IMG/VR virus record: IMGVR_UViG_2548876869_000013
Location: 1-41,985 of that record
Length of the DNA: 41,985 nucleotides
Origin: a virus
Lineage: Duplodnaviria; Heunggongvirae; Uroviricota; Caudoviricetes
Direction: 5' to 3' (one strand)
Shown here: piece by piece, positions 1-41,985 of the stretch
Position numbering within the stretch: position 1 is the first letter of the stretch
Layout of the letters: each line of letters opens with the position of its first letter
Notes under the pieces: model-generated
What the model was told of the DNA's origin: nothing
Seen by the model: the letters and a program-made list of their open reading frames with translations, nothing else
The model's database searches: none
Position numbers and translations under genes: made by a program

Positions 1-1158
1 ATGCTCACCGTTAAGCAGATTGAAGCAGCAAAGCCGAAAGAAAAACCATACCGCCTACTCGATGGTAATGGCCTGTACCTTTATGTCCCTGTGTCAGGGA
101 AAAAGGTATGGCAGCTTCGCTACAAGATTGACGGTAAGGAGAAAATCCTGACCGTAGGAAAATATCCGCTAATGACTTTGCAGGAGGCAAGGGATAAAGC
201 ATGGACTGCGAGGAAAGACATCTCGGTTGGCATCGATCCGGTAAAAGCGAAAAAGGCTTCGTCTAACAACAATTCCTTTAGTGCGATTTACAAGGAATGG
301 TACGAGCACAAGAAGCAAGTCTGGTCAGTAGGCTATGCAACTGAACTTGCAAAAATGTTTGATGACGACATTTTACCTATCATCGGCGGCCTTGAAATTC
401 AGGATATTGAGCCGATGCAACTGCTGGAAGTAATCCGCAGATTTGAAGATCGCGGTGCAATGGAGCGAGCCAACAAAGCCCGCAGAAGATGCGGCGAGGT
501 TTTCCGTTACGCTATTGTCACTGGTAGGGCTAAATATAACCCGGCGCCTGACCTTGCTGACGCCATGAAGGGATACCGCAAGAAGAACTTCCCGTTTCTT
601 CCTGCAGACCAGATCCCTGCATTCAACAAAGCACTGGCAACATTTTCAGGAAGTATCGTATCGCTCATTGCCACCAAGGTTTTACGCTATACAGCCCTCA
701 GAACAAAAGAGCTTCGTTCCATGCTATGGAAGAACGTCGATTTTGAAAACAGGATTATCACCATTGACGCCAGTGTGATGAAGGGACGCAAAATTCATGT
801 GGTCCCGATGTCAGACCAGGTGGTTGAACTTCTCACTACGCTAAGCTCAATCACCAAACCAGTATCAGAGTTTGTTTTTGCCGGGCGCAACGATAAGAAG
901 AAGCCGATCTGCGAGAACGCGGTGCTGCTTGTGATCAAACAAATCGGCTATGAGGGTCTGGAAAGCGGTCACGGATTCAGGCATGAATTCAGCACGATTA
1001 TGAACGAGCACGAATGGCCTGCTGACGCTATTGAAGTGCAACTGGCACATGCCAACGGCGGATCTGTGCGCGGGATTTACAACCATGCACAGTATCTCGA
1101 TAAGCGCAGAGAAATGATGCAGTGGTGGGCGGACTGGCTTGATGGTTTAATAGTTTAA
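1..1158 (+). CDS. intS: Tyrosine integrase, P4/IntS type
   Basis: 385-aa ORF; N-terminus MLTVKQIEAAKPKEKPYRL typical of P4-family arm-binding domain; matches recalled E. coli KplE1 IntS in length and sequence; C-terminal catalytic region with R..H..R..Y-type context. Confidence 0.9.
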   Translation: MLTVKQIEAAKPKEKPYRLLDGNGLYLYVPVSGKKVWQLRYKIDGKEKILTVGKYPLMTLQEARDKAWTARKDISVGIDPVKAKKASSNNNSFSAIYKEWYEHKKQVWSVGYATELAKMFDDDILPIIGGLEIQDIEPMQLLEVIRRFEDRGAMERANKARRRCGEVFRYAIVTGRAKYNPAPDLADAMKGYRKKNFPFLPADQIPAFNKALATFSGSIVSLIATKVLRYTALRTKELRSMLWKNVDFENRIITIDASVMKGRKIHVVPMSDQVVELLTTLSSITKPVSEFVFAGRNDKKKPICENAVLLVIKQIGYEGLESGHGFRHEFSTIMNEHEWPADAIEVQLAHANGGSVRGIYNHAQYLDKRREMMQWWADWLDGLIV

Positions 1159-1200
1159 TAGTTTAATAGTTTAATAGTTTAATAGTTTAATAGTTTAATA
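1145..1200. repeat. Perfect tandem repeat GTTTAATA x7 (plus partial unit), overlapping the int stop codon
   Basis: Read directly: seven identical 8-bp units from 1145 to 1200, then GTTT. Confidence 0.95.
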
Positions 1201-1402
1201 GTTTCAGTCCAATATTACATTTTAGCATTGCAAACAAATATTCACTCACGCAACGGTTAATTAAGAAGCAACCAAGTAATCTTAGTGATGATGTTTCAGA
1301 ATGATGAGTAACAAATCGTTAAATCAAGTATTCGATGCTAGTGTTTTGAGCCTCTTTAGCTGATATTATTGTCGTTTACTCTACTTTACATTGAATTGTT
1401 TG

Positions 1403-3313
1403 ATGACCATGACTACACGATATAGATCTGATATTGATGGCCTACGAGCACTTGCTGTCCTTCTTGTTTTTGCTTATCACCTCAAGCTATCACCTTTTAG
1501 TGGCGGCTTTATTGGTGTTGATGTCTTCTTCGTTATCTCTGGATTTCTTATCACTGGTATTGTTATAAAAGCTATTGACAGAAATAGTTTCTCATTATCT
1601 GACTTCTTTAACAGAAGAATAAAGAGAATAGTACCAAATGTTTTTTTAGTTGCATCTTGTACAATTATAGCCGGATGGTTCATCCTATTACCAAAGGATT
1701 ATTCTTCACTTATTAGTAGCTATTTGTACACATCCATCTACGCTGCTAACTTTTATTTTTGGAAAGCGACAGGAGCTTATTTTTCATCTTCTGCAGATGA
1801 GATGCCACTACTTCATATGTGGTCATTGGCCGTAGAGGAGCAATATTACTTTATATGGCCAATTATTATTTTACTTGCACTAAAGCACATTAAGACAAAA
1901 CATATTGGTGTTATTACATTAATAATTTCAGTATTTGCCTTTATATTCTCTGAAATAATGGCAAGGCGTTACGCTGGGTTCTCATATTATATGCCAATCA
2001 CACGCTCTGGAGGCTTGCTTCTAGGGTCCGCCCTAGCATTAATGAATAGAGATTATAAAAAAATAAGGGAGTTTAATTCTTACATAGTAGTAATATTAGG
2101 AACTATTCTTATTGCGGCATCATCTGTAACAGTGAACAAATTATCAGTGTTTCCTGGGTTAAATTCTGCGATACCATCATTTGGTGCAATGTTAGTAATT
2201 TTAGGGGGGAACGGTTTTAATGGCAATGTGATATCAAAAATCTATGGTTCAAAAATAATATCCACAATTGGATTGCTATCATTCTCAATATATCTTTGGC
2301 ACTGGCCGTTGATTGCATATTCAACATATATGGGAGTGATAGACTCACTTGAAGTCAAATTGACAATAGTACTCCTGACATTTATTTTATCATATTTAAG
2401 TTTAAAATTCATTGAGAATCCAATAAGAAAATCAAAAATATCATTTGTTCGTTCTTTTATTTTTATTAACACATTTTTTATTGCAACTGCTTTTATTGTG
2501 TTGTTTATGTCAACTATAACAAATGGCTTCAAATTCAGAAGTGTAGGAGAAAATCATAATTTAGATGTGAAATATGCTGGAATGGACGAAGGATGGTGTC
2601 ATGTTAGCGCAGAAGGAAAAAATGGCATAACTTTTAATGAGTCTATGGCCAAATGTTATATAGGTGATAAAACATCAAATAAAGAAGCTCTATATATTGG
2701 TGATTCCAATGCAGGGCATTACGGTCCATTTGTAGATGAAATGGGTCGCAGGGCTGGAATAAAAATAAATCAACTGAGCACTTCATCTTGTTACCCAACA
2801 AGAGAAGTTAAGAAAGATGGAGAAAACCCTGATGTCTGCATAAACTTCAGAAGAATAATTAATGAAAAAATAAAATCTGGTAAATATGATACAATTATCA
2901 TTGCTAATAGATGGGCAAGGGATGATAAGAATATGTCATATAAAAACGCTAACTTCACCGAGTTCCTATCATTTTACTCATCTCACGCAAAGAAAGTTAT
3001 TATTATGGATCAAATGCCTGAGTGGGTAATAAATCCCGCTGCCTGCTACGAGAGAGGAACATGTGATGCTGAAACTAATTTTGATCTAGCACCAGGATTG
3101 GATGAGTCGCGTAAAAAAATAGAAAGCGCAGCATCACATTTTAATAATGTTTATCTTGTTGACCCGTACTACCTAATGCTTAAGAATAAAAAATACACAC
3201 CTTTCGCAATGGGATACCCTATGTACCATGACAATGGTCATTTAAGCATCAATGGAATGATGTGGATTGCGGAAAAATACTTGCAAGATAATAAAAACCC
3301 ACTTGAAGATTAA
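1403..3313 (+). CDS. Membrane acyltransferase-3 family protein with C-terminal SGNH-like domain (OafA/Oac-like O-antigen acetyltransferase)
   Basis: 640-aa ORF; N-terminal motif RSDIDGLRALAVLLVFAYHL and multiple hydrophobic segments typical of acyltransferase_3; soluble C-terminal half; very AT-rich versus flanks. Start ambiguous (TTG 1391, ATG 1403 or 1409). Confidence 0.75.
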   Translation: MTMTTRYRSDIDGLRALAVLLVFAYHLKLSPFSGGFIGVDVFFVISGFLITGIVIKAIDRNSFSLSDFFNRRIKRIVPNVFLVASCTIIAGWFILLPKDYSSLISSYLYTSIYAANFYFWKATGAYFSSSADEMPLLHMWSLAVEEQYYFIWPIIILLALKHIKTKHIGVITLIISVFAFIFSEIMARRYAGFSYYMPITRSGGLLLGSALALMNRDYKKIREFNSYIVVILGTILIAASSVTVNKLSVFPGLNSAIPSFGAMLVILGGNGFNGNVISKIYGSKIISTIGLLSFSIYLWHWPLIAYSTYMGVIDSLEVKLTIVLLTFILSYLSLKFIENPIRKSKISFVRSFIFINTFFIATAFIVLFMSTITNGFKFRSVGENHNLDVKYAGMDEGWCHVSAEGKNGITFNESMAKCYIGDKTSNKEALYIGDSNAGHYGPFVDEMGRRAGIKINQLSTSSCYPTREVKKDGENPDVCINFRRIINEKIKSGKYDTIIIANRWARDDKNMSYKNANFTEFLSFYSSHAKKVIIMDQMPEWVINPAACYERGTCDAETNFDLAPGLDESRKKIESAASHFNNVYLVDPYYLMLKNKKYTPFAMGYPMYHDNGHLSINGMMWIAEKYLQDNKNPLED

Positions 3314-3337
3314 TTGAGTTATAATTTTTATTGGTAA

Positions 3338-3370
3338 TATGAACCTCTTAATTTATGAGAGGTTCATATT
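3338..3370. terminator. Bidirectional hairpin between convergent acyltransferase and tailspike genes
   Basis: Inverted repeat ATATGAACCTCT..GAGAGGTTCATAT flanked by A/T runs. Confidence 0.6.
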
Positions 3371-3383
3371 TTCATTGAAATAT

Positions 3384-5363
3384 TTAATTGTGCTCCTTAG
3401 CAAAGCGCAAGCTACCTGCGCTTAATACTGCAGATAACGTATCTCCCACTCTAGTCACACTTAAGTTGCTAGTTCCTGCAATGTAACTAACAGTTGTCGT
3501 TGTTGCCAGTGTCATAACTATTGGTATAGTTATGACTCGTTCTGTACCTCCGCTATCAACAAACTGAACAGATAAAAACTGAAACCTTCTATTTATTTTA
3601 TATGAAAATGATAATCCAGATATGGATAATAATCCACTTTGTCCTATTTTTATATTCCAATCAGAAAAATCAGTTATGTTAGATGGGTCTATATTATTTT
3701 GCGAGTACCATGATGTTATTGCGCCTGATGATGTTTTTCCTTTAAAATAAACAAATGAACTACTTGCTTTTTTAAAATTATTATCACATATGATAACCAC
3801 CTCTTGAGTTGATAGTTTAGTTTCATCATAGAATGCGCTGGTAAGTACTGCGTCATCTGCGTTAACACCCCGTATCTCAGAAATCTTAGTCACACCAGCC
3901 CTGTCAGTGTCTTCCGCTTTGTTTATGAGAGAGTCTGTATTGTTTACCCACGCAGACAGCACTCTAGCCACAGGGGTGTTATACTGACGCATCAATTGCG
4001 AAACACCAGAGATAATACCTGCCTTTAAAGTGATTTCCTGGCAATTGTTGCCGTAAGCAAGGATTGGTTTATTCACCCCATCCCATCTATAATTACCAAC
4101 TTCAACATCAATTCGTCCACCACTGCACCATACAACAGCATTTGTTTGTCCTCCGTCAAACTTAACCCCATAAACAGCACCAACTTTAACAAAAGCGTAG
4201 CGTTCGGCGTTTATTTTCATTTGAAGCGGGTTGTTGCTGGTTCCCGTGACGTACCCAATATCTATACGGCAATTATCTCCTGCGCCATCTACGTTAATGC
4301 CGCGGTGGTCAGATCCAATAACCCCGCCAGAGCCGACAACGCTACAGTTTTCACAAGTAAAGAAACCAATAGGGTTGTTGTTGTGCGGTTTAGAATGAAT
4401 GGAGTTATATTCTGTACCTATCTTGCCGTTAAGAATGTAGGTAACATTTTTCATAACAGCTGTAATTGTGTAGTTATTGTCATCCCAAACCGTTGCATCA
4501 GGGTTAAGAAAATGTGCAAAGGACCACATCCCCCCGGAGTTTAACCCCATAATTTCTGGCCCTACCGTGGGGTCATCGTAACGCCCCATAACTGTAACCC
4601 CAGCTTCGTGGTGTATTTCTATATTATCTCGTAAGGGATGAATAGAGCCAAGAACATAAAAAGTACCTGTTGCACCATATTCAAATTTACTGAATCTTGT
4701 GTCTCTTACCAGTTTTTGAATTACATTACGGTTATGCGCAGCGTTTAGCGGAACATATTCACCTTCAATAATGCCAGCGGAAGCGAAATTAGGCGTCATT
4801 AAAATAAGATACCCGCCAACTGCAGAAATATAAAATATAGGTGACTGTGGTTTTTCAGTTGTAAACACCCAATCTGTTACAACTGGAACATTATAATAAT
4901 AAGTTCTAACCTTTTTCCCATCTGTTAACCCTAATATTGATTGGGCCTGTTCAACGGATGAGCATTCGAGAATAGCACCACCAACGATAATGGCTCCTGC
5001 GCTCCCCTGTAATTCTTGCCGTAGCTGATCAGGATCATACTTCAGAACATTAGGAAAATAGAACTGCTGCACACCGTACGCATCATAAATAGCCATAGAA
5101 TGGCCTTGCACAGTTACGAACTTAGCAATCTGTCCGTTATATACCGGATATCCAGCAGCGTTAATGATGATTGGTTGCGAAACAGGAACGTGAGAACCGT
5201 CTTCGTTTTCCACATAAACCTGAATCTGGTTTTCAGGATTTACCGGGTCAGTGTCAATTTTTCCGATATAAATTTTGCCATTGGCTACGGCTTTAAAAGA
5301 ACGAGCCATAGTGAAGAGTTGCGAAGGCATCGATACGATCACATTGGCTGTAATGTCTGTCAT
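3384..5363 (-). CDS. Tailspike protein; P22 gp9-like N-terminal head-binding domain, divergent receptor-binding domain
   Basis: 659 aa; first ~110 aa ([56 protein letters not shown]) closely match recalled P22 tailspike N-terminus; remainder differs. Confidence 0.9.
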
Positions 5364-5495
5364 TTAATTTGCTCCAGATACAAGGAATCACCGAAGCATG
5401 GCTACGGTTGATGTTTGTTGCATACCGAAATGGTACGATTGTTGATTTGTACAGTAGGTTTTACGATGCCATTCCACCCATTTGGTGAGGCATTG

Positions 5496-5753
5496 ATGAT
5501 GTACAGCAAATACGATGAGGCGCAGTTCCACTTGAGGCTTACGCACGAGTTGCACGCTAAGATTAAGCAGCGTGCAAAAATGAATAACAGGTCTATCAAT
5601 TCCGAAATTGTGGCTACGATGGAAGAATCACTCTCCAAACCATCACCTGTAAGCGGGTATCGTGATGAAGAAGAGAGGTTGGCCTCATTAATCTCGGAGC
5701 GAGTAAAAGAAGTTGCGGCTGATATCCTTAGAAAAGAAAAAACCCGCGATTAA
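5496..5753 (+). CDS. mnt: Mnt-like ribbon-helix-helix repressor
   Basis: Motifs NNRSINSEIV and SKPSPVSGYRDEEERLA match recalled P22 Mnt; ATG at 5496 in frame within ORF 5415-5753. Confidence 0.8.
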   Translation: MMYSKYDEAQFHLRLTHELHAKIKQRAKMNNRSINSEIVATMEESLSKPSPVSGYRDEEERLASLISERVKEVAADILRKEKTRD

Positions 5754-5766
5754 GCGGGTTTAGTTG
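5742..5766. terminator. Bidirectional terminator between convergent mnt and the immI operon end
   Basis: AAAAACCCGCGATTAAGCGGGTTTAG: GC stem with A-run on one side and T-run on the other. Confidence 0.6.
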
Positions 5767-5767
5767 G

Positions 5768-5989
5768 TTAGTTATCAAAAAGTCCGTACGTTTCTTCTTC
5801 TTCAGGTGTAAGGGGAAGAATCTCTACTCTATCTATAGATATCTTTTCAATGTACCCATGAGGTCTACTTAAAATTAAAGCTCTCTCATGCCACAGAACT
5901 CCAAGAATGTGATACCTTCCAGCATCGCCTTTTACCCTGGCTCTTCCTTTGATTCTTGGCGGCATAATGCCATATTTTTTCTTTGCCAT
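5768..5989 (-). CDS. Hypothetical protein, 73 aa, acidic C-terminus; last gene of the immI operon
   Basis: ATG overlaps upstream stop (TAATG) suggesting translational coupling; no family recognised. Confidence 0.5.
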   Translation of the reverse strand: MAKKKYGIMPPRIKGRARVKGDAGRYHILGVLWHERALILSRPHGYIEKISIDRVEILPLTPEEEETYGLFDN

Positions 5990-6717
5990 TATGCAACATT
6001 ACTCCCATGAATCAGGTGTTGTAGTGCTTTAACACCTTCCTCATTGTAGCGGAATGCTTCCACCTGTTTGCTGGAATGCGCAGATTTATCCAGGAAGAAC
6101 TTCCCGTACTGCTCAGTTTTGAGGTTGTTTGCGTTAGCAATGCGACCAATCTTGTTGGCCGTTACTCCAAGCTGCTCTGCAACCTCCCCTGCTGAGTAGT
6201 AATGCTCTTCTATTGCTGGAAGAGGTATTGCATTAAAACCAACGATCGGGTTGATTATGCTTGCTGCCGCAGTCTGCTTTGCTTCCGGCGCAAGATTTGG
6301 CATCAAATCGAACAGATTGGTAACAGCTTCAACCGTCATTTTCAATGTTCGCGCCTGGCGATACTCAACAAGTCCACTAGACGATTTACCGCTTTTAATG
6401 TGCGCTTCTTGCATACTTTCAAGTTGGTCTACAAGTGAGCGGCGAACAGCTTTAGATTCACGAGCAGCCACTCGAAGGGCTTGCTTAATTGACATAACAA
6501 CTTTTTCAGAAGTTGTCTTGTTTGATTTTTGAACTACGAAAATTTCGTAGTGCTCACCTTCAAGTTCATCCTTAATGCGTGCAATAAAGTCGTTATTGCG
6601 GACTTCTTTTTCCCCGCACTGTCTACGAGCATGATTGACCATCTCTAACAGGTACTGGCTATCAATGGTTTTATCCGTGACAACGGATCCGATGTTTGCT
6701 ACATTCTTAAAAGTCAT
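5989..6717 (-). CDS. Rha-like antirepressor-type regulatory protein
   Basis: ATG at 6717 with AAGGAA RBS; N-terminal region parallels the Rha-type protein at 27702-28424; C-terminal HTH-like segment. Family assignment tentative. Confidence 0.6.
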   Translation of the reverse strand: MTFKNVANIGSVVTDKTIDSQYLLEMVNHARRQCGEKEVRNNDFIARIKDELEGEHYEIFVVQKSNKTTSEKVVMSIKQALRVAARESKAVRRSLVDQLESMQEAHIKSGKSSSGLVEYRQARTLKMTVEAVTNLFDLMPNLAPEAKQTAAASIINPIVGFNAIPLPAIEEHYYSAGEVAEQLGVTANKIGRIANANNLKTEQYGKFFLDKSAHSSKQVEAFRYNEEGVKALQHLIHGSNVA

Positions 6718-6790
6718 TAGGCATTCCTTATGTGGTAGTAAGGGTGTGACATAGGCCGCCAGCAGCACACTGGCGGTTTTCTTTTTGCGC
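6694..6790 (+). ncRNA. Putative sar-like antisense RNA unit 2 (promoter, transcript antisense to the RBS of the Rha-like gene, terminator)
   Basis: Plus-strand extended -10 TGCTACATT (6697-6705) inside the 5' end of the minus-strand gene; plus-strand terminator CCGCCAG..CTGGCGG + TTTTCTTTTT (6756-6786). Inferred from architecture. Confidence 0.3.
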
Positions 6791-6805
6791 CGTCCGGCGC
6801 ACCAA

Positions 6806-7432
6806 TCAATGAATCCATTCCTCGCCGCGCAGTTTTGCCAGCATTGGCTGAGCGTTCTTTACGACAAAATTGTTGGTATCAAGATTCTTCATTTCACGAA
6901 GAAGTGATTTCTTGGTTTCTTCTGACATGTAGCGAGTCTCATATGCAATATCGTAAATCCTTCCTGAAAGCTCAGAACCAATTTGCTTCATTCCTGGGTA
7001 GATGTGTTTGCACATTTGTTGACTCTTCTCCATCCACAATTGTAAGTAGCAGAGATTAACCAGTTCTTCGTCAGTAAACTGTTTTGCAATCGGTGAGCAT
7101 TCTGCCTGCCGATCCAAAATATCCAGCACCCAGCGGCGGAACTCTTTGGCTACCTGAGTGCGAGCAAACATCGCGATTAGGTGGGCACCGCGTAGTGAGA
7201 AAACACGCACTTTTTTACGATAATTTCCTGAGGTACTCACTTCGAGTACCTGAGTCATTCCGGCGCTAAACTCATCGCTATACTTGTTATAAATCATTGT
7301 TACTGCACGACTATTTGCGTATTTAAGTGCAGATGCAATATTAGATGATGTAAACCAAACACCATGCATATCACGGGTGGGCACCAATTCAACTCCGTGG
7401 AAGTTGTAATCTGATTTTGCTACAATATTCAT
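6806..7432 (-). CDS. Antirepressor with Bro-N/AntA-type N-terminal domain
   Basis: ATG at 7432 with AGGAAAC RBS (ORF track extends to 7516); N-terminus FHGVELVP..GVWFTSSNIASALKY and ..FRRWV resemble Bro-N antirepressor domains; sits after arc as ant does in P22 immI. Confidence 0.7.
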   Translation of the reverse strand: MNIVAKSDYNFHGVELVPTRDMHGVWFTSSNIASALKYANSRAVTMIYNKYSDEFSAGMTQVLEVSTSGNYRKKVRVFSLRGAHLIAMFARTQVAKEFRRWVLDILDRQAECSPIAKQFTDEELVNLCYLQLWMEKSQQMCKHIYPGMKQIGSELSGRIYDIAYETRYMSEETKKSLLREMKNLDTNNFVVKNAQPMLAKLRGEEWIH

Positions 7433-7510
7433 GTTAGTTTCCTTGCATACGGTTACTGACATAGAGGCCCGGTTTGTGTTCACGCACTGCCGGGCTTCAC
7501 TATTTTTACT
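7418..7510 (+). ncRNA. Putative sar-like antisense RNA unit 1 (antisense to the ant translation-initiation region)
   Basis: Plus-strand extended -10 TGCTACAAT (7418-7426) just inside ant 5' end; plus-strand hairpin GCCCGG..CCGGGC (7469-7498) followed by T-rich run in the arc-ant gap; mirrors the recalled P22 sar arrangement. Confidence 0.35.
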
Positions 7511-7679
7511 GGGCATTAGCTCTTTCCTCTCTCAGGCTTTTAGCCAGTCGCTGCACAATCGCAGAGTTGATAGAAATTCCATCCATTTCAGCAACACGTC
7601 TAATCTCCTCCTTCATTCGCGCTGGCAAACGAAGCTGGAAACTTTGACTTTTACGACCTGTGTAAAGCACATCTTTCAT
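7506..7679 (-). CDS. arc: Arc-like ribbon-helix-helix repressor
   Basis: ATG at 7679 with GGGAGAA RBS; RHH N-terminus (SQSFQLRLPARMKEEIRRVAEMDGISINSAIVQRL); first gene of the arc-ant operon. Confidence 0.7.
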   Translation of the reverse strand: MKDVLYTGRKSQSFQLRLPARMKEEIRRVAEMDGISINSAIVQRLAKSLREERANAQ

Positions 7680-7694
7680 AAGTAATTCTCCCAC

Positions 7695-7790
7695 AATGAT
7701 ACCAACTTGGTTCTAGAACCAATTTAACACCATTTATTTTGATGTCAAGTTGGTGCTATTGTTTAGCGAACATCTTTACGTTGAGGTCAT
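7695..7790. promoter_or_regulatory. Divergent immI promoter region with perfect 16-bp palindrome TTGGTTCTAGAACCAA (7707-7722), likely operator
   Basis: Palindrome read directly; lies between divergent RHH repressor genes. Confidence 0.6.
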
Positions 7791-8111
7791 ATGAGCAAGT
7801 TCCCTAGTCATGAAATGGATAGGTTCAATATCAGGCTTCCTGCAGGAATGCGGGATGCTATAGCTGAACGAGCCAAACGTAACGGCAGATCAATGAACTC
7901 AGAGATTGTTCAGATACTGGAAGATGCCTTGAATGCAGAAAATACACTCGGGGAAATAGCAGATAAAATCAACAGCGTCTCGGTTCCGCTAAATGTTGAT
8001 GCGCTAGTTCAACTTCAAGCCCAGGTTATCGCCATGCAAAAAGAAATACAGGAAAAGTTCAGAGAGCAGAACGAAAAGTTGAGAGAACTGCTAAACAAAA
8101 AAACCACCTGA
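7791..8111 (+). CDS. Second Mnt/Arc-family RHH repressor with coiled-coil-like C-terminus
   Basis: N-terminus FNIRLPAGMRDAIAERAKRNGRSMNSEIVQILEDAL is RHH-like; divergent from arc-ant as mnt is in P22. Confidence 0.7.
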   Translation: MSKFPSHEMDRFNIRLPAGMRDAIAERAKRNGRSMNSEIVQILEDALNAENTLGEIADKINSVSVPLNVDALVQLQAQVIAMQKEIQEKFREQNEKLRELLNKKTT

Positions 8112-8128
8112 CGGTGGGTTAATTTTTG
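8104..8128. terminator. Hairpin terminator at end of RHH repressor gene
   Basis: CCACC-TGAC-GGTGG stem then ATTTTTG; A-run upstream. Confidence 0.5.
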
Positions 8129-8135
8129 CCTTTTT

Positions 8136-8209
8136 TGGACCATATTGACTACTCATAAAATGAGATCAATATTTAATCGCCCAATAACGGGTGCATGTTG
8201 AGGTATATC
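8136..8209 (+). promoter_or_regulatory. Candidate promoter with embedded palindrome CTCATAAAATGAG
   Basis: TTGACT (8145-8150), 17-nt spacer containing 13-bp palindrome 8152-8164, A/T-rich -10-like hexamer; GAGGTA RBS before ATG 8210. Confidence 0.4.
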
Positions 8210-8389
8210 ATGGCGAAAAAACCAGGTGAAAACACAGGAAAAAACGGCGGAATATACCAAGAAGTTGGCCCGCGCGGAGGTAAGAAAGACAATTTTGCCA
8301 CCGTCAAGGACAACGAAAGGCTTCCGCCAACAACAAAGCCAGGTCATGGCTGGGTATTAGATAAGCGAACTCCAGACAGCAAAAAGTAA
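8210..8389 (+). CDS. Small glycine-rich protein, YjzC-like (tentative)
   Basis: 59 aa with motifs GKNGGIYQEVGPRGG and RLPPTTKPGHGW; own RBS and terminator; ATG 8210 in frame within ORF 8195-8389. Confidence 0.55.
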   Translation: MAKKPGENTGKNGGIYQEVGPRGGKKDNFATVKDNERLPPTTKPGHGWVLDKRTPDSKK

Positions 8390-8395
8390 TAATCA

Positions 8396-8418
8396 AGCCG
8401 GGTCACTCCGGCTTTTTG
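8396..8418. terminator. Hairpin terminator shared by convergent genes
   Basis: AGCCGG-GTCACT-CCGGCT then TTTTT. Confidence 0.55.
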
Positions 8419-8768
8419 ATATGTCGCTCGCAGAACTCAACAAGCCTGCTCATTAAGTAGCAGTAAGTCTCGTTGGCTCTTCCTGGTTCAACATCAACGC
8501 CGACCCTTGAGCAGATATCGAATGCCATGTGAGCGCACTCATGGGCAATAGTAGATAGTTTACCATTGAACACACCTATCACATGCAAAACACCATTCTC
8601 GCTGCTCATTGTATGAGACGCTCCGTTGGCATCCGAGTCCTGCACGTCCACGCCAAGTTTTTGATGCAGGCGTTGCCATTCTGGAAAGTCTCTGCAAAAC
8701 ACAATTGTACCGCTCTCAAAGAGCGGAACGAGCATTTTTGGTACGTTTCCAATGTTAACTTTTTTCAT
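8403..8768 (-). CDS. Small protein with HExxH (zincin-like) motif
   Basis: 121 aa; single HECAH motif in STIAHECAHMAFD; RBS before ATG; family not identified. Confidence 0.55.
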   Translation of the reverse strand: MKKVNIGNVPKMLVPLFESGTIVFCRDFPEWQRLHQKLGVDVQDSDANGASHTMSSENGVLHVIGVFNGKLSTIAHECAHMAFDICSRVGVDVEPGRANETYCYLMSRLVEFCERHIKKPE

Positions 8769-8798
8769 GGTATCCTGCTCAAAACTAAGGAGGTTGGT

Positions 8799-9026
8799 GT
8801 GAAGCGATGGTTCCTCATAATTACTGTTTTCGCGATCATTTACACTATTTTCCCTGCATTAAAAGCACCAATGCAAATAATTTCACTAGCAATAATTTCG
8901 ATTAGTGCTTTCATTGCAGTAGCCGTACTTGTGTTTAAGGTTTTAAAGTTTTTAGTTTGGCTATCAAAAGATGATGGATGCAAAGTTCATCAAGAAAAAG
9001 AAGGCAAAATAACCAAAGTTGACTAA
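8799..9026 (+). CDS. Small two-helix membrane protein (candidate superinfection-exclusion-type protein)
   Basis: GTG start 4 nt after AAGGAGG; 75 aa with two strongly hydrophobic segments and a charged tail; sits where P22 carries sieA. Confidence 0.5.
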   Translation: MKRWFLIITVFAIIYTIFPALKAPMQIISLAIISISAFIAVAVLVFKVLKFLVWLSKDDGCKVHQEKEGKITKVD

Positions 9027-11146
9027 CTGTCACTAGCGAGCCATGTAATAATCCCCGTGCGGGCAATGGTTTTTGCTTCATCTGTTGATAAGGTTTTCTC
9101 CCATCTCTTAAATGCCCCAGATTGCATCAGTTTCCTTTCTATTGCGCGTCTCACTTCTGCTCTGTCTACTGGTGCGTTTTGCAGGCGAAATAGCATTGAT
9201 TTAAACTCAGGAGAAGATAGCAGAGCATCAGCAGCCTTTATCCTGCTTGTTTTCCCTGACATCAATGCAGACGTTATCACCCCTGTTGCACCTACACCAG
9301 GGAGACCAGATAAGCTTGTAATACCTTCCGCCGCAGCAGCTTTTGAGGCTATTCCATAAATTTTTGCGAGACTACCCTTTTCTTTCAGAAAGTTATTAAC
9401 TTGCTGATCCACAAGACTACTAGCATACTGCTTACCAGTATTGAGTCTATTCATAGCCTTAGCTGCTTGATAAATCGTATCAAGGCGCTTTGATGCATCT
9501 GTGCCAATAGCATCACGGAGAGCCTTCATATTGGCCCCATTGCGTGACATTCCGTTATACCATTTTACAAATCCATCAACTCCTAATTGCTGACCAGGTG
9601 ATTTGGCATAGCTGGTAAATGCTTTATTCATTGAGGTGAGCGCAACTTCCTGCCGCATATCCTTTGGAATCGACTTCATTAATTGCCTAAAGTCGCCACC
9701 GTTTCCTTTTGCCATATTAACAACAGCACTTTCAACTTTTGGAATTGCTGATTGCTGAAGTTTTCTACCCAAGACGGTTACAGCATCATCTTCAATGGAT
9801 TTTCGTTTTTTTACCAACTCCTTACCAAGCGTCCATAATTCCCCTGCGCCATATTTTTCTGCGACAGCCTGTTGGTCATCTGTTATGGCTGCATATAACT
9901 TTTTAAGAACACCTGTTTCTTCATCCTTGAATGGACCAGAGCCTTTGCCAATAGCTTGTCCAACCTGCTTTCTAGCGAGATCTAAACGCCCATACGTTGG
10001 CAAGGTGTTTGGATCAAGTCGGTTCAATGTCCGCTTCATTATTGGAGATAATTCATCAATTCCACCTATGTCATCAGCAAAATCCTCTAAAAAATTCAAT
10101 GTATTAGTTGCCTCAATCCGGTCTCTTACAGGAACCTTTTCGGCAATTTTGTTGTAGATGTTATCTGACTGATTTTGTAATGATGAAATGGTTTTATCAA
10201 AATTATCTGCAAGCCTGTCAGAAACCAGTTGCTTATCAAGGCTTCCCCCAAATGAAGTTATCATTTCATCAGCTTTTCTTCCTAATTCAGTAATAAAACG
10301 CTTATGCGCCTCACTAATCTCTGTTCCAGGGAGACTTGCCACTGCATTATCAAGAGCCCTGACAGCAGGATTATTAGAGATCATGCCTGGAGTGGCATAA
10401 TTTTCCAGTTCTAGCTCACGAATAGCATTTATCGCGTTAAAATCAGGATTAACTTCATCGGCGAAATCTTGAATAGCTCGTTGCCCGCCGATAAATTTAT
10501 TGTCCATTGCGCCAGCAGCTTTCTTTAACGTTGCTTTAGATGATTTACTACCCATCCCTACGGATGAGCGATAAATATCTCCGGCACTATTTTTAATTTT
10601 TCCTGCAATCTTCCCAAGCGCTGGACCAACAATCTCGGCTACAGGGCCAGCCACAGCGCCAATAGCAGCGCCGGAAGCAACATCGCTATTTGTTCCATTG
10701 GCTACAATAGCCCCTTCTCCAGCACCAAGCCCTGCGGCGGCAGCCAGCCTTGCCGCCCCTTTCGGAACCTGAGAAATAATCCCACCACCACTAACAAATG
10801 GCGCTGCTTGTCCAACGAACTCACCAACATCTTGTGCGGTTGATGGTTTTGCCGCTAACTTCTGCTGTAGAGACTGAATTGCGGCTTGCTCTTCTGGTGT
10901 CATGTCCTGAAACAGGCCAACACCTTTACCAACATCCATCAATCCACTGAGAACGCCATACATAAAACGGTCGAAGCCGTTAGCATTATTAACAACATTT
11001 TCCTGTCTGGAATTTTCCTCTAGTGAAACCAAAGGAGATTGCTGCTGTTCTGGTTGTGCATCAAGCACAAAGCCATCAGGAAGCTGTGAGTTATCAGGCT
11101 GATTATCGAGAACAAATCCTTCGGGTAAACCTACATCGGTTGCCAT
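9023..11146 (-). CDS. DNA ejection / internal virion protein (P22 gp16-like)
   Basis: 707 aa, Gly/Ala-rich; position after gp7/gp20 homologs as in P22. Confidence 0.75.
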
Positions 11147-12474
11147 TGTCCGTTCCTATAAATGAGTTTCTGACCAGTTTTAGGGTTCGTTGCCGTCGCG
11201 CCTTCTGATATCCCACTTGGCGCAGCTTTTGTCTGCCCATTACCACCTTGTGGTGTAGGCTGCGCTGGGACATCGTCAAATAGCTTGGCCTTCCTTCTCC
11301 CTAAGCTTTTTTTCAGCCCTTGAGGAATAGTATCTCCATACGTATCCAGATATTCGTCTACCTGCTGGTTAAACTGCTGCCCCATAGCGTTGGCGTTAAT
11401 TTTGGCTGCGTTAACAATGTTATCCCTCGCTTCCTGTGACAAGCCATTCCCTGCATTAAGCTGGTCTACATATCCTTTTATCTGCCCCCATATGCCATCA
11501 GAGCGCATGACCTGAACCTGTTCACCTTCGCGAACAACTGACTGAGGGTCGAGAGACTTCATGTAATTAAAGATAATCCCAAGTTGGGCAGCGCCAGTAT
11601 TTACCTTGCTAAGGGCTTGCAGAGAGTTTGCCGCCGCTCTGACAGAGTTATAATTTTTGCCAAAATTGGTAATATCAGAATTTAATCCCTTAATTAAGTC
11701 TGCTGACGGCTTACCTTTTTGCCCCAGCTCCATTAGCTTCAATCCCATCTCATCTGAGTGCATTTGTGCCCGCTGAGCCCTGTCTAGTTGAGCATTTTGG
11801 ATATTTGCCCATCCTCTCGCGTTCTCCATGTCAGCCTGACGGATGCTTTCATCCAATCGCCCTTTCTCAAGTTGGCGACCAACCATCTTATCCTGATAAT
11901 CCAGCATTTTATCCGGACCAACAGCCCCTAGCGTCATAGTAGTCAGCATGTGTGATAGCTGCTCTGGATTCTGAATACCTGTCTGAATCATCCAGTCAGC
12001 ATTAGCACCAACGCGATTTAACCTGTCCTTGTTGTCAGTAATGAATTTACTGTAGGCTTCCGGCCCCTGAGAAAGAGCGACGTTAGCCCTCATGGCTAAA
12101 TCGCCCATATCGTTGCGTTGCTGATCATTAAGACCGGAAAACGCCTGTTGTGCCTGTGCAACAAACGCTGGATTTTCCTGGGCAAACTTAAATAGTCCCG
12201 ATGGATCACCAGAAGCCCATGCATCAGCGTGAACCTTATTGAACGCACTAATAGCTTTCTGTTGCTGTTCCTGATTGTAAATATCAGCAACTCCAGCCAG
12301 ACCACGTAACGCGGTCAGGCCAACGTTATTTGCACCTGAGCGAGCCAGTTCATTGTTTTCGCGGATCAGACCAAGCGTTGCGTTAATGTCGCTTGCCTTT
12401 GGCGCATTCTCATTTTGCGTACCGATGCCAGCCAGAAAACCACCAGAATTAATACCCTGTTGCCACGTAGCCAT
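11131..12474 (-). CDS. Ejection protein (P22 gp20-like)
   Basis: 447 aa; synteny in the 7-20-16 cluster. Confidence 0.75.
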
Positions 12475-12484
12475 TGATTACCCC

Positions 12485-13177
12485 TTAAAACAACGAGCCA
12501 AGCAGACCAAGACCGCCGCCGATCGCAGCCCCCCACGGAGTTGATGAACCAATTAATTTCGCAAGTCCAGCCCCAGCAATAGCACCAGACGCACCTCCGC
12601 CAATAGCAGATTGCATTGCTGATGGTCTGTTGGCGTTTGCCGCCGCCAGCGCCGCGCTTTGCTGTGAAATCTGGCTCATGTTGTTGGCATATGTTTGCCC
12701 GGCGTTTGCCTGACCTTGCAGTGCGCCAAGACCAATATTTGCCAGATTCTGGTAGTTGTTCATCTGACCAGATAGCCATTGCTGACCAAGCGTTGGTGCG
12801 ATTGTTGCTAACTGATTACCGGTTGCAGTGGAACCCAATCCACCTGTTGCTTCCGCTGCCGCCAGACTCTGATAGCGAGCCTGACCAGCAAGATCTTTGT
12901 ACTGCTGAGAGTTGTAATACTGGTTAAGTGCCTGACCTTGCCCTTCCAGAGACGATAAGTTCTCGAGGCTGCCGACATACTTATCAGCCAGAGGAGTAAA
13001 CGGCTTCAGGTTGTTCATGATGGTGTTGAACTGCTGATTTTGCAGGTCTGCTGCATACTTCTGAGCTTCTGCGGCATACTTTGCGCTTTTATCAGAACTG
13101 CCACCTTTCCCGCCTTTTTCAGGGCAATAAGGTTCCTCGCCGCGCAGTTTTCTGCCCAGCTTAAATGCATATAACAT
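12485..13177 (-). CDS. Ejection protein (P22 gp7-like)
   Basis: 230 aa; N-terminus MLYAFKLGRKLRGEEPYCPEKGGKGG resembles recalled P22 gp7. Confidence 0.8.
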   Translation of the reverse strand: MLYAFKLGRKLRGEEPYCPEKGGKGGSSDKSAKYAAEAQKYAADLQNQQFNTIMNNLKPFTPLADKYVGSLENLSSLEGQGQALNQYYNSQQYKDLAGQARYQSLAAAEATGGLGSTATGNQLATIAPTLGQQWLSGQMNNYQNLANIGLGALQGQANAGQTYANNMSQISQQSAALAAANANRPSAMQSAIGGGASGAIAGAGLAKLIGSSTPWGAAIGGGLGLLGSLF

Positions 13178-13179
13178 GG

Positions 13180-13638
13180 CTATCTCCCGTGATTCAGGAA
13201 GTCGATTAGTTCTTCGCGTGTAGCACTGTAAAATGTCACGTCATCCACGCCTTTGAAGTATTTCTTGATGGTTCCTACACGCTTAAGGCCAATCATTGCG
13301 CAGTAAATCTGCCCGTGGCGGAATTTGCGTGCGGCGAACGATGTGACGCACTGAACGGTGGTGTTAGTCAGAATGTATCGCCAGAACGCCAGCCCGATTT
13401 CCTTGCTGAAGCCGCGAATCTCTGGCAGGTACATGGCGTGGCAATCAAAGGTTAGCGGCTGAATTTCCTGATAGTAAACAATGCCGCCAAACTGACCGTG
13501 CACGTTCACCTCGAAGTAACGGCATTCAGGCTTGTAGTCGTATCCATCACCGTTGTTGCTTCCGGCAATAATGTCAGGGTGATTTCCGACTGCTTCGATC
13601 AGGTCGATGTTTCGCGTTGGTTTGAACTGAATCATCAC
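13180..13638 (-). CDS. Virion protein at the P22 gp14 position
   Basis: 152 aa; assigned by synteny only. Confidence 0.55.
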
Positions 13639-14483
13639 TGCTCCGCAATGATTTTGATGGTTGTGGCAGTAAACGCCGCCCCATTTGACTGAATGGTTAA
13701 CGTACTGCCATTTGTGGCAAGAAAGCCGTCTTTATCCACGCTGAAGAACGTAGCTAACAGAATGTTGTCGGTTGTTGTCGCCGAGTTGCGACTGCTTACC
13801 AGTGTGTCAGGAACAGAACCGGAAAATGTTAGCTGCATTGACCTGTTGGCGGTTCCGCTGGGCCACGTCCCGACAATCGACAGCTTGAAGAACAGGGTTT
13901 TGTTCTCGTTGAACACAACCATCTTGTTGTTAACAGTGTCGAAGAATGGTGCCAACGTTCCGGATGACGGCGTGAGCGTTTTCAGCAGGCTAACAAGGTT
14001 GGTCGGCGCTGTCGGGATGGTTACAGATACGCCAGAGTAAACAACCTCTGACTTCTTGCGCGTGGTTGCATACTCCAGAGCATCAATGCGCGTTTCATGG
14101 TCTGAAAGCGTGTTTTGAATGGCGACAACTTCATCAGTCAGATACTCAATATCGTTTTCTGCTGTCGTTAATCGTGAATCAAGGCCGACTATCGCCGCTT
14201 CTGCGTTAGTGATCCTTGTTTCGTGGTCCTGTATCTTCGCTTCAGCCGATGCCAGTCGAATTTCGTGATCGACCAGAATCACATCCTGCTCATCGTTCCT
14301 GACCTGTGCATCATAAGCGCCCTGTCCGGCCTCGTTGGCCTTGTTAGCCACGTTGCCAACATCAGTACCCTGTGCGATAACGTACAGCAGATATGACTGC
14401 GAGAAGATATTGCGTGGAAGGACTGATGTATCGAGCCGCGTAGCCTGCACAATAACAGGGGTATTGAGATTCGAATCCGCCAT
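13635..14483 (-). CDS. Tail needle (P22 gp26-like) with extended C-terminal domain
   Basis: N-terminus [56 protein letters not shown] closely matches recalled P22 gp26; 282 aa versus ~233 aa in P22. Confidence 0.9.
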
Positions 14484-15901
14484 TACTCAATCCTTATCTG
14501 GCAGCCAGACAAAGTGACAGGTGACTTCGTGATAACGCGCAATTTGAAGCCAATGTTTTTCCTGATGCGCCCTACTTTCTTCCACAAAACGCGTTTGTCG
14601 TAAACGAACGGTTCATTCTGCTCAATCATCTGCTCACGCCCGTAATTGATGCCGTCAGTGGTTGCAGAGAGAAAAAGGCGGTCGGCGTACTGCGCAACGC
14701 CAGTTGACGATTCAACTTCAAGGTCGAAAACTCTGGCGTTATCCGCTTTGAACAACGGAGTAAACAGCAGGTGTTCCTGTTGCTTGTCGTACTGGCTGCT
14801 GATATCGAACTGCAATTTCCCGGTAACCGATTCCAGCTTATCGCCGCACGTTATCTGATTGCCTTCGTAAATGAAGTCGATAGCGCGGTACACATCGTCA
14901 TACAAGCCAGTTTTCAACACACACCATTGCGGACCATTGGCGCTTGAAGATGCGTCGTACACGAGAACATGGCGCGGAAGGTGGATAATCAGCAACTCAT
15001 GAGCATCAAATCTCAGCGATTCCATCACACCATCAGCCAGTTCATCAGCAGTGTAGGAGCGGAGGATTTTCTCAATGCTCGCGCTGGCGATTGGTGAAAC
15101 CTGACCGGATCCGATGATGTATACAGACGGAGCACCTGTTGCCGGATTGCTGATGAACGCATAAGAATCAGCGAATGGCGTTTTGCAGTAAGTCCCGGCG
15201 ATGCCTTTTTGCACCATCAGTGATGGCTGTGCGACATACAAAGCGGCACCAACGGTGGTTGCGCCAGTCAGGGAAAAATACTCAATCGTCGATGAACCAA
15301 AGCAGACGATGAAGTCTCGCCATGTTCCGATTCCGATGATGCCGTCAGGCTGCGACTCGGCACGATATTGTGCGCTGTAGCGGTCAGGATGCGATTCGTC
15401 TTCAAGGTCAGTGATAAACCATGAATCAGTGCCGTCTTTTGACCACGCATAACGCCCGCGTAAGCGCGTAATGTCACGAACAGAACCTAACTCATACTGC
15501 GTAAACCCGCTGTCTGCAGGCCAGTTTGAGACGGTTTTAACCGTGCCATCATAGCGATACTCGACCAGTTGACCATTAACGCCTACAGCCTGAGATGTCC
15601 GACCATGTGCCATTGATACGCGACCACTTCCAGCGACGTCACCGACTTCGCTTTCGCCTTTGTAGAGCTTCCCACCACACACGCGATAAACAGCATTCTG
15701 CGCCATGTTGTACTCGACACCGCGCGATACACCATTCACATCAGAACGTTTGGCAATGCCAGGGAATGAGCGAAGATATCCGCTGCTGTTGAGTATTTCT
15801 TTGGGTGTAGCCAACATATTCACTGGCAGATAGTCGATATAGTCGGCGTTTCGAAAGTCTTTGCCGACACCTTTCATAAGCGGAAGTTGCTGAATCGGCA
15901 T
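14483..15901 (-). CDS. Tail hub protein (P22 gp10-like)
   Basis: 472 aa, same recalled length as P22 gp10; synteny. Confidence 0.8.
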
Positions 15902-15909
15902 TTATTCAC

Positions 15910-16392
15910 CTATGCGTTTGGGATATCGCCATCAATCAGAGGGAGATCGCCTGGATAATATCGGTCAGATGTAAACACGTCATATTTATTACCCTGTCCT
16001 ACAGGAAAATCTCCACGTCGTCGCATTGAAGGAACAACCAGAGTGTCGGTCATCAAGGCATCATATGAGCGTTTGGCGTTACTGAGAACTTGCGGAGTTG
16101 GTTCAAGGCTGTAATCAGATAGCATTCTCAGCAATAACTGATAGCCTACTGCGTGTTTGTATTTTCTTGGAAGACCTGACTCATCATCTGGTAATGGCTG
16201 CTCATCTCCAGTTGCGAAAGCGTAACCAATGTCGCCGGGGTTAATCATCCACTCGGACATCATATCTTCCAGATCATTTACACCATCTTCAATTGATTGC
16301 GGCTCAACATCAGTCAGCGATGCATTAGAAGCAATAGCAAACTTACGAAGCGCAAAAAGGACGATCTCACCCTTTGTCAGTACTGTTGCCAT
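15910..16392 (-). CDS. Tail adaptor protein (P22 gp4-like)
   Basis: 160 aa; LRK..ASNASLTDVEPQS..D..DLE.MM.EW matches recalled gp4. Confidence 0.85.
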   Translation of the reverse strand: MATVLTKGEIVLFALRKFAIASNASLTDVEPQSIEDGVNDLEDMMSEWMINPGDIGYAFATGDEQPLPDDESGLPRKYKHAVGYQLLLRMLSDYSLEPTPQVLSNAKRSYDALMTDTLVVPSMRRRGDFPVGQGNKYDVFTSDRYYPGDLPLIDGDIPNA

Positions 16393-16552
16393 TGTCTGCC
16401 GCCTTACGACCTCGCTTACTGGTCGGTTTCAATTCATCAACTGAGGCAACAAAGCCCAACTTTTCGAAAAACTGGAAGTCTTTTTCTGCGATAACGGCCT
16501 GTACATGTCCGGATTCGTTATCTGCGGCAAGGAATACACTCATGCGATCCAT
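16367..16552 (-). CDS. Small hypothetical ORF between coat and gp4-like genes
   Basis: 61 aa; AAGGAA RBS 6 nt before ATG; begins right after the coat terminator; overlaps gp4 start by 26 nt. Confidence 0.4.
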   Translation of the reverse strand: MDRMSVFLAADNESGHVQAVIAEKDFQFFEKLGFVASVDELKPTSKRGRKAADNGNSTDKG

Positions 16553-16561
16553 ATTGTTTCC

Positions 16562-16590
16562 TTAAAACATAAAAGGGGCGGAAGCCCCTT
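16562..16590 (-). terminator. Terminator downstream of coat gene
   Basis: GGGGC-GGAA-GCCCC stem followed on minus strand by TTTTATGTTTT. Confidence 0.6.
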
Positions 16591-16594
16591 GTTA

Positions 16595-17866
16595 TTACGG
16601 ATTACCGAAGAACTGACCGCCCATGTGAGGGTTAAAGCACACATATGCAGGCAGTAAGTCAAAGCGCATTTTTTGCACGTTGGCATCGCCATCTGCGTAT
16701 TTATGTACGCGGATGGAGAAACCTTCATATGTTGCAACAGCAGAATCAATACTGTGCAGTTTCGGCAGTGGGATAGAGCCAAGTCCACAGAAGAACTTGT
16801 TATAGAACAGGTTTGGCTTCATTGTCTGGCTAGCAGTGCCTACTACAGATACGGCATCGCCTGCCGCTACCTGACGACTTACAGAGTTGTACTGCGGGTT
16901 TGTAGTGTCATAAATCGGAACACCAGAAAGCGTAACCGTCACATCGCCACTGCTGTCTGAATTAGCATCAGCAGTAACCGTTGCAGTGAAGCTAATTGGT
17001 GTGGCTCCGTTATACAACGCCTGTTTGGTCTGCTGTTGCAGCCAGTAGGTATTGGTGAATTTAACCTGATCACCAGCTTTCAGAAAACCTGTAACGCTGG
17101 CTGTCGCTCCGGTCAATGTTACAGTGAACTGGTATGAGTCTTTAACTGCGTTATAGGTAACAGTTGGCTGTGTTTTGACTGTCAGTGTTCCGCCAAATGC
17201 CCCCTGCGTACGAGAGGCAAGCCCATTAGACATCAGTGCGCGAATGCCGCCAAAATTGGTTGGAATCTGCGCATTCTCCCATGCAGTACGAACCAATTGA
17301 TCTGAAGCGTGCAAACCAGTCTGCGCATCAGCAAGTCGCTGTGCAGACCATGGATCCATTACAGCATAGTTTTCACCTTCATTAACGCCGAGGTCTTTCA
17401 GGAAAGATGCCGTCTGCGCAACATCAGACCATTTGGTGATTGGAGTATTGGGGCTACCAAGTGACAACGCACCGTTATTCATCATGAAGTGAGCAAGCTC
17501 TGTTTCAAGGTCGGTAACGATTCGCTGGCGAACCGGCGCGAGAATTTCTTCCAGTTGGTTAAGCTTGATCGCTTCCTCCAGTTGCTGATATTCAACAGCA
17601 ACAGTGATGTAGTTACCTACACGCCCCGTAGCTTTACCTGAGTTCAGGTTGTTTTTATTTTGCCCTGAAATATCACCAGTGGGAGTACGGAGGGATGAGA
17701 ATTGATGCGGACGTTTAAAGCTAACGCTATCGCCAGTGCTGGAGTTGATTTCACCTGCCAGCAACTGACGGTCTACGGTTTTCGCCAGAACTAAATCTGA
17801 CATAAAACCAGGAAGGAATTTTTTCAGAACGATTTGACTGACGTTACTGTCGAGATTGTTAGGCAT
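16595..17866 (-). CDS. Major capsid (coat) protein, Sf6-type
   Basis: 423 aa (recalled length of Sf6 coat); between scaffold and gp4 homologs; followed by strong terminator. Confidence 0.8.
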   Translation of the reverse strand: MPNNLDSNVSQIVLKKFLPGFMSDLVLAKTVDRQLLAGEINSSTGDSVSFKRPHQFSSLRTPTGDISGQNKNNLNSGKATGRVGNYITVAVEYQQLEEAIKLNQLEEILAPVRQRIVTDLETELAHFMMNNGALSLGSPNTPITKWSDVAQTASFLKDLGVNEGENYAVMDPWSAQRLADAQTGLHASDQLVRTAWENAQIPTNFGGIRALMSNGLASRTQGAFGGTLTVKTQPTVTYNAVKDSYQFTVTLTGATASVTGFLKAGDQVKFTNTYWLQQQTKQALYNGATPISFTATVTADANSDSSGDVTVTLSGVPIYDTTNPQYNSVSRQVAAGDAVSVVGTASQTMKPNLFYNKFFCGLGSIPLPKLHSIDSAVATYEGFSIRVHKYADGDANVQKMRFDLLPAYVCFNPHMGGQFFGNP

Positions 17867-17877
17867 TTATCTTTTCC

Positions 17878-18762
17878 TTATTCGATTTTTGCGCCGGGGC
17901 ATAATTTGTTGAATTCGTCTTGTTTCGCATCAGCACCGCCACCACGTACTTCCGGCTCTGGCTTGATGGCTTTCTTTGGTTTTGGAGCAAGGCTTACCTG
18001 TTTGCTAATCTGCCCCAAGAGGAATGCTGCGCGAATTGGATCTGTCTCAGCGGCTACACGCTGGCGTAATTGCTGGCTCTTACCTAAGCCATAGGCGAGT
18101 AGTTCAGAGCCTTCGTCTGCACAGTGAATGATGATTTCCTGCTGAATTGGTGGTAGCTCACTAAGAACAATGGCTTCCATTTCCTGATAATCTTTCACAG
18201 GAAGTTTGGCTGCCCGTTGTTTATGCGCTTCTACCCTTTGCTGGAAACGCTGCTGGTATTCCTGTTGCTGACGTAGTTTTTGTTGCTGCTGCTGTTCGAC
18301 ACGGCCTTTTTTCTCATGCCAATCAGTCAATGCCTGTTCAAACGCCTGTTCGTCATAATCACACGACTCAAGAGTCGGTTTTGGTGGAATAGCGTCTGGT
18401 TGTGGTTGCTGATGTTCCGCAGGCTTGGCTAATGCTTCCTCAAGCTGGCGTCGCAACTCACGGTTTTCTTTCTGTGTTTCTTTGAAGACTTTGCGAAGAT
18501 CTTTCACCCATTGCGGTGCAGGTTGCCCGTCAATGTGATCATCATCGTCAGCGTTAAGCTGAATTTCTTCATCACCAATACGCAAGGCGTAATCTTCTGG
18601 TGTCTCTTCGGTTTTTTCAGGATCAGTTGCCATCTCTTTTCCGTTGTCATCCTGGCTTTCATTCTCAGGCTGTGACTCTGTTTGGATGATGGTTTCTTCT
18701 GCATTTTCCTGTGTTTCAGACAGGTCAATAACCTGACCGTCGATGATCAGTTCGTTTTCCAT
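17878..18762 (-). CDS. Scaffolding protein
   Basis: 294 aa, highly charged, Gln/Glu-rich, coiled-coil-like; upstream of coat. Confidence 0.75.
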   Translation of the reverse strand: MENELIIDGQVIDLSETQENAEETIIQTESQPENESQDDNGKEMATDPEKTEETPEDYALRIGDEEIQLNADDDDHIDGQPAPQWVKDLRKVFKETQKENRELRRQLEEALAKPAEHQQPQPDAIPPKPTLESCDYDEQAFEQALTDWHEKKGRVEQQQQQKLRQQQEYQQRFQQRVEAHKQRAAKLPVKDYQEMEAIVLSELPPIQQEIIIHCADEGSELLAYGLGKSQQLRQRVAAETDPIRAAFLLGQISKQVSLAPKPKKAIKPEPEVRGGGADAKQDEFNKLCPGAKIE

Positions 18763-18775
18763 TGATTACTCCTGG

Positions 18776-20902
18776 TTAACTCGGCATTAAGTCTGCCGGT
18801 GACTGTGGTGGTGACTGGAATTGCTGTTGTTGTGACTCGGCGACATCTTTCAGAAGGCGTATTGCCTCCATCACTGCTTTGTCATCGATGTTTCTGGCTT
18901 GAGCCAGTTTATAGACAGTGTTTGCCTGACTCTCCATCGCATCCTGCTGGGCAGTAAATGCTTTGATTTGAGTTTGAGCAGTTTCGTTAGTTGCTTTTTG
19001 CGCTTCTGCCTGCGCTGCTACCATTTGCGCCTGAGCGAGAACCATTTCAGGATTTGGCTGGCTTTGTGCTGCCATTTGCGCCTGTTGAACAATCTGCTGC
19101 TCTTTCTCATTGCGTGGTTTTGCAATACCAGATATCAGCAGTTGGTTTCGGTTGTACTCTTTGAAGTCATCAAGGCCTTCGCCATCGATATTGTCCAGAA
19201 TAATACCCTGAATTGCCGGGCGCATTGGGTCTGTTGGAAGCATAGAGCTAAGGACATTTGTCAGTACAGAAACCGTTGCATCACGTCGTGCTGTGTAGCT
19301 TGGTCCAACATCAACCGTCACATCGTATCGACCGACAGAAAGGTCATTTAACGCAACAACAGCCCCTGTTTGCCTGTCAACAACCTGTGCGCTCATGACA
19401 GCGATATCATCACTTCCATCTTCGTTAACGATGCGCACTTCACGTTCTGAACCGTACACTTCACGCGCCATTGACAGCCATACTTCACCAGCGCGTTTAA
19501 GACTTTTCGCCATATTGTCCAGATAGATAAACGAAGCCATATCTGCTCTGTTCATCAAGTTGTTAACCGTTTCCTGAGCAATATTACTTGGCATCTGCTG
19601 CATGGCCTGACTGCCGCCTGTAACCTCCTGAATATCTGCACTGGTTTGCTGTAGTAATGCAGCCAATGCCTGATTCATAACCGCAGGCTGTGTATATCCT
19701 GCCGGGGTAGCTCCAGCGATAATGTTGCCAGATTTATCTCTCACTTCGCGCAACGGCAAGAACGCTGGGCGTTTCTTGTTACGAGCCTCCCAGTGCTTCT
19801 CAAGTCCACGAATTTGCTCCATGCCAACTATAGGGATCTGACCGGGGTCTTGCGCTGCAGTATCAGCCAGCATTGATACCTGAAGGTTATACAAACGCTG
19901 TGGATCCATTGCTTTTGCAATGTGCCCTTCGACACGCTCAATGTCATCAATGAACCAGCGTTTTCCATAAACCGGGATGAGGGGGATATGTTCACCAGGA
20001 ATACGTCGAGGTTTCTCAAGGAAACCATCACCATCCACTACGGATACATACACACGACGGCGCTTCACTGAGCGCCTTGCCACTTCATGAAATCCAGCTA
20101 TTGCCAGTTCATCTTCAATATCTTCAACCTGATCACTGTCGTATGTTGCAATCTCTCCAGTGATTGGATGTCGATAACTGATGACGTCAACAGACTCTTT
20201 ACGAACTTCGTAATACTTCGCTATGTAAATAACATCTGCATCAAACCAGTCATATTCCCAACTGGTCATAGACGTTACGTCCAGAGAAGCAGGAGGTTTC
20301 TTTCCGTATTCAGTCTCATATTTTTCAGGTGACAACGAATACATGCAGAACGCCCACAACGCGTCAGATTTGTCGTACTTCTTAGCGTCAGGGTCAAACC
20401 ACACAGAGCGCGACGGGTCGTATATTGGTTCAATAGCAATACGCTGACGATCGTCCATGGGGTCGAATTCATTGACCAGCATCGACGTCAAACGGAAGCA
20501 ACCGAAACCACCGGTAGCAGCGTCGTCAAATGCATTATCGCAAGCCTCACCGCCATCAGTTTCTTCGTAGTCAGCACGGAACAGACCATTTAATTTATTG
20601 GCTAACTCTTCGCTTGCCTCTCTGTCACCAGGGCGAAACTTAACAGTGATTCTGTTATTGCGGTATTCTGCAATGATGCGGTTAAGTTCAGTTGCTACCT
20701 TATTGATTTCAAACTTAGGATACTTCTCGAACTGCTCATCAAGCTTAGTTCCAGCCGCCGTTGCTCCTTCCCATTGACCTCCGGGGACACGAGCAAACCT
20801 CGTAGCTTCAATGCACTTTTCGCGCACTTCCTGCTGTGGAGAATAGGCGCGGTCAAACCTGAGCATGATCCGCTCATGTTTTTTCTCTAATGTCTCTGCC
20901 AT
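18776..20902 (-). CDS. Portal protein
   Basis: ATG at 20902 (ORF track extends to 20974); ~708 aa; downstream of large terminase. Confidence 0.9.
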   Translation of the reverse strand: MAETLEKKHERIMLRFDRAYSPQQEVREKCIEATRFARVPGGQWEGATAAGTKLDEQFEKYPKFEINKVATELNRIIAEYRNNRITVKFRPGDREASEELANKLNGLFRADYEETDGGEACDNAFDDAATGGFGCFRLTSMLVNEFDPMDDRQRIAIEPIYDPSRSVWFDPDAKKYDKSDALWAFCMYSLSPEKYETEYGKKPPASLDVTSMTSWEYDWFDADVIYIAKYYEVRKESVDVISYRHPITGEIATYDSDQVEDIEDELAIAGFHEVARRSVKRRRVYVSVVDGDGFLEKPRRIPGEHIPLIPVYGKRWFIDDIERVEGHIAKAMDPQRLYNLQVSMLADTAAQDPGQIPIVGMEQIRGLEKHWEARNKKRPAFLPLREVRDKSGNIIAGATPAGYTQPAVMNQALAALLQQTSADIQEVTGGSQAMQQMPSNIAQETVNNLMNRADMASFIYLDNMAKSLKRAGEVWLSMAREVYGSEREVRIVNEDGSDDIAVMSAQVVDRQTGAVVALNDLSVGRYDVTVDVGPSYTARRDATVSVLTNVLSSMLPTDPMRPAIQGIILDNIDGEGLDDFKEYNRNQLLISGIAKPRNEKEQQIVQQAQMAAQSQPNPEMVLAQAQMVAAQAEAQKATNETAQTQIKAFTAQQDAMESQANTVYKLAQARNIDDKAVMEAIRLLKDVAESQQQQFQSPPQSPADLMPS

Positions 20903-20904
20903 GT

Positions 20905-22317
20905 TTACCAACCGGAGGATGAGGGAACGTATATTTCTGTTTCTTCGCGGACCAATGCCGGGCAATGCATACACATCATCAGCGCATCAGCCAGGTTAGG
21001 AGATGGGATACCGAGCTTCTGCTTCATTTCGACCTTAGTCATAAGCTCCAGCTTCCCGTTGTTATTGAATTTGCGCTGAATCTGCGTAAGTTCTGCAAAC
21101 AGCTTCTCCAGCATCTTCTCGCCTATCGCTTCTTTGTCGAAACTCAGCATGTCGTCTGGGTCTGCATACTCACCGTGAACAACCGCCCGATATGTCAGAT
21201 ACAGCCTGTCAGCCAGCGCGTAATAGAATTGCGCTCGCTTATTGCGGAATACATCGCCAATAGTGCGAACGTTGTCGCCCTGTACGACTTCATCAGCCCA
21301 TGCCCCGGCCTGATACGGTGCATCTTCATCGAATGGCGATTCGCTGCCCTTGAACATCGTGGCGGTGATTTTCTTGCCGGAGAACGCTTCCGTTGTCTGT
21401 CTGCGTAGCCCAGCACCAACACCATCACCATCCCACAGGTAATGGTCAGCGCCGTCTTCAATCGCCAGCGAAGTAGCCCAGTCAGCACCCTCGTTGATGT
21501 CCATCAGCAGACCTTCGGCAATGCGCTTAACTACCGAACCGTGACGCGATGCATAACCTTTAGCATCTGGCCCTGTATCTGACGGGTCATGCGCAGAGAC
21601 AACCGCGCCTTTCGCTTTCCATCCGAGCTTCTTGTGCGCATCGGTTGCAGCTTCAAGCCATTCTCGTTTGATGATTGCCATATCACTTGCGCTTACCGGC
21701 TCACCAAGCCAGATGTGACGATACAGTGTCGGATTTCTGCGTTTACACTCTTCCATCTCAAGACGGAGAACTTCAGGAAAATGCGGGTTGTCGGTGTAGT
21801 TCACCGTCAGCAGGCAAATATCATCGGGAGGATTTACAACGAATCGCTGATAGGTATCGTCGAGTATGTTCTTCGGGTTAAAACTCACCCATATTTCAGA
21901 GAACGGCTTACGGATGGTCGGTATCAGGATATCCCATGATTCCTTCGTTACCGCTTCCGCTTCTTCCACCCAGCAGATATCAATGCCTTCGAGCGATTTA
22001 ATCTTCGTCGGGTTGTTTTTGATGCCGTAGAACATGAATTCAGCATTCGTTCCGAGATGACGAATCATTGAACGCTGAATTTCAAACTCGGCCGAATACC
22101 CTTCACGCTCGATGGTGTCTTCAAGCAACCTGATTACCGAATCGCTGATACTGTTTTGCAGTTCACGAGCGCAGAGAATACGCACAGGCTGCCGACGCGC
22201 CGCTTCAACAAGCAGCCTCGCAATTGCCCATGATTTACCGCTACCTCGACCGCCTTTGGCGACTTTGTAGCGATGCGCCTCAATGAACGGTTCAAAGATA
22301 GGATTAATCGAGGTCAT
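20905..22317 (-). CDS. Terminase large subunit
   Basis: 470 aa; Walker A-like KVAKGGRGSGKS near N-terminus; nuclease-like C-terminal half. Confidence 0.95.
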   Translation of the reverse strand: MTSINPIFEPFIEAHRYKVAKGGRGSGKSWAIARLLVEAARRQPVRILCARELQNSISDSVIRLLEDTIEREGYSAEFEIQRSMIRHLGTNAEFMFYGIKNNPTKIKSLEGIDICWVEEAEAVTKESWDILIPTIRKPFSEIWVSFNPKNILDDTYQRFVVNPPDDICLLTVNYTDNPHFPEVLRLEMEECKRRNPTLYRHIWLGEPVSASDMAIIKREWLEAATDAHKKLGWKAKGAVVSAHDPSDTGPDAKGYASRHGSVVKRIAEGLLMDINEGADWATSLAIEDGADHYLWDGDGVGAGLRRQTTEAFSGKKITATMFKGSESPFDEDAPYQAGAWADEVVQGDNVRTIGDVFRNKRAQFYYALADRLYLTYRAVVHGEYADPDDMLSFDKEAIGEKMLEKLFAELTQIQRKFNNNGKLELMTKVEMKQKLGIPSPNLADALMMCMHCPALVREETEIYVPSSSGW

Positions 22318-22739
22318 TTTCCGAATAGAGTGCTCATCGGTGATGTTTCAATCTGGATTGCGCCGCCGTCCTTACCGACAAGCTCGTTAGTTACCTTGTC
22401 GCCATACTTACGGGGATTCATTCGGGCCAACGCCCATTTGCGTGTATCAACGCGAAGTCTTGCCTTTGCCACCTCAGCAGCATCTGGAATCGCAGTGTCA
22501 GCAATTTCGAATATCTCTTCGAAAATAGAATCAGCTCGCGCCTCAGTTGCCTTCGCGTACTTGTCTCTAAATTCGTCATGCTCTGACAGCCAGCGAAATA
22601 CAGTAGCCTTTGCTGGCATGCCGGGGCGCTTGCAAACCTTAACCAGACTTTCCCCGGAGGCAAGCAGCGCACAGATATCATCAGCCACCTCCGGCAGGTA
22701 ATCCGAAGGGCGACCGACATTCTTTTTCTCAGTCGCCAT
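22314..22739 (-). CDS. Terminase small subunit, Sf6 gp1-like
   Basis: 141 aa; GRPSDY..EVADDIC..ESL.KVCKRPGMP motif as recalled for Sf6 small terminase; overlaps terL start. Confidence 0.85.
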   Translation of the reverse strand: MATEKKNVGRPSDYLPEVADDICALLASGESLVKVCKRPGMPAKATVFRWLSEHDEFRDKYAKATEARADSIFEEIFEIADTAIPDAAEVAKARLRVDTRKWALARMNPRKYGDKVTNELVGKDGGAIQIETSPMSTLFGK

Positions 22740-22818
22740 ATTGATTATTTCCCTTCTGCTTGCTTATCCCATTCATCGCGGAATTTGGATGGGTTGTCGA
22801 AACCTTGAGTTGCCATGT

Positions 22819-23061
22819 TTACGCTCCGGTAGTGAACAGGTCTAACGCTTCCTTCGATTTACGCACCGCTTCGATAGTGCGCGTCGTGATATCTGAATTA
22901 GCGCCACCTGACTGGAAGTGAATTTTGAATAGCTCAAGCTTCAGCTCGTCAGTGCCAATGAATTGAAATGCTTCTTCTGCGGCTGCGTTCTGGTTCATGA
23001 CCAGTTTGTAAATCTCTAACTGGAATTTCTGTTCTTCAGTCATGGGAATAATCTCTGCCAT
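22819..23061 (-). CDS. Hypothetical late-region protein (80 aa)
   Basis: ORF with upstream RBS; no family recognised. Confidence 0.5.
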   Translation of the reverse strand: MAEIIPMTEEQKFQLEIYKLVMNQNAAAEEAFQFIGTDELKLELFKIHFQSGGANSDITTRTIEAVRKSKEALDLFTTGA

Positions 23062-23164
23062 TGTTGGCTCCGTTTATCCGTTAAAAGGGATATCAGTTAA
23101 GTTATCCCGTGTAGGGTATAAGCCATTATCAAAGCCACTCTGTAGGGAATGGCTTTTGTAATAA

Positions 23165-23545
23165 CTACTGCTCGCTTAGCTTCTGCTTCAGCAAGTAACC
23201 TTCGAGCATCCAGATTTTGTTTACAGCATTTTGCCGGGAAATCTTCCGACCAATTTCTGCATCAAAGTTTTCCGGGCTTGCACAGGCACTCTCTCCGGTG
23301 ACGGTGAAGCCATTCTTCAGCACCAGTACGCAGAAAGTGAGCAACTTCAATGGTGATAAATCACGATCGCCTTCTTCTGGTTTTTCCCTGCCACAATATT
23401 CGTTGCTGGAAATGGCACCATTTCGTCCATCATAAGCAGTAAAGTAATGCTCGCTTTTAATCACGTCTTCGATGTGCTGCGGGGTGATTCGCGGTGCCGT
23501 TTTGCCTTTCTCAACGATTTCTTTTTCGATTTGCTGGTCGTTCAT
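23165..23545 (-). CDS. Phage protein, Gp49/Sf6 gp66-like family (tentative)
   Basis: 126 aa; position upstream of small terminase as in Sf6. Confidence 0.5.
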   Translation of the reverse strand: MNDQQIEKEIVEKGKTAPRITPQHIEDVIKSEHYFTAYDGRNGAISSNEYCGREKPEEGDRDLSPLKLLTFCVLVLKNGFTVTGESACASPENFDAEIGRKISRQNAVNKIWMLEGYLLKQKLSEQ

Positions 23546-23778
23546 AATTATGACCCTGTGGAGTGGTTGCTTGATTAGGATGTCTTTCCATCAGTCCGCC
23601 ACTACAAAGAATCTTTTTTGCCATCAGGCAGGAGGTTCATCTTTCAGTGGCTGCCAGTGTTATTTCCCCACTTACTGGCTTGGGTTGTTTCGCGGTACTG
23701 CCGTAACTGGTTACCCAGAATAAATTCCGGTTTCATTATCAAGCCCACCCGTAGATAGGCTTTGTAATGCCTACATGG

Positions 23779-24258
23779 TTAAATGATTTGCCAGTCTTCA
23801 GCCATCAGGTCGCCAATGGATGGAACCCATGTAGCAAGGCGGTTCTGTGAGTTTTTCAATACAAGCGTGTCATTGAAAGTTGGCTCGCCAACATATTCGC
23901 CAAAGCCATAACCCAACGCAGACGCTAATTTTTCCCCTTTCACGAGATAAACAAACTGGTCTTTCCCATTCCATCCTGCCCGCTGCAAACTTTTGCCCTG
24001 TTTTAACGCTTCCATGGCAAGGCCGAAACTTAGCCCTGATACCGGACGATAAGCCTTTTCGAATACTTCTTTTGGACTCCAGCTAACGTAGCCATCAAAG
24101 CGATCGGTGTTAGGTTTTCCGCCATCCAGATATTCAACCAGATAGCCTTCGTCCTCGCCGTTTTCTCCGGCAGGAAGCTGCCAGCCACGAAAATCGTTAT
24201 ATGCCTGTCTCGTCATCGGAAAGGCGTTAATCAGTTTTACGCCAATATGCTGGGTCAT
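23779..24258 (-). CDS. DUF2829 domain protein (Tad2-like fold) with ~70-aa N-terminal extension
   Basis: C-terminal half has DUF2829 hallmarks: GLAMEALKQGKSLQRAGWNGK..FVYLV and terminal WVPSIGDLMAEDWQII. Confidence 0.6.
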   Translation of the reverse strand: MTQHIGVKLINAFPMTRQAYNDFRGWQLPAGENGEDEGYLVEYLDGGKPNTDRFDGYVSWSPKEVFEKAYRPVSGLSFGLAMEALKQGKSLQRAGWNGKDQFVYLVKGEKLASALGYGFGEYVGEPTFNDTLVLKNSQNRLATWVPSIGDLMAEDWQII

Positions 24259-24271
24259 AAAATTACCTATG

Positions 24272-24300
24272 GAGTTGGGAATAAAAAACCCCGCGAATGC
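24272..24300 (-). terminator. Terminator downstream of lysis cassette
   Basis: Minus-strand CCTCGC-ATTC-GCGGGG stem followed by TTTTTTATT. Confidence 0.55.
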
Positions 24301-24479
24301 GAGGCTAAATCCTGGTGTTTGTGATGACTGGCTCTTATCTCAACGCAGCCCCTTACCGCGCGCCAGATGCTCAATATCAAGCATCAGCAATGAGATGTTT
24401 AATCTGGATTCACTCCAGAAGTGATAACCACCATGTCTACAGAGCCAGATGTGAAGGATGATGAGTAAAATTATCGCTA

Positions 24480-24917
24480 TCATCGAAGGCATTGCGTCCT
24501 GATGTACTCCTGCAGGTAGTTAACCTGCGCGGTTATCCTGTCGATTCCACTTCGGAGACGGTAATAATTGAGTTCAGCATCTGCTGTAAGTCTTGGGCTT
24601 TCTCCATCGCCCATGCTGCTGGCTCCGGTCGTTGACTTTGCACAGGTGGCGGCGACTTGCAGGCGCTTACGACCAGCAGAAACATCAGCACGGAGACTTT
24701 CGATAGTCGCGTTAGCATCAGCAAGCTCCTTTGTATATCTGGCATCGAGTTCTGCTACGTCACGTTGACGCTTCTGCATGTCAGCGATGATGGATGTGGC
24801 TTTGTCGCGCTGTTCTTTGTAGGCCATGGCGTTATCACGGTAATGATTAACAGCCCATGACAGGCAGACGATGATGCAGATAACCAGAGCGGAGATAATC
24901 GCAGTTACTCTGCTCAT
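24480..24917 (-). CDS. Rz: Spanin inner-membrane subunit (Rz)
   Basis: [30 protein letters not shown].. matches recalled lambda Rz; ATG at 24917. Confidence 0.85.
24533..24718 (-). CDS. Rz1: Spanin outer-membrane lipoprotein (Rz1), embedded in Rz in +1 frame
   Basis: Signal peptide with lipobox VSAC; Pro-rich; ..PPAW.M......NSIITVSE resembles lambda Rz1. Confidence 0.7.
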
Positions 24918-25417
24918 TGCTGCCCCCACAAACAGACTTCACGCTCAATCTCACGGCGAGTCATCAGCCCTTTCCATTGCTTACCGCCAGCGTATGTCCA
25001 GCGACGTAGCTGGTCACATGCGCCCTTGATATCGCCCTGGTTGATTTTGCGAAGAAGCGTCGATGTTCTGAAATTGCCTGCGCCCACGTTATAGACGAAC
25101 GAATAAAGAGCGCCGCGCGTTGTTTCCGGTATATCGACTTTGATGTACGGGTTAATTTGTCTGGCGACCGTGGCAAGGTCTTTATTCAGGAGGGCTTTGC
25201 ATTCTGCTTCGGTATACGTTTTACCGAGCATGATGTCTTTTCCGGTGTGTCCGTGGCATACAGTCCATACACCAACAATATCTTTGTATGGTATGTAGCT
25301 GACACCTTCCAGGCCATCGTTACCACTTGGTCCAGTGATTAACACAGATGCTATAGCAATAGCCCCGCCACTTATCGCCGCTATTACGCTATTTCGTAGT
25401 GCCGGTGACATTGCCAT
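24914..25417 (-). CDS. SAR endolysin (phage 21 R-like lysozyme)
   Basis: N-terminal SAR domain [15 protein letters not shown]; near-identical to recalled P21 R over the catalytic region. Confidence 0.9.
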
Positions 25418-25592
25418 TCAATCTGTCCTCGCGCTCTTTGCGCTTGTAGTACCAGTTGATGCCAAATGTGCCGACAGTACAAAGAATACCAATGATGACA
25501 GCCCAGTCATTCAGGGAGAGAATGCCACCCATCGCAGTCAGTCCTCCGAAGCTGTAACTGAACCATTCTCTGATTTTGTCCATACGGTACAT
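25389..25592 (-). CDS. Pinholin (S21-like holin), dual-start motif
   Basis: 67 aa; MYRMDK dual start; two TM segments; overlaps endolysin start. Confidence 0.8.
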
Positions 25593-25705
25593 GCTCTACC
25601 CCTTCATTGAGGGGATTTGCTCTATTTAATTAGGAATAAGGTCGATTACTGATAGAACAAATCCAGGCTACTGTGTTTAGTAATCAGATTTGTTCGTGAC
25701 CGATA

Positions 25706-25749
25706 TGCACGGGCAAAACGGCAGGAGGTTGTTAGCGCGACCTCCTGCC
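25706..25749 (-). terminator. Candidate late-leader hairpin/terminator
   Basis: 10-bp stem GGCAGGAGGT/ACCTCCTGCC; on minus strand followed by GTTTTGCCC (weak U-run). Confidence 0.35.
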
Positions 25750-25837
25750 ACCCGCTTTCACGAAGGTCATGTGTAGAAGGCCGCAGCATAACTATCACTG
25801 ATGAATTCAGGACAGCCAGTGGCTACGGCTCAGTTTG

Positions 25838-25970
25838 GGTTGTGGCGGCCGGAATCGAACCGGCTTCCATCGGTGCGCTGCCGATTGCAGTACGCGCGGC
25901 GGTCAGCTACATGACTAGTATTTTCACTGTCGCCTATCTGCTAGCTCGCCATTGAGCTTCACCACAACGA
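25838..25970 (-). other. tRNA-like element (non-canonical; possible tRNA relic)
   Basis: Minus strand has acceptor-like 5' UGUGGUG, D-arm-like AGCUCAAUGGCGAGCU, perfect T-arm GCCGG-UUCGAUU-CCGGC and complementary 3' CGCCACA; no canonical anticodon arm and ~45 nt too long. Confidence 0.3.
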
Positions 25971-26039
25971 TAAGAGCACTGCGCGGCACCTTTCACCAAT
26001 TCCGCGAGGTCTGCGGGTTCAATGCTCTTACCTGTTGTG
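25963..26039. repeat. Hairpin repeat element, copy B
   Basis: Arms CACAACGATAAGAGCACT (25963-25980) and AATGCTCTTACCTGTTGTG (26021-26039), identical to copy A arms; arms form a 6+8 bp stem with internal loop. Confidence 0.7.
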
Positions 26040-26222
26040 TGCCCATTATTAATCACACCGGGCCAGTGCGCCGAATTTGTTTACAAGGAGTCGGAAGACC
26101 TTGCTGACTTACAGGCTATTACGCCGCCATCAGAACAACATCATCGTTTGCATTTATCTTTGTGGTCAGTTTCTAAAAACCCGCAAAGTCGCCAACTCTG
26201 ACGAAAACTATCGTTGTGCTGC

Positions 26223-26290
26223 CACAACGATAAGAGCACTCGGTGCATTTAAGCCAAGCCCCATAAGGGAGAATGCTCTTACCTGTTGTG
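26223..26290. repeat. Hairpin repeat element, copy A
   Basis: Same 18-nt and 19-nt arms as copy B, interior sequence different. Confidence 0.7.
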
Positions 26291-26382
26291 CAAACAAAAA
26301 AAGCCACCGTTGCAACTTAAGAGTCACTAACGGCAGCTTATGTGAATAGTGTTGCTCATTTGCTCAATGATGTCAACACGTT
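26291..26382 (-). promoter_or_regulatory. Candidate late promoter pR'/qut region and promoter-proximal hairpin
   Basis: Minus strand TTGACA ~20 nt after Q stop; downstream hairpin followed by TTTTTTT (plus 26291-26335). Exact -10 not resolved. Confidence 0.35.
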
Positions 26383-26871
26383 CTATGCTACATGTTTAAT
26401 TTTCTCTACACGTTTCCGGTTTTTAAACGCACTATCCAGAACCGGATAAATCATAAACAACGAGGCATTAAGGATTTCGTCAACTTCCCGTCGACAGGTT
26501 GCGAGCGATGGTTTTTGAATGCGCCCGCCGCCACGGCATAACATCTTGCGAGGTCTTGCGACGAGATGATAGTAAGATGCAATGGCGTGCTTGGAAGATC
26601 CATGGGCGTAGTAGCTGAGGAGGATGCCAAAGGCTTTCTTGTCAATGTACATGACGGAATCGACGACCTGAGAAATCAACATTCCATCATCATCATTGCA
26701 CATTGGCCTTGTCATAACTCTTCCCGGCTCTACGCTCTCCATGAACTTCGCTATTACGCTGCTCATGCGCTTTTCCAGACGACCTGAATAAACCCATGCG
26801 CCCCACAGTTCAAGCCAGCCATTCAGCCACTCATGCTGTTCTTTGGTGAGGTTTAGTTCTCTTATGCTCAT
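26383..26871 (-). CDS. Late antiterminator Q (phage 21-type, tentative)
   Basis: 162 aa at the Q position between nin genes and lysis cassette; resembles recalled small Q proteins. Confidence 0.7.
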   Translation of the reverse strand: MSIRELNLTKEQHEWLNGWLELWGAWVYSGRLEKRMSSVIAKFMESVEPGRVMTRPMCNDDDGMLISQVVDSVMYIDKKAFGILLSYYAHGSSKHAIASYYHLVARPRKMLCRGGGRIQKPSLATCRREVDEILNASLFMIYPVLDSAFKNRKRVEKIKHVA

Positions 26872-27056
26872 CGTCTTCCTCTCTTGCCCTGTTTGACCAT
26901 CAGGACGCCGTTAACTATTACGTGACGCTCGCCTTTGCTGTCTCGGTTGTACTTGAGCACTGTTCCTCTTGCGCAGGAAAGCATCCTCGCCACTTCGGTC
27001 TGATTGCCTCGTGTCTGGATAAGAAGCTCTGGTATCGTTTGAATTGTGGCGTTCAT
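26868..27056 (-). CDS. ninH: NinH-like protein
   Basis: TIPELLIQTRGNQTEVARMLSCARGTVLKY..IVNGVLMV matches recalled lambda NinH. Confidence 0.85.
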   Translation of the reverse strand: MNATIQTIPELLIQTRGNQTEVARMLSCARGTVLKYNRDSKGERHVIVNGVLMVKQGKRGRR

Positions 27057-27415
27057 GCGTTCTCCAGTTCGGTGATTTTTATTCCAAGCCGTCCGCCTGG
27101 TACTTTCACACCACGAATTACGCGAATGTCATCGAATTGCTCGTCGTCTTCCGCAAATCCGGCGTGGATAAGGGAGTCGAGTAAACCTTTCAGGATGTTA
27201 TCGAGGTCGCGGCGGCGGGAGTCTGGAACGTCTGCGATTACTTTGATGCGGAGTCGTGATTTGGTGAAAATGTCTAACTTGAGTTGGCGGATGATTTGCT
27301 GAACGTCTTTTCGGTATTTCTGGCCTTTATCGCTGATGTAGTATTGGCTTCCCCGTCTTCGCCAGTAGGTATTCACCGACGGCGGGTATGGAAGCACAAA
27401 CTGATATTCGTTCAT
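27053..27415 (-). CDS. rusA: Holliday-junction resolvase RusA
   Basis: 120 aa; LPYPPSVNTYW and PDSRRRDLDNILKGLLDSL match RusA motifs. Confidence 0.9.
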   Translation of the reverse strand: MNEYQFVLPYPPSVNTYWRRRGSQYYISDKGQKYRKDVQQIIRQLKLDIFTKSRLRIKVIADVPDSRRRDLDNILKGLLDSLIHAGFAEDDEQFDDIRVIRGVKVPGGRLGIKITELENA

Positions 27416-27702
27416 GACTTAATCTTCCCCTCCTTCAGCAGTATCGCCTGCGTCCTGATCACGCCTTCGAGGTGGTAAAGTCTGGCGTCTTTGTTGTCGA
27501 GATTATGGGTGCGTCTGTCGATTTCATCGTGACACGCGCTACAAGCCCATGCGCCGATCAGGTCTTCAGGCTTCATTCCAGTTCCGCAAATTCCAGCCAT
27601 CCGGTAATGTGCCAGAACTGTAGTTTCAGGATTACCATTGCATATGCCGTAAATACGAACCTGGCATTCTCTGCCGCGCGCTTCTTTGCGTAGGTTAGCC
27701 AT
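27412..27702 (-). CDS. DUF1364 family protein (YbcO-like, Cys-rich)
   Basis: RGRECQVRIYGICNGNPETTVLAHYR..CSACHDEIDRRTH matches recalled YbcO. Confidence 0.8.
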   Translation of the reverse strand: MANLRKEARGRECQVRIYGICNGNPETTVLAHYRMAGICGTGMKPEDLIGAWACSACHDEIDRRTHNLDNKDARLYHLEGVIRTQAILLKEGKIKS

Positions 27703-28424
27703 TAAGCAGCCTCCCCTGTTACTTTCAGCATTCCGTTATCGAGCAGCTTTCTGGTCAGCCACTGTTGACCACGCCCGGTGATTTTTGTGGTGAACGATAT
27801 CTGTATTCCGTGATTTGTGTTGACCGCTGTTTCTTTCACTGTGAAATAGCCGCGATCCATATATTCCTGCATTGGCACATTGCGCCGGGAACCTGAAGCA
27901 ATAAGGATTTTGTGATCGCGCATCCACGCAAACAGTTTGTTTGGACCAATTCCAACAACCTTTGCATAGTTTCCAATCAAAATTCCGCTGGCCTCGCCAA
28001 CGCGATCGGCAAACTCAACTTTAGGTGCGGCAATTGCGAGCTGGTTTTCCAGCTGCATTTTCTGCTCAGCAAGATCAGCAGCAAGGCGCAACGCTTCCGG
28101 TAGCGTTTTGGGGATATTAACCGCAGCTTCTTCAAGCTCTCGCCAACGGTCAACAAGGCGAGCGGTGAACTCTGGCGACAACTGGGCAACAACGACAATA
28201 CTGTCTCGCTTACCTTGTTCGCCCTCGAAGACGTAATGCTCGTACTGAACATTGAACCCTAAGTTATTGATTCTTTCGGAAACCTCAATTTGAGGAAGCC
28301 GGATAACACCATTTTTAGCCAGCGTTTCGATGGTACGTTTCACATTGTCATGACGCTTACCCACCAACTCAGCGATTTCAATGCTTGTCATTTTGATGGC
28401 ATTGCCATTTATTAACTCATTCAT
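27702..28424 (-). CDS. Rha/KilAC-type antirepressor-like regulatory protein
   Basis: N-terminal TSIEIAELVGKRHDNVKRTIETL (Rha-like) and C-terminal KilAC-like region. Confidence 0.8.
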   Translation of the reverse strand: MNELINGNAIKMTSIEIAELVGKRHDNVKRTIETLAKNGVIRLPQIEVSERINNLGFNVQYEHYVFEGEQGKRDSIVVVAQLSPEFTARLVDRWRELEEAAVNIPKTLPEALRLAADLAEQKMQLENQLAIAAPKVEFADRVGEASGILIGNYAKVVGIGPNKLFAWMRDHKILIASGSRRNVPMQEYMDRGYFTVKETAVNTNHGIQISFTTKITGRGQQWLTRKLLDNGMLKVTGEAA

Positions 28425-28587
28425 CGTCTTCTTCCTCGTACATTGAGCTATTCGGATCGCTCATCAGTTCTGCGCAGCAATCGGAGCACACGTGAACTTC
28501 CAGCATATGCAGCTTCTGACCGCAGTTAGCGCACGTTAAAGCCCGCTCGACGCTTTCTTGTTCGTAACTTCGATTTGGGTCAATCAC
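28418..28587 (-). CDS. ninF: NinF-like small Cys-rich protein
   Basis: Not in ORF track (56 aa, GTG start after GAGGAAAA); [38 protein letters not shown] matches recalled lambda NinF. Confidence 0.6.
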
Positions 28588-28766
28588 CTTGTTTTCCTCG
28601 CACGTTCTCTAAGCCACCGGATATCCCACAGGTGAGCTGTGTAATTGAAGGTTTTTACGTCAGATTCTTTTGGGATTGGCTTGCGTTTATTTCTGGAGCG
28701 TTTCGTTGGAAGGTATTTGCAGTTTTCGCAGATGATGTCGGTGATGCTTCGTCGCTGTCGTCTCAT
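28584..28766 (-). CDS. ninE: NinE-like protein
   Basis: [53 protein letters not shown] matches recalled lambda NinE; ATG at 28766 with AGGAGG. Confidence 0.85.
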
Positions 28767-29173
28767 TCGTACCTCCTGTCGGTAAATCTGACACCCTGAC
28801 CAATAGCCCATGCTGTCGTGTACTCAATCAGACTTGCCATACGCTTCACACTCATCTGCGCGCTACTTTCGCGAATGTTGACGTATTCGCCTTCAAGCCC
28901 GGGCAAAACATCAGCTTCCTGTTTTGTTGCCACTGCATGACCGCTGATCAACAAAACCTTCCATTGTTCCGGTTTTAACCATTTATCGCGCCACTGAACT
29001 TGCCTAGCGATATCTGCGACCATCGCGTGAAATTTTGCGTTCTGGTCAAGATTGCGCTTGTAGTCAGTAATGCGGATGGTAACTGGCTTGTCTTTATCGA
29101 GTGGTGTTGCGAGGATGGCGTTGATTGCGGCTTGCTGTTGTTGCTTAGTTCGGAGGAATATTGTTTGCTTCAC
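28763..29173 (-). CDS. ninB: NinB/Orf recombination mediator
   Basis: 136 aa; first gene of nin cluster; resembles recalled NinB. Confidence 0.8.
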
Positions 29174-29184
29174 TGAACACTCCT

Positions 29185-29376
29185 TTATTTTTTATGCCTG
29201 TAACCCCATTCTTCCAGCAACCTTGCGGCGTACCACCCAAGAAACAAAGGAAAGAACATTACAATGAGATATTCCCCGCCACGGTCAATGTTCGAAATTG
29301 ACCAGATTACGATGTAACCAGTGCAGAACAGGAATATTACAAACCCCAAAAAGCTACTTCGTCGACTCATGCTCAC
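29185..29376 (-). CDS. Small membrane protein (63 aa)
   Basis: Two hydrophobic segments; start overlaps upstream stop (ATGA). Confidence 0.45.
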   Translation of the reverse strand: MSMSRRSSFLGFVIFLFCTGYIVIWSISNIDRGGEYLIVMFFPLFLGWYAARLLEEWGYRHKK

Positions 29377-29687
29377 TCCTTCACTTTTATTCCAGCGGCG
29401 CGGATGTTTTCCTCATAAGCATCCATTGCATCACCGAAGCCATTGGAATAATCAACAGTAAACCCTTTGGCTAATGCTTCTCTGCTGTCGATAAACTTTG
29501 GCGCGATTATTTCAATAGCTGCTCGCGATGCCTGCCATAAAGCCCACCACTCATTTAAGGAGTGACGAATATCCATGCTTGAAAATGCAAAGTACCTATC
29601 ACCATTTCTTGCCTCGGTTATCATCTCGAATGGTAATCTCAATTTTTTGGCAACGTATTCCTCAAACTGCTTTCTTGATTCGTCCAT
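29373..29687 (-). CDS. Hypothetical protein (104 aa)
   Basis: ORF with plausible start; no family recognised. Confidence 0.5.
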   Translation of the reverse strand: MDESRKQFEEYVAKKLRLPFEMITEARNGDRYFAFSSMDIRHSLNEWWALWQASRAAIEIIAPKFIDSREALAKGFTVDYSNGFGDAMDAYEENIRAAGIKVKE

Positions 29688-29704
29688 CGATACTTACCCT
29701 CAGT

Positions 29705-29911
29705 TCAACTCACAAAACGCCACGCCATTTTTGCTACGACAACAGGCATAACACCGATAATCACCCAGACAAATGCAGCGCCAAACAACGTATACCATGG
29801 GTCTTTACCGTCATTCACAAGACGAATGTAGCTATGCAGAACAATAAAAAACGTCAGAAGAATCCATCCAACGCCAACGCATTTGAATGCGACGAGCATA
29901 AACTCAGCCAC
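29705..29911 (-). CDS. Small membrane protein (68 aa)
   Basis: Two hydrophobic segments. Confidence 0.45.
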   Translation of the reverse strand: MAEFMLVAFKCVGVGWILLTFFIVLHSYIRLVNDGKDPWYTLFGAAFVWVIIGVMPVVVAKMAWRFVS

Positions 29912-29924
29912 GATTTACTCTCCC

Positions 29925-29958
29925 CCAAATAAAAAGGCCTGCGATTACCAGCAGGCCT
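29925..29958 (-). terminator. Terminator downstream of replication genes (tR2-like)
   Basis: AGGCCTGC-GATTACCA-GCAGGCCT followed on minus strand by TTTTTATTT. Confidence 0.6.
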
Positions 29959-29986
29959 GTTATTAGCTCAGTGATGTAGATGGTCA

Positions 29987-31423
29987 TCAGAATCCTCCTT
30001 TCTTCTTGGATTGCGGTTCCTCGCGTTCACGGCGGCGCATTTCAGCAGACTGTTGGTCTGTGTCATAAATAGCGCCATTTGCCTGAATGCAATACACCGT
30101 GCCGGTATTGCCATGACGGTTGAGACGAAGGATTAGTTCGGTTTCACCAGGTGGAACACTGTCATCAAAAGCACCTTCCCGATGGATCCCCACCCAATAA
30201 TCGCAATCCTGTTCAATCTGCCCTGTATCGCGCGAGTCACTTGGTAATGGGCGTTTATTGGTTCGGCTTTCCAATGCGCGGTTAAGCTGTGTCAGAAGCA
30301 CAACAACGCAATCAAGCTCTTTGGCAAGGTTCTTCAGTCCTTTGGTGATCATGCCGTATGCAAGGTCGTTGCGATCGGCCTTTTCAGCGGTCATTAGCGT
30401 CAGGTAATCGACCAGAATCATGCCAACGCATCCTTTTTCTCGTTTGATTCGACGGCTTTCGCTGACGATTTGAGCCAGAGATAATCCCGGCGTGTCGTCG
30501 ATGTAAAGCAGGTCGATTTCACTCAAGCGATTGGCTGTCTCGATCGCCCTGTTGAAGTCACCATCGTAATCACCCTGATAGCCGTCATCAGCGTCATTTG
30601 TCGCCGGAAGGTAAAAAATATTCGGGTTCACACCTGACTTCTGCCCTACCAGTTTTTCCAGTATCTGGTCACCGGGCATTTCAAGGCTGAACATCAGAGC
30701 GGGCTTTTTCTCATGCACTGCGCAGTTGATTGCCATCTGGCTGTATAGCGTCGTTTTCCCCATCTTAGGGCGAGCGCCAATGACAAACAGAGAGCCTTTC
30801 ACCAGACCTTTCGGTGACAGCATCCTGTCCAGCGATGGGATCCCTGTGCTCATTCCCCGTTGTTCGCCTGATGGGTCAAATCGCTTCTCAAGGTCGCTAA
30901 CCCAGTCTTCCATGACCTCACCAAATGAACGAAGGCCGCGACGCGATCCGGTTTTTGCATGGTCTGTCAGTTGCGTGAAAATCGACTGAATAGCTTCGTA
31001 CTTCTGCGTTGCAGTCATTCCGTTGCGGGAATAGAGCAATTCCGTCGCTTCAGTCATGCGGTTGATGGCGTAGCGTTCCATTGCGGTTTCACGAACCTGC
31101 ATTGCATAGGCAACGATGTTTGCGGCGCTTGGCGTGTTCTTTGCGATCTCAGCGATATAAGCAAAACCGCCAACAGACGCCGTTAATGATTTGCGCTCCA
31201 GTTCATCGAAAAGCGTCAGCCCATCTACTGGCTTTTGCTCCCGGTGCATTCTGGTTATTTCATCGAAAATGATTTTGTGTGGTCGGCTGTAAAATGAATC
31301 AGGCTTCAGCATCGCCAGAACTTTCCGGACGCGCTCACTGCTGTCATCATCCAGAAGCAATCCACCAATAACCGCCTGCTCTGCCTCGATGCTATGGGGC
31401 GGCGCATAAAAATTATCGGTCAT
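29987..31423 (-). CDS. Replicative DNA helicase (DnaB-like, P22 gene 12 position)
   Basis: N-terminal DnaB motif PPHSIEAEQAVIGGLLLD; Walker A GARPKMGKT; ATG 31423 with GAGGGTG RBS. Confidence 0.9.
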   Translation of the reverse strand: MTDNFYAPPHSIEAEQAVIGGLLLDDDSSERVRKVLAMLKPDSFYSRPHKIIFDEITRMHREQKPVDGLTLFDELERKSLTASVGGFAYIAEIAKNTPSAANIVAYAMQVRETAMERYAINRMTEATELLYSRNGMTATQKYEAIQSIFTQLTDHAKTGSRRGLRSFGEVMEDWVSDLEKRFDPSGEQRGMSTGIPSLDRMLSPKGLVKGSLFVIGARPKMGKTTLYSQMAINCAVHEKKPALMFSLEMPGDQILEKLVGQKSGVNPNIFYLPATNDADDGYQGDYDGDFNRAIETANRLSEIDLLYIDDTPGLSLAQIVSESRRIKREKGCVGMILVDYLTLMTAEKADRNDLAYGMITKGLKNLAKELDCVVVLLTQLNRALESRTNKRPLPSDSRDTGQIEQDCDYWVGIHREGAFDDSVPPGETELILRLNRHGNTGTVYCIQANGAIYDTDQQSAEMRRREREEPQSKKKGGF

Positions 31424-32240
31424 CGTGTTCACCCTCACGAACTTTCAGGTAGGTATTGTCGTTAAGCAGGAAATCAAATCCCTTTTTGTGCCAGACGGTT
31501 CCGCGTTGATGGTTTGGGCGTTCTTCGAACATCCATCGGCAATTTTCGCCTACGTAGCTCAAATAATTTCTCCAGTCCTGCATCGTGAACCCATGCCCGT
31601 CAAGCTGGCGGGTTATCACTCCGGCTTTGCGCCAGAACGTTCGGATCTGGTTTTTACGCTTGTCATTCAGTGCGCGGATTCTTGGCGCTTCAGGAAGGAT
31701 TTCGTGGTAAGCATCGACAACATCCTGACAGCTAACGGAAGGTTTTTTCTTGTCAGACTTTTTGTCTGCTGTGGCACTCTCTAATACGTCAGTATTAGAG
31801 ATATTATTTATATTATTGTTTATGGACAACCGTTGGACAACCGTTGGACAATCTCCGCTGAGATCCGCGCCATTACTGGTGTTTGCGTTGGACAACCGTT
31901 GGACAACCGTTGGACAATTTTTTGCCTGAAAATCGTCATATTTAACGATTGTAAACAGGCTAAATTTCTTCCCCATCGAGCAAATATTAAGCATCCCTTT
32001 CGACTCAAAAGTCCGTAATAAGCTCCGAACTTTGTTGTCGGGGATGAATGTTTCTCTGACCAGCGACGGGCGTCCAGTTATCATCTGACCGCGATCAACA
32101 GTTATCGGACCGATATCCGTATTGACGACAGTAGATTCGTGATTAGCCTTGAGGATTAAGTGAAGCCAAAGATGTACTGCCTGAGAGTCCTTATAGAGCC
32201 TGCTGTCCATAAACTGGCGGTGTATAGAGACATACCCCAT
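31413..32240 (-). CDS. Replication initiation protein (O-like, P22 gene 18 position) containing ori iterons
   Basis: Start assigned at ATG 32240 (AGGAGG RBS); alternative ATG 32303. Iterons lie inside the coding sequence as in lambda O. Confidence 0.7.
   Translation of the reverse strand: MGYVSIHRQFMDSRLYKDSQAVHLWLHLILKANHESTVVNTDIGPITVDRGQMITGRPSLVRETFIPDNKVRSLLRTFESKGMLNICSMGKKFSLFTIVKYDDFQAKNCPTVVQRLSNANTSNGADLSGDCPTVVQRLSINNNINNISNTDVLESATADKKSDKKKPSVSCQDVVDAYHEILPEAPRIRALNDKRKNQIRTFWRKAGVITRQLDGHGFTMQDWRNYLSYVGENCRWMFEERPNHQRGTVWHKKGFDFLLNDNTYLKVREGEHDDR
31785..31920. repeat. Origin of replication: 11-bp iterons GGACAACCGTT in two clusters plus A/T-rich tract
   Basis: Direct repeats at 31824-31852 and 31888-31918, A/T-rich 31785-31822. 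Confidence 0.75.
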
Positions 32241-32289
32241 ACTGGATGCCTCCTGATGTTGTACAGGGTTATGCCTGTAATCAGCTAAC

Positions 32290-32451
32290 TTAACGACGCC
32301 CATGTTTCACTCCTGCTTTGGCTAGTCTGTAAACACCAACAAGGCGCTCTGCGAACGCCCTGTTATTTGCTGCGGCTACCACTAATCCCTCAGGTGAATC
32401 AGGGTGTCGAATCTCTTCTTTTTCCTGGTATTTCTTACGACGTTTTGTCAT
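32290..32451 (-). CDS. Small basic ORF (53 aa) between cII and O-like gene
   Basis: Not in ORF track; ATG with AGGAG RBS; translation MTKRRKKYQEKEEIRHPDSPEGL..; coding status unverified. Confidence 0.3.
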   Translation of the reverse strand: MTKRRKKYQEKEEIRHPDSPEGLVVAAANNRAFAERLVGVYRLAKAGVKHGRR

Positions 32452-32485
32452 AATGACTCCTGTGGATTGATCCAGTCTTTCTACA

Positions 32486-32764
32486 TCAGGCCTCGAAGAA
32501 TTCGCCGTTCTTCGGGGCTTTTTCTTTTGTCAGCATTCTGGCTACTTTCTTAGCCAGTTCCGCCAACTCCTCGTCTTCAACACCCCATTCAAGAACAGCC
32601 AGAAGCATTCCCATTTTGGGGATGAAGCTGTCTTTCCATCGCGAAATTTGCGATTCATTAATCCCTAACGCGTCGGCAACCTTTCGCTGACCACGTACAG
32701 CAATTCGATTCAGGATGTTGCTTGTAATTGCATTCGCTTTCTTGCGAGTACTTGTAAGTTCCAT
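32486..32764 (-). CDS. c1: cII-like transcriptional activator (P22 c1 equivalent)
   Basis: ATG 32764 with AAGGAAA RBS; ALGINESQISRWKDSFIPKMGMLLAVLEWGV matches lambda CII core. Longer track ORF rejected because it overlaps nutR. Confidence 0.85.
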   Translation of the reverse strand: MELTSTRKKANAITSNILNRIAVRGQRKVADALGINESQISRWKDSFIPKMGMLLAVLEWGVEDEELAELAKKVARMLTKEKAPKNGEFFEA

Positions 32765-32817
32765 ATGTAAGTATTTCCTTAACAAATAAGAAGTTATGCG
32801 CATCAACTTATGTGCGT

Positions 32818-32866
32818 TGTATTCCCGCATTTCGGCGGGAATGAGGACCATGACTGTTAAAGAGCA
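32818..32866 (-). promoter_or_regulatory. nutR-like site (boxA GCTCTTTAACA + boxB hairpin)
   Basis: Minus strand GCUCUUUAACA then UCCCGCCGAAAUGCGGGA; identical pair found in the PL leader. Confidence 0.55.
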
Positions 32867-32872
32867 ATTTGC

Positions 32873-33058
32873 TTATGCCGCTTTGCGGTAAGCGCTTTCT
32901 TGATACTTCAGGGCGCCAGCTGTAACGACTTCCAGTCGATAGGCGTCTTTCTCTGGGATGACTTCCTTCCACTGAGAGACTGCTGCGTCGCTAATGCCTA
33001 ACGCTTTAGCTACAGCACGCTGGGTTCCGAAGTGGTCGATAACATCTTTCTTGTACAT
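32873..33058 (-). CDS. cro: Cro repressor, P22-type
   Basis: 61 aa MYKKDVIDHFGTQRAVAKALGISDAAVSQWKEVIPEKDAYRLE.. essentially matches recalled P22 Cro. Confidence 0.95.
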   Translation of the reverse strand: MYKKDVIDHFGTQRAVAKALGISDAAVSQWKEVIPEKDAYRLEVVTAGALKYQESAYRKAA

Positions 33059-33064
33059 AGACTC

Positions 33065-33138
33065 GCTCCGAAATTAAAGAACACTTAAATTATCCACCAA
33101 AGGAATCTTAAGTCAAGTTTATTTAAGATGTCTTAACT
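33065..33138. promoter_or_regulatory. OR operators with divergent PR/PRM
   Basis: P22-type 18-bp operator-like palindromes ATTAAAGAACACTTAAAT (33073-33090) and ATTTAAGATGTCTTAACT (33121-33138). Confidence 0.65.
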
Positions 33139-33789
33139 ATGAAAACTCAATTGATGGGAGAGCGCATTCGCGCTCGGAGAAAAGAACTCAAGATCAGGCA
33201 GGCCGCACTTGGAAAGATGGTCGGCGTGTCTAATGTTGCCATATCTCAGTGGGAACGCTCTGAGACAGAGCCAAATGGAGAGAATCTTCTCGCCCTGGCT
33301 AATGCGTTGAAGTGTTCCCCTGACTATCTGATGAAAGGAGAGGAAAGTCTTTCAAACATTGCCTATCACAGTAGGCATGATCCAAGAGGGTCATACCCTC
33401 TGATTAGCTGGGTGAGCGCAGGATGCTGGATGGAAGCTGTAGAACCATATCATAAGCGTGCAATAGATAACTGGTACGATACAACCGTAGACTGTTCAGA
33501 AGATTCGTTTTGGTTGGACGTGAAGGGAGACTCAATGACGGCTCCGGCCGGTCTCAGTATCCCTGAAGGAATGATAATACTCGTCGATCCTGAAGTAGAG
33601 CCGCGTAACGGGAAACTGGTAGTTGCAAAGCTCGAAGGAGAAAACGAGGCAACTTTCAAGAAGTTAGTTATTGATGCAGGCAGGAAGTTTCTAAAACCAC
33701 TTAACCCACAATATCCGATGATCGAGATCAACGGAAACTGCAAAATCATCGGCGTAGTTGTCGATGCAAAACTAGCAAACCTTCCATAA
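33139..33789 (+). CDS. c2: C2 repressor, P22-type, with LexA-like autocleavage domain
   Basis: 216 aa; HTH region and C-terminal S24-like domain closely match recalled P22 C2. Confidence 0.95.
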   Translation: MKTQLMGERIRARRKELKIRQAALGKMVGVSNVAISQWERSETEPNGENLLALANALKCSPDYLMKGEESLSNIAYHSRHDPRGSYPLISWVSAGCWMEAVEPYHKRAIDNWYDTTVDCSEDSFWLDVKGDSMTAPAGLSIPEGMIILVDPEVEPRNGKLVVAKLEGENEATFKKLVIDAGRKFLKPLNPQYPMIEINGNCKIIGVVVDAKLANLP

Positions 33790-33790
33790 G

Positions 33791-33812
33791 GGGGCATTCG
33801 CCCCTTTTTTTT
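33791..33812 (+). terminator. Rho-independent terminator after c2
   Basis: GGGGCATTCGCCCC followed by TTTTTTTT. Confidence 0.75.
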
Positions 33813-33829
33813 ATTTCCTTTAAAAATCA

Positions 33830-33911
33830 AAGCCAAACTTAAGTCACGAAAGAAAATTTAAGTTTTCTTCAAAAATATTCTTGACCGTTAATTAAAGAGA
33901 TCTTAAATTTA
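33830..33911 (+). promoter_or_regulatory. OL operators and PL promoter
   Basis: Operator ATTAAAGAGATCTTAAAT (33891-33908); -35 TTGACC (33881-33886), 17-nt spacer, -10 TAAATT (33904-33909). Confidence 0.6.
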
Positions 33912-33954
33912 AGCCATCAGCAGGACGCTGGTAGCCAAACGGAATAGATTGGCA

Positions 33955-33996
33955 GGCTCTTTAACATTGATGGGATTGTCCCGCCGAAATGCGGGA
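33955..33996 (+). promoter_or_regulatory. nutL-like site (boxA + boxB)
   Basis: GCTCTTTAACA (33955-33965) and hairpin TCCCGCCGAAATGCGGGA (33979-33996), same as nutR. Confidence 0.55.
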
Positions 33997-34560
33997 ACTG
34001 AGTTTAACCAAACAGGAGGTGCCGTAATGGTGCACTAACGCGGTTAGACCGCAGCCGAAAGGCAATGCAGCAGTAATGATGCTGCCCCGAGTCGCGTAAT
34101 GGCGAGCAGGTTTAGCAGACCGATGTGAGGGTAAATAAGGGAACATGCTCCGGAAAGGCAGCGCGAATGCCAGACGCGCACCGGTTATCAGCGGCTAATA
34201 AGCGACAGAGACTCAAGGGCATGAGCGCGCTCACTGCGAGAGTGTGAGTCAAAGAGTAGTTGGCTTTGGGGTGACGTGAAGTGCAGCTGCACGACGGCAA
34301 CCGGAAGATAAGCACCCGGCGCGTCACCGCCAAAGTCAATTCCATAGGCGTTATGCAGCCGCCACCATATTCAAGAAAGCTGCACAAGAGGTAGGAGGAT
34401 TTATGTGAATACTTACATTCAATTGAGAGATTAATTAAATAGAACTGATCGAGCAGAGTCCATAAAGGCTCATAAATGCTCTTCCATCCCCGTCTAATTG
34501 GCGGGGAAGGAAACCACTTTGTAATAAAAAAATTCCAAAGTTGTTTCATCGGAGGTCAAC

Positions 34561-34860
34561 ATGACAGTAGTCATTACATATCTGGCTGACGATAACGCCA
34601 GAAATCGCCGCAGAGCACACAGACAGGCTCAACGTGAACAGGCAATGCAAGAACAGCGACTGGCGCGAAAGATTGCGCTAAAGCTCTCTGGTTGCGTCAG
34701 AGCAGATAAAGCAGCATCACTCGGAAGCCTTCGCTGCAAGAAGGCAGAAGAAGTAGAGAGTAAACAGAATCGTATTTACTACCGCAAGCCACGCAGTGAA
34801 ATGGGTGTGACTTGTGTTGGTCGCCAGAAAATGAAATTAGGCAGCAAACCACTTATTTGA
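34561..34860 (+). CDS. N-like antitermination protein
   Basis: 99 aa; N-terminal arginine-rich motif DNARNRRRAHRQAQREQ; GGAGG RBS; first gene of PL operon. Confidence 0.7.
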   Translation: MTVVITYLADDNARNRRRAHRQAQREQAMQEQRLARKIALKLSGCVRADKAASLGSLRCKKAEEVESKQNRIYYRKPRSEMGVTCVGRQKMKLGSKPLI

Positions 34861-34868
34861 GGTGAGAT

Positions 34869-35339
34869 ATGACAAAATCATGGAGCGTACCTTTTCCTGA
34901 ATCAGAAACTGAACATGATGGAATGCCTGTTTTCTGGAGATTCCAGGCGACAGTTGAAGAAGATGGGATAAAAATATTCGCACTTCAATATATAGCTTTT
35001 CATCAGACAGAGCATTATGCATGGTTGGTTCCTGCGCATTGGATTGTTAATTTTAAACCAGCACCAAATCAGTGGTTACAGGAATGGAAACAAAGGAGAA
35101 ATAGATATGCAATTAAGAAAGTAGCAAAAAATGCAGAAAGATCTTTTGCATTCCCAACGAAGAAACTTGCCATTGAGAGTTTATTGCGCCGGAAGAAATA
35201 CCATTTAATGAGAATCAAACAAGATTTGGCTGTTGTATCAACTCTTGTTGATGGGATGAAGAATATTGATACATCAACACCAGATATTGAATATAACTTT
35301 GGGCACAACCAAGAAACAGAAAATTGGGTATTTTATTAG
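34869..35339 (+). CDS. Hypothetical AT-rich early-left moron protein (156 aa)
   Basis: GAGGTGAG RBS; composition much more AT-rich than neighbours; no family recognised. Confidence 0.55.
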   Translation: MTKSWSVPFPESETEHDGMPVFWRFQATVEEDGIKIFALQYIAFHQTEHYAWLVPAHWIVNFKPAPNQWLQEWKQRRNRYAIKKVAKNAERSFAFPTKKLAIESLLRRKKYHLMRIKQDLAVVSTLVDGMKNIDTSTPDIEYNFGHNQETENWVFY

Positions 35340-35443
35340 TACGAGTAAGCACTGTGTATTCATTCCAACGAGTGAATACACGGAGCAATGTCGCTCGTAA
35401 CTAAACAGGAGCCGACTTGTTCTGATTATTGGAAATCTTCTTT

Positions 35444-35468
35444 GCCCTCCAGTGTGAGGGCCTTTTTA
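35444..35468 (+). terminator. Terminator between the 156-aa gene and cIII
   Basis: GCCCTC-CAGTGT-GAGGGC then CTTTTTAT. Confidence 0.55.
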
Positions 35469-35533
35469 TATGCATACCAATAACGCTTCACTCGAGGCGT
35501 TTTCGTTATGCAATCAAACAGAAGGAGCATCCT

Positions 35534-35704
35534 ATGCAACAGTTCGCTATTGCAGGGGCGGCATCGGTTCGCCCTTTCAACCCGATTTTATCGGTACAGC
35601 ATTCACGAAAAAATATTTTAACCGGAGCAGACTTTAAACAACCAAGAATGAAAAGTTTGCTCGAAAAGCTTTGGGATATTTTGAAACAACAAGGCCGTCC
35701 ATGA
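35534..35704 (+). CDS. c3: cIII-like protein
   Basis: 56 aa; MQQFAIAG.. and ..KSLLEKLWDILKQQGRP resemble lambda CIII; AAGGAG RBS. Confidence 0.7.
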   Translation: MQQFAIAGAASVRPFNPILSVQHSRKNILTGADFKQPRMKSLLEKLWDILKQQGRP

Positions 35705-35871
35705 GTTTTACAGATAACTGGTCAGACGAAGAATTCATTCGTCAGATGAAAGAATTAATCGGTAACGAAGGAGATATTCATGTCACTTGCAACCACAGTG
35801 AAGGAGAGCAAGTTACAGAGACGCATGTACACGCAGCAGGCGTTAATGTATCGCCAGAAGGGAGATCGTGA
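35701..35871 (+). CDS. Small hypothetical protein (56 aa), translationally coupled to cIII
   Basis: ATGA start/stop overlap with cIII; no family recognised. Confidence 0.4.
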   Translation: MSFTDNWSDEEFIRQMKELIGNEGDIHVTCNHSEGEQVTETHVHAAGVNVSPEGRS

Positions 35872-35960
35872 AGGTGTTCGCGTATTTTTAAATGCGGCAA
35901 AGACTGAAGTATTAAATCAGCGTTATTTCCTTGGGCCATGCCCATTCTGAGAACAAACAT

Positions 35961-36566
35961 ATGAGCAAAGAATTTTACGCAAGACTGGCAGCTATTCAGG
36001 AGAACTTGAACGCGCCAAAGAATCAGTACAACTCATTCGGTAAATATAAATACAGAAGCTGCGAAGACATTCTTGAAGGCGTTAAGCCGTTACTGAATGG
36101 CCTGTTTTTATCAATCAGCGATGAAGTTGTGTTGATTGGTGATCGGTATTACGTGAAAGCCACGGCAACTATTACCGATGGCGAAAACAGTCATACGGCA
36201 ACCGCTCTTGCACGAGAGGAAGAAAGCAAGAAAGGAATGGATTCTGCACAAGTTACGGGAGCTACAAGCTCTTATGCACGCAAGTATTGCCTCAATGGTT
36301 TGTTCGGCATTGATGATGCGAAAGATGCAGATACCGACGAGCATAAACATCAGCAGAACGCAGCAGCAAAGCAATCAAAACCATCACCTACACCTGAACA
36401 GGTTCTAAAAGCATTCACTGACGCAGCATTGCAGAAAAACACCGTGGAAGAGCTTAAACAGGCGTTCGCCAAAGCGTGGAAGATGCTCGAAGGCACACCG
36501 GAGCAGCACAAAGCGCAGGACGTTTACAACATCAGACGAGACGAATTAGAAGGAGCTGCTGCTTAA
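35961..36566 (+). CDS. erf: Erf single-strand annealing recombinase, P22-type
   Basis: MSKEFYARLAAIQENLNAPKNQYNSFGKYKYRSCEDILEGVKPLL.. matches recalled P22 Erf. Confidence 0.85.
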   Translation: MSKEFYARLAAIQENLNAPKNQYNSFGKYKYRSCEDILEGVKPLLNGLFLSISDEVVLIGDRYYVKATATITDGENSHTATALAREEESKKGMDSAQVTGATSSYARKYCLNGLFGIDDAKDADTDEHKHQQNAAAKQSKPSPTPEQVLKAFTDAALQKNTVEELKQAFAKAWKMLEGTPEQHKAQDVYNIRRDELEGAAA

Positions 36567-36949
36567 TGGCACATTCGATTACTGTAAGACTAAACAAGCC
36601 CGCAAGAGAGTTTCAGGCCGGGGAAAATATCGGATTCAACATCCGTGCTGGCGTTCAGTATTACGATCGCCAGACAAAAAAGAAAGAATGGACAAACTAC
36701 AGCACCGTTGTATTTGCCAAGCCGGGAGCGCAAGCGGATTACTACCGTAGTGTTCTTGTTGAAGGTGGCATTGTGGAAATTACCGGAGAAAACATCAGGG
36801 TTGATGTTTATCAGGGGCAAAATGGTCAATCCATCACTCTTGAATTACTGAATGCAAAGATTGGATTTGCAACTTCAGGAAACAGCCCGCAGCAGCAAAG
36901 TAGTAACCAGCAGAACACTCCTGTATACGACGATTCCATCCCATTCTGA
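36566..36949 (+). CDS. Single-stranded DNA-binding protein (SSB-like)
   Basis: OB-fold-like N-terminal region, Gln/Ser-rich linker and acidic tail ending DDSIPF; TAATG overlap with erf. Confidence 0.7.
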   Translation: MAHSITVRLNKPAREFQAGENIGFNIRAGVQYYDRQTKKKEWTNYSTVVFAKPGAQADYYRSVLVEGGIVEITGENIRVDVYQGQNGQSITLELLNAKIGFATSGNSPQQQSSNQQNTPVYDDSIPF

Positions 36950-36972
36950 TTTAGAAAAATAAGGATTTAATT

Positions 36973-37269
36973 ATGCCAGCGCCTCTGTATGGTGCGGATG
37001 ACCCGCGCCGCTGTTCCGGCAATTCCGTATCGGAGGTGCTGGATAAATTCAGGAAAAACTACGACCTGATAATGTCGCTACCGCAGGAAACGAAAGAGGA
37101 AAAGGAATTTCGCCATTGTATATGGCTTGCAGAGAAAGAAGAACGCGAGCGAATTTACCAGACATCAATCCGACCATTCCGCAAAGCCACATACACCCAC
37201 TTCCCTGAATATATCGACCCGCGCCTGCGTAATTACCGCTCACGCTATGGCGCTATCAGTAATGACTGA
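36973..37269 (+). CDS. Hypothetical protein (98 aa); possibly Abc2-like anti-RecBCD, unverified
   Basis: Position and size fit P22 abc2 but I cannot verify the sequence from memory. Confidence 0.45.
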   Translation: MPAPLYGADDPRRCSGNSVSEVLDKFRKNYDLIMSLPQETKEEKEFRHCIWLAEKEERERIYQTSIRPFRKATYTHFPEYIDPRLRNYRSRYGAISND

Positions 37270-37279
37270 GGAATTAACA

Positions 37280-37570
37280 ATGAAAACAATGAAGCTAAAC
37301 ATCGACCTCGGAAAATACGTTATTACCGGAACAAAACACGATCTGATTCTTAGCGAAAGAGGAATTATCAAAGAAGACGAGAATGCAGGGAAAGAAACAC
37401 TAAGTCGTATCGGTTATTACAGCAAGTTTGAGCATCTGGTTAAAGAGTTATGCAACCGTGAAATCCTGTTATCTCAGGCGCAGACGCTACAGGATATTCA
37501 GCAGCATATCGAGACTTTAGGTGTGTCACTTAGCATGGCTATTGACCAGTTCGTGGAGAGTAAATCATGA
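37280..37570 (+). CDS. Hypothetical protein (96 aa)
   Basis: ATG with GAGGAA RBS, in frame within ORF 37127-37570. Confidence 0.45.
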
Positions 37571-37734
37571 GAGGACTTGCATACAATCCCGGCATTCTTC
37601 CGGCAGAAATGATTATTCGCCAGCGCGTAAAGCCAATGCCATCGAGAGAGGAATTGCTTAAGAGAAATTCTTTTCCATCAGTGAATCAAAACAAATATCT
37701 GAATGCGATGTGGCGTAAAGGAGGCAACCAGTGA
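37567..37734 (+). CDS. Small hypothetical ORF (55 aa)
   Basis: Not in ORF track; ATGA overlap with upstream stop and with downstream GTG start. Confidence 0.3.
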
Positions 37735-38402
37735 GCAAGATTGACTATCAGGCACTGCGTGAGTTAGCAAAACAGGCAACACAGGGCGAATGGGTCGCAT
37801 TCATTTCGCCGGGCACTGATACATATGCGGTGCATACGCCGGGGGATGAACGTTGCGGAGACATTATCAAATGGCCTGGCTTTGACGGCCAGAAAAATGC
37901 AGAGAACAACGCAGAATTTATCGCAGCTTTCAACCCTAAAGTAGTGCAGGCACTGCTGGATGAACGGGAAAGAAACCAGCAATATATCAAACGCCGCGAC
38001 CAGGAGAACGAGGACATTGCGCTAACGGTAGGGAAGCTGCGTGTTGAGCTTGAGGAGACAAAATCAAAACTCAACGAGCAGCGTAAGTATTACGAAGGTG
38101 TTATCTCGGATGGAAGTAAGCGCATAGCAGAACTGGAAGCACGGGAAATAAAACCAGCCAAAGGTGAAGTTCTTGTCGTTGTTTCTGGTTTTACTGGTTG
38201 CGGAAAAAGCGCCATTGCCGGGGAAATAGAAATCGCGATGAAGGCTATTGGTGTACCGGTTCAGTGGACTAATGGCGATGCGGAAAAGCGCATGACAGGA
38301 GCTGACTGGCTGACAGCGATTGAGATGTACAAACCAACAGTGCGCATCGTGGAAGTTAATGTGCCACGCGCCGCAGGCATTCGCATCAAAGAGGGTGAGT
38401 AG
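37731..38402 (+). CDS. Ead/Ea22-like protein
   Basis: N-terminus [23 protein letters not shown] typical of Ead/Ea22-like proteins; coiled-coil middle. Confidence 0.7.
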
Positions 38403-38574
38403 TGCGTGTGGCATGTATCGGCTTGTTACCGTACCCGACTCGTTTTTGGGCTTCTGCGCTAATTGCAAAGCCACATGTCCTGATAGCTGACAACATCATC
38501 CCGGCACCAAAGCGCCGCCATACCGGTATTGCAGCGGCACGACGAGCAGCAAAGAGACGCAGGAGAGCAAAACG

Positions 38575-38763
38575 ATGAAAAACCGTAAAGCAAAGATTCT
38601 GTTAGCTCGCAGAAACGGTGTTGGGGTCTGGCGATGGGTGAGGATTAGTAACAGACGAGTGAGGTTGATGGGGTGTTGCGGGGTGATGGGTCACAGTTGT
38701 TGCAAAAAGCCCAGCGCGGCGCAAAACCGCTGGAAAAACTACTTGCGGACTAAAGGAGAGTGA
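38575..38763 (+). CDS. Small basic, Cys-containing hypothetical ORF (62 aa)
   Basis: ATG overlaps upstream frame stop; coding uncertain. Confidence 0.3.
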   Translation: MKNRKAKILLARRNGVGVWRWVRISNRRVRLMGCCGVMGHSCCKKPSAAQNRWKNYLRTKGE

Positions 38764-38764
38764 T

Positions 38765-38974
38765 ATGGCTATCGCTGCAAGTTACACCATGCATCTCTAT
38801 TGTGATTGTCGCCAGTGTACGGAAGGTGTATATCCAGTGCCAGACTTCGGTGAGTATATCGGTACGTCATGGTCTGGTTGTGCAAAAGAGGCCCGTAAAG
38901 ACGGGTGGCGAATAAGCAAAGACAAAACACGTACTTTTGCGCCCGGGCATAAAGTTTTGAGGATTAACACATGA
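38765..38974 (+). CDS. Small Cys-rich hypothetical protein (69 aa)
   Basis: AAGGAGAG RBS; CDC..QC and later Cys suggest metal binding. Confidence 0.4.
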   Translation: MAIAASYTMHLYCDCRQCTEGVYPVPDFGEYIGTSWSGCAKEARKDGWRISKDKTRTFAPGHKVLRINT

Positions 38975-39600
38975 CCACTATTACCAAAGAACGTATTGAA
39001 TTGTTCATTAAAAATCCGCTTGAAAACGGGCTTACTCGTGGCGAACAAATGGAACTGGCACGAATTGCACTGGCATCACTGGAACGCGAACAGATTCGCC
39101 ACGAGCATGCCAAATGGTCTGACTCCACATTTGGCTGCGTTGGCCCCATTGGTCCACTGAAACACCTCTCAAAAGAGGCACTGGAAGCCGCAGCCGAACC
39201 AGACGATCTTAGCGAGTGGGCTGATATGCAGTTCCTGTTGTGGGATGCACAGCGCCGTGCTGGTATCAGTGATGCTGAAATTACCGCTGCTATGGAAAAT
39301 AAATTGAAGATCAACATGGAACGCCAGTGGCCTGAACCAAAAGATGGTGAGCCTCGCTTGCACATTAAAGAACCCGGCAACTCTCCGGTAACTCCGGATG
39401 GCTGGATAAGCTGTAGTGAGCGAATGCCGGATACCAAAACAGCCGTTCTTGTTGCCGTGGAGTTTGACAGGAAAGGTGACTGGCGAATGAAATGGGCGAC
39501 TTACATCCCGGGTCATCCTGACGCTAATGATGGGTGGATAATTCCTGGTGCGTCGTGGAAACCGTCACACTGGATGCCGCTACCAGAGCCTCCACTTTGA
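38971..39600 (+). CDS. DUF550/DUF551-type prophage protein
   Basis: 209 aa; N-terminal region resembles DUF550, C-terminal resembles DUF551; common in E. coli lambdoid ea regions. Confidence 0.65.
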   Translation: MTTITKERIELFIKNPLENGLTRGEQMELARIALASLEREQIRHEHAKWSDSTFGCVGPIGPLKHLSKEALEAAAEPDDLSEWADMQFLLWDAQRRAGISDAEITAAMENKLKINMERQWPEPKDGEPRLHIKEPGNSPVTPDGWISCSERMPDTKTAVLVAVEFDRKGDWRMKWATYIPGHPDANDGWIIPGASWKPSHWMPLPEPPL

Positions 39601-39696
39601 AAGCGAAGCTTATACATATCTTTTACATCAGCAATCTATTGTTAATCTCCAATCAATGTTACGTTGTCATCTCACTCATGCTTTGGAGGTAGTGAT

Positions 39697-39876
39697 ATGT
39701 CTTGTCCAAAATGCGGTTCTGGAAATATTGCAAAAGAAAAAACAATGCGTGGATGGTCTGGTGATTATGTGTGCTGCGATTGCGGATACAACGACTCTAA
39801 AGACGCATTTGGAGAGCGTGGTAAAAACGAGTTTGTTAAAATTAATAAAGAACGCGAAGGCAACGAAAAAAGCTAA
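39697..39876 (+). CDS. Small zinc-ribbon protein (59 aa)
   Basis: CPKCGS..(19 aa)..CCDCGY motif; GGAGGT RBS. Confidence 0.45.
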   Translation: MSCPKCGSGNIAKEKTMRGWSGDYVCCDCGYNDSKDAFGERGKNEFVKINKEREGNEKS

Positions 39877-39940
39877 TTTATTTATTCATATATGAAAACA
39901 ATGTAACCAATATTCGAATTGAAGAACTGAAAGAACACCA

Positions 39941-39962
39941 AGCCGCCTGATGGCGGTTTTTT
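39941..39962 (+). terminator. Rho-independent terminator
   Basis: CCGCC-TGAT-GGCGG followed by TTTTTTT. Confidence 0.65.
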
Positions 39963-39968
39963 ATTGCC

Positions 39969-39984
39969 TGATTTGCAGGTTCGA
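39969..39984. other. tRNA-derived fragment identical to argW T-arm segment (TTGCAGGTTCGATTCC)
   Basis: 16-nt match to recalled argW T-arm region, truncated after the T-loop; lies just upstream of torI. Confidence 0.4.
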
Positions 39985-40007
39985 TTCCCTATTCGGAGAT
40001 AGCACTC

Positions 40008-40208
40008 ATGCAACACGAACTACAGCCTGATTCACTGGTTGATTTGAAATTCATCATGGCTGATACTGGCTTCGGTAAAACCTTCATCTATGACCGGATT
40101 AAGTCCGGAGACCTGCCTAAAGCCAAAGTTATCCACGGGCGAGCAAGATGGTTATATCGTGACCATTGTGAATTCAAAAATAAGCTCTTAAGCCGCGCCA
40201 ATGGGTAA
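40008..40208 (+). CDS. torI: Excisionase / recombination directionality factor (AlpA family, TorI)
   Basis: 66 aa; matches recalled E. coli KplE1 TorI (MQHELQPDSLVDLKFIMADTGFGKTFIYDRIKSGDLPKAKV..); winged-helix AlpA signature. Confidence 0.9.
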   Translation: MQHELQPDSLVDLKFIMADTGFGKTFIYDRIKSGDLPKAKVIHGRARWLYRDHCEFKNKLLSRANG

Positions 40209-40281
40209 AATAGCGGGTAAAATATTTCTCACATCTAAAAAACACCATTCCAATCAATCCCCTGCCGCCTCAAGTAGATGT

Positions 40282-40296
40282 CTGCAGGGGACACCA
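40282..40296. other. attR core: 3' end of argW (CTGCAGGGGACACCA)
   Basis: 15-nt identity to recalled argW 3' end (acceptor stem + CCA); the rest of the tRNA is absent here, as expected for attR. Confidence 0.6.
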
Positions 40297-40687
40297 GATA
40301 CCCTTCAAACGAAATCTACCTTCACCCCGTAAAAGATGGGTTTGGCAGCACACTTGCCTTATATCTACTCATTTTTACTGCAACAGGTTGAAATCTCAGC
40401 ACTGTCAGAAAGCGCTGATGACTAAACAGCCCTGAGCCGGGCGATGTAACCATCACACAGAATCCTGATAGCGAAATATGGCGTGACTCGATACTTCACT
40501 CCGCAATGCATTCCTTGATGAATTCGCAGGACCGTGATACACGGGACAGGTCACTGAATGACGACAATGTCCTGGAAATCAGCGAACCGCGCATCTGAAG
40601 TACATTTGAGCGACTGTACCAGAACATGAATGAGGCGTTTGGATTAGGCGATTATTAGCAGGGCTAAGCATTTTACTATTATTATTT

Positions 40688-40732
40688 TCCGGTTGAGGGA
40701 TATAGAGCTATCGACAACAACCGGAAAAAGTT
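40688..40732. terminator. Inverted-repeat terminator downstream of permease gene
   Basis: TTTCCGGTTG..CAACCGGAAA 10-bp stem with ~22-nt loop. Confidence 0.45.
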
Positions 40733-40737
40733 TACGT

Positions 40738-41985
40738 CTATATTGCTGAAGGTACAGGCGTTTCCATAACTATTTGCTCGCGTTTTTTACTCAAGAAGAA
40801 AATGCCAAATAGCAACATCAGGCAGACAATACCCGAAATTGCGAAGAAAACTGTTTGGTAGCCTGCGTGGTCAAAGAGTATCCCAGTCGGCGTTGAAAGC
40901 AGCACAATCCCAAGCGAACTGGCAATTTGAAAACCAATCAGAAAGATCGTCGACGACAGGCGCTTATCAAAGTTTGCCACGCTGTATTTGAAGACGGATA
41001 TGACACAAAGTGGAACCTCAATGGCATGTAACAACTTCACTAATGAAATAATCCAGGGGTTAACGAACAGCGCGCAGGAAAGGATACGCAACGCCATAAT
41101 CACAACTCCGATAAGTAATGCATTTTTTGGCCCTACCCGATTCACAAAGAAAGGAATAATCGCCATGCACAGCGCTTCGAGTACCACCTGGAATGAGTTG
41201 AGATAACCATACAGGCGCGTTCCTACATCGTGTGATTCGAATAAACCTGAATAAAAGACAGGAAAAAGTTGTTGATCAAAAATGTTATAGAAAGACCACG
41301 TCCCCACAATAAATATGACGAAAACCCAGAAGTTTCGATCCTTGAAAACTGCGATAAAATCCTCTTTTTTTACCCCTCCCGCATCTGCCGCTACGCACTG
41401 GTGATCCTTATCTTTAAAACGCATGTTGATCATCATAAATACAGCGCCAAATAGCGAGACCAACCAGAAGTTGATATGGGGACTGATACTAAAAAATATG
41501 CCGGCAAAGAACGCGCCAATAGCATAGCCAAAAGATCCCCAGGCGCGCGCTGTTCCATATTCGAAATGAAAATTTCGCGCCATTTTTTCGGTGAAGCTAT
41601 CAAGCAAACCGCATCCCGCCAGATACCCCAAGCCAAAAAATAGCGCCCCCAGAATTAGACCTACAGAAAAATTGCTTTGCAGTAACGGTTCATAAACGTA
41701 AATCATAAACGGTCCGGTCAAGACCAGGATGAAACTCATACACCAGATGAGCGGTTTCTTCAGACCGAGTTTATCCTGAACGATGCCGTAGAACATCATA
41801 AATAGAATGCTGGTAAACTGGTTGACCGAATAAAGTGTACCTAATTCCGTCCCTGTCAACCCTAGATGTCCTTTCAGCCAAATAGCGTATAACGACCACC
41901 ACAGCGACCAGGAAATAAAAAAGAGAAATGAGTAACTGGATGCAAAACGATAGTACGCATTTCTGAATGGAATATTCAGTGCCAT
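40738..41985 (-). CDS. cscB: LacY-family oligosaccharide:H+ symporter (sucrose permease CscB-like); host gene
   Basis: 415 aa, 12 predicted TM segments; N-terminus MALNIPFRNAYYRFASSYSFLFFISW matches recalled CscB; csc locus is known to sit beside argW in csc+ E. coli. Confidence 0.75.
   Translation of the reverse strand: MALNIPFRNAYYRFASSYSFLFFISWSLWWSLYAIWLKGHLGLTGTELGTLYSVNQFTSILFMMFYGIVQDKLGLKKPLIWCMSFILVLTGPFMIYVYEPLLQSNFSVGLILGALFFGLGYLAGCGLLDSFTEKMARNFHFEYGTARAWGSFGYAIGAFFAGIFFSISPHINFWLVSLFGAVFMMINMRFKDKDHQCVAADAGGVKKEDFIAVFKDRNFWVFVIFIVGTWSFYNIFDQQLFPVFYSGLFESHDVGTRLYGYLNSFQVVLEALCMAIIPFFVNRVGPKNALLIGVVIMALRILSCALFVNPWIISLVKLLHAIEVPLCVISVFKYSVANFDKRLSSTIFLIGFQIASSLGIVLLSTPTGILFDHAGYQTVFFAISGIVCLMLLFGIFFLSKKREQIVMETPVPSAI

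What the first reader, a model, noticed from the sequence alone, without database searches (positions are those of the whole stretch)
1145..3313. Perfect 8-bp x7 tandem repeat at the int stop codon, upstream of an AT-rich OafA-like acyltransferase
Seven exact GTTTAATA units span the last codons and stop of int, ~190 bp upstream of a long acyltransferase-3/SGNH gene of the O-antigen acetylase type. Exact short tandem repeats of this length are prone to slipped-strand copy-number change and could alter promoter spacing for the seroconversion gene or the Int C-terminus. The acyltransferase plus the divergent tailspike receptor domain form a receptor-modification/receptor-recognition pair.
Basis: partly seen in the sequence, partly recalled or inferred. 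Interest (0 to 1): 0.45.

Follow-up and report, generated by a model that had tools for sequence, protein, structure and literature searches.

The report
Variable 8-bp repeat beside O104 acetylase
A perfect 8-base repeat between the integrase and an O-antigen acetyltransferase gene of an E. coli O104 prophage is real and changes copy number (3.5 to 13.5) between near-identical strains, but it cannot alter the integrase or promoter spacing, and any effect on the acetylase is unproven.

Summary
GTTTAATA x7.5, perfect, lies at 1145-1204. The int stop (TAA 1156-1158) sits in unit 2. An AT3+SGNH acyltransferase gene starts 198 bp downstream (ATG 1403).

The window is the argW P22-like prophage of E. 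coli 55989 (O104:H4). It differs from RefSeq 55989 by 1 SNP in 41,985 nt plus exactly 3 repeat units.

In 24 complete genomes and 3 metagenome contigs the flanks next to the array are identical. Copy number is 3.5, 4.5, 5.5, 7.5, 9.5, 12.5 or 13.5. Laboratory stocks of one strain (MRE162) carry 5.5 versus 13.5. So this is a real hypermutable VNTR.

- Int C-terminus: any array of 2 or more units gives the same end, ...GLIV*.
- Promoter spacing: a 28-108 bp array cannot sit between -35 and -10. The only good promoter element, an extended -10 (TGaTATTAT, 1361-1369), lies 157 bp downstream.

The receptor pair idea is supported and already published. Scholl 2012 showed this tailspike to be O104-specific. 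All 24 carriers are among the 37 of 5,426 genomes with O104 wzx.

Whether copy number tunes the acetylase is untested. The closest analogue is CUS-3 neuO. A G6/G7 frameshift tract inside the acetylase gene was also found.

The parts
1..1158 (+). intS-type tyrosine integrase (385 aa). The last 4 codons and the stop come from repeat units 1-2.
   Evidence: ORF. Pfam Arm-DNA-bind_3, Phage_int_M and Phage_integrase. It is 96-98% identical in nucleotides to Sf6/HK620/CUS-3 int up to position 1144 only. Those relatives end ...WLDEKVE*/EKVR*; here the end is ...WLDGLIV*.
1075..1144 (+). Tail of intS (its last 44-70 nt) that travels with the repeat and acyltransferase cassette into prophages with other integrases.
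   Evidence: In A11 homology to the window starts at 1075. In NCTC9104 and MRE162 NOR it starts at 1101 (flanks printed). The same 70 nt is present in the phages Gally, Huey, ev099 and mEp332, which matched the window only over that stretch.
1145..1204 (+). Perfect VNTR, GTTTAATA x7.5. It contains stop codons in all six frames, contains no C on the + strand, and has no predicted secondary structure.
   Evidence: Copy-number polymorphism. Single-stranded DNA fold energy is 0 kcal/mol.
1205..1402 (+). Invariant 198-nt leader/promoter region of the acyltransferase gene.
   Evidence: 0 mismatches in 202 nt across 12 loci. No Rfam match. As RNA it folds worse than shuffled sequence, z = +2.25. No intrinsic terminator is predicted. 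No GATC is visible in the sequence.
1361..1369 (+). Extended -10 element TGaTATTAT, the most likely acyltransferase promoter (inferred).
   Evidence: My own hexamer scan. It is the only element in 1100-1402 with 5 of 6 matches to TATAAT and an upstream TG. It lies 34 nt before ATG 1403. The 61%-identical homologue L017 also has TATAAT about 25 nt before its start.
1403..3313 (+). AT3 + SGNH two-domain acyltransferase (636 aa), a candidate O104 O-antigen O-acetyltransferase. GC about 34%.
   Evidence: Pfam. It is 33% identical to Salmonella phage BTP1 GtrC and g341c O-antigen acetylase. R15, H26, the R71/R72/R75 motif, GDS at 433-435 and D610/H613 are invariant in the alignment with BTP1 GtrC. 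Composition. RefSeq annotates it as 'acyltransferase family protein', WP_000178979.1.
2199..2204 (+). G6 homopolymer inside the acyltransferase ORF. G7 alleles are frameshifted.
   Evidence: L014 and L016 carry G7, giving a stop at residue 273. They share all 8 marker SNPs with the intact G6 allele of strain A11.
3337..3373 (+). Hairpin (12-bp stem, 9-nt loop) followed by a T run: the likely terminator of the acyltransferase gene, between it and the convergent tailspike gene.
   Evidence: Read directly. The scan allows loops of at most 8 nt, so it did not list this hairpin.
3384..5363 (-). P22-like tailspike (659 aa) with an O104/K9-specific receptor-binding domain.
   Evidence: Pfam Head_binding at residues 1-113. 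8 differences in 1417 nt from the O104:H4 outbreak gene. The outbreak-strain tailspike (EGR74047, also 659 aa) fused to a pyocin killed only O104 and K9 strains (PMC3303846); that EGR74047 is this locus is inferred from the paper's description, not checked by sequence. The receptor domain is 78% identical in amino acids to the tail fibre of phage CLB_P1 and 93% to a phage whose recorded host is O104:H4.

Best explanation
The array is a genuine hypermutable microsatellite (VNTR). It sits at the junction where an AT-rich seroconversion cassette was joined to the 3' end of intS in P22-like prophages of O104 E. coli. The cassette comprises the leader, the AT3-SGNH acetyltransferase gene and its terminator, and it lies next to an O104 tailspike gene.

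Shown:
- The array gains and loses whole 8-bp units far faster than the surrounding DNA changes.
- It replaces the native last four codons of Int and supplies the stop codon. Because the stop is in unit 2, copy number is invisible to Int.
- It travels with the acetylase cassette into prophages that use other integrases.

Inferred:
- The length changes arise by slipped-strand mispairing during replication.
- The acetylase is transcribed from its own proximal extended -10 promoter at 1361-1369, about 157 bp downstream of the array. In IntS prophages, int read-through probably adds to this, because no terminator is predicted in between.
- Array length therefore cannot act as an on/off switch. At most it grades transcription as a distal AT-rich upstream or leader element.

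My best estimate is that it is a near-neutral passenger of the cassette with little or no regulatory output.
For: Array length:
- Seven allele sizes (3.5, 4.5, 5.5, 7.5, 9.5, 12.5, 13.5) occur, every unit perfect, with identical 30-nt upstream and 40-nt downstream flanks.
- The window and RefSeq 55989 align over 41,985 nt with 1 mismatch and one 24-nt gap inside the array.
- MRE162 NOR has 44 bp and MRE162 UK/FRA 108 bp, with 0 mismatches in 2952 + 3596 nt of flanks. All three are clones of one 1949 isolate (PMC10652920).
- A11 and the contigs L014/L016 share 8 marker SNPs but carry 12.5 and 5.5 units.

Int:
- RefSeq annotates intS at 1158 nt in the 3.5-, 4.5- and 5.5-unit alleles.

Promoter and leader:
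- The extended -10 at 1361-1369 is the only strong element.
- An in-frame TGA at 1361 rules out translational linkage to the array.
- No terminator is predicted in 1159-1402.
- The leader is invariant.

Against a specific binding site or a required partner of the gene:
- The 61%- and 53%-identical homologues have no upstream repeat.
- The octamer is absent from the rest of the prophage.

Stability:
- The 15 O104:H4 outbreak-clade genomes, including laboratory derivatives, all give the matched length that corresponds to 5.5 units. This fits a moderate rather than an extreme slippage rate.
Against: - No allele below 3.5 units was seen, and every array is free of interruptions. That could mean the array is maintained by selection rather than drifting neutrally.
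- The same prophage family, at the same int-tailspike slot, carries the proven repeat-controlled acetyltransferase neuO.
- The promoter assignment rests on consensus matching only. There is no transcription start data.
- Effects of an AT-rich tract on H-NS binding or on transcription from a distance cannot be excluded by sequence analysis.
Confidence: 0.55

Rival explanations
1. The array is a contingency 'rheostat'. Its length tunes transcription of the O104 acetyltransferase from a distance. Possible routes are changed H-NS or nucleoid-protein occupancy of an AT-rich platform, changed helical phasing or distance between an upstream element and the promoter, or changed stability of an int-acetylase read-through mRNA whose AU-rich leader contains the repeat. 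Lysogen populations would then be heterogeneous in O-antigen O-acetylation, and so in phage and immune recognition.
For: - The array is hypermutable and always perfect.
- It travels with the acetylase gene into three different integration contexts: argW, the bioA-ybhB region and the dacD region.
- It never falls below 3.5 units.
- It lies upstream of a surface-modifying gene in a 34% GC island.
- No terminator separates int from the acetylase gene, so the array is probably transcribed.
- CUS-3 neuO sets a precedent in the same slot of the same phage family (PMC3046976 abstract).
- From my own knowledge: promoter-distal repeats that modulate transcription are known, for example the Neisseria nadA TAAA tract and the Haemophilus hmw1A/2A 7-bp repeats.
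Against: - The array ends 157 bp upstream of the best -10 element.
- Allele sizes show no phasing pattern.
- The outbreak clade is monomorphic at 5.5 units.
- More distant homologues of the gene lack any repeat.
- The cassette is 99.5-100% identical everywhere, so recent spread alone can explain why the array persists.
- No expression data exist.
Confidence: 0.3
2. Classical phase variation: copy-number change alters -35/-10 promoter spacing of the acetylase gene, or changes the Int C-terminus.
For: Weak promoter-like hexamers exist at the 3' edge of the array, namely -35 TTAATA at 1187-1192 with -10 AATATT at 1211-1216. The int reading frame does run into the array.
Against: - Any hexamer inside the array keeps a fixed distance to the flank it pairs with, whatever the copy number. 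A 28-108 bp tract also cannot fit in a 16-19 bp spacer.
- The int stop is in unit 2, so all observed alleles (3.5 or more units) encode the same protein.
- An in-frame stop at 1361 separates the array from the acetylase ORF.
Confidence: 0.03
3. The copy-number differences are assembly or sequencing artefacts, and the array is in fact stable.
For: Assemblers can collapse or break at repeats. One metagenome contig ends inside the array (L015). MRE162 NOR was sequenced with a different library and instrument from UK and FRA.
Against: - The longest array is 108 bp. Within MRE162, two independent laboratories obtained 13.5 units.
- 15 independent assemblies of the outbreak clade all give the matched length that corresponds to 5.5 units.
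- Seven different sizes, all exact multiples of 8 with perfect units, come from assemblies made by many different laboratories.
Confidence: 0.04
4. The unit is a recognition site for a DNA-binding protein, such as an IntS arm-type site, a phage repressor site or a host regulator site, and the array is a multimerised binding platform.
For: IntS has an arm-binding domain. Tandem direct repeats are typical of arm sites and iterons.
Against: - In this phage group attP lies upstream of int, not downstream.
- The octamer occurs nowhere else in the prophage, including near attR at 40282-40296.
- The array persists in prophages that lack IntS.
- By inspection only, the 8-bp period does not fit the spacing of the direct-repeat sites I checked (PhoP, OmpR, CpxR).
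Confidence: 0.05

Closest known systems
CUS-3 prophage neuO poly-psi VNTR (E. coli K1 polysialic acid O-acetyltransferase)
   Same: It is the same phage family with the same argW integrase (98% nucleotide identity over int 1-1144). The layout is the same: int, then an acetyltransferase moron, then a convergent tailspike. The prophage carries an O-acetyltransferase; its substrate is a sialic-acid-containing surface polysaccharide, as is the presumed substrate here. Next to it is a short perfect tandem repeat whose copy number varies.
   Different: The neuO repeat is a heptanucleotide (AAGACTC, 19 copies in the CUS-3 record) annotated as the poly(psi) domain of neuO. From my own knowledge, this domain lies in the 5' coding region and switches translation on or off by frame. 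Here the unit is 8 bp, the array overlaps the int stop and ends 198 bp upstream of the acetylase ORF, and an in-frame stop lies between them. NeuO is a soluble hexapeptide-repeat enzyme, whereas this protein is a membrane AT3-SGNH enzyme.
Sf6 oac, and Salmonella OafA / BTP1 GtrC (family II) O-antigen acetyltransferases of P22-like phages
   Same: They occupy the same module position between int and the tailspike. All have an AT3 domain. BTP1 GtrC has the same AT3+SGNH architecture and the same invariant catalytic residues at 33% identity.
   Different: None of them has a tandem repeat. From my own knowledge, the P22-type gtr operons phase-vary through Dam/OxyR and GATC sites. No GATC is visible in 1205-1402. 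Sf6 Oac lacks the SGNH domain, since its gene is only 1002 nt.
Promoter-distal or leader repeats that grade transcription (Neisseria meningitidis nadA TAAA tract; Haemophilus influenzae hmw1A/hmw2A 7-bp repeats). Cited from my own knowledge, not tested here.
   Same: A perfect short repeat lies upstream of the core promoter or in the leader of a surface-related gene, with natural copy-number variation over a wide range.
   Different: In those systems expression was measured against copy number. Here nothing is measured, the organism is E. coli, and the tract lies further from the promoter (about 157 bp).
E. coli VNTR loci used for MLVA typing
   Same: It is a polymorphic short tandem repeat that differs between lineages but is stable within an outbreak clone (5.5 units in all 15 outbreak-clade genomes).
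   Different: I found no description of this locus. The two-unit 16-mer occurs in 0 of about 8 million searchable papers, and a keyword search returned nothing relevant. It is confined to O104 strains that carry this prophage module.

Membership tests
Simple-sequence-repeat contingency (phase-variable) locus | Perfect short tandem repeat tract | tested here: met
   8 bp x 7.5, 100% matches. Every allele in 15 other loci is also perfect.
Simple-sequence-repeat contingency (phase-variable) locus | Copy number varies between otherwise near-identical genomes, much faster than point substitution | tested here: met
   The window differs from RefSeq 55989 by 3 units against 1 SNP in 42 kb. MRE162 stocks differ by 8 units with 0 SNPs in 6.5 kb.
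Simple-sequence-repeat contingency (phase-variable) locus | Tract lies inside the ORF or between the -35 and -10 of the controlled gene, so that a unit change switches expression | tested here: not met
   The array ends 198 bp before ATG 1403. An in-frame TGA sits at 1361. The array (28-108 bp) exceeds any promoter spacer, and the best -10 lies at 1364-1369.
Simple-sequence-repeat contingency (phase-variable) locus | Expression of the neighbouring gene changes with copy number | not testable with these tools
   This needs reporter fusions or qRT-PCR on isogenic alleles.
neuO-type mobile contingency locus (CUS-3) | Carried in the int-tailspike slot of an argW-integrating P22-like prophage | tested here: met
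   tRNA-Arg lies upstream of intS in 55989, O104:H4 and TOK-001. The attR core is at 40282-40296.
neuO-type mobile contingency locus (CUS-3) | Heptanucleotide repeats within the 5' coding region of the acetyltransferase gene | tested here: not met
   The unit is 8 bp and lies outside the acetyltransferase ORF.
AT3-SGNH (OafA/OafB/GtrC family II) carbohydrate O-acetyltransferases | N-terminal AT3 membrane domain fused to a C-terminal SGNH domain | tested here: met
   Pfam PF01757 at residues 8-329 (7e-24) and PF19040 at 397-625 (2e-32).
AT3-SGNH (OafA/OafB/GtrC family II) carbohydrate O-acetyltransferases | Conserved catalytic residues: the AT3 TM1 Arg and His, the RxxR motif, and the SGNH GDS and DxxH motifs | tested here: met
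   R15, H26, R71/R72/R75, G433-D434-S435, D610 and H613 are invariant against BTP1 GtrC and a 61% homologue. Which residues are catalytic comes from my own knowledge of the family. A sequence search of PDB chains gave no hit at E <= 0.001.
AT3-SGNH (OafA/OafB/GtrC family II) carbohydrate O-acetyltransferases | Acetylates the O-antigen (here O104, which contains Neu5,7,9Ac3) | not testable with these tools
   Only proposed in the literature (PMC3303846). O104 contains O-acetylated Neu5Ac (PMC7685785). The host restriction to O104 genomes is consistent with this.
P22-like O-antigen-specific tailspike paired with a seroconversion gene | Conserved head-binding N-terminal domain plus a receptor domain specific for the host O-antigen | tested here: met
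   Head_binding at 1-113. The gene is 99.4% identical in nucleotides to that of the O104:H4 outbreak strain. The outbreak-strain tailspike gave O104/K9-specific killing as a pyocin fusion (PMC3303846).
P22-like O-antigen-specific tailspike paired with a seroconversion gene | The module co-occurs with the matching host serogroup | tested here: met
   24 of 24 carriers are among the 37 of 5,426 complete genomes with O104 wzx. No non-O104 genome carries the module.
Promoter-distal repeat that modulates transcription (nadA / hmw type) | Repeat lies upstream of the core promoter or in the leader of the regulated gene | tested here: inconclusive
   The geometry fits if the promoter is the extended -10 at 1361-1369, but no transcription start data are available.

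The most novel reading that the evidence does not exclude
The array, together with the G6 tract inside the gene, makes the O104 acetyltransferase a two-level contingency locus. Array length would grade transcription and G6/G7 slippage would switch translation on and off. Populations of EAEC/STEC O104:H4 would then vary O-acetylation of their sialic-acid-containing O-antigen. This would be a second, mechanistically different counterpart of K1 neuO on the same family of argW prophages, with consequences for superinfection by O104-specific phages, killing by tailspike-based pyocins and immune recognition.
Probability: 0.2. Interest if true: 0.7.

Novelty: new member of a known kind. Interest (0 to 1): 0.42.

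Why it matters
The locus sits in the prophage remnant that the 2011 O104:H4 outbreak strain retained (PMC3303846). It lies beside the only candidate gene outside the O-antigen cluster for O-acetylating the O104 antigen.

The array is a proven length-variable marker, which gives it immediate use for fine typing of O104 lineages:
- 55989 reference: 4.5 units
- this window: 7.5 units
- outbreak clade: 5.5 units

It also serves as a check on laboratory stock drift, as MRE162 shows.

If array length or the G6 tract modulates the acetylase, O104 would join K1 as a sialylated E. coli surface whose O-acetylation is made variable by a prophage. That would bear on phage therapy and on pyocin targeting of O104.

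If the array is neutral, it is a clean example of a junction microsatellite created by exchange of a phage module.

Tried and rejected
- attP or arm-site idea: rejected. In Sf6, HK620 and CUS-3, attP/attL lies upstream of int, and the octamer is absent elsewhere in the window.
- Dam/OxyR phase variation as in the P22 gtr operon: no GATC in 1205-1402 (read).
- Structured RNA, riboswitch or terminator in the leader: Rfam found nothing. The RNA folds worse than shuffles, the array has no DNA hairpin, and no terminator is predicted.
- Strict sigma-70 scan: it found no promoter in 1145-1402. A looser scan of my own found the extended -10.
- Repeats upstream of more distant homologues: none in L017 (61% identical) or in the Morganella locus L020 (53%).
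- Wider surveys: IMG/VR gave one locus. GTDB species representatives gave none. Metagenomes gave two contigs.
- Three-unit 24-mer in IMG/VR: the other 16 contigs that matched do not carry the 3' flank of this cassette (one search found that flank only in L014), and nine are labelled giant-virus MAGs. I did not examine them further.
- Exact-protein look-up: the protein is in 631 collection blocks, but only 4 non-redundant places were shown and no new allele appeared.
- Literature: the 8-mer search was uninformative, with 661 irrelevant papers. The 16-mer gave 0 papers, and a keyword search for a described VNTR gave nothing relevant.
- PDB sequence search with the acetylase: no hit.
- Binding-site consensus checks (PhoP, OmpR, CpxR, IHF, Fis, Lrp) were done by eye only. 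None fits an 8-bp period that has no C.


Full report
**1. The observation**

Tandem Repeats Finder reports one array at 1145-1204: unit GTTTAATA, 7.5 copies, 100% matches, score 120. The next best array in the window scores 64. Reading the sequence confirms seven full units plus GTTT. A three-unit 24-mer is expected 0.00 times in dinucleotide-preserving shuffles, even with two mismatches allowed. The octamer occurs nowhere else in the 41,985-nt window, against 1.38 matches expected.

The int ORF is 1..1158. Its last codons, GGT TTA ATA GTT TAA, are repeat units 1 and 2, so the stop is at 1156-1158.

The next ORF carries Pfam Acyl_transf_3 and the AT3-fused SGNH domain. RefSeq annotation of identical loci places its start at the ATG that corresponds to window 1403. 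That is 198 bp after the array.

**2. What the window is**

The window aligns end to end with E. coli 55989 (O104:H4 EAEC, NC_011748.1) from the intS ATG to the cscB gene. There is one mismatch (33887) and one 24-nt gap, and the gap is exactly three repeat units. The 15-bp core shared with the tRNA-Arg (argW) end recurs at 40282-40296. The prophage therefore ends there, and 40297-41985 is host DNA.

The phage is a P22-like lederbergvirus of the Sf6/HK620/CUS-3 group. Its int is 96-98% identical to theirs, but only up to position 1144. Those relatives end ...WLDEKVE* or ...EKVR*. Here the last four codons are replaced by repeat sequence, giving ...WLDGLIV*.

In this group attP lies upstream of int. 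The array is therefore not part of the attachment site.

**3. Copy number varies**

Among 5,426 complete E. coli genomes, 24 carry the int tail, the array and the acyltransferase gene. I fetched 10 of these loci, and later two more, and counted units. I also counted three metagenome or virome contigs. The 30 nt before the array and the 40 nt after it are identical in all of them.

| Units | Source |
|---|---|
| 3.5 | TOK-001 |
| 4.5 | RefSeq 55989, NCCP15648, NCCP13905 |
| 5.5 | O104:H4 outbreak and 2009 Georgian isolates, MRE162-NOR, two metagenome contigs |
| 7.5 | this window; one contig that ends inside the array has at least 7.5 |
| 9.5 | NCTC9104 |
| 12.5 | A11 |
| 13.5 | MRE162-UK and MRE162-FRA |

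For the outbreak clade, two genomes and one further draft assembly were counted directly. The other 13 were inferred from the identical matched length.

Three comparisons show that the array changes much faster than the surrounding DNA:
- The window and RefSeq 55989 differ by 3 units and by 1 SNP in 42 kb.
- The MRE162 stocks derive from one 1949 isolate that was distributed in 2002 and 2014 (PMC10652920). They differ by 64 bp in the array and by 0 of 6,548 flanking bases.
- A11 and the contigs L014/L016 share all 8 marker SNPs in the acyltransferase gene, yet carry 12.5 and 5.5 units.

Every array is uninterrupted. The outbreak clade, including laboratory derivatives, is uniformly 5.5 units. 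The rate is therefore high relative to point mutation, but not so high that clonal consensus sequences differ.

Assembly artefact is unlikely. The array is at most 108 bp, and independent assemblies of the same clone agree.

**4. What copy number can and cannot do**

Int. The stop codon lies in unit 2, so every allele with at least two units encodes the same 385-aa protein. RefSeq annotates intS at 1158 nt in the 3.5-, 4.5- and 5.5-unit alleles. By my reading, only a contraction to 1.5 units would extend Int, by about 21 residues. No such allele was seen.

Translation of the acetylase. The array cannot be linked to it, because an in-frame TGA lies at 1361.

Promoter spacing. A tract of 28-108 bp cannot lie between a -35 and a -10. 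Any hexamer inside the array also keeps a fixed distance to whichever flank it pairs with. The strict promoter scan finds nothing in 1145-1402. A looser scan finds only one good element, an extended -10 (TGaTATTAT) at 1361-1369, 34 nt before the ATG and 157 bp after the array. The 61%-identical homologue also has TATAAT just upstream of its start.

The leader. No intrinsic terminator is predicted between int and the acetylase gene. In IntS prophages the array is therefore probably transcribed as part of an int read-through RNA. In A11, a hairpin followed by a T run, visible in the sequence printed, lies just upstream of the int remnant. If it terminates transcription, the cassette must carry its own promoter. 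The leader has no Rfam match, folds worse than shuffled sequence, and contains no GATC. The array itself has no hairpin potential.

What remains possible is a distal, graded effect. The array could act as an AT-rich platform for nucleoid proteins, change the distance or helical phase to something upstream, or alter stability of an AU-rich leader. None of this can be tested here.

**5. The array is part of a mobile module**

In A11 (prophage next to bioA-ybhB) and in NCTC9104 and MRE162 (prophage next to dacD) there is no IntS. Even so, the last 70 or 44 nt of intS, the array, the invariant 198-nt leader, the acyltransferase gene and a tailspike gene are all present.

The acyltransferase gene is 99.5-100% identical in all loci. 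The tailspike occurs in three homologous alleles, at about 100%, 94% and 71% nucleotide identity.

More distant homologues of the acyltransferase gene have no upstream repeat. These are the 61%-identical gene in another viral contig and the 53%-identical gene in a Morganella prophage. The array is therefore a feature of this one recently spread cassette. It is not a conserved partner of the gene family.

**6. The receptor pair**

The protein has the two-domain AT3-SGNH architecture. R15, H26, the RRIKR motif, GDS at 433-435 and D610/H613 are conserved against Salmonella phage BTP1 GtrC, to which it is 33% identical.

The tailspike's O104 specificity is already experimental knowledge. Scholl et al. 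fused residues 114-659 of the outbreak strain's P22-like tailspike (EGR74047) to an R-type pyocin and obtained killing restricted to O104 and K9 strains. They also pointed to the adjacent putative acetylase as a candidate for the known O-acetylation of O104 (PMC3303846). The receptor domain is 78% identical to the tail fibre of phage CLB_P1 and 93% identical to a phage whose recorded host is O104:H4.

I added a host test. A 32-nt O104 wzx probe sequence, recalled from memory, hits 37 of 5,426 complete genomes, each time in a gene annotated as the O104 flippase. All 24 carriers of the module are among those 37, and no other genome carries it.

**7. Comparison with known systems**

The nearest precedent is neuO of CUS-3. 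It is an O-acetyltransferase for a sialic acid polymer in the same int-tailspike slot of an argW prophage with a 98%-identical integrase, and it is controlled by a variable tandem repeat (PMC3046976 abstract). The differences are decisive for membership. The neuO repeat is a heptamer annotated as part of the neuO gene, and the enzyme belongs to another fold family.

The geometry here resembles promoter-distal repeats such as the nadA TAAA tract or the hmw 7-bp repeats. That comparison rests on my own knowledge and was not tested.

I found no description of this locus in the literature. The two-unit 16-mer occurs in none of the searchable papers, and a keyword search returned nothing relevant.

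**8. Verdict**

The repeat is real, far beyond chance, and demonstrably hypermutable. It is best described as a junction microsatellite of the O104 seroconversion module. It patches the Int C-terminus and supplies the int stop codon. Copy number has no effect on Int. It cannot act through promoter spacing.

I put 0.55 on a near-neutral passenger and 0.3 on a graded regulator of the acetylase. The remainder goes to the minor rivals.

A separate observation may matter more for on/off control. A G6 tract inside the acetylase ORF (2199-2204) is G7, and so frameshifted, in two contigs from different collections. These contigs are otherwise identical to the intact allele of strain A11.

I score interest as moderate. 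This is an apparently undescribed variable locus in a well-known pathogen lineage with an attractive analogue in neuO, but it has no demonstrated function.

Noticed in passing
window 2199-2204: There is a G6 homopolymer inside the acyltransferase ORF, unusual in a 34% GC gene. Two contigs from different collections (IMG/VR L014 and ENA L016) carry G7, which frameshifts the gene to a stop at residue 273. They share all 8 marker SNPs with the intact G6 allele of strain A11. This may be a second slippage-prone tract that switches the gene off.
   Followed up: partly
window 1-41985, attR core at 40282-40296, SNP at 33887: The window is the E. coli 55989 chromosome from the intS start to cscB. It differs from NC_011748.1 by 1 mismatch plus the 24-nt repeat difference. 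The prophage ends at the 15-bp argW core CTGCAGGGGACACCA, and 40297-41985 is host DNA.
   Followed up: yes
window 1075-1144: The last 70 nt of intS also occur in phages that matched the window only over this stretch (Gally, Huey, vB_EcoP-720R6, ev099, mEp332). They also sit upstream of the array in the prophage of strain A11, which lacks IntS. This stretch looks like a recurrent boundary of module exchange.
   Followed up: partly
window 3384-5363 compared with L004, L007, L008, L009, L014: The tailspike next to the near-identical acyltransferase gene comes in three homologous alleles, at about 100%, 94% and 71% nucleotide identity. All are in O104-wzx hosts. In TOK-001 the tailspike is split into two ORFs of 477 and 191 aa, so it is probably a pseudogene.
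   Followed up: partly
window 31823-31917: Two adjacent sets of perfect 11-bp repeats (TGGACAACCGT x2.6 and CGTTGGACAAC x2.9) lie inside the gene next to the DnaB-like helicase gene. They are probably origin iterons within a lambda-O-like replication gene.
   Followed up: no
window 3337-3373: A 12-bp-stem hairpin followed by a T run lies between the convergent acyltransferase and tailspike genes and is a likely terminator. The automatic scan missed it because its loop is 9 nt.
   Followed up: no
E. coli genomes: 13 of the 37 complete genomes with O104 wzx lack the module. They include O104:H21 CFSAN002236, 94-3024, RM9387 and the FORC strains. They would be natural controls for whether O104 O-acetylation depends on this gene.
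   Followed up: no

What the first reader, a model, noticed from the sequence alone, without database searches (positions are those of the whole stretch)
5496..8111. Expanded immI region: two antirepressor-type genes, each with a sar-like antisense unit
P22 immI is mnt / arc-ant with one antisense RNA (sar). Here the operon is arc, a Bro-N antirepressor, a Rha-like protein and a 73-aa ORF. Both larger genes have on the opposite strand a near-identical extended -10 (TTTGCTACAAT at 7416-7426; TTTGCTACATT at 6695-6705) just inside their 5' ends, plus a plus-strand terminator just upstream of the target gene's start (7469-7510 and 6756-6786). That predicts two ~75-80 nt antisense RNAs covering the two ribosome-binding sites. 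A duplicated sRNA-controlled antirepressor module has not, to my knowledge, been described for P22-like phages.
Basis: partly seen in the sequence, partly recalled or inferred. Interest (0 to 1): 0.5.

Follow-up and report, generated by a model that had tools for sequence, protein, structure and literature searches.

The report
Two antisense-RNA gates on antirepressor genes
A P22-like prophage of E. coli 55989 carries two antirepressor-type genes in one operon, and comparison across many phages indicates that each is shut off by its own small antisense RNA: one is a diverged copy of the classic P22 sar RNA, the other a separate, unannotated cassette found in front of several families of such genes.

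Summary
Each pair brackets the ribosome-binding site and start codon of a minus-strand gene.

Unit A (RNA about 7433-7507) is a diverged homologue of P22 sar at the arc/ant junction, though Rfam's sar model misses it.

Unit B (RNA about 6712-6786) is a different RNA of the same design, ahead of the second gene. That gene encodes a 242-aa protein with an antirepressor-like predicted fold but no Pfam Rha match.

The bare pattern is no rarer than chance in this window. The evidence is placement and conservation:
- Synonymous codon positions are invariant exactly at the promoter-critical bases.
- A -35 lies at exactly 17 bp in 118 of 118 related loci.
- The terminator stems covary.
- The signature is present at 55/55 unit-B and 41/44 unit-A sites, against 5/278 control ORF starts.

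Unit B recurs across Enterobacterales. It is fused in frame, as a 14-24-residue N-terminal extension, to ant2-type, Rha, ORF6N and KilA-N genes.

The two units are not a recent duplication. I found no expression data and no published description. This is a new variant of a known kind, of moderate interest.

The parts
7791..8111 (+). Arc-family (ribbon-helix-helix) gene of 106 aa, in the position of P22 mnt and divergent from the arc operon
   Evidence: Pfam Arc, E 1.6e-20. tblastn gives 54% identity to P22 Mnt over the DNA-binding part only.
7721..7748 (-). Pant-like promoter for the arc operon: TTGACA, 16 bp, TG-extended TAAATT
   Evidence: Best hit of the consensus scan, 10/12 matches. It lies among palindromes such as GGTTCTAGAACC, read directly. 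Function is inferred.
7506..7679 (-). arc-like repressor gene (57 aa), first gene of the operon
   Evidence: Pfam Arc, E 8e-12. About 42% identity to P22 Arc.
7418..7426 (+). Unit A extended -10 (TGcTACAAT), inside codons 3-5 of the Bro-N gene
   Evidence: Read. Aligns with P22 Psar, TGCTATACT. Across 31 distinct gene starts T-12, A-11 and T-7 are invariant, although the amino acids vary.
7433..7507 (+). Predicted RNA-A, the sar homologue (about 75 nt). 5' stem-loop 7433-7460 with the anti-SD UUCCUU at 7439-7444. Terminator hairpin 7464-7498, with a T-run overlapping the arc stop codon
   Evidence: Fold -33.3 kcal/mol, z -6.4, the same two-hairpin shape as P22 sar. Global alignment to P22 sar z 4.5, 0/1000 shuffles. 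Terminator helix 91% paired, with 5 pairs changed on both sides.
6806..7432 (-). First antirepressor-type gene (208 aa): Bro-N N-domain plus P22_AR_C C-domain
   Evidence: Pfam P22_AR_C 2.7e-14 and Bro-N 9.5e-10. P22 Ant is P22_AR_N + P22_AR_C. PHROG 'anti-repressor Ant'.
6677..6705 (+). Unit B promoter: GTGACA, 17 bp, TGcTACATT, inside codons 5-14 of the second gene
   Evidence: Promoter scan hit. Invariant in 26 diverse sequences. Third positions of codons 5, 6, 7, 12 and 13 are invariant while other third positions vary. A 5/6 -35 lies at exactly 17 bp in 118/118 loci selected without reference to it.
6712..6786 (+). Predicted RNA-B (about 75 nt). Starts at an invariant A (codon 2, third position). 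Covers the start codon (6715-6717) and the SD (anti-SD UUCCUU at 6724-6729). Terminator hairpin 6753-6779 followed by UUUUCUUUUU
   Evidence: Terminator scan. Fold -25.1 kcal/mol, z -2.8. Terminator 95.7% paired, 5/10 pairs changed on both sides, 0/500 shuffles as high. All variants fold as a 5' stem-loop plus a terminator. On the minus strand the hairpin is followed by no T-run.
5989..6717 (-). Second antirepressor-type gene ('ant2', 242 aa)
   Evidence: No Pfam or NCBIfam hit. PHROG 1726 'anti-repressor', E 9e-101. AF2 model pLDDT 72, with residues 1-14 below 50. Foldseek hits to viral 'antirepressor', 'KilAC' and 'KilA' proteins, E 1e-9 to 1e-5.
5768..5989 (-). 73-aa ORF whose start overlaps the ant2 stop; function unknown
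   Evidence: ORF list. PHROG 4977, unknown function. Present or absent among related loci. The controls found no terminator-like hairpin upstream of its start.
5740..5761 (-). Terminator at the end of the arc operon, shared with the convergent mnt2 gene
   Evidence: Terminator scan: 8-bp stem followed by TTTCTTTTCT on the minus strand.
5496..5753 (+). Third Arc-family gene ('mnt2', 85 aa), convergent with the operon and divergent from the tailspike gene; probably a remnant of a second immI module
   Evidence: Pfam Arc 4e-15. 47% identity to P22 Mnt over residues 4-76. Its 3' half is near-identical in DNA (2 mismatches in the 170 aligned bases) to the Mnt gene of a complete mnt-arc-ant module in L075.

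Best explanation
The region is the immI ('ant moron') of a P22-like prophage. One minus-strand operon runs arc, Bro-N/P22_AR_C antirepressor, a second antirepressor-type gene (ant2) and a 73-aa ORF. It has the same orientation as the late operon that reads on into the tailspike gene.

Each of the two large genes has its own ribosome-binding site. Each is gated by its own cis-antisense RNA of about 75 nt. That RNA starts from a sigma-70 extended -10 promoter embedded in the gene's first codons. It runs across the start codon and Shine-Dalgarno sequence, and ends at an intrinsic terminator in the upstream spacer.

- RNA-A (7433-7507) is the orthologue of P22 sar.
- RNA-B (6712-6786) is a separate RNA family built to the same plan.

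By analogy with sar, each RNA pairs with its target leader and blocks translation initiation. The antirepressor-type proteins are then not made from read-through (late or leaky) transcripts unless sense transcription outruns the antisense RNA.

Unit B is a transferable 5' cassette of terminator, leader and a 14-24-codon N-terminal extension that carries the promoter. It is found fused to ant2-type, Rha, ORF6N and KilA-N genes.

**Shown here:** the sequence elements, their conservation, the covariation and the modular distribution. **Inferred:** transcription of the RNAs, translational repression, and antirepressor activity of either protein.
For: **Anatomy.**

**Unit A is homologous to P22 sar.**
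- Same position relative to the arc stop and the ant start, and the same ATTCATGTT context.
- Global alignment z 4.5, 0/1000 shuffles. L025 is intermediate between the two: 64/75 bases identical to RNA-A and z 5.9 against P22 sar, with a 5' end (GTTGGTTTT...) closer to P22's.
- Sar-like units occur at both Bro-N-type and P22-Ant-type first genes.
- Terminator covariation.
- The -10-critical bases are invariant across variable amino acids.

**Unit B.**
- -35 and TGnTAnAnT are invariant in 26 diverse sequences from E. coli, Klebsiella, Salmonella, Serratia, Proteus, Erwinia, Pantoea and others.
- Third positions of codons 2, 5, 6, 7, 12 and 13 have zero entropy, against about 1-1.8 bits at most other third positions. 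Amino-acid changes fall only on non-critical promoter bases.
- The hairpin is 95.7% paired with 5 compensatory pairs.
- A 5/6 -35 sits at exactly 17 bp in 118/118 loci found with a pattern that did not include it, although the spacers are unrelated.
- The hairpin has a T-run only on the + strand.

**Specificity.** 55/55 and 41/44 sites, against 5/278 control ORF starts.

**Cassette.** Pfam domains (Rha, KilA-N, ORF6N) begin at residues 15-25, directly after the extension. Residues 1-14 of ant2 are predicted with low confidence.

**Protein identities.**

**Published sar mechanism.** PMC12197685 and PMC7968456; PMC2629481.
Against: - No transcript evidence of any kind was available.
- Rfam's sar model (RF00262) does not hit either unit even at E <= 10.
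- The bare promoter-plus-terminator pattern is not rarer than chance in the window.
- Unit A has a poor -35 (TGGAAG) and was not picked up by the promoter scan.
- RNA-B folds only modestly better than shuffles (z -2.8). No consensus 5' structure emerged from the MAFFT alignment.
- In the predicted folds the anti-SD is often partly paired rather than displayed in a loop.
- Four related loci with a different 5' end (L076, L077, L079, L080) show no clear unit B (and my reading of it).
- Antirepressor activity of either protein is annotation and fold-level inference only.
Confidence: 0.7

Rival explanations
1. Only unit A (sar) is a real antisense gene. The unit B signals are not an RNA gene. On this view the hairpin is an mRNA stability or processing element, or stops stray + strand transcription. 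The conserved first 14 codons would reflect a protein or translation-initiation requirement.
For: The composite pattern occurs by chance about 1.4 times per window. RNA-B is only modestly stable (z -2.8). There is no consensus 5' structure. No expression data exist.
Against: Selection acts on synonymous sites exactly at -35, TGn and -10 positions, while the amino acids vary. The 17-bp spacing is strict despite unrelated spacers, in four gene families. The extension is predicted with low confidence and lies outside every Pfam domain. The T-run is on the + strand only. The nearest + strand gene upstream ends about 1 kb away at its own hairpin.
Confidence: 0.08
2. The antisense RNAs exist but work mainly in another way than by blocking the ribosome. 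Options are RNase III cleavage of the duplex that severs and destabilises the polycistronic mRNA, or transcriptional interference between convergent promoters.
For: Each RNA is fully complementary to about 75 nt of the sense transcript, so a long duplex is possible. Each promoter faces the operon promoter.
Against: Both RNAs are placed precisely over the SD and start codon, in every variant. For sar the reported mechanism is interference with translation initiation (PMC12197685). Nothing in the sequence discriminates between the modes, and they are not exclusive.
Confidence: 0.15
3. The second gene is not an immunity antirepressor but a host-harmful 'Kil/Rha/Bro-type' early protein. RNA-B would then act like a type I antitoxin that keeps the lysogen safe, rather than as part of the lysis-lysogeny control.
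For: ant2 has no assigned family. The same cassette gates KilA-N, Rha and ORF6N proteins whose functions are mostly untested. The only, very weak, Rfam resemblance of unit A is to the SymR antitoxin RNA (E 0.8).
Against: The locus context is immI, with Arc- and Mnt-type repressors. Fold matches are to proteins named antirepressor or KilAC, and PHROG 1726 is labelled anti-repressor. All of these are names rather than tests, so this rival cannot be excluded.
Confidence: 0.2

Closest known systems
P22 sar RNA (Rfam RF00262) in the immI region (mnt / arc-ant)
   Same: Unit A occupies the same place: the promoter is in the first codons of ant, the start is next to the start codon, and the terminator overlaps the end of arc. 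It has the same two-hairpin shape and significant sequence similarity. Unit B has the same design and the same predicted mode of action.
   Different: Neither unit is recognised by RF00262. The unit A target is a Bro-N rather than a P22_AR_N antirepressor. Unit B sits two codons deeper in its gene, targets the second cistron, has no significant similarity to P22 sar (z 0.6), and is attached to four other gene families.
c4 RNA / icd-ant of phages P1 and P7
   Same: A small RNA blocks the ribosome-binding region of an antirepressor mRNA and sets immunity specificity (PMC12197685).
   Different: From my own knowledge, c4 is cut out of the same transcript as its target and pairs through short loop sequences. 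The RNAs here are made from the opposite strand and are fully complementary. Membership was not tested.
IS10 RNA-OUT / RNA-IN
   Same: From my own knowledge, the antisense promoter lies inside the 5' end of the regulated gene and the RNA covers its ribosome-binding site. The IS10 paper is listed in the reference list of PMC7968456.
   Different: A transposase rather than a phage regulator. No sequence relation was looked for.
'ant moron' diversity of P22-like phages (Villafane et al. 2008, PMC2629481)
   Same: The same genomic slot between the gene 16 homologue and the tailspike gene, with variable gene content including ant homologues, arc and mnt.
   Different: That survey mentions only one antisense RNA (sar). 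It does not describe a second antisense unit or a transferable cassette.

Membership tests
sar RNA (Rfam RF00262) | Match to the covariance model at the gathering score | tested here: not met
   No hit in the window at gathering. No sar hit at E <= 10 in 5300-8500. The model scores P22 itself at 96 bits, so it appears narrow.
sar RNA (Rfam RF00262) | Antisense gene at the arc/ant junction: promoter in the first ant codons, start beside the ant start codon, terminator at the arc 3' end | tested here: met
   Met for unit A. Unit B has the same layout, but at the ant/ant2 junction.
sar RNA (Rfam RF00262) | Sequence homology to P22 sar | tested here: met
   Unit A: 52 identical bases, z 4.5, 0/1000 shuffles. 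L025 is intermediate between RNA-A and P22 sar. Unit B: z 0.6, not met.
sar RNA (Rfam RF00262) | Two hairpins: a 5' stem-loop holding the anti-SD, and an intrinsic terminator | tested here: met
   Units A and B and all their variants fold this way. The terminator helices covary. 5' stem covariation is seen only in per-sequence folds, not in a column alignment.
sar RNA (Rfam RF00262) | The RNA is made and represses ant translation | not testable with these tools
   I found no expression data, and no paper describing these units.
P22-type immI region | Arc-family repressor as first gene, a divergent Mnt-like gene, and a position between the ejection-protein and tailspike genes | tested here: met
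   Pfam Arc on 7506-7679 and 7791-8111. Synteny with P22 and JEP4.
P22-type immI region | Antirepressor of P22 Ant architecture (P22_AR_N + P22_AR_C) | tested here: inconclusive
   The C-domain P22_AR_C is present, but the N-domain is Bro-N instead of P22_AR_N. Activity against a C2-type repressor was not tested.
Rha family (Pfam PF09669 / TIGR02681), for the second gene | Match to the Phage_pRha domain | tested here: not met
   No Pfam or NCBIfam hit for the window's 242-aa protein. Relatives with the same 5' cassette and C-domain (L098, L112) do match, at 7e-14.
Antirepressor KilAC/ANT-type proteins, for the second gene | Sequence match to Pfam ANT (PF03374), or fold similarity to such proteins | tested here: inconclusive
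   No Pfam ANT hit. The model has moderate confidence, pLDDT 72. Foldseek hits viral proteins named antirepressor, KilAC or KilA at E 1e-9 to 1e-5, but with low global TM of 0.3-0.4.

The most novel reading that the evidence does not exclude
Enterobacterial temperate phages carry a transferable 'antisense gate' cassette. It consists of an intrinsic terminator, a leader, and a short in-frame N-terminal extension whose codons encode a sigma-70 promoter on the opposite strand. Recombination places this cassette in front of unrelated antirepressor-type genes (ant2, Rha, ORF6N, KilA-N). immI regions are therefore arrays of two or three such genes, each locked by its own RNA. This would give RNA-level immunity specificity in addition to Arc and Mnt.
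Probability: 0.45. Interest if true: 0.6.

Novelty: new variant of a known kind. Interest (0 to 1): 0.5.

Why it matters
Sar is the textbook case of antisense control of a phage antirepressor, but it is treated as a single RNA of P22.

If both RNAs here are real, antisense gating is a general, modular feature of antirepressor-type genes in enterobacterial prophages. One operon can then carry several independently locked anti-immunity genes.

That would explain three things:
- why unrelated proteins share a short N-terminal peptide;
- why annotated start codons in some phage records are probably wrong;
- why current RNA annotation (Rfam, PGAP) misses these genes: about 1.4% of complete E. coli genomes carry near-identical copies of each unit with no RNA feature annotated.

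It also gives concrete handles, in the form of synonymous promoter mutations, for testing what Rha, ORF6N, KilA-N and 'ant2' proteins do in induction and superinfection.

Tried and rejected
- **Rfam.** Scans at the gathering threshold and at E <= 10 found no sar hit. The only hit at unit A is a chance-level SymR match, E 0.8.
- **Chance test of the bare pattern.** An extended -10 followed by a hairpin and T-run is not enriched: 2 observed against 1.4 expected. I dropped this as an argument.
- **Units A and B as duplicates.**
  - Local alignment of the RNA parts is not significant: 190/1000 shuffles score as high.
  - The promoter segment is marginal, at 19/1000.
  - Global alignment gives z 2.8.
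  - I rejected a recent duplication and left distant common origin open.
- **Column-wise covariation of the 5' stem-loops.** MAFFT does not align them consistently, and RNAalifold returns only the terminators. I relied on per-sequence folds instead. I built no covariance model.
- **Identity of ant2.** Pfam, NCBIfam and a PDB sequence-profile search gave nothing. Only PHROGs and the fold search were informative.
- **Literature.** Four full-text searches and five papers read. None describes a second antisense RNA in immI. The 1997 sar structure paper is not held.
- **mnt2 as the true Mnt of this operon.** Considered and set aside. It looks like a remnant of a second module.
Full report
**Where this is.**

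The window is 100% identical to a P22-like prophage of E. coli 55989. Gene order matches the 'ant moron' / immI slot of P22-like phages (PMC2629481), between the ejection-protein genes and the tailspike gene. In window coordinates the layout is:

| Coordinates | Strand | Feature |
|---|---|---|
| 3384-5363 | - | tailspike |
| 5496-5753 | + | Arc-family gene, 'mnt2' |
| 5768-5989 | - | 73-aa ORF |
| 5989-6717 | - | 242-aa gene, 'ant2' |
| 6806-7432 | - | 208-aa gene |
| 7506-7679 | - | arc-like gene |
| 7791-8111 | + | Arc-family gene, divergent, in the mnt position |

The 208-aa protein is Bro-N + P22_AR_C. P22 Ant is P22_AR_N + P22_AR_C. RefSeq annotates only protein-coding genes here.

**Checking the observation.**

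- Unit B has GTGACA, 17 bp, TGcTACATT (6677-6705). A + strand terminator follows at 6753-6779 with TTTTCTTTTT.
- Unit A has TGcTACAAT (7418-7426) with a weak -35. A strong hairpin lies at 7464-7498 and is followed by a T-run that overlaps the arc stop codon.
- In both, the minus-strand start codon (7430-7432; 6715-6717) and the Shine-Dalgarno complement (UUCCUU) lie between the -10 and the terminator.
- On the minus strand the unit B hairpin has an A-run before it and no T-run after it, so it should not stop the operon transcript.
- The bare pattern is not statistically remarkable. My permissive composite search finds 2 sites in the window, against a mean of 1.4 in simulated sequences. The case rests on placement and conservation.

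**Unit A is the sar homologue.**

- P22's annotated sar (L002 3446-3515) and unit A share the context TTGCTAnAnTATTCATGTT, the TTACTGAC segment and a GC-rich terminator ending at the arc stop.
- Global alignment of the two RNAs gives z 4.5, with 0 of 1000 shuffles as high. L025 is intermediate: 64 of 75 bases identical to RNA-A and z 5.9 against P22 sar, with a 5' end (GTTGGTTTT...) closer to P22's.
- Both fold as a 5' stem-loop plus terminator: -33.3 kcal/mol (z -6.4) for unit A, and -28.8 (z -4.9) for P22 sar.
- Rfam RF00262 scores P22 at 96 bits but misses unit A even at E <= 10, so the model appears narrow.
- In 44 distinct related sequences, sar-like units sit at the start of both Bro-N-type and P22-Ant-type first genes.
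- The terminator helix is 91% paired, with five pairs changed on both sides.
- Across 31 distinct gene starts, the bases that give T-12, A-11 and T-7 never change, although the encoded residues do: V/I/L at codon 4 and I/S/N at codon 3.

**Unit B is a distinct, conserved antisense unit.**

Homologues of ant2 were collected from IMG/VR (80 loci) and from other Enterobacterales genomes: Serratia, Buttiauxella, Pantoea, Citrobacter, Proteus, Erwinia, Kluyvera and others.

- *Promoter in a 26-sequence alignment.* The -35 (GTGACA) and TGnTAnAnT are invariant, while the flanks are about 58% identical.
- *Codon analysis of 36 distinct 5' ends.*
  - Third positions of codons 2, 5, 6, 7, 12 and 13 have zero entropy, while most other third positions have 0.8-1.9 bits.
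  - The amino acids vary at codons 5 (N/T), 6 (V/L), 7 (A/T/S) and 12 (V/S/A/I).
  - They vary only through the bases that correspond to non-critical promoter positions, for example the N of TGN.
  - The invariant A at codon 2, third position, lies 7 nt after the -10. It is the predicted start, window 6712.
- *Terminator.* The hairpin is 95.7% paired. Five of 10 pairs are changed on both sides, and 0/500 shuffles reach this.
- *Fold.* Every variant folds into a 5' stem-loop plus terminator. No column-wise consensus for the 5' part could be obtained from MAFFT alignments.
- *Specificity.* The -10-plus-terminator signature is present at 55/55 unit-B and 41/44 unit-A sites. It is present at 5/278 other ORF starts in the same loci. 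It is absent at mnt2 and at the 73-aa ORF, and present at 1/16 arc starts.

**A transferable cassette.**

A pattern made only of the -10 and the hairpin was scanned against IMG/VR.

- The gene starting inside the unit is ant2-type in about 63 loci, ORF6N-type in about 35 and Rha-type in about 16. In one locus it is KilA-N + ANT.
- The Pfam domain begins at residue 15-25 in each case. It comes directly after a short extension such as MTKLTVANRSAVVTK-MSSREIA or MQQSSSTVVNVANHHHAVT-MSSREIA.
- All 118 loci with an ORF have a 5/6 -35 (GTGACA, TCGACA, ATGACA or TGGACA) at exactly 17 bp. The pattern did not ask for a -35, and the spacers are unrelated between classes.
- Residues 1-14 of ant2 are predicted with pLDDT below 50.
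- The unit therefore travels as terminator, leader and promoter-bearing N-terminal extension. It is joined to different upstream genes: Bro-N/P22_AR_C-type in at least 65 of 101 loci, and P22-Ant-type in others. The sequence breakpoints lie just beyond the T-run.
- Some loci carry three ant-type genes: Bro-N gene, ant2, 73-aa ORF, then mnt, arc and a P22-type ant (L010, L011, L075).

**What the second protein is.**

- There is no Pfam, NCBIfam or PDB-sequence match.
- PHROG 1726 is labelled 'anti-repressor'.
- Of the homologues listed, almost all carry the name 'hypothetical protein'.
- An AlphaFold model of moderate confidence matches viral proteins named antirepressor, KilAC or KilA at Foldseek E 1e-9 to 1e-5, with low global TM as expected for two loosely linked domains.
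- 'Rha-like' is therefore not met for this protein. Relatives with the same C-domain and cassette are Rha-domain proteins. 'Antirepressor-type' is the fair label, and function is untested.

**Are the two units a duplication?**

No recent one. The genes belong to different families.

- Local alignment of the RNA parts is not significant: 190/1000 shuffles score as high.
- The promoter segment is marginal, at 19/1000.
- Global alignment gives z 2.8 for A against B and z 0.6 for B against P22 sar.
- The two share a design and a few motifs: TTTGCTACA, UUCCUU and UGACAUAG.

**Mechanism proposed.**

Published work on sar describes an RNA of 68-69 nt that pairs with the ant leader and blocks translation initiation. 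It is needed for proper control of antirepressor synthesis during establishment of lysogeny (PMC12197685, PMC7968456).

The operon here is co-oriented with the late operon and lies upstream of the tailspike gene. Read-through transcripts would therefore carry both ant-type cistrons. Each cistron has its own SD, with an 88-nt spacer between them, so each needs its own block. I infer that RNA-A and RNA-B provide it. Expression, pairing and the proteins' activities are all inferred.

**Prevalence and novelty.**

- Near-identical copies of unit B occur in 77 of 5426 complete E. coli genomes, and copies of unit A in 76. No RNA feature is listed under the hits shown.
- Both units also occur in phages JEP4, Klebsiella KP12 and the Salmonella phage SPN3UB, which is not classified as a P22-like Lederbergvirus.
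- Four full-text searches and the papers read mention only the single sar.
- I rate this a new variant of a known kind. It would be a solid comparative finding for phage specialists, not a surprise in principle.

Noticed in passing
window 5364-5753: The third Arc-family gene (mnt2) is convergent with the operon and divergent from the tailspike gene. Its 3' half is near-identical in DNA (2 mismatches in the 170 aligned bases) to the Mnt gene of a complete second mnt-arc-ant module in L075. It therefore looks like the remnant of a second immI unit. The 132-bp spacer to the tailspike start holds partial inverted repeats (CACC..GGTG; AATGGCATCG..CGTACCATT) that could be its operator.
   Followed up: partly
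L010, L011, L075 (IMG/VR loci): These loci carry three antirepressor-type genes in a row: Bro-N gene, ant2, 73-aa ORF, then mnt, arc and a P22-type ant. The third gene has its own sar-like unit.
   Followed up: partly
window 6787-6800: A GC-rich palindrome (GCGCCGTCCGGCGC) lies directly after the RNA-B T-run and just downstream of the Bro-N gene stop codon. A similar GCGCC...GCGC(C) element is present in many related loci. Its role is unknown.
   Followed up: no
window 7695-7760: Palindromes (GGTTCTAGAACC; ACCAACTTGGT / CAAGTTGGT) overlap the Pant-like promoter between arc and the divergent Arc-family gene. They are also present in Klebsiella phage KP12. They are likely Arc/Mnt-type operators.
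   Followed up: no
L006 1901-2623 (SPN3UB gp21); L004 2751-3434 (KP12_369): In these GenBank records the Bro-N antirepressor CDS is annotated from an upstream ATG that overlaps arc and runs through the sar-like RNA and its terminator. Conservation of MNIVAKS... and of the antisense unit suggests the true start is the downstream ATG.
   Followed up: partly
L076, L077, L079, L080 (positions about 2400-2520): Four loci encode an ant2 homologue (about 80% identity) with a different 5' end, probably a GTG start (VVNNIANHSS...). I could not recognise a TGnTAnnnT promoter or a clear terminator there. These may be ungated copies in a different context, with Bro-N genes downstream.
   Followed up: no
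L109 110-243 (Advenella MAG): A betaproteobacterial Rha-type homologue keeps the promoter and a hairpin, but the hairpin is not followed by a T-run.
   Followed up: no
window 8095-8498: This stretch is 97% identical to P22 (end of mnt, orf59a and the terminator), whereas the rest of immI is not P22-like. It marks a sharp mosaic boundary at the 3' end of the 106-aa Arc-family gene.
   Followed up: no

Follow-up and report, generated by a model that had tools for sequence, protein, structure and literature searches.

The late leader of a lambdoid prophage of E. coli encodes, between two long hairpins, an RNA of ~170 nt that has the form of the tag-encoding part of a tmRNA. This core keeps a D-loop-like motif, an AUAAAU sequence leading into a GCA codon, a ten-codon ssrA-type tag, a hairpin that contains the stop codon and a following pseudoknot. 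On balance, we favor the view that the core descends, in a phage lineage, from the coding part of a circularly permuted (two-piece) tmRNA, and that the cassette of RNA modules to which it belongs is of the stable-RNA type found in phage tRNA clusters. The prophage, which was analysed over a stretch of 41,985 nt (the window), is 100% identical to a prophage of E. coli 55989.

The late genes are on the minus strand, as are all of the features described below. The spacer between the Q-family antiterminator (26871-26383) and the holin (25592-25389) is 790 nt (25593-26382), as given approximately by an earlier reading made from the sequence alone, and it is longer than the leaders of the relatives HK75 (509 nt), CUS-3 (596 nt) and BTP1 (464 nt). 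Compared with HK75, the extra length is a 251-nt block that includes hairpin A and the tag-encoding core. A -35-like hexamer, TTGACA (26376-26371, read directly from the sequence), is located upstream of a tR'-type intrinsic terminator of the late promoter (26296-26339; AAGCUGCCGUUAGUGACUCUUAAGUUGCAACGGUGGC followed by U7), which aligns base for base with the HK75 feature annotated as "terminator Tr'". Between tR' and the conserved distal leader the cassette comprises, in order, hairpin A, the tmRNA-like core, hairpin B and a tRNA-like RNA. The distal leader (25593-25838), which lies outside the cassette, was delimited by alignment with HK75, CUS-3 and BTP1. It includes a perfect 10-bp hairpin (25749-25720, from an inverted-repeat search) and a second hairpin immediately 5' of the dual-start holin, and in the CUS-3 record this region is annotated as "bsq3 boundary sequence". 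In BTP1, SPN9CC and P7 the slot in the leader is occupied by tRNA-Asn and tRNA-Thr. The sequence-only reading had offered antitermination as one role for the structured elements; we found no evidence in support of this, and the tR' terminator is upstream of the cassette. Its statement that the slot lacks a cargo ORF is correct for ORFs but wrong at the RNA level, because a tmRNA-like tag template, ANDDVVLMAA plus a stop codon, sits between the two hairpins.

The core (mRNA-like domain; 26041-26212) was defined using Rfam local hits, an nhmmer profile, tag statistics and covariation. It begins with the D-loop-like motif GAUAGUUUUCGU (26212-26201), followed by a 5' hairpin (26188-26159) and AUAAAU (26157-26152). 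The tag frame, GCA AAC GAU GAU GUU GUU CUG AUG GCG GCG (ANDDVVLMAA; 26151-26122), ends in a UAA stop codon (26121-26119). The frame opens on a GCA resume codon at 26151 without a start codon, as in tmRNA. The stop codon is contained in a hairpin (26133-26104) with an H-type pseudoknot (26103-26071) downstream, the arrangement of tmRNA helix 5. The core closes with a GCCC/GGGC stem that carries a conserved 15-nt loop, GGUGUGAUUAAUAAU (26063-26041).

ARAGORN, which had been proposed as a check on the leader, and the Rfam models made no calls. ARAGORN identified neither a tRNA nor a tmRNA anywhere in the window and no tmRNA at any enterobacterial-phage locus tested; 30 or more related loci yielded ordinary tRNAs only, apart from the four permuted tmRNAs of unrelated viral contigs that are described below. 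The Rfam matches in the leader are confined to the tag region and to the T-arm and 3' strand of the tRNA-like RNA. All are local, all belong to tmRNA families and all fall below the gathering thresholds: 26.3 bits versus 47 for tmRNA_permuted (RF04321) and 17.4 versus 84 for beta_tmRNA (RF01850) on the core, and 20.2 versus 47 for tmRNA (RF00023) on the T-arm and 3' strand. A core family profile built from 14 diverse members, the window itself included, matches window positions 26213-26025 with E = 4e-53 (nhmmer), and all family features are present there.

The tag frame is under selection across the family, as judged from 32 distinct sequences. Each of the 32 tags runs for exactly ten codons before its stop, and the family makes use of UAA and both of the other stop codons. 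Codons 1 and 10 specify Ala in every sequence, the latter via all four Ala codons, and codon 2 specifies Asn in 31 of the 32. An acidic residue, Asp or Glu, is specified at codon 3, one of M, V, F, I and Y in every case at codon 6, and Leu or Met at codon 7, giving the pattern A-N-[DE]-x-x-[MVFIY]-[LM]-[AMV]-[AV]-A. An ordinary small ORF was considered and rejected: the tag frame has no conserved in-frame start codon before it in the 32 sequences, and the AUG in AAAUGC, which opens a different and non-conserved frame, is missing in Kuttervirus. Bases -8 to -1 relative to the resume codon are AGAUAAAU in 19 of the 32 sequences, which is exactly the consensus of the beta_tmRNA and tmRNA_permuted models; the remaining variants retain U-A-A at -5 to -3. 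In E. coli tmRNA, U-A is found at -5/-4.

The structure is similarly maintained. Over the 32 sequences, 86.9% of cells in the core helices are paired, and 88 cells are changed on both sides, compared with 31±5 in shuffles and 14-30 in slid controls. Covariation was detected in the stop-codon hairpin, in both pseudoknot stems and in the loop stem. Pairing in the stop-codon hairpin reaches 99%, G-C alternating with A-U in a ratio of 19:13, and several pairs are changed on both sides in each of the pseudoknot stems. For example, the pairing between the pseudoknot loop and downstream sequence occurs as CCGA/UCGG, CCAG/CUGG, CCAA/UUGG, CUAG/CUAG and GUCG/CGAC. In Sf16 this pseudoknot is also recovered in the alignment to the alpha_tmRNA model.

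We did not identify PK1 upstream of the tag. A nested hairpin occupies this position (CUUUG..GGUUU-UUAG-AAACU..CAAAG) and shows weak covariation; in Sf16, FelixO1 and two other members it is swapped for unrelated A/U-rich sequence. Nor is there a canonical tRNA-like domain around the tag, given that the invariant G3·U70 and CCA were not found, and closure of the core by the flanking upstream and downstream arms lacks covariation support. Pairing of the upstream 3' arm with the downstream 5' arm would close a one-piece tmRNA and had the appeal of putting G3·U70 in the correct place. This closure was rejected as the selected structure because, where the arms of the two hairpins have diverged, cross-pairing drops to 7-9 of 12 pairs and each local hairpin keeps 11-12 of 12. 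A long-range acceptor pairing of GUUGUGGCAGC (26228-26218) with GCCGCCACAAC (25849-25839) forms 10 of 11 pairs, and similar 7-bp matches occur in Kuttervirus loci; we do not rely on these because chance alone gives ~0.5 such matches per 500 nt. We also searched 50,697 phage records with a chimeric query for an ancestor in which acceptor, D-arm, core and T-arm would be contiguous, and no such molecule was present.

The lack of a canonical chargeable tRNA-like domain is compatible with a role as a decoy or inhibitor. The core, perhaps with adjacent tRNA-like RNAs, would in that case mimic the contacts of tmRNA with SmpB, S1 or the ribosome while uncharged, so that host trans-translation machinery would be titrated or redirected late in infection. 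The GAUAGUUUUCGU and GGUGUGAUUAAUAAU motifs are nearly invariant in sequence across the family, and therefore fit binding to a conserved host partner. Mycobacteriophage DS6A, and the inhibition of tmRNA described for a similar molecule, provide a precedent (PMC4131195; PMC11915505). Yet a decoy needs no translatable frame, and in this family the length, stop codon and residue pattern of the frame are kept while the codons vary. We regard a decoy or inhibitor role as unlikely.

Relatives of the core were identified in 727 phage records from unrelated groups, including P1/P7 and FelixO1-, Vi01-, N4- and T1-like phages. The core is also present in lambdoid prophages of EHEC O26 and in 137 of 5426 complete E. 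coli genomes, where the RefSeq features are "none". It is never annotated as such in phage records, some of which label the stretch "hypothetical protein" or "polyubiquitin-A". We found no description of the core in the openly accessible literature on phage tmRNA, permuted tmRNA and boundary sequences, and the paper on STGO-35-1, a phage that carries it, lists tRNA-Met only, from ARAGORN. The core is always within or adjoining tRNA genes or clusters, and it is flanked by real tRNAs in Akira, MK54, Sf16, FelixO1, P1/P7 and PhAPEC7. In the virulent phage Akira it is part of a compact unit comprising a promoter-like site, the core, a hairpin, the tRNA-like RNA, tRNA-Met and a terminator-like site. 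A promoter-like site is also located immediately 5' of the core in Sf16, likewise a virulent phage. Elements of the Sf16 and FelixO1 types comprise no more than the core and the hairpin, and the next gene is a tRNA-Arg, either ordinary or odd. The family as a whole does not share any one tRNA-like partner. A scan of contigs with a 14-mer of the conserved loop returned 120 chance matches and none with the core.

The two long hairpins have exact 19-nt arms and different interiors (31 versus 40 nt), in agreement with what had been noticed from the sequence. On the late strand, the 5' arm CACAACAGGTAAGAGCATT is found exactly at 26290-26272 and 26039-26021, and the 3' arm AGTGCTCTTATCGTTGTGG at 26240-26222 and 25980-25962. 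The chance expectation for the arm matches over the whole 42-kb window is 0.02 and 0.00, even with three mismatches allowed. Hairpin A (26222-26290) has the 31-nt interior CUCCCUUAUGGGGCUUGGCUUAAAUGCACCG (26271-26241). This is the "canonical" type, which is nearly invariant from FelixO1 and Sf16 through MK54 and is present in four further loci. Its arms covary: CACAAC/GUUGUG in the window corresponds to AACAUU/AAUGUU in Sf16, and UAAGAGCA/UGCUCUUA to AAAGAGCA/UGCUCUUU. Hairpin B (25962-26039) encloses a different, 40-nt interior, GAACCCGCAGACCUCGCGGAAUUGGUGAAAGGUGCCGCGC, and is the sole copy of the long hairpin in HK75, CUS-3 and S.Inf 5-2. A small local hairpin, GUUGUG-GCAG-CACAAC with flanking pairs (26208-26233; 11 pairs), was detected as an inverted repeat and flagged as terminator-like. 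It shares nucleotides with the end of hairpin A's 3' arm, reaches the U-rich start of the core and was found in only a subset of relatives (three loci).

Across relatives, each long hairpin is its own copy of a conserved local stem of 6 plus 12-13 bp, in which one fixed position is a wobble; stems of this kind bracket the modules of the cassettes. The interior can be replaced freely, is hypervariable and ranges from 11 to 213 nt. Counted from the interior, the third pair is G·U in 50 of the 61 hairpins that adjoin a core; over all 153 hairpins the same position is G·U in 74, A·C in 43, A-U in 20 and G-C in 10. The base following the stem is not a conserved A, and no CCA occurs there in the 153 hairpins. 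The hairpin-core-hairpin layout recurs among temperate-phage contigs, and the orientation of the hairpins relative to adjoining RNA genes is constant. Rfam contains no known family for the long hairpins or for the second body type.

A role for the hairpins in RNA processing is possible. If this is extended to the whole cassette, the hairpins and the tRNA-like fold would act solely in cis, within the late leader. They would be cleavage sites for RNase III, RNase E or RNase P, would protect 3' ends or would serve as insulators, in each case shaping the late mRNA and freeing neighbouring tRNAs, and the tag stretch would be functionless. The interrupted helices of 19-24 bp, with their conserved wobble and conserved mismatch site, resemble nuclease recognition stems; the hairpins bracket tRNA genes in P7, and HK75 and CUS-3 have hairpin B without the core. 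The conserved ten-codon frame and pseudoknot are not explained in this way, however, and neither is the fact that virulent phages, in which there is no late leader, have the core downstream of a promoter-like site of its own. Processing or stability signals as the full explanation are quite unlikely, although the idea may still hold for the hairpins alone.

The tRNA-like RNA (134 nt; 25839-25968, then CC at 25838-25837) was recognized from its fold and homologues. It is located entirely 3' of the tag and does not enclose it. It has the parts previously attributed to it, namely a canonical T-arm (25864-25848; GCCGG-UUCGAUU-CCGGC), a D-arm (AGCUC-AAUGGC-GAGCU) and complementary acceptor strands, which form a 9-bp acceptor-like closing stem (GUUGUGGUG/CGCCACAAC); the 5' strand of this stem has nucleotides in common with hairpin B, in the 3' arm of the latter. 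A 5-bp "variable-arm" hairpin is also present, and an irregular arm of 56 nt is found where an anticodon arm is expected. The folding z-score is -2.6. The discriminator base is A (A73), followed by CCC rather than CCA, and U3-A70 occurs in place of G3·U70. The molecule is not classified as a tRNA: there is no ARAGORN call, no match to RF00005 at E <= 10 and no anticodon arm. The stretch CAGAUAG..GCGAC resembles the 5' end of the core. Homologues were identified in HK75, S.Inf 5-2, Akira and one further locus, where 96% of cells are paired and five pairs are changed on both sides. Covariation extends over the acceptor stem, D-arm, T-arm and variable-arm hairpin, all of which the molecule possesses, and compensatory changes occur in the T-stem, variable arm and long arm. 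One relative with the same acceptor stem has the 3' end ...CGCCACA-A-CCA. The sequence-only reading had allowed that the arms might be a common intergenic repeat and the tRNA-like segment random. Neither is the case, as the arms do not behave as a generic intergenic repeat and the segment shows both conservation and covariation.

The cassette could alternatively be evolutionary debris, i.e., decaying fragments of permuted-tmRNA and tRNA genes that recombination at common flanks has shuffled among phages and that remain as passengers in a tolerant non-coding slot. What this slot contains is highly mosaic, with tRNA-Asn and tRNA-Thr in BTP1, one hairpin and the tRNA-like RNA in HK75 and a different body in CUS-3, where "boundary sequences" are annotated on both sides. 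The tRNA-like domain is degenerate, and the resemblance of its CAGAUAG..GCGAC stretch to the core is as expected after duplication and deletion. Against this, debris would accumulate frameshifts and broken helices, whereas the intact frame and compensatory changes persist in phage groups that otherwise share no sequence. We consider debris very improbable. That each hairpin is instead a miniature mobile inverted-repeat element, inserting at the DNA level into phage intergenic regions with variable cargo, as had also been proposed, is scarcely credible: the arms are identical within one genome, the interiors are hypervariable and unrelated phages carry many copies of the hairpin, but the arm substitutions are compensatory on the transcribed strand and keep RNA pairing, the G·U and A·C pairs at the fixed wobble position count against a DNA-level element because they are meaningful in RNA only, orientation relative to the flanking RNA genes is constant, and neither an associated transposase or integrase nor, in an unsystematic look, target-site duplications were noticed. 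The attC core consensus of integrons is RYYYAAC...GTTRRRY. An attC-like site was tried and discarded, as the cores read from the sequence, ACACAAC and GTTGTGG, match only 6 of 7 and 5 of 7 positions of this consensus.

We return to the reading of the cassette as a set of stable RNAs that includes a derivative of the permuted tmRNA coding part. Earlier suggestions of late-expressed structured RNAs and of tRNA relics anticipated conserved structured RNAs of the tRNA-cluster kind, and missed the tag template. Expression, excision and tagging are proposed on the basis of the observed homology, structure, selection on the frame, distribution and genomic context. The cassette would be transcribed at a high level late in infection by Q-modified RNA polymerase proceeding from pR' through tR'. 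The modules may then be excised from the leader of the late mRNA by tRNA-processing enzymes, as would be the case for the tRNA-Asn and tRNA-Thr located there in other phages. Candidates are RNase P, RNase E and enzymes of 3' trimming, with cuts possibly at or inside the hairpins. The core RNA could serve as the template for an A-N-D/E-x-x-x-L-A/M-A/V-A tag that is added to nascent chains at stalled ribosomes. Its putative partner in tagging would be a tRNA-like RNA of the same cassette or the host SmpB/tmRNA machinery.

More tentatively, and at a level of confidence that we would call doubtful, enterobacterial phages may encode a new form of tmRNA gene, a free-standing tag-encoding half of ~170-230 nt that reprograms trans-translation in trans. 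Such an RNA would be defined by a promoter or by tRNA processing, with no enclosing tRNA-like domain, and would work with a separate tRNA-like RNA of the cassette or capture ribosomes that host tmRNA·SmpB had entered beforehand. The choice of tag for proteins that stall late in infection would then fall to the phage.

Whether it is a single RNA or a pair of joined pieces, tmRNA has so far been viewed as bringing its tag template into the ribosome by means of the tRNA-like part. A widespread and conserved phage RNA that consists of the template half only would, if confirmed, represent an unrecognized way to deliver or exploit a tag template, and would imply that interference with ribosome rescue is routine among phages. 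Older observations describe a dependence of lambda-P22 hybrids, P22 and Mu on the tmRNA of the host, on which a template-half RNA would offer a concrete handle. The core adjoins phage tRNA-Arg(UCU) and other tRNAs, which suggests that these are cassettes for coping with translational stalling or with host attacks on tRNAs. For annotation, the finding adds a core that is currently unannotated in model phages and in prophages of pathogenic E. coli.

The closest known counterparts are the permuted tmRNAs (RF04321, RF01849-51) of Alphaproteobacteria, Betaproteobacteria and cyanobacteria. These share with the core the AUAAAU-GCA resume context, an ssrA-type tag that ends in L-A/M-A/V-A, a hairpin that contains the stop codon and precedes an H-type pseudoknot, an upstream D-loop-like motif (GUUUCGAC/GUUUUCGUC) and a location among tRNA genes. 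A further common feature is a stem closed by an adjoining segment that is variable and dispensable, which is comparable to the acceptor stem and intervening segment of permuted genes. Four unrelated viral contigs encode canonical permuted tmRNAs that are called by both ARAGORN and Rfam (123-130 bits), and these have the 14-mer AUAAAUGCAAACGA and the style of tag in common with the core (their tags include ANDERFLMAA and ANDNAFLMAA). Unlike permuted tmRNAs, the core lacks a unit of T-arm, acceptor strand and CCA upstream of the stem and a GGGG 5' acceptor strand joined to the D-loop-like motif. In addition, it lacks an invariant G3·U70 and has a nested hairpin in the place of PK1, its Rfam scores are below the gathering thresholds and ARAGORN is silent.

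One-piece tmRNA (ssrA, RF00023), exemplified by the ANDENYALAA tag of E. coli, resembles the core in the A-N-D start of the tag, the hydrophobic or aromatic residue at position 6 and the small residues at the end. Its stop codon is within the helix-5 hairpin, and the hairpin of the core is helix-5-like. The 3' region of the tRNA-like RNA, GGAA-GCCGG-UUCGAUU-CCGGC, is also tmRNA-like (RF00023). In contrast to one-piece tmRNA, the tag part is 5' of the tRNA-like part rather than inserted in it, and the core has one pseudoknot instead of four and is only about 170 nt long.

The tRNA genes in the late leaders of lambdoid, Stx and P22-like phages and the tRNA clusters of virulent phages occupy the same slot as the cassette and have the same expected route of expression and processing. 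They differ in that the cassette modules have no anticodon arm and no tRNA call from ARAGORN or Rfam. In terms of the CUS-3 boundary sequences, the variable cassette lies exactly between bsq4 (from the end of Q to the start of the hairpin) and bsq3, and thus fits exchange of modules by recombination in conserved flanks. The boundary sequences are, however, the conserved flanks and not the hairpin arms or the RNAs between them, and the concept concerns DNA mosaicism rather than RNA function.

Phage-borne components of trans-translation are also known. The list of phage tmRNAs compiled in 2014 includes mycobacteriophages and Bacillus phage G only (PMC4131195), and the searched text of the 2025 update has no enterobacterial phage tmRNA (PMC11915505). 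The gene of mycobacteriophage DS6A encodes little more than a tRNA-like domain, and a molecule similar to it is reported to inhibit tmRNA strongly (PMC4131195; PMC11915505). DS6A carries one half only, and therefore a phage can hold just half of a tmRNA. Known phage tmRNAs are either canonical genes that ARAGORN can detect or consist of the tRNA-like half alone, whereas in the core it is the tag-encoding half that is kept.

The two hairpins and the tRNA-like fold of the Q-to-holin spacer belong to a conserved phage cassette, the centrepiece of which is an unannotated tmRNA-like tag template. What the sequence-only reading had picked out here is real, and more interesting than it proposed. The spacer lies between genes for a Q-family antiterminator (26871-26383, minus strand) and the holin (25592-25389, minus strand). 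A prophage of E. coli 55989 is 100% identical to the window, and its Q-holin interval has no RefSeq annotation. The leader had been described as unusually long; alignment against HK75, CUS-3, S.Inf 5-2 and BTP1 traced the extra length to 251 nt (hairpin A plus ~180 nt) found only in the window among these phages. All five share the tR' terminator (annotated in HK75) and the distal 240 nt of the leader, named 'bsq3' in the CUS-3 annotation. Hairpin B and the same tRNA-like RNA are present in HK75 and S.Inf 5-2; in CUS-3 hairpin B is followed by a different, 210-nt body, and in BTP1 and many P22-like phages tRNA-Asn and tRNA-Thr take the slot. The cassette sits downstream of pR'/tR', in the slot used for tRNA genes.

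Other features of the leader were identified. The distal part common to HK75, CUS-3 and BTP1 includes a perfect 10-bp hairpin (GGCAGGAGGU...ACCUCCUGCC, then GUUUUG; 25720-25749, minus strand), the stem of which varies among phages in the late-leader alignment; it could act as a weak terminator or be a processing site. At the holin start (25592-25625, minus strand), a hairpin, CCCCUCAAUGAAGGGG (25614-25599), lies directly 5' of the gene, resembling the lambda structure that sets the holin/antiholin ratio. The holin N-terminus, MYRM, has two in-frame Met codons, comparable to the dual start of lambda S. Homologous non-coding stretches labelled 'polyubiquitin-A' (GenBank ON470589.1, ON470594.1) and core regions labelled 'hypothetical protein' in several Bas-collection phages are likely mis-annotations.

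The core (26212-26041, minus strand) lies between the hairpins. An Rfam scan of the leader returned five matches, two of them weak (ctRNA_p42d and snoU85) and three with E ≤ 0.01, all to tmRNA families and all under gathering scores. Matches to tmRNA_permuted (26.3 bits) and beta_tmRNA (17.4 bits) both fall at 26248-26081; that to tmRNA RF00023 (20.2 bits) lies in the tRNA-like RNA, on its T-arm and 3' strand. The first of these matches includes AUAAAU GCA AAC GAU GAU GUU GUU CUG AUG GCG GCG UAA, which encodes ANDDVVLMAA and then a stop, compared with E. coli's own tag, ANDENYALAA. All of 32 distinct tag sequences have a frame of exactly 10 codons and a stop (UAA in 30, UGA in 1, UAG in 1). 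Ala occupies both codon 1 (GCA or GCU) and codon 10 (all four Ala codons, 15/10/6/1) in 32/32; Asn stands at codon 2 in 31, and Asp or Glu at codon 3. Codon 6 specifies one of M, V, F, I and Y, and codon 7 either Leu or Met. Codons 4-5 vary freely, and the frame has no conserved start codon. This codon conservation, the tmRNA-tag pattern, speaks for the frame being read.

Structure was assessed on a 32-sequence alignment of the core, against shuffles and slid controls. Overall, 86.9% of cells are paired, and both sides of a pair have changed in 88 cells, versus 31±5 in shuffled and 14-30 in slid controls. The stop-codon hairpin is supported (G-C versus A-U alternation of 19:13), pseudoknot stem 1 has three covarying pairs, and stem 2, formed by the hairpin loop and a downstream strand, occurs as CCGA/UCGG, CCAG/CUGG, CCAA/UUGG, CUAG/CUAG and GUCG/CGAC. 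All four pairs of the stem beneath the conserved loop GGUGUGAUUAAUAAU covary. In Sf16 the same pseudoknot is aligned by the alpha_tmRNA model. As in tmRNA, a helix-held stop codon is followed by a pseudoknot. The core is a conserved structured RNA, a tmRNA homologue with its frame under selection. A more distant relative, with the same pseudoknot and a 13-codon tag (ANDDSFEVARLAA), occurs in viral loci L033 (5427-5700) and L079; it begins 5 nt past the CCA of tRNA-Arg(UCU) and receives no ARAGORN tmRNA call.

By blastn, 727 phage records carry the tmRNA-like segment, none with an RNA annotation of it, and they come from groups that otherwise share nothing, among them T1-like siphoviruses (Sf11, C1, Akira), N4-like G7C-type phages (IME11, PhAPEC7, Pollock), FelixO1, Mooglevirus, Vi01-like Kuttervirus, P1/P7, and Klebsiella, Erwinia and Serratia phages. 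The core alone is present in 137 of 5426 complete E. coli genomes, O26:H11 EHEC among them, and none of the 137 has an annotated feature there. Two IMG/VR pattern scans and an nhmmer profile (on which the window scores E = 4e-53) gathered 57 loci. In each locus examined, the core sits among or beside tRNA genes. In Akira the order is promoter-like site (TTGACA-17-TAGATT), core, hairpin, tRNA-like RNA, tRNA-Met and terminator-like site; Sf16 has an equivalent promoter-like site.

The flanking stems are conserved. Two hairpins with identical arms had been reported, and the 19-mers CACAACAGGTAAGAGCATT and AGTGCTCTTATCGTTGTGG indeed each occur in two exact copies on the late strand, against a chance expectation of <0.02 such matches across the window. 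Hairpins A (26290-26222, minus strand) and B (26039-25962, minus strand) have exact 19-nt arms and interiors of 31 and 40 nt. An arm-like match at 34383-34401 (plus strand), with 3 mismatches to the 5' arm, is probably chance (~0.02 expected). In temperate-phage contigs the usual order is terminator, hairpin, core, hairpin, body; thus, the window's two hairpins are the norm and not a private duplication. We collected 153 distinct hairpins; their interiors range from 11 to 213 nt, and some contain a D-arm-like hairpin and a T-arm. The first 5' arm in P7 lacks a nearby partner and is followed by tRNA-Asn and tRNA-Thr. The stem covaries across lineages (window versus Sf16, L094, L131 and L193). 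A one-piece molecule, with the core closed by the upstream 3' arm and downstream 5' arm, finds no support in the covariation: cross-pairing drops to 7-9 of 12 pairs where local hairpins hold 11-12. A 'canonical' interior (26241-26271), near-invariant from FelixO1 to the window (L006, L007, L011, L200), carries GGGGCU, which follows UCC-C-UUAU and resembles the 5' end of a tmRNA, and includes UAAAUGCA, identical to the core's resume-codon context; it may be a vestigial acceptor end.

Folding of 25968-25839 (minus strand) bore out the tRNA-like element noted earlier, with its T-arm and D-arm: a 9-bp closing stem, D-arm, 56-nt irregular arm, short variable-arm hairpin and canonical T-arm (GCCGG-UUCGAUU-CCGGC). 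ARAGORN made no calls over the window. This RNA is conserved: the fold is kept in HK75, S.Inf 5-2, Akira and the diverged L050 (96% of cells paired), and five pairs, located in the T-stem, variable arm and base of the long arm, differ at both positions. The window copy has U3-A70, A73 and a 3' end CCC; L187 has the same acceptor stem, a different interior and a 3' end CGCCACA-A-CCA. The long arm echoes the core's 5' end (CAGAUAG..GCGAC in the window, AAUAGUUUUGCGG in L050), which suggests that body and core may both stem from a single tmRNA-like gene that underwent duplication and deletion; a search for a contiguous ancestor found none.

Directly after the element's hairpin in FelixO1 (L007, ~1025-1106), L098 and L108 is an 82-nt tRNA-Arg(UCU)-like RNA without a D-arm, bearing alanine identity marks (C1-G72, G2-C71, G3·U70, A73, CCA) on an Arg anticodon, with neither annotation nor ARAGORN call. 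Kuttervirus SS9 (L009, ~955-1195) has two tRNA-like RNAs 3' of the core (104 and 128 nt, with T-arms and CCA ends), neither called by ARAGORN. In many phages the tRNA-like slot is filled by a second body type, GUUGUGGUGAAUGCGCAGGCUGAUGCG...CCACAAC (130-210 nt; CUS-3, L001, 1621-1838; L006, L029, L050, L104, L191, L083); it includes a T-arm-like hairpin (9-nt loop) and matches nothing in Rfam. P7 (L012, 2059-2174) has a partial match to STnc100, a Salmonella sRNA family (43 bits; gathering score 47), directly after a further copy of the hairpin's 3' arm.

Transcription of the cassette would be late and Q-dependent, tRNA-processing enzymes would release the RNAs, and the core would serve as tag template in ribosome rescue. 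The candidate tRNA-like partner varies: in the window and in Akira it would be the 134-nt RNA, whereas Sf16 and FelixO1 have only core, hairpin and a tRNA-Arg-type gene, and L033 has a tRNA-Arg(UCU) 5 nt before its core. The main rival to a tag template is a decoy role, for which mycobacteriophage DS6A offers a precedent, described in the 2014 tmRNA database paper (PMC4131195) and in its 2025 update (PMC11915505).

The tag-template element is undescribed within the searchable, non-subscription literature: neither the tag peptides nor related terms turned up a description there, and the published account of one core-carrying phage mentions only tRNA-Met. Mycobacteriophages and Bacillus phage G are the only phage tmRNA carriers named in the 2014 paper (PMC4131195); the 2025 update gives 79 phage sequences, detected by ARAGORN/Rfind-type tools (PMC11915505). 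ARAGORN made no call on the core in the window or the related loci tested.

The hairpin stem might be read as an acceptor with a G3·U70-like wobble, by comparison with permuted tmRNA genes; this is no more than a lead. G·U forms the third pair counted from the interior in 50 of 61 core-flanking hairpins; for all 153 the tally is G·U 74, A·C 43, A-U 20 and G-C 10. With termini placed at the interior, the G falls on the would-be 5' strand, and the order stem, replaceable segment, stem, D-loop-like motif, tag parallels a permuted gene. Unlike permuted tmRNA, the wobble is not fixed, the following base is not a conserved A, CCA is absent, and the stem has no T-arm 5' of it. Because its tRNA-like domain does not conform to that of tmRNA, we class the element as a tmRNA variant rather than a tmRNA gene. 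Other viral contigs (L023, L051, L054, L116) contain permuted tmRNAs of the canonical type, which both ARAGORN and Rfam call. In L054 (2600-2700) the intervening segment has a T-arm-like hairpin within a flanking stem (GCACAUCU/AGAUGUGC), resembling the T-arm-type interiors of phage hairpins. These canonical genes have the 14-mer AUAAAUGCAAACGA and tag style in common with the phage core, which is thus most like the coding piece of a permuted tmRNA.

What the first reader, a model, noticed from the sequence alone, without database searches (positions are those of the whole stretch)
33997..34560. 565-nt ORF-free, GC-rich, highly structured leader between nutL and N
In lambda and P22 the N gene follows nutL within tens of nucleotides. 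Here boxB ends at 33996 and N starts at 34561. The interval is more GC-rich than its flanks, has no plus-strand ORF longer than ~26 codons, and contains many stem-loops: GCAGCA-GUAAUGA-UGCUGC (34066-34084), palindrome GAGCGCGCTC (34223-34232), and a ~60-nt element 34270-34328 closed by GGUGACG/CGUCACC enclosing two internal hairpins. This looks like a structured RNA (regulatory leader, processed sRNA or a defence-interfering RNA) or the relic of an inserted element. The site just downstream of the repressor is a known hotspot for exclusion/defence genes in lambdoid phages.
Basis: seen in the sequence. Interest (0 to 1): 0.5.

Follow-up and report, generated by a model that had tools for sequence, protein, structure and literature searches.

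The report
Expanded N leader carrying novel RNA
The long gap between nutL and the N gene of this E. coli prophage is a lambda-type N leader into which two extra non-coding pieces have been spliced; one of them is a folded RNA shared by many enterobacterial phages, absent from RNA family catalogues, that begins with its own tiny ribosome-loading reading frame and has no known job.

Summary
The interval is real and non-coding, but it is a mosaic, not one element. The window is an E. coli 55989 prophage. PL (+1 about 33916) and nutL (33956-33995) are followed by three modules.

Module A (33999-34249) is absent from CUS-3 and HK620. It is a roughly 235-nt, ten-helix RNA preceded by a Shine-Dalgarno site and a 3-codon mini-ORF that stops at the foot of the first helix.

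Module B (34258-34341) is a long hairpin homologous to the base of the lambda N-leader stem, which is the RNase III site.

Module C (34342-34545) is AT-rich. It has a conserved SD plus start-stop and two hairpins that sequester the N Shine-Dalgarno.

Module A is the interesting part. About 160 copies occur in Enterobacterales phages and prophages, mostly in sense. They lie just after cI/PL-nut, after Q, or after the lysis genes.

Compensatory changes occur in 25 of 48 pairs (shuffle maximum 19). G-U outnumbers A-C 250 to 75. No Rfam, Pfam or PHROG match was found.

Function of A is unknown; I favour a ribosome-engaging passenger RNA.

The parts
33881..33909 (+). PL promoter (TTGACC-17-TAAATT); transcript start about 33916
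   Evidence: The promoter scan gave its only hit here. The 14-nt CATCAGCAGGACGC is identical to the lambda pL start region. The cI terminator at 33788-33812 lies just upstream.
33956..33995 (+). nutL: boxA GCTCTTTAAC (33956-33965) and boxB hairpin CCCGC-CGAAAU-GCGGG (33980-33995)
   Evidence: An exact second copy lies at 32824-32865 on the minus strand, downstream of cro (nutR); 0 chance matches are expected. It is colinear with lambda boxA/boxB.
33999..34249 (+). Module A: inserted RNA cassette (251 nt), absent from CUS-3, HK620 and UTI89 leaders
   Evidence: CUS-3 aligns 33790-33998 and 34250-34871 with nothing between. The cassette recurs in mEp213, Stx2c phages, Hafnia yong1, Klebsiella RothC, Providencia PSTCR7lys and E. 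coli 733R5. It is found in more than 120 IMG/VR contigs, 37 GTDB genomes and 113 of 5426 E. coli genomes.
34014..34038 (+). Shine-Dalgarno AGGAGG (34014-34019), 7-nt spacer, mini-ORF ATG GTG CAC TAA (34027-34038)
   Evidence: Of 93 non-redundant members, 88 have a start codon here (81 ATG, 7 TTG) and 84 have an SD-like site. In 81 of those 88 the ORF has 1-3 sense codons. The stop ends 0-1 nt before helix P1 in 58.
34040..34248 (+). Structured core of module A. Helices: P1 34040-43/49-52; P2 34054-56/61-63; P3 34067-72/80-85; Px 34086-88/34129-31; P4 34092-95/34102-05; P5 34109-11/19-21; P6 34150-53/81-84; P7 34161-65/75-79; P8 34191-95, 34202-03, 34212-15, 34222-28; P9 34230-34/44-48
   Evidence: 95.6% of cells are paired. 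25 of 48 pairs show changes on both sides, against a shuffle mean of 13.2 and maximum of 19 in 300 shuffles. Slid partners give 27-39% paired. G-U cells number 250 against 75 A-C cells, which identifies the + strand as the RNA. P1 and P8 are invariant and therefore not proven. Window coordinates of the helices were mapped by hand from the sequence.
34258..34341 (+). Module B: long N-leader hairpin, the homologue of the lambda N-leader stem that holds the RNase III site
   Evidence: dG is -41.3 kcal/mol, z -4.9, 0 of 200 shuffles fold as well. Lambda folds likewise (z -4.6). It shares UCAAAG..GGCUUUGGGGUG on the 5' side and CACC.CCAAAG on the 3' side, in the same place after boxB. It is present in HK620, CUS-3, HK140, mEp213 and many others. 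Cleavage by RNase III is inferred, not shown.
34342..34545 (+). Module C: AT-rich leader extension. It has a conserved SD + start-stop (AGGAGG 34393-98, ATG TGA 34403-08), hairpins at 34487-34507 and 34510-34546, and an anti-SD CUUCC at 34481-85.
   Evidence: It is present full-length next to N in 159 of 5426 E. coli genomes (UTI89, NU14), CUS-3 and HK140, and absent in mEp213 and HK620. Three variants at 72-100% identity differ by 2-nt indels, so there is no conserved ORF. SD/ATG/TGA and both hairpin stems are conserved. The fold of 34480-34560 has dG -30.1 kcal/mol and z -5.1, with the N SD paired.
34551..34860 (+). N Shine-Dalgarno GGAGG (34551-55) and N gene (34561-34860, 99 aa, arginine-rich motif NARNRRRAHRQAQ)
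   Evidence: phrog_271 'anti-termination protein N-like', E 1.2e-35. The C-terminus aligns to lambda N at 51% over 37 aa.

Best explanation
The interval is a lambda-type N leader enlarged by two non-coding insertions. The scaffold is PL, nutL, a long stem, then the Shine-Dalgarno site and N.

Module B is the ancestral stem. In lambda this stem is cut by RNase III and brings nutL close to the N ribosome site.

Module C is an N-linked extension. Its 3' half folds so that CUUCC pairs with the N Shine-Dalgarno, so it probably throttles N translation.

Module A is a self-contained RNA cassette that enterobacterial temperate phages exchange horizontally. They carry it in sense at the heads of antiterminated operons, or inside them: right after nut, right after Q and its terminator, or after the lysis genes. 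It has no promoter or terminator of its own, so it is made only when those operons are read, during lytic growth.

A strong Shine-Dalgarno and a 1-3-codon ORF load a ribosome that must stop exactly at the foot of helix P1. A roughly 210-nt fold with many invariant loop and junction bases follows.

My commitment is that A is a passenger 'RNA moron' and not an N regulator. I think it works through its conserved fold on a conserved host machine, most probably the translation apparatus. The mini-ORF ribosome would gate or anchor the fold, because terminating there requires melting P1. Here RNase III cleavage in B would leave A on the nutL-bearing 5' fragment of about 350 nt.

Shown: the mosaic structure, the conservation, the covariation, the strand, the mini-ORF conservation, the genomic contexts, and the homology of B to lambda. 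Inferred: translation of the mini-ORF, processing, SD sequestration, and any target of A.
For: Mosaic structure.

A as a conserved structured RNA on the + strand.

Mini-ORF conserved in form but not in sequence.

Context independence: the upstream neighbour is a CI-like repressor in 23, a Q antiterminator in about 26 and an Rz spanin in about 20 of 134 distinct flanks. Downstream genes are unrelated.

Sense orientation: 79% of flanking long-ORF bases lie on the same strand, and 111 of 162 instances are at least 70% same-strand.

Fixed position about 50 nt after boxA in 16 distinct flanks. A terminator-like hairpin plus U-tract lies directly 5' of the SD in Q contexts.

Neighbours that are stable RNAs: tRNAs and STnc100. 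The downstream 130 nt are often strongly structured (39 of 90 with z below -2).

No coding signal and no Rfam family.

B is homologous to the lambda stem. Lambda N autoregulation through nutL and a structured leader is described in PMC5725501.

C sequesters the N SD.
Against: There are no expression, end-mapping or ribosome data.

The MFE of A alone is unremarkable (z -1.0). P1, P8 and the proposed P1 alternatives are invariant, so the 'gating' step has no covariation support.

Most of the aligned copies were recruited with a pattern that fixes 21 bases of the 3' domain. The independent pattern and the BLAST hits show the same conservation.

The sequences are related, so shuffle controls overstate significance.

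A purely cis role would also fit the positions of A at operon heads.

Large anonymous catalogues of phage RNA candidates exist (PMC10690425, PMC8040213). I could not search them, so prior listing cannot be excluded.
Confidence: 0.6

Rival explanations
1. Module A is a cis-acting element for the transcription complex that made it. It would be a put-like RNA that keeps RNA polymerase processive, or a structured, G-rich, ribosome-capped shield. Such a shield would stop Rho and RNases from aborting long untranslated stretches at operon heads before or without N or Q modification.
For: A sits at the heads of antiterminated operons, in sense, with no promoter or terminator of its own. It is independent of downstream gene identity. 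It has positive GC skew, so it is G-rich and a poor Rho loading site. The leader here is about 644 nt, and N cannot protect its own first transcripts (inference).
Against: These phages already have N/nut and Q, and in Q contexts the cassette lies beyond the terminator that only Q-modified polymerase passes. A shield would not need about 100 near-invariant bases across genera. put RNAs are about 70 nt with two stems and no ribosome site (my knowledge; not compared by sequence). The post-lysis position is not an operon head.
Confidence: 0.2
2. The mini-ORF is the active part. It would be a bar-like minigene expressed from the strongest phage promoters that drains the host of tRNA or peptidyl-tRNA hydrolase capacity, or parks ribosomes. 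The RNA fold would only boost re-initiation or stability.
For: SD + AUG + 0-2 codons + stop is conserved in 81 of 93 members while the codons vary. Lambda bar minigenes have the same form and lie in the PL operon (my knowledge). A second conserved SD + start-stop lies in module C.
Against: The fold is far more conserved than the minigene. Five members lack a start codon. bar toxicity is seen only in Pth-deficient hosts (my knowledge). One minigene per transcript is a weak sink.
Confidence: 0.1
3. The whole interval is an N-specific regulatory leader. A, B and C together would tune N translation and autoregulation, as the lambda leader does.
For: B is the lambda stem homologue and C pairs with the N SD. 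A lies at a fixed distance from nut in 16 flanks. N-nutL translational repression depends on leader geometry (PMC5725501).
Against: A occurs without N: after Q, before tRNAs and lysis genes, and between lysis and terminase genes. Close relatives with the same N lack A (CUS-3, UTI89) or lack C (mEp213).
Confidence: 0.07
4. It is non-functional mosaic debris: decayed gene fragments or DNA-level 'boundary sequences' that merely mark recombination joints. Alternatively, the 145-codon minus-strand ORF is a real gene.
For: CUS-3 annotates the cI-N gap as a boundary sequence. UTI89 annotates the minus-strand ORF. Part of C resembles the lambda N SD and start, and another part resembles the PL spacer.
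Against: Compensatory base changes and a G-U excess show selection on an RNA of the + strand. A is conserved from Escherichia to Xenorhabdus while its flanks are unrelated. The minus-strand ORF crosses three independently assorting modules, is broken by 2-nt indels in variants, and matches nothing.
Confidence: 0.03

Closest known systems
Lambda N leader (nutL, RNase III-sensitive stem, N ribosome site)
   Same: It has the same order of parts and recognisable sequence homology from the pL start through boxA, boxB and the 5' and 3' base of the stem. An N-like protein lies downstream.
   Different: 251 nt (A) are inserted between boxB and the stem, and 205 nt (C) between the stem and the N SD. 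The stem therefore no longer juxtaposes nutL and the N ribosome site. The leader is about 644 nt against 223 nt in lambda.
Lambda bar minigenes (SD + AUG + one sense codon + stop in the PL operon)
   Same: A strong SD and an ORF of 1-3 sense codons, transcribed from PL.
   Different: The mini-ORF here is fused to a conserved ten-helix RNA, its codons are variable, and it is also found in late operons. Toxicity was not tested.
HK022 put RNAs (cis-acting antiterminator RNAs just downstream of PL and PR)
   Same: Sense-strand structured RNA placed immediately downstream of early promoters of a lambdoid phage, with function independent of the genes that follow.
   Different: A is three times larger, carries a ribosome site and mini-ORF, coexists with N/nut and Q, and also occurs mid-operon. 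No sequence comparison was made.
Prophage 'moron' small RNAs downstream of PR' (AsxR/AgvB, STnc100/PasD)
   Same: Same insertion hot spot downstream of Q (PMC4104026; bioRxiv 10.64898/2026.05.13.724894). STnc100 lies next to the cassette in one locus.
   Different: Those are 50-200-nt Hfq-type base-pairing RNAs with their own terminators and Rfam models. A matches none of them and has no terminator.
Short-ORF plus stable structure 'ribosome shunt' leaders (cauliflower mosaic virus) and T4 gene 60 bypass
   Same: A very short ORF ends at the foot of a large structured element. This is an analogy in function only.
   Different: These are eukaryotic or single-gene systems. There is no evidence here that ribosomes resume downstream, and the downstream genes have their own SD.
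Large phage-associated structured RNAs of unknown function (GOLLD, ROOL)
   Same: Ornate conserved folds in prophages, sometimes beside tRNAs, with function unknown.
   Different: Different size, sequence and hosts; no Rfam hit; those RNAs have no mini-ORF.

Membership tests
Lambda-type N leader | PL promoter followed by boxA and boxB, repeated as nutR | tested here: met
Lambda-type N leader | Long stable stem between nutL and the N ribosome site, homologous to the lambda stem | tested here: met
Lambda-type N leader | The stem brings nutL within a few tens of nt of the N SD | tested here: not met
   A (251 nt) and C (205 nt) separate them. This feature is met in the relatives HK620 and mEp213 on the 3' side, and in CUS-3 on the 5' side.
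Lambda-type N leader | RNase III cleavage of the stem; N-dependent translational repression | not testable with these tools
   Needs RNA end mapping in rnc+ and rnc- cells.
Lambda-type N leader | N protein with an arginine-rich motif downstream | tested here: met
   phrog_271, E 1e-35
Any Rfam 15 family (riboswitches, ribozymes, introns, sRNAs, tmRNA, RNase P, SRP, STnc100 and others) | Covariance-model score at or near the gathering threshold | tested here: not met
   There are no hits on the cassette in the window or in 18 other loci, even at E up to 10. ARAGORN found none.
bar-like minigene | SD, AUG, 1-2 sense codons and a stop, in a strongly transcribed phage operon | tested here: met
bar-like minigene | Inhibits growth or translation when Pth is limiting | not testable with these tools
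   Needs expression in pth(ts) cells.
HK022 put RNA | Two-stem RNA of about 70 nt that substitutes for N/nut | tested here: not met
   The core is about 210 nt with ten helices, and nutL, nutR and N are present. Sequence similarity to put was not tested.
Autonomous sRNA gene | Own promoter and intrinsic terminator | tested here: not met
   There is no promoter or + strand terminator between 33910 and 34560. P9 is not followed by a U-tract.
Riboswitch or cis leader of a specific gene | Constant downstream gene family and an expression platform | tested here: not met
   The 113 downstream ORFs fall into 65 unrelated clusters, and an ORF from the invariant internal AUG has random length.
Protein-coding gene or pseudogene | Conserved reading frame or a family match | tested here: not met

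The most novel reading that the evidence does not exclude
Module A founds a new class of phage RNA. It would be a ribosome-loading mini-ORF fused to a conserved ten-helix fold that acts directly on the host translation or transcription-elongation machinery. Possible actions include capturing or reprogramming the ribosome that translates it, or serving as an RNA-only anti-termination or anti-defence device. The cassette would move between lambdoid phages as an RNA-only accessory gene.
Probability: 0.3. Interest if true: 0.85.

Novelty: categorically new. Interest (0 to 1): 0.66.

Why it matters
The lambda PL-nutL-N region is one of the most studied pieces of DNA in biology. In a family of its relatives this spot, and the equivalent spot after Q, carries a well-conserved RNA that no catalogue or paper I could find describes.

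A conserved fold welded to a start-and-stop reading frame would, if it engages the ribosome, be a new way for a virus to use RNA against or with its host.

It is directly testable. Natural isogenic-like pairs exist, such as the 55989 prophage against CUS-3 or UTI89, and mEp213, so deletion, start-codon and loop mutants can be built in cultivable coliphages.

The finding also shows that N leaders tolerate insertions that break the nutL-stem-SD geometry thought to underlie N autoregulation.

Caveat: only module A is new. The scaffold (B) is textbook.

Tried and rejected
- Rfam was run at gathering and at E up to 10 on the window and on 18 other loci. Nothing hit the cassette.
- tRNA and tmRNA were searched for; none were found.
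- Pfam and PHROGs were run on every ORF of the interval, including the 145-aa minus-strand ORF. There were no matches.
- The minus-strand ORF is rejected as a gene, because it is broken by 2-nt indels in variants.
- The intron or bypass idea (mini-ORF continued after the element) is rejected. There is no downstream frame in the window, and ORFs from the invariant internal AUG have random lengths.
- A closing helix between the mini-ORF region and the 3' tail shows no signal (median z -0.1).
- Transposon-like ends were looked for. There are no flanking direct or inverted repeats, and CUS-3 shows a clean junction.
- tRNA linkage holds only in a few loci.
- Literal-sequence and keyword literature searches found no description. 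Pas sRNAs, the Minerva preprint and the EHEC anti-sRNAs concern other RNAs.
- Wilson et al. 2002 could not be fetched. Supplements of the phage RNA catalogue are not held.
- The consensus terminator scanner did not call the hairpin + U-tract upstream of the cassette in Q contexts, although folding supports it.
- My own regular expression for terminators failed.
- I did not build a covariance model; nhmmer was sufficient to collect members.

Full report
WHERE WE ARE. The window is a lambdoid prophage of E. coli 55989 (100% identity; annotation). On the + strand, the repressor gene (33139-33789) ends in an intrinsic terminator (33788-33812). A single promoter-like site follows (TTGACC-17-TAAATT, 33881-33909). 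The next 14 nt, CATCAGCAGGACGC, are identical to the start of the lambda pL transcript, which places +1 near 33916.

boxA-boxB occupies 33956-33995. An exact second copy lies on the other strand just past cro (32824-32865), with no chance matches expected. These are therefore nutL and nutR.

The ORF at 34561-34860 is an N protein (phrog_271, E 1e-35; its C-terminus is 51% identical to lambda N).

THE OBSERVATION. GC is 55-56% over 34000-34400 but only 38-44% over 34400-34560. Plus-strand ORFs reach 40 codons, and a 145-codon ORF runs on the minus strand. None matches Pfam or PHROGs.

In lambda, nutL ends 79 nt before the annotated N start. From my own knowledge of the 223-nt leader, it ends about 157 nt before the accepted start. 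The intervening RNA is known to be highly structured and to take part in N autoregulation (PMC5725501, citing Wilson et al. 1997 and 2002).

THE INTERVAL IS A MOSAIC OF THREE MODULES. Phage CUS-3 (and UTI89) aligns at 97-99% to 33790-33998 and to 34250-34871, with nothing in between. Phage mEp213 aligns to 33980-34340 and 34546-34752. This defines three modules:
- A = 33999-34249
- B = about 34250-34341
- C = 34342-34545

The modules assort independently. HK620-type phages have B only. CUS-3, HK140 and UTI89 have B+C. mEp213 has A+B. The window has A+B+C. No direct or inverted repeats flank A, so it arrived by mosaic recombination rather than by transposition.

MODULE B IS THE CLASSICAL N-LEADER STEM. 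The segment 34258-34341 folds into a long hairpin with 21 pairs in its base (dG -41 kcal/mol, z -4.9). The lambda leader folds the same way (z -4.6).

The two share UCAAAG..GGCUUUGGGGUG on the 5' side and CACC.CCAAAG on the 3' side, at the same position after boxB. RNase III cleavage is inferred from lambda, not shown.

MODULE C IS TIED TO N. It occurs full-length next to N in 159 of 5426 complete E. coli genomes. Three variants at 72-100% identity differ by 2-nt indels, so neither strand encodes a conserved protein. The minus-strand 'hypothetical protein' annotated in UTI89 is spurious.

The conserved features of C are:
- an SD plus start-stop (AGGAGG-AUUU-AUG-UGA, 34393-34408) that resembles the lambda N ribosome site and start and may be a relic
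- two hairpin stems with variable loops
- a CUUCC/CUUUC tract

The segment 34480-34560 folds (dG -30 kcal/mol, z -5.1) so that CUUCC pairs with the N Shine-Dalgarno. I infer that C acts as a translational throttle on N.

MODULE A IS THE NOVEL PART. BLAST found it at 77-89% identity in phages of Hafnia, Klebsiella, Providencia and E. coli, but in different places:
- after cI-rexAB and before the early-left genes (Hafnia yong1)
- directly after Q and before two tRNAs and the lysis genes (Klebsiella RothC)
- between the lysis genes and the terminase genes (733R5)

A 21-base pattern from its 3' domain retrieved more than 120 IMG/VR contigs. An independent pattern from its middle retrieved 37 true copies among GTDB species genomes. 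Nearly all of those are Enterobacterales, including Kluyvera, Citrobacter, Enterobacter, Hafnia, Xenorhabdus, Ewingella, Rahnella and Tatumella. In E. coli it is present in 113 of 5426 complete genomes and is never annotated as RNA.

STRUCTURE OF MODULE A. I used 93 members, each less than 93% identical to any other. RNAalifold and mutual information recover local hairpins and a long-range helix.

For my ten-helix model, 95.6% of cells are canonical pairs and 25 of 48 pairs show changes on both sides. Column shuffles give a mean of 13.2 and a maximum of 19 (0 of 300 reach the observed value). Slid partners give 27-39% pairing.

Helices P2, P3, Px (C116-G154: CG 61, UA 29), P4, P5, P7 and P9 covary. 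P6 has one compensatory pair. P1 and P8 are invariant and therefore unproven.

G-U cells outnumber A-C cells 250 to 75, so the functional strand is the one transcribed from PL. Single-sequence energy is not exceptional (z -1.0).

Caveats: the sequences are related, and most were recruited with a pattern that fixes part of P8.

A CONSERVED MINI-ORF. Immediately 5' of the fold, 88 of 93 members have a start codon (81 ATG, 7 TTG), and 84 of these have an SD-like site. In 81 of the 88 the ORF has only 1-3 sense codons, and the peptide varies (M, MKH, MHQ, MVH, MKQ and others). The stop ends 0-1 nt before P1 in 58 members. In the window the sequence is AGGAGG-N7-ATG GTG CAC TAA (34014-34038).

A ribosome terminating there must unwind P1. 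This is the basis for my 'ribosome-gated or anchored' proposal, which is inference.

CONTEXT. The nearest same-strand upstream gene is a CI-like repressor in 23 of 134 distinct flanks, a Q antiterminator in about 26, and an Rz spanin in about 20. Downstream genes are unrelated.

79% of neighbouring long-ORF bases lie on the same strand. In 16 distinct flanks boxA ends 45-55 nt before the cassette, as it does here. In Q contexts a terminator-like hairpin with a U-tract directly precedes the SD, although the consensus scanner did not call it.

The cassette has no promoter or terminator of its own. tRNAs or STnc100 sometimes follow it, and the next 130 nt are often strongly structured.

WHAT IT IS NOT. 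Module A is excluded from each of the following:
- any Rfam 15 family, in 19 loci at E up to 10
- tRNA or tmRNA
- a coding sequence
- an intron or bypass element
- an N-specific leader, given its other contexts

Literature searches found no description. The prophage sRNAs known at the PR' moron site are different molecules. Anonymous bulk catalogues of phage RNA candidates (PMC10690425) could not be checked.

MECHANISM. For B and C I adopt the lambda model, in which the stem, RNase III and SD access tune N. The two insertions break the compact nutL-stem-SD geometry.

For A, the many invariant loop and junction bases across genera argue for recognition by a conserved host machine. The SD and mini-ORF point to the ribosome. 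The positions after nut and after Q/tR' leave a put-like or anti-Rho cis role as the main rival, and a bar-like minigene role as a third option.

I rate the identity claims (mosaic structure; A is a real, uncatalogued structured RNA on the + strand; B is the lambda-stem homologue) at about 0.85. I rate the specific ribosome-engaging passenger mechanism at about 0.35.

Noticed in passing
L002 (mEp213) 1755-3512: mEp213 carries two N cassettes. One is an HK244-type N right after PL. After three small genes there is a degenerate boxB + module A + module B + an HK620-type N (alignment).
   Followed up: partly
window 34112-34549 (-): This 145-codon ORF antisense to the leader is annotated as a hypothetical protein in UTI89 (WP_011478232.1). 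It spans three independently assorting modules and is broken by 2-nt indels in variants, so it is probably a spurious gene call.
   Followed up: yes
window 34393-34408: A second SD + start-stop (AGGAGG-ATTT-ATG-TGA) is invariant among diverged module C variants. It resembles the lambda N ribosome site and start, so it may be a relic of a replaced N gene or a second ribosome-parking site.
   Followed up: partly
window 34481-34555: The N Shine-Dalgarno GGAGG (34551-55) pairs with CUUCC (34481-85) across two conserved hairpins (dG -30 kcal/mol, z -5.1). The variants keep the pairing through G-U.
   Followed up: partly
window 33888-33903 and 34431-34446: A 16-nt stretch of the PL spacer/operator region (TTAATTAAAGAGATCT) recurs at 88% in module C, preceded by TTGAGA. 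The TTAATTAAAT core is invariant in C variants. It could be a promoter or operator relic, or chance.
   Followed up: no
L014 3632-3804; L024 4862-5028 (-); L005 2789-2948; L043 11356-11426: STnc100 (RF02076) lies directly 3' of the cassette in one locus and 2 kb 5' of it in another. tRNA genes directly follow it in several loci. Together this suggests a cluster of stable RNAs at the post-Q moron site.
   Followed up: partly
window 34869-35339: The gene after N is a 156-aa protein of unknown function (phrog_1636, E 3e-112). It sits where CUS-3 and UTI89 carry ral.
   Followed up: no
phrog_271 profile; L204 (lambda) 138-539: This N aligns to positions 58-170 of the 176-position phrog_271 profile, and the lambda record annotates a 133-aa N. 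Many database N proteins seem to be called from upstream starts inside the leader.
   Followed up: no
L168 (Vagococcus sp.), L190 (Bacillales MAG): Full-length cassette copies occur in assemblies labelled as Firmicutes. The likely explanation is contamination or mis-binning by enterobacterial prophage DNA.
   Followed up: no
window 34012-34042: In the window's subfamily, the SD and mini-ORF region (ACAGGAGGUGCCGUAAUGGUGCACUAACGCG) is 68% identical to the lambda N SD and start (ACAGGAGAAUCCAGAUGGAUGCACAAACACG). The E-value is 1.7, so this may be chance.
   Followed up: no

Follow-up and report, generated by a model that had tools for sequence, protein, structure and literature searches.

A described system close to the locus reported here is the ral region in the early-left (pL) operon of phage lambda. 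Ral is a 66-aa protein and a dispensable accessory cargo of that operon. The DNA between ral and ea10 encodes the small RNA LPR1/PreS, which is Hfq-dependent and has its 3' end at terminator tL2a (bioRxiv 10.1101/2024.10.31.621285). PreS, about 88 nt long and processed to about 68 nt, is specific to the lytic cycle and can be detected at 10 min post induction; it enhances phage replication, represses alaS and stimulates the translation of host dnaN (bioRxiv 10.1101/2024.10.31.621285).

The 156-aa gene analysed here is present in sequence databases as gene 45 of HK97, L0079 of the Shiga toxin phage 933W and many further copies. The sequence of this gene is therefore already known, under the annotation 'hypothetical' throughout, and a literature search with L0079, HK97 gp45, accession numbers, the PHROG identifier and descriptive phrases found no characterisation. 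What is new here is the exact equivalence of its position with the ral slot, the identity of the downstream element as PreS/tL2a, likely co-expression with N, membership of a wider superfamily, and a confident fold model that has no solved relative.

The window, i.e., the whole stretch of 41,985 nt that was analysed, is a P22/HK620/Sf6-like phage or prophage. In lambda-DE3, which carries the immunity region of phage 21, a repressor gene for 216 aa and an N-like ORF of 300 nt follow each other in the same order and with the same lengths as here (repressor gene at 33139-33789). The initial annotation had described an AT-rich gene for a 156-aa protein directly after N, with a ribosome-binding site of its own, and both points are correct. 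Positions of the gene and the surrounding features are given in Table 1.

Table 1. Features of the N-cIII region in the window (positions from the first nucleotide of the window).
Feature	Position	Strand	Remarks
Candidate pL promoter	33881..33909	+	TTGACC-17 nt-TAAATT; consensus match only
nutL-like site	~33956..33997	+	boxA GCTCTTTAACA, then boxB-like hairpin GTCCCGC-CGAAAT-GCGGGAC; read directly
N-like antiterminator gene, 99 aa, lambda-DE3 type	34561..34860	+	PHROG 271, E 1.2e-35
Slot left flank	34807..34871	+	N 3' end, Shine-Dalgarno and ATG; common to HK97, 933W, lambda-DE3 and CUS-3
Shine-Dalgarno GAGGTGA	34859..34865	+	4 nt before ATG; read directly from the sequence
156-aa CDS, homologue of HK97 gp45 / 933W L0079 (PHROG 1636)	34869..35339	+	ATG start
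Slot right flank	35349..35471	+	97-98% identical to DNA 3' of ral in lambda-DE3, CUS-3 and APEC O78
12-bp hairpin	35354..35381	+	GTGTATTCATTC / GAGTGAATACAC with loop CAAC and one G-U pair; directly precedes the inferred start of PreS
PreS/LPR1 homologue, ~88 nt	35381..35468	+	3' end at tL2a; match to lambda ral-ea10 intergenic DNA
Intrinsic terminator, lambda tL2a equivalent	35444..35468	+	6-bp GC-rich stem, 6-nt loop, T-run
cIII, 56 aa	35534..35704	+	PHROG 550, E 1e-22

The Shine-Dalgarno sequence is strong and overlaps the TGA stop codon of N (34858-34860), leaving a gap of 8 nt between the two genes. With this arrangement, translational coupling of N and the 156-aa gene is plausible. The GC content of the gene is 36.3% (28.7% at third codon positions) against a window mean of 45.9%. 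About 6% of all 471-bp windows are equally low in GC (standard deviation 4.6%), so the gene is clearly AT-rich and not the extreme of the window. It is a real and strongly conserved phage gene: its coding status is supported by conservation at the protein level down to 55% identity in other Enterobacterales, by dN/dS ratios of 0.07-0.32 in comparisons where dS is unsaturated, and by a full-length profile match in which residues 1-156 align with positions 1-156 of the 156-column profile of PHROG 1636, a family of unknown function (E 2.7e-112).

The gene is widespread. At the DNA level (471 nt) it is 100% identical to a gene of phage Huey, 99.8% to gene 45 of HK97 and 99.4% to L0079 of 933W. Using tblastn, the homologue was also found in H-19B, where the ORF is unannotated and the protein identity is 99.4%, and in dozens of Stx1 and Stx2 converting phages. 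More distant orthologues with 55-85% identity occur in Salmonella phage NX263, Pectobacterium, Brenneria, Rosenbergiella and Cronobacter. The exact protein is encoded on at least 1,000 contigs; the names given in the sources are 'hypothetical' or 'prophage protein' in every case, and neither more than 70 cluster members nor the matches of the profile search are named differently. Both HK97 gp45 and 933W L0079 lie in the same neighbourhood, after N and before a terminator and cIII, and together with the H-19B ORF they represent the same gene with the same flanks and the same downstream terminator. The present copy differs in its setting, since it follows a different N allele (lambda-DE3 type) at a distance of 8 nt and is part of a P22/HK620-like phage. 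The near-identical gene (99-100%) thus occurs in phages with unrelated N and immunity alleles, i.e., HK97, 933W, H-19B and P22-like podoviruses. The gene is present both in classic model phages and in phages of pathogens.

The initial annotation had also proposed that the gene occupies the position of ral-type anti-restriction and host-takeover genes in lambda and P22, and alignment of the flanks supports this more strongly than could be foreseen from the window. Against HK97 and 933W, the module is 99% identical over approximately 34807-35471 despite the unrelated N alleles upstream. Against lambda-DE3 and CUS-3, homology continues up to the ATG (34871) and resumes at 35349, 10 nt past the stop codon, and the DNA in between is ral. 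The left-flank DNA thus follows a different N allele in HK97 and 933W and precedes ral in lambda-DE3 and CUS-3. The right flank also matches lambda itself throughout the shared block of the alignment. Because identical flanks enclose ral in lambda-DE3 and CUS-3, the 156-aa gene and ral represent alternative cargos for a single slot. Its left flank is common to both as far as the start codon, and its right flank begins no more than 10 nt past the stop. As with ral, the place of the gene in the pL operon is after N and ahead of the tL2a element.

Other cargos are found as well. The CUS-3 interval contains ral and a 140-aa ORF; the latter was considered as a relative of the 156-aa gene and turned out to be unrelated. 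Genes of the sieB type fill the same interval in other relatives, and phi296 carries ral and the 156-aa gene in tandem. Of 5,426 complete E. coli genomes, 2,239 contain the right flank and 563 the entire module, i.e., about one genome in ten. As judged from these alignments, the gene is one of several alternative cargos that are swapped between two conserved anchors. This shows a non-essential, horizontally exchanged cargo of the early-left operon in the slot between N and PreS/tL2a, and it identifies the conserved PreS/tL2a element as the recombination anchor on the right-hand side. The two proteins share dispensability and an early pL position, whereas they differ in length (156 and 66 aa), lack sequence similarity and may co-occur in tandem. 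No Ral match was found in Pfam or NCBIfam, and no alignment was obtained between the gene and the ral segment of lambda-DE3. Since it is not homologous to ral and stands beside ral in phi296, the gene is not simply a ral substitute.

At the left end of the slot, HK97 and 933W have about 60 nt between their unrelated N genes and gp45 (positions 2939-3000 in both loci, L001 and L002), which correspond to 34807-34868 of the window. In the window this DNA encodes the C-terminal 18 residues of N, and the same DNA is present in HK97 and 933W. From the alignment, the shared segment looks like a recombination scar, as if the 3' end of this N allele had moved along with the cassette.

The right-hand side of the slot was compared with the lambda ral-ea10 intergenic region. 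The DNA at 35354-35468 matches it over the whole shared block, GC-rich hairpin and U-tail included, and the downstream element is, by this sequence match, a homologue of the Hfq-dependent sRNA PreS/LPR1. The 5' end at about 35381 was inferred from the published length. The terminator stem GCCCTC/GAGGGC occupies 35444-35461 and is followed by CTTTTTAT; the U-tail bases differ slightly from those of lambda (CCTTTTTAT here, CGATTTTTTAT in lambda). The same site is annotated as a putative terminator in the HK97 record. The 3' flank folds strongly (z = -4.7), and a scan of 33000-37000 with Rfam 15, which contains no PreS model, gave no match. Whereas the gene upstream of PreS/tL2a is ral in lambda, it is the gp45 homologue here. 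In DNA terms, the hairpin that precedes PreS corresponds to a perfect inverted repeat of 9 bp, and it is retained whether ral or the 156-aa gene lies upstream. Its possible roles are in RNA processing or stability, or as a binding site for a protein.

These results modify the earlier view of the terminator, which had been taken to separate the gene from cIII. The hairpin and T-run are indeed present, but they are no private insulator of the gene, forming part of an element of about 120 nt (35349-35471) that is shared with lambda. Because the tL2a/PreS element is also found in phages that lack the gene, the terminator is no evidence for an autonomous moron.

Between tL2a and the cIII ribosome-binding site, a second terminator-like hairpin is present at 35482-35501 on the + strand (AACGCTTCACTCGAGGCGTT followed by TTCGTT), which is common to HK97 and not found in 933W. 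Two small ORFs similar to HK97 gp42 and gp42.1 (PHROGs 2123 and 1723) directly follow cIII, the three genes spanning 35534-35950. A kil homologue, which HK97 has in the region after cIII, was not detected among the ORFs scanned here.

The expression of the gene can be predicted from its surroundings. Both the candidate pL promoter and the nutL-like site lie upstream of N; the nutL boxA is assigned by its resemblance to the boxA consensus. A scan of the + strand from 33808, just past the cI terminator (33788-33807), to tL2a at 35444 gave no terminator-like site, and no promoter-like site was found between N and the 156-aa gene. The lack of a terminator between pL and tL2a, together with the Shine-Dalgarno sequence on the N stop codon, suggests that the gene is co-transcribed and co-translated with N on an N-independent immediate-early transcript. 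Barring Rho-dependent termination upstream of the gene, which sequence does not reveal, the product probably appears within the first minutes after infection.

The encoded protein is basic (pI 9.1) with an uneven charge distribution. The N-terminal 60 and C-terminal 31 residues are acidic, and residues 61-125 contain 17 Lys/Arg and have a pI of 11.1. No transmembrane segment (maximum Kyte-Doolittle score over 19 residues 0.56) and no signal peptide were found, and a soluble cytoplasmic alpha/beta protein is predicted from the model. The initial annotation, which recognised no family, had suggested remote-homology searches and structure prediction, and these yielded a confident model and no characterised family. 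An AlphaFold model based on a 54-sequence alignment had a pLDDT of 95.3 and a pTM of 0.82. Its first three strands (19-30, 33-46 and 50-55) build a sheet over residues 19-55. Two short helices (56-59 and 66-74) and a further strand (83-86) come next, and residues 98-130 form a single long helix of 33 residues. An earlier run with 22 close homologues gave the same topology with a pLDDT of 62.

Searches for characterised relatives were negative. Nothing significant was found in Pfam, NCBIfam or PADLOC (best PADLOC E 0.018), sequence and profile searches of the PDB returned only noise (E >= 0.13), and a PDB fold search with the pLDDT-95 model gave no match. A Pfam scan of the 54 superfamily members gave only three stray matches, each to a single member. 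On the other hand, a fold search of BFVD returned 11 significant matches, all to uncharacterised phage proteins, including proteins of Erwinia phage phiEa2809, Achromobacter phage phiAxp-3 and phages of Tenacibaculum, Rhizobium and Cellulophaga. Some of the apparently non-lambdoid phages with remote homologues are presumably strictly lytic. The superfamily reaches temperate and lytic phages.

An exhaustive profile search identified 87 cluster representatives of 130-160 aa at E <= 1e-3, and the wider superfamily comprises PHROGs 1636, 13631, 25384 and 28215. Comparison of the enterobacterial profile with that of the remote 'HET...RFAF.TK' clade by hhalign gave a probability of 99.4% and an E-value of 4.8e-21 over 114 columns, and the link is also evident from reciprocal tblastn matches. 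The superfamily shares a sequence pattern ([FY][YF][KR]...E.G[LIV].[IV]...HET...K..RFAF.TK..A..SL..RK..Q..HL.RDL), in which only G33, K87 and A101 are at least 90% conserved across all members. Its part K..RFAF.TK..A..SL..RK..Q..HL.RDL describes the basic surface that the superfamily has in common. Very few polar residues are invariant, which suggests that the protein is probably a binding protein rather than an enzyme. Scans with back-translated patterns from the broad alignments found no stretch that was conserved enough. Two candidate multi-domain relatives (P0059 and P0081) were discarded as artefacts of repeats or low complexity.

The genomic context of the relatives varies. In other lambdoid prophages a relative with 43% identity lies between N and kilR, while in Brenneria and Pectobacterium prophages and in Pseudomonas phage Medea1 the gene is the last one before xis/int. 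The Medea1 relative is located downstream of two DNA methyltransferases. In Salmonella phage NX263 the relative is the first gene of an operon and is followed by a ParB-like gene, a Vibrio phage has it after a Cro-like HTH gene and before Rha, and in a metagenomic phage it follows a PD-(D/E)XK nuclease and a Sak4-like ATPase (AAA_24). The remote homologues, in diverse and apparently non-lambdoid phages such as phiEa2809, phiAxp-3 and NX263, sit in early or accessory gene arrays, sometimes beside DNA methyltransferases as in Medea1. These contexts are those of an early or accessory phage gene, and counter-defence cannot be told apart by them from a role in regulation or DNA metabolism.

Considering position, timing and distribution together, our best guess is that the gene encodes a counter-defence factor or a factor that reprograms host processes early in infection, a proposal that we hold tentatively and with somewhat less than even confidence. 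In such a mechanism, the product would be made with N on the N-independent immediate-early transcript and would neutralise a host barrier to infection or, right as the lytic cycle begins, reprogram a host process. Its conserved basic surface may bind a polyanionic ligand, for which nucleic acids, signals derived from nucleotides, and host immunity proteins that are acidic or handle nucleic acids are candidates, and the protein would probably not act as an enzyme. Identity of the slot with that of ral and the presence of sieB-type genes in the same slot argue for counter-defence, as does the patchy, cassette-like spread (563 genomes with the module against 2,239 with the right flank). Early expression is supported by PreS, which in lambda ends at the same terminator and is detectable from 10 min after induction, and the remote homologues in apparently non-lambdoid phages point to a role outside lysogeny.

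Several findings speak against counter-defence. The gene occurs in tandem with ral in phi296. Anti-restriction genes of the ArdA/KlcA type are shared with plasmids, whereas this gene is present on 11 of 72,556 plasmids, none of them mobilizable. No homology of the product to known anti-defence proteins was found, and its fold matched none of the structurally known ones (ArdA, KlcA/ArdB, Ocr, Tad1/2, Acb1/2, Gad1 etc.). ArdA, ArdB/KlcA, Ocr, Tad1, Acb2 and others are likewise small, early-expressed, patchily distributed and located in accessory hot spots, but the 156-aa protein has no sequence or fold match to them and is absent from mobilizable plasmids. In contrast to the acidic DNA mimics the protein is basic, and an acidic DNA mimic is ruled out. 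A DefenseFinder analysis of phages that carry the gene reported only methyltransferases, Ral and Gam (PMC12502783), and an output that leaves out the 156-aa gene also counts against counter-defence. Finally, some homologues are found beside regulators (Cro-like HTH, Rha, ParB-like) or recombination genes (Sak4-like AAA_24, RecE), with which a developmental or DNA-metabolism role fits equally well.

Such a role would be that of a nucleic-acid-binding accessory factor of phage development, e.g., in early transcription, the lysis-lysogeny decision, or as a recombination/replication helper, acting through its basic helix and without an immunity target. The very basic conserved central region and the conserved basic face of the long helix agree with it, as do the regulator and nuclease/ATPase genes beside the remote relatives and the position upstream of kil and erf/recT modules in lambdoid phages. 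However, the protein has no recognisable DNA-binding motif or fold, and no conserved cognate site was found, the adjacent inverted repeat being present also in phages that carry ral. Moreover, the gene is dispensable, patchy among near-identical phages and replaced by ral elsewhere, which would be unusual for a core regulator. We consider this alternative somewhat unlikely.

The counter-defence proposal can also be extended to the whole family. The gene would then represent a new, structurally novel superfamily of immediate-early proteins, from temperate as well as lytic phages of Proteobacteria and Bacteroidota, that disarm a host immune pathway, and in most Shiga toxin phages it would be a non-homologous functional alternative to Ral in the lambdoid slot between N and tL2a. 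A possible mechanism is that an immune signal or sensor of the nucleic-acid or nucleotide type is sequestered on the conserved basic, aromatic surface. In this extended form the proposal is rather unlikely.

A role in host takeover similar to that of Kil or T7 early proteins appears improbable; the protein would then block or divert an essential function of the cell (transcription, translation, division or the nucleoid) and be toxic when expressed alone. Such a role would agree with the predicted immediate-early timing with N, with the location in the operon segment that contains kil and cIII in relatives, and with the occurrence in diverse non-lambdoid phages, apparently including lytic ones; ribosomes, RNA polymerase or the nucleoid might be contacted by the basic surface. 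On the other hand, no similarity to known host-shutoff proteins was found. Intact and near-identical prophage copies are present in hundreds of genomes, which fits tight repression of pL and is uninformative either way.

The exclusion protein suggested by the initial annotation, i.e., a sieB-like moron expressed from the prophage to protect the lysogen by superinfection exclusion or abortive infection, is very improbable: AT-rich composition, a downstream terminator and sieB-type genes in the same interval of other phages resemble such an architecture, but the gene lies inside the repressed pL operon with no promoter-like site in its 8-nt gap to N, its product has no transmembrane segment, signal peptide or significant defence-model match in PADLOC, its homologues occur in diverse and apparently lytic phages, and the terminator belongs to PreS/tL2a. 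A membrane exclusion protein is ruled out by the lack of a transmembrane segment, and an autonomous moron with its own terminator is ruled out because that terminator is the shared tL2a/PreS element.

Should the gene indeed act in counter-defence or host takeover, its effects could extend to the host range and the induction biology of Shiga toxin phages. An accessory gene of unknown function at this slot will not surprise a specialist, but this gene is worth pursuing as a target, given how prevalent it is in Shiga toxin phages and how clean an experimental handle it offers. The slot equivalence with ral, the likely co-expression with N and the broad superfamily with a predicted fold turn an anonymous ORF into a well-defined subject for experiments.

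Some further observations concern the region upstream of N and the copies in other phages. The interval between cI and N holds no gene in this window, while in related prophages it contains defence cargo: a BstA-type gene with a BstA_C domain in one (L014, 686-1609) and the stk kinase gene in 933W (L002, 857-1903). The leader between nutL and N (33997-34560) is unusually long, about 560 nt, and has no Rfam match. It includes a GC-rich stretch (55.7% at 34000-34400) with a strong AT skew, and an antisense ORF of 145 aa is present on the minus strand (34112-34549). In two phage records, JLK-2012 (JQ347801) and Stx2a_F422 (AP012531), IS629 is annotated beside the region of the gene. The tblastn match to JLK-2012 ends at residue 138, which together with the adjacent IS629 suggests that an insertion has truncated the homologue, at least in JLK-2012.
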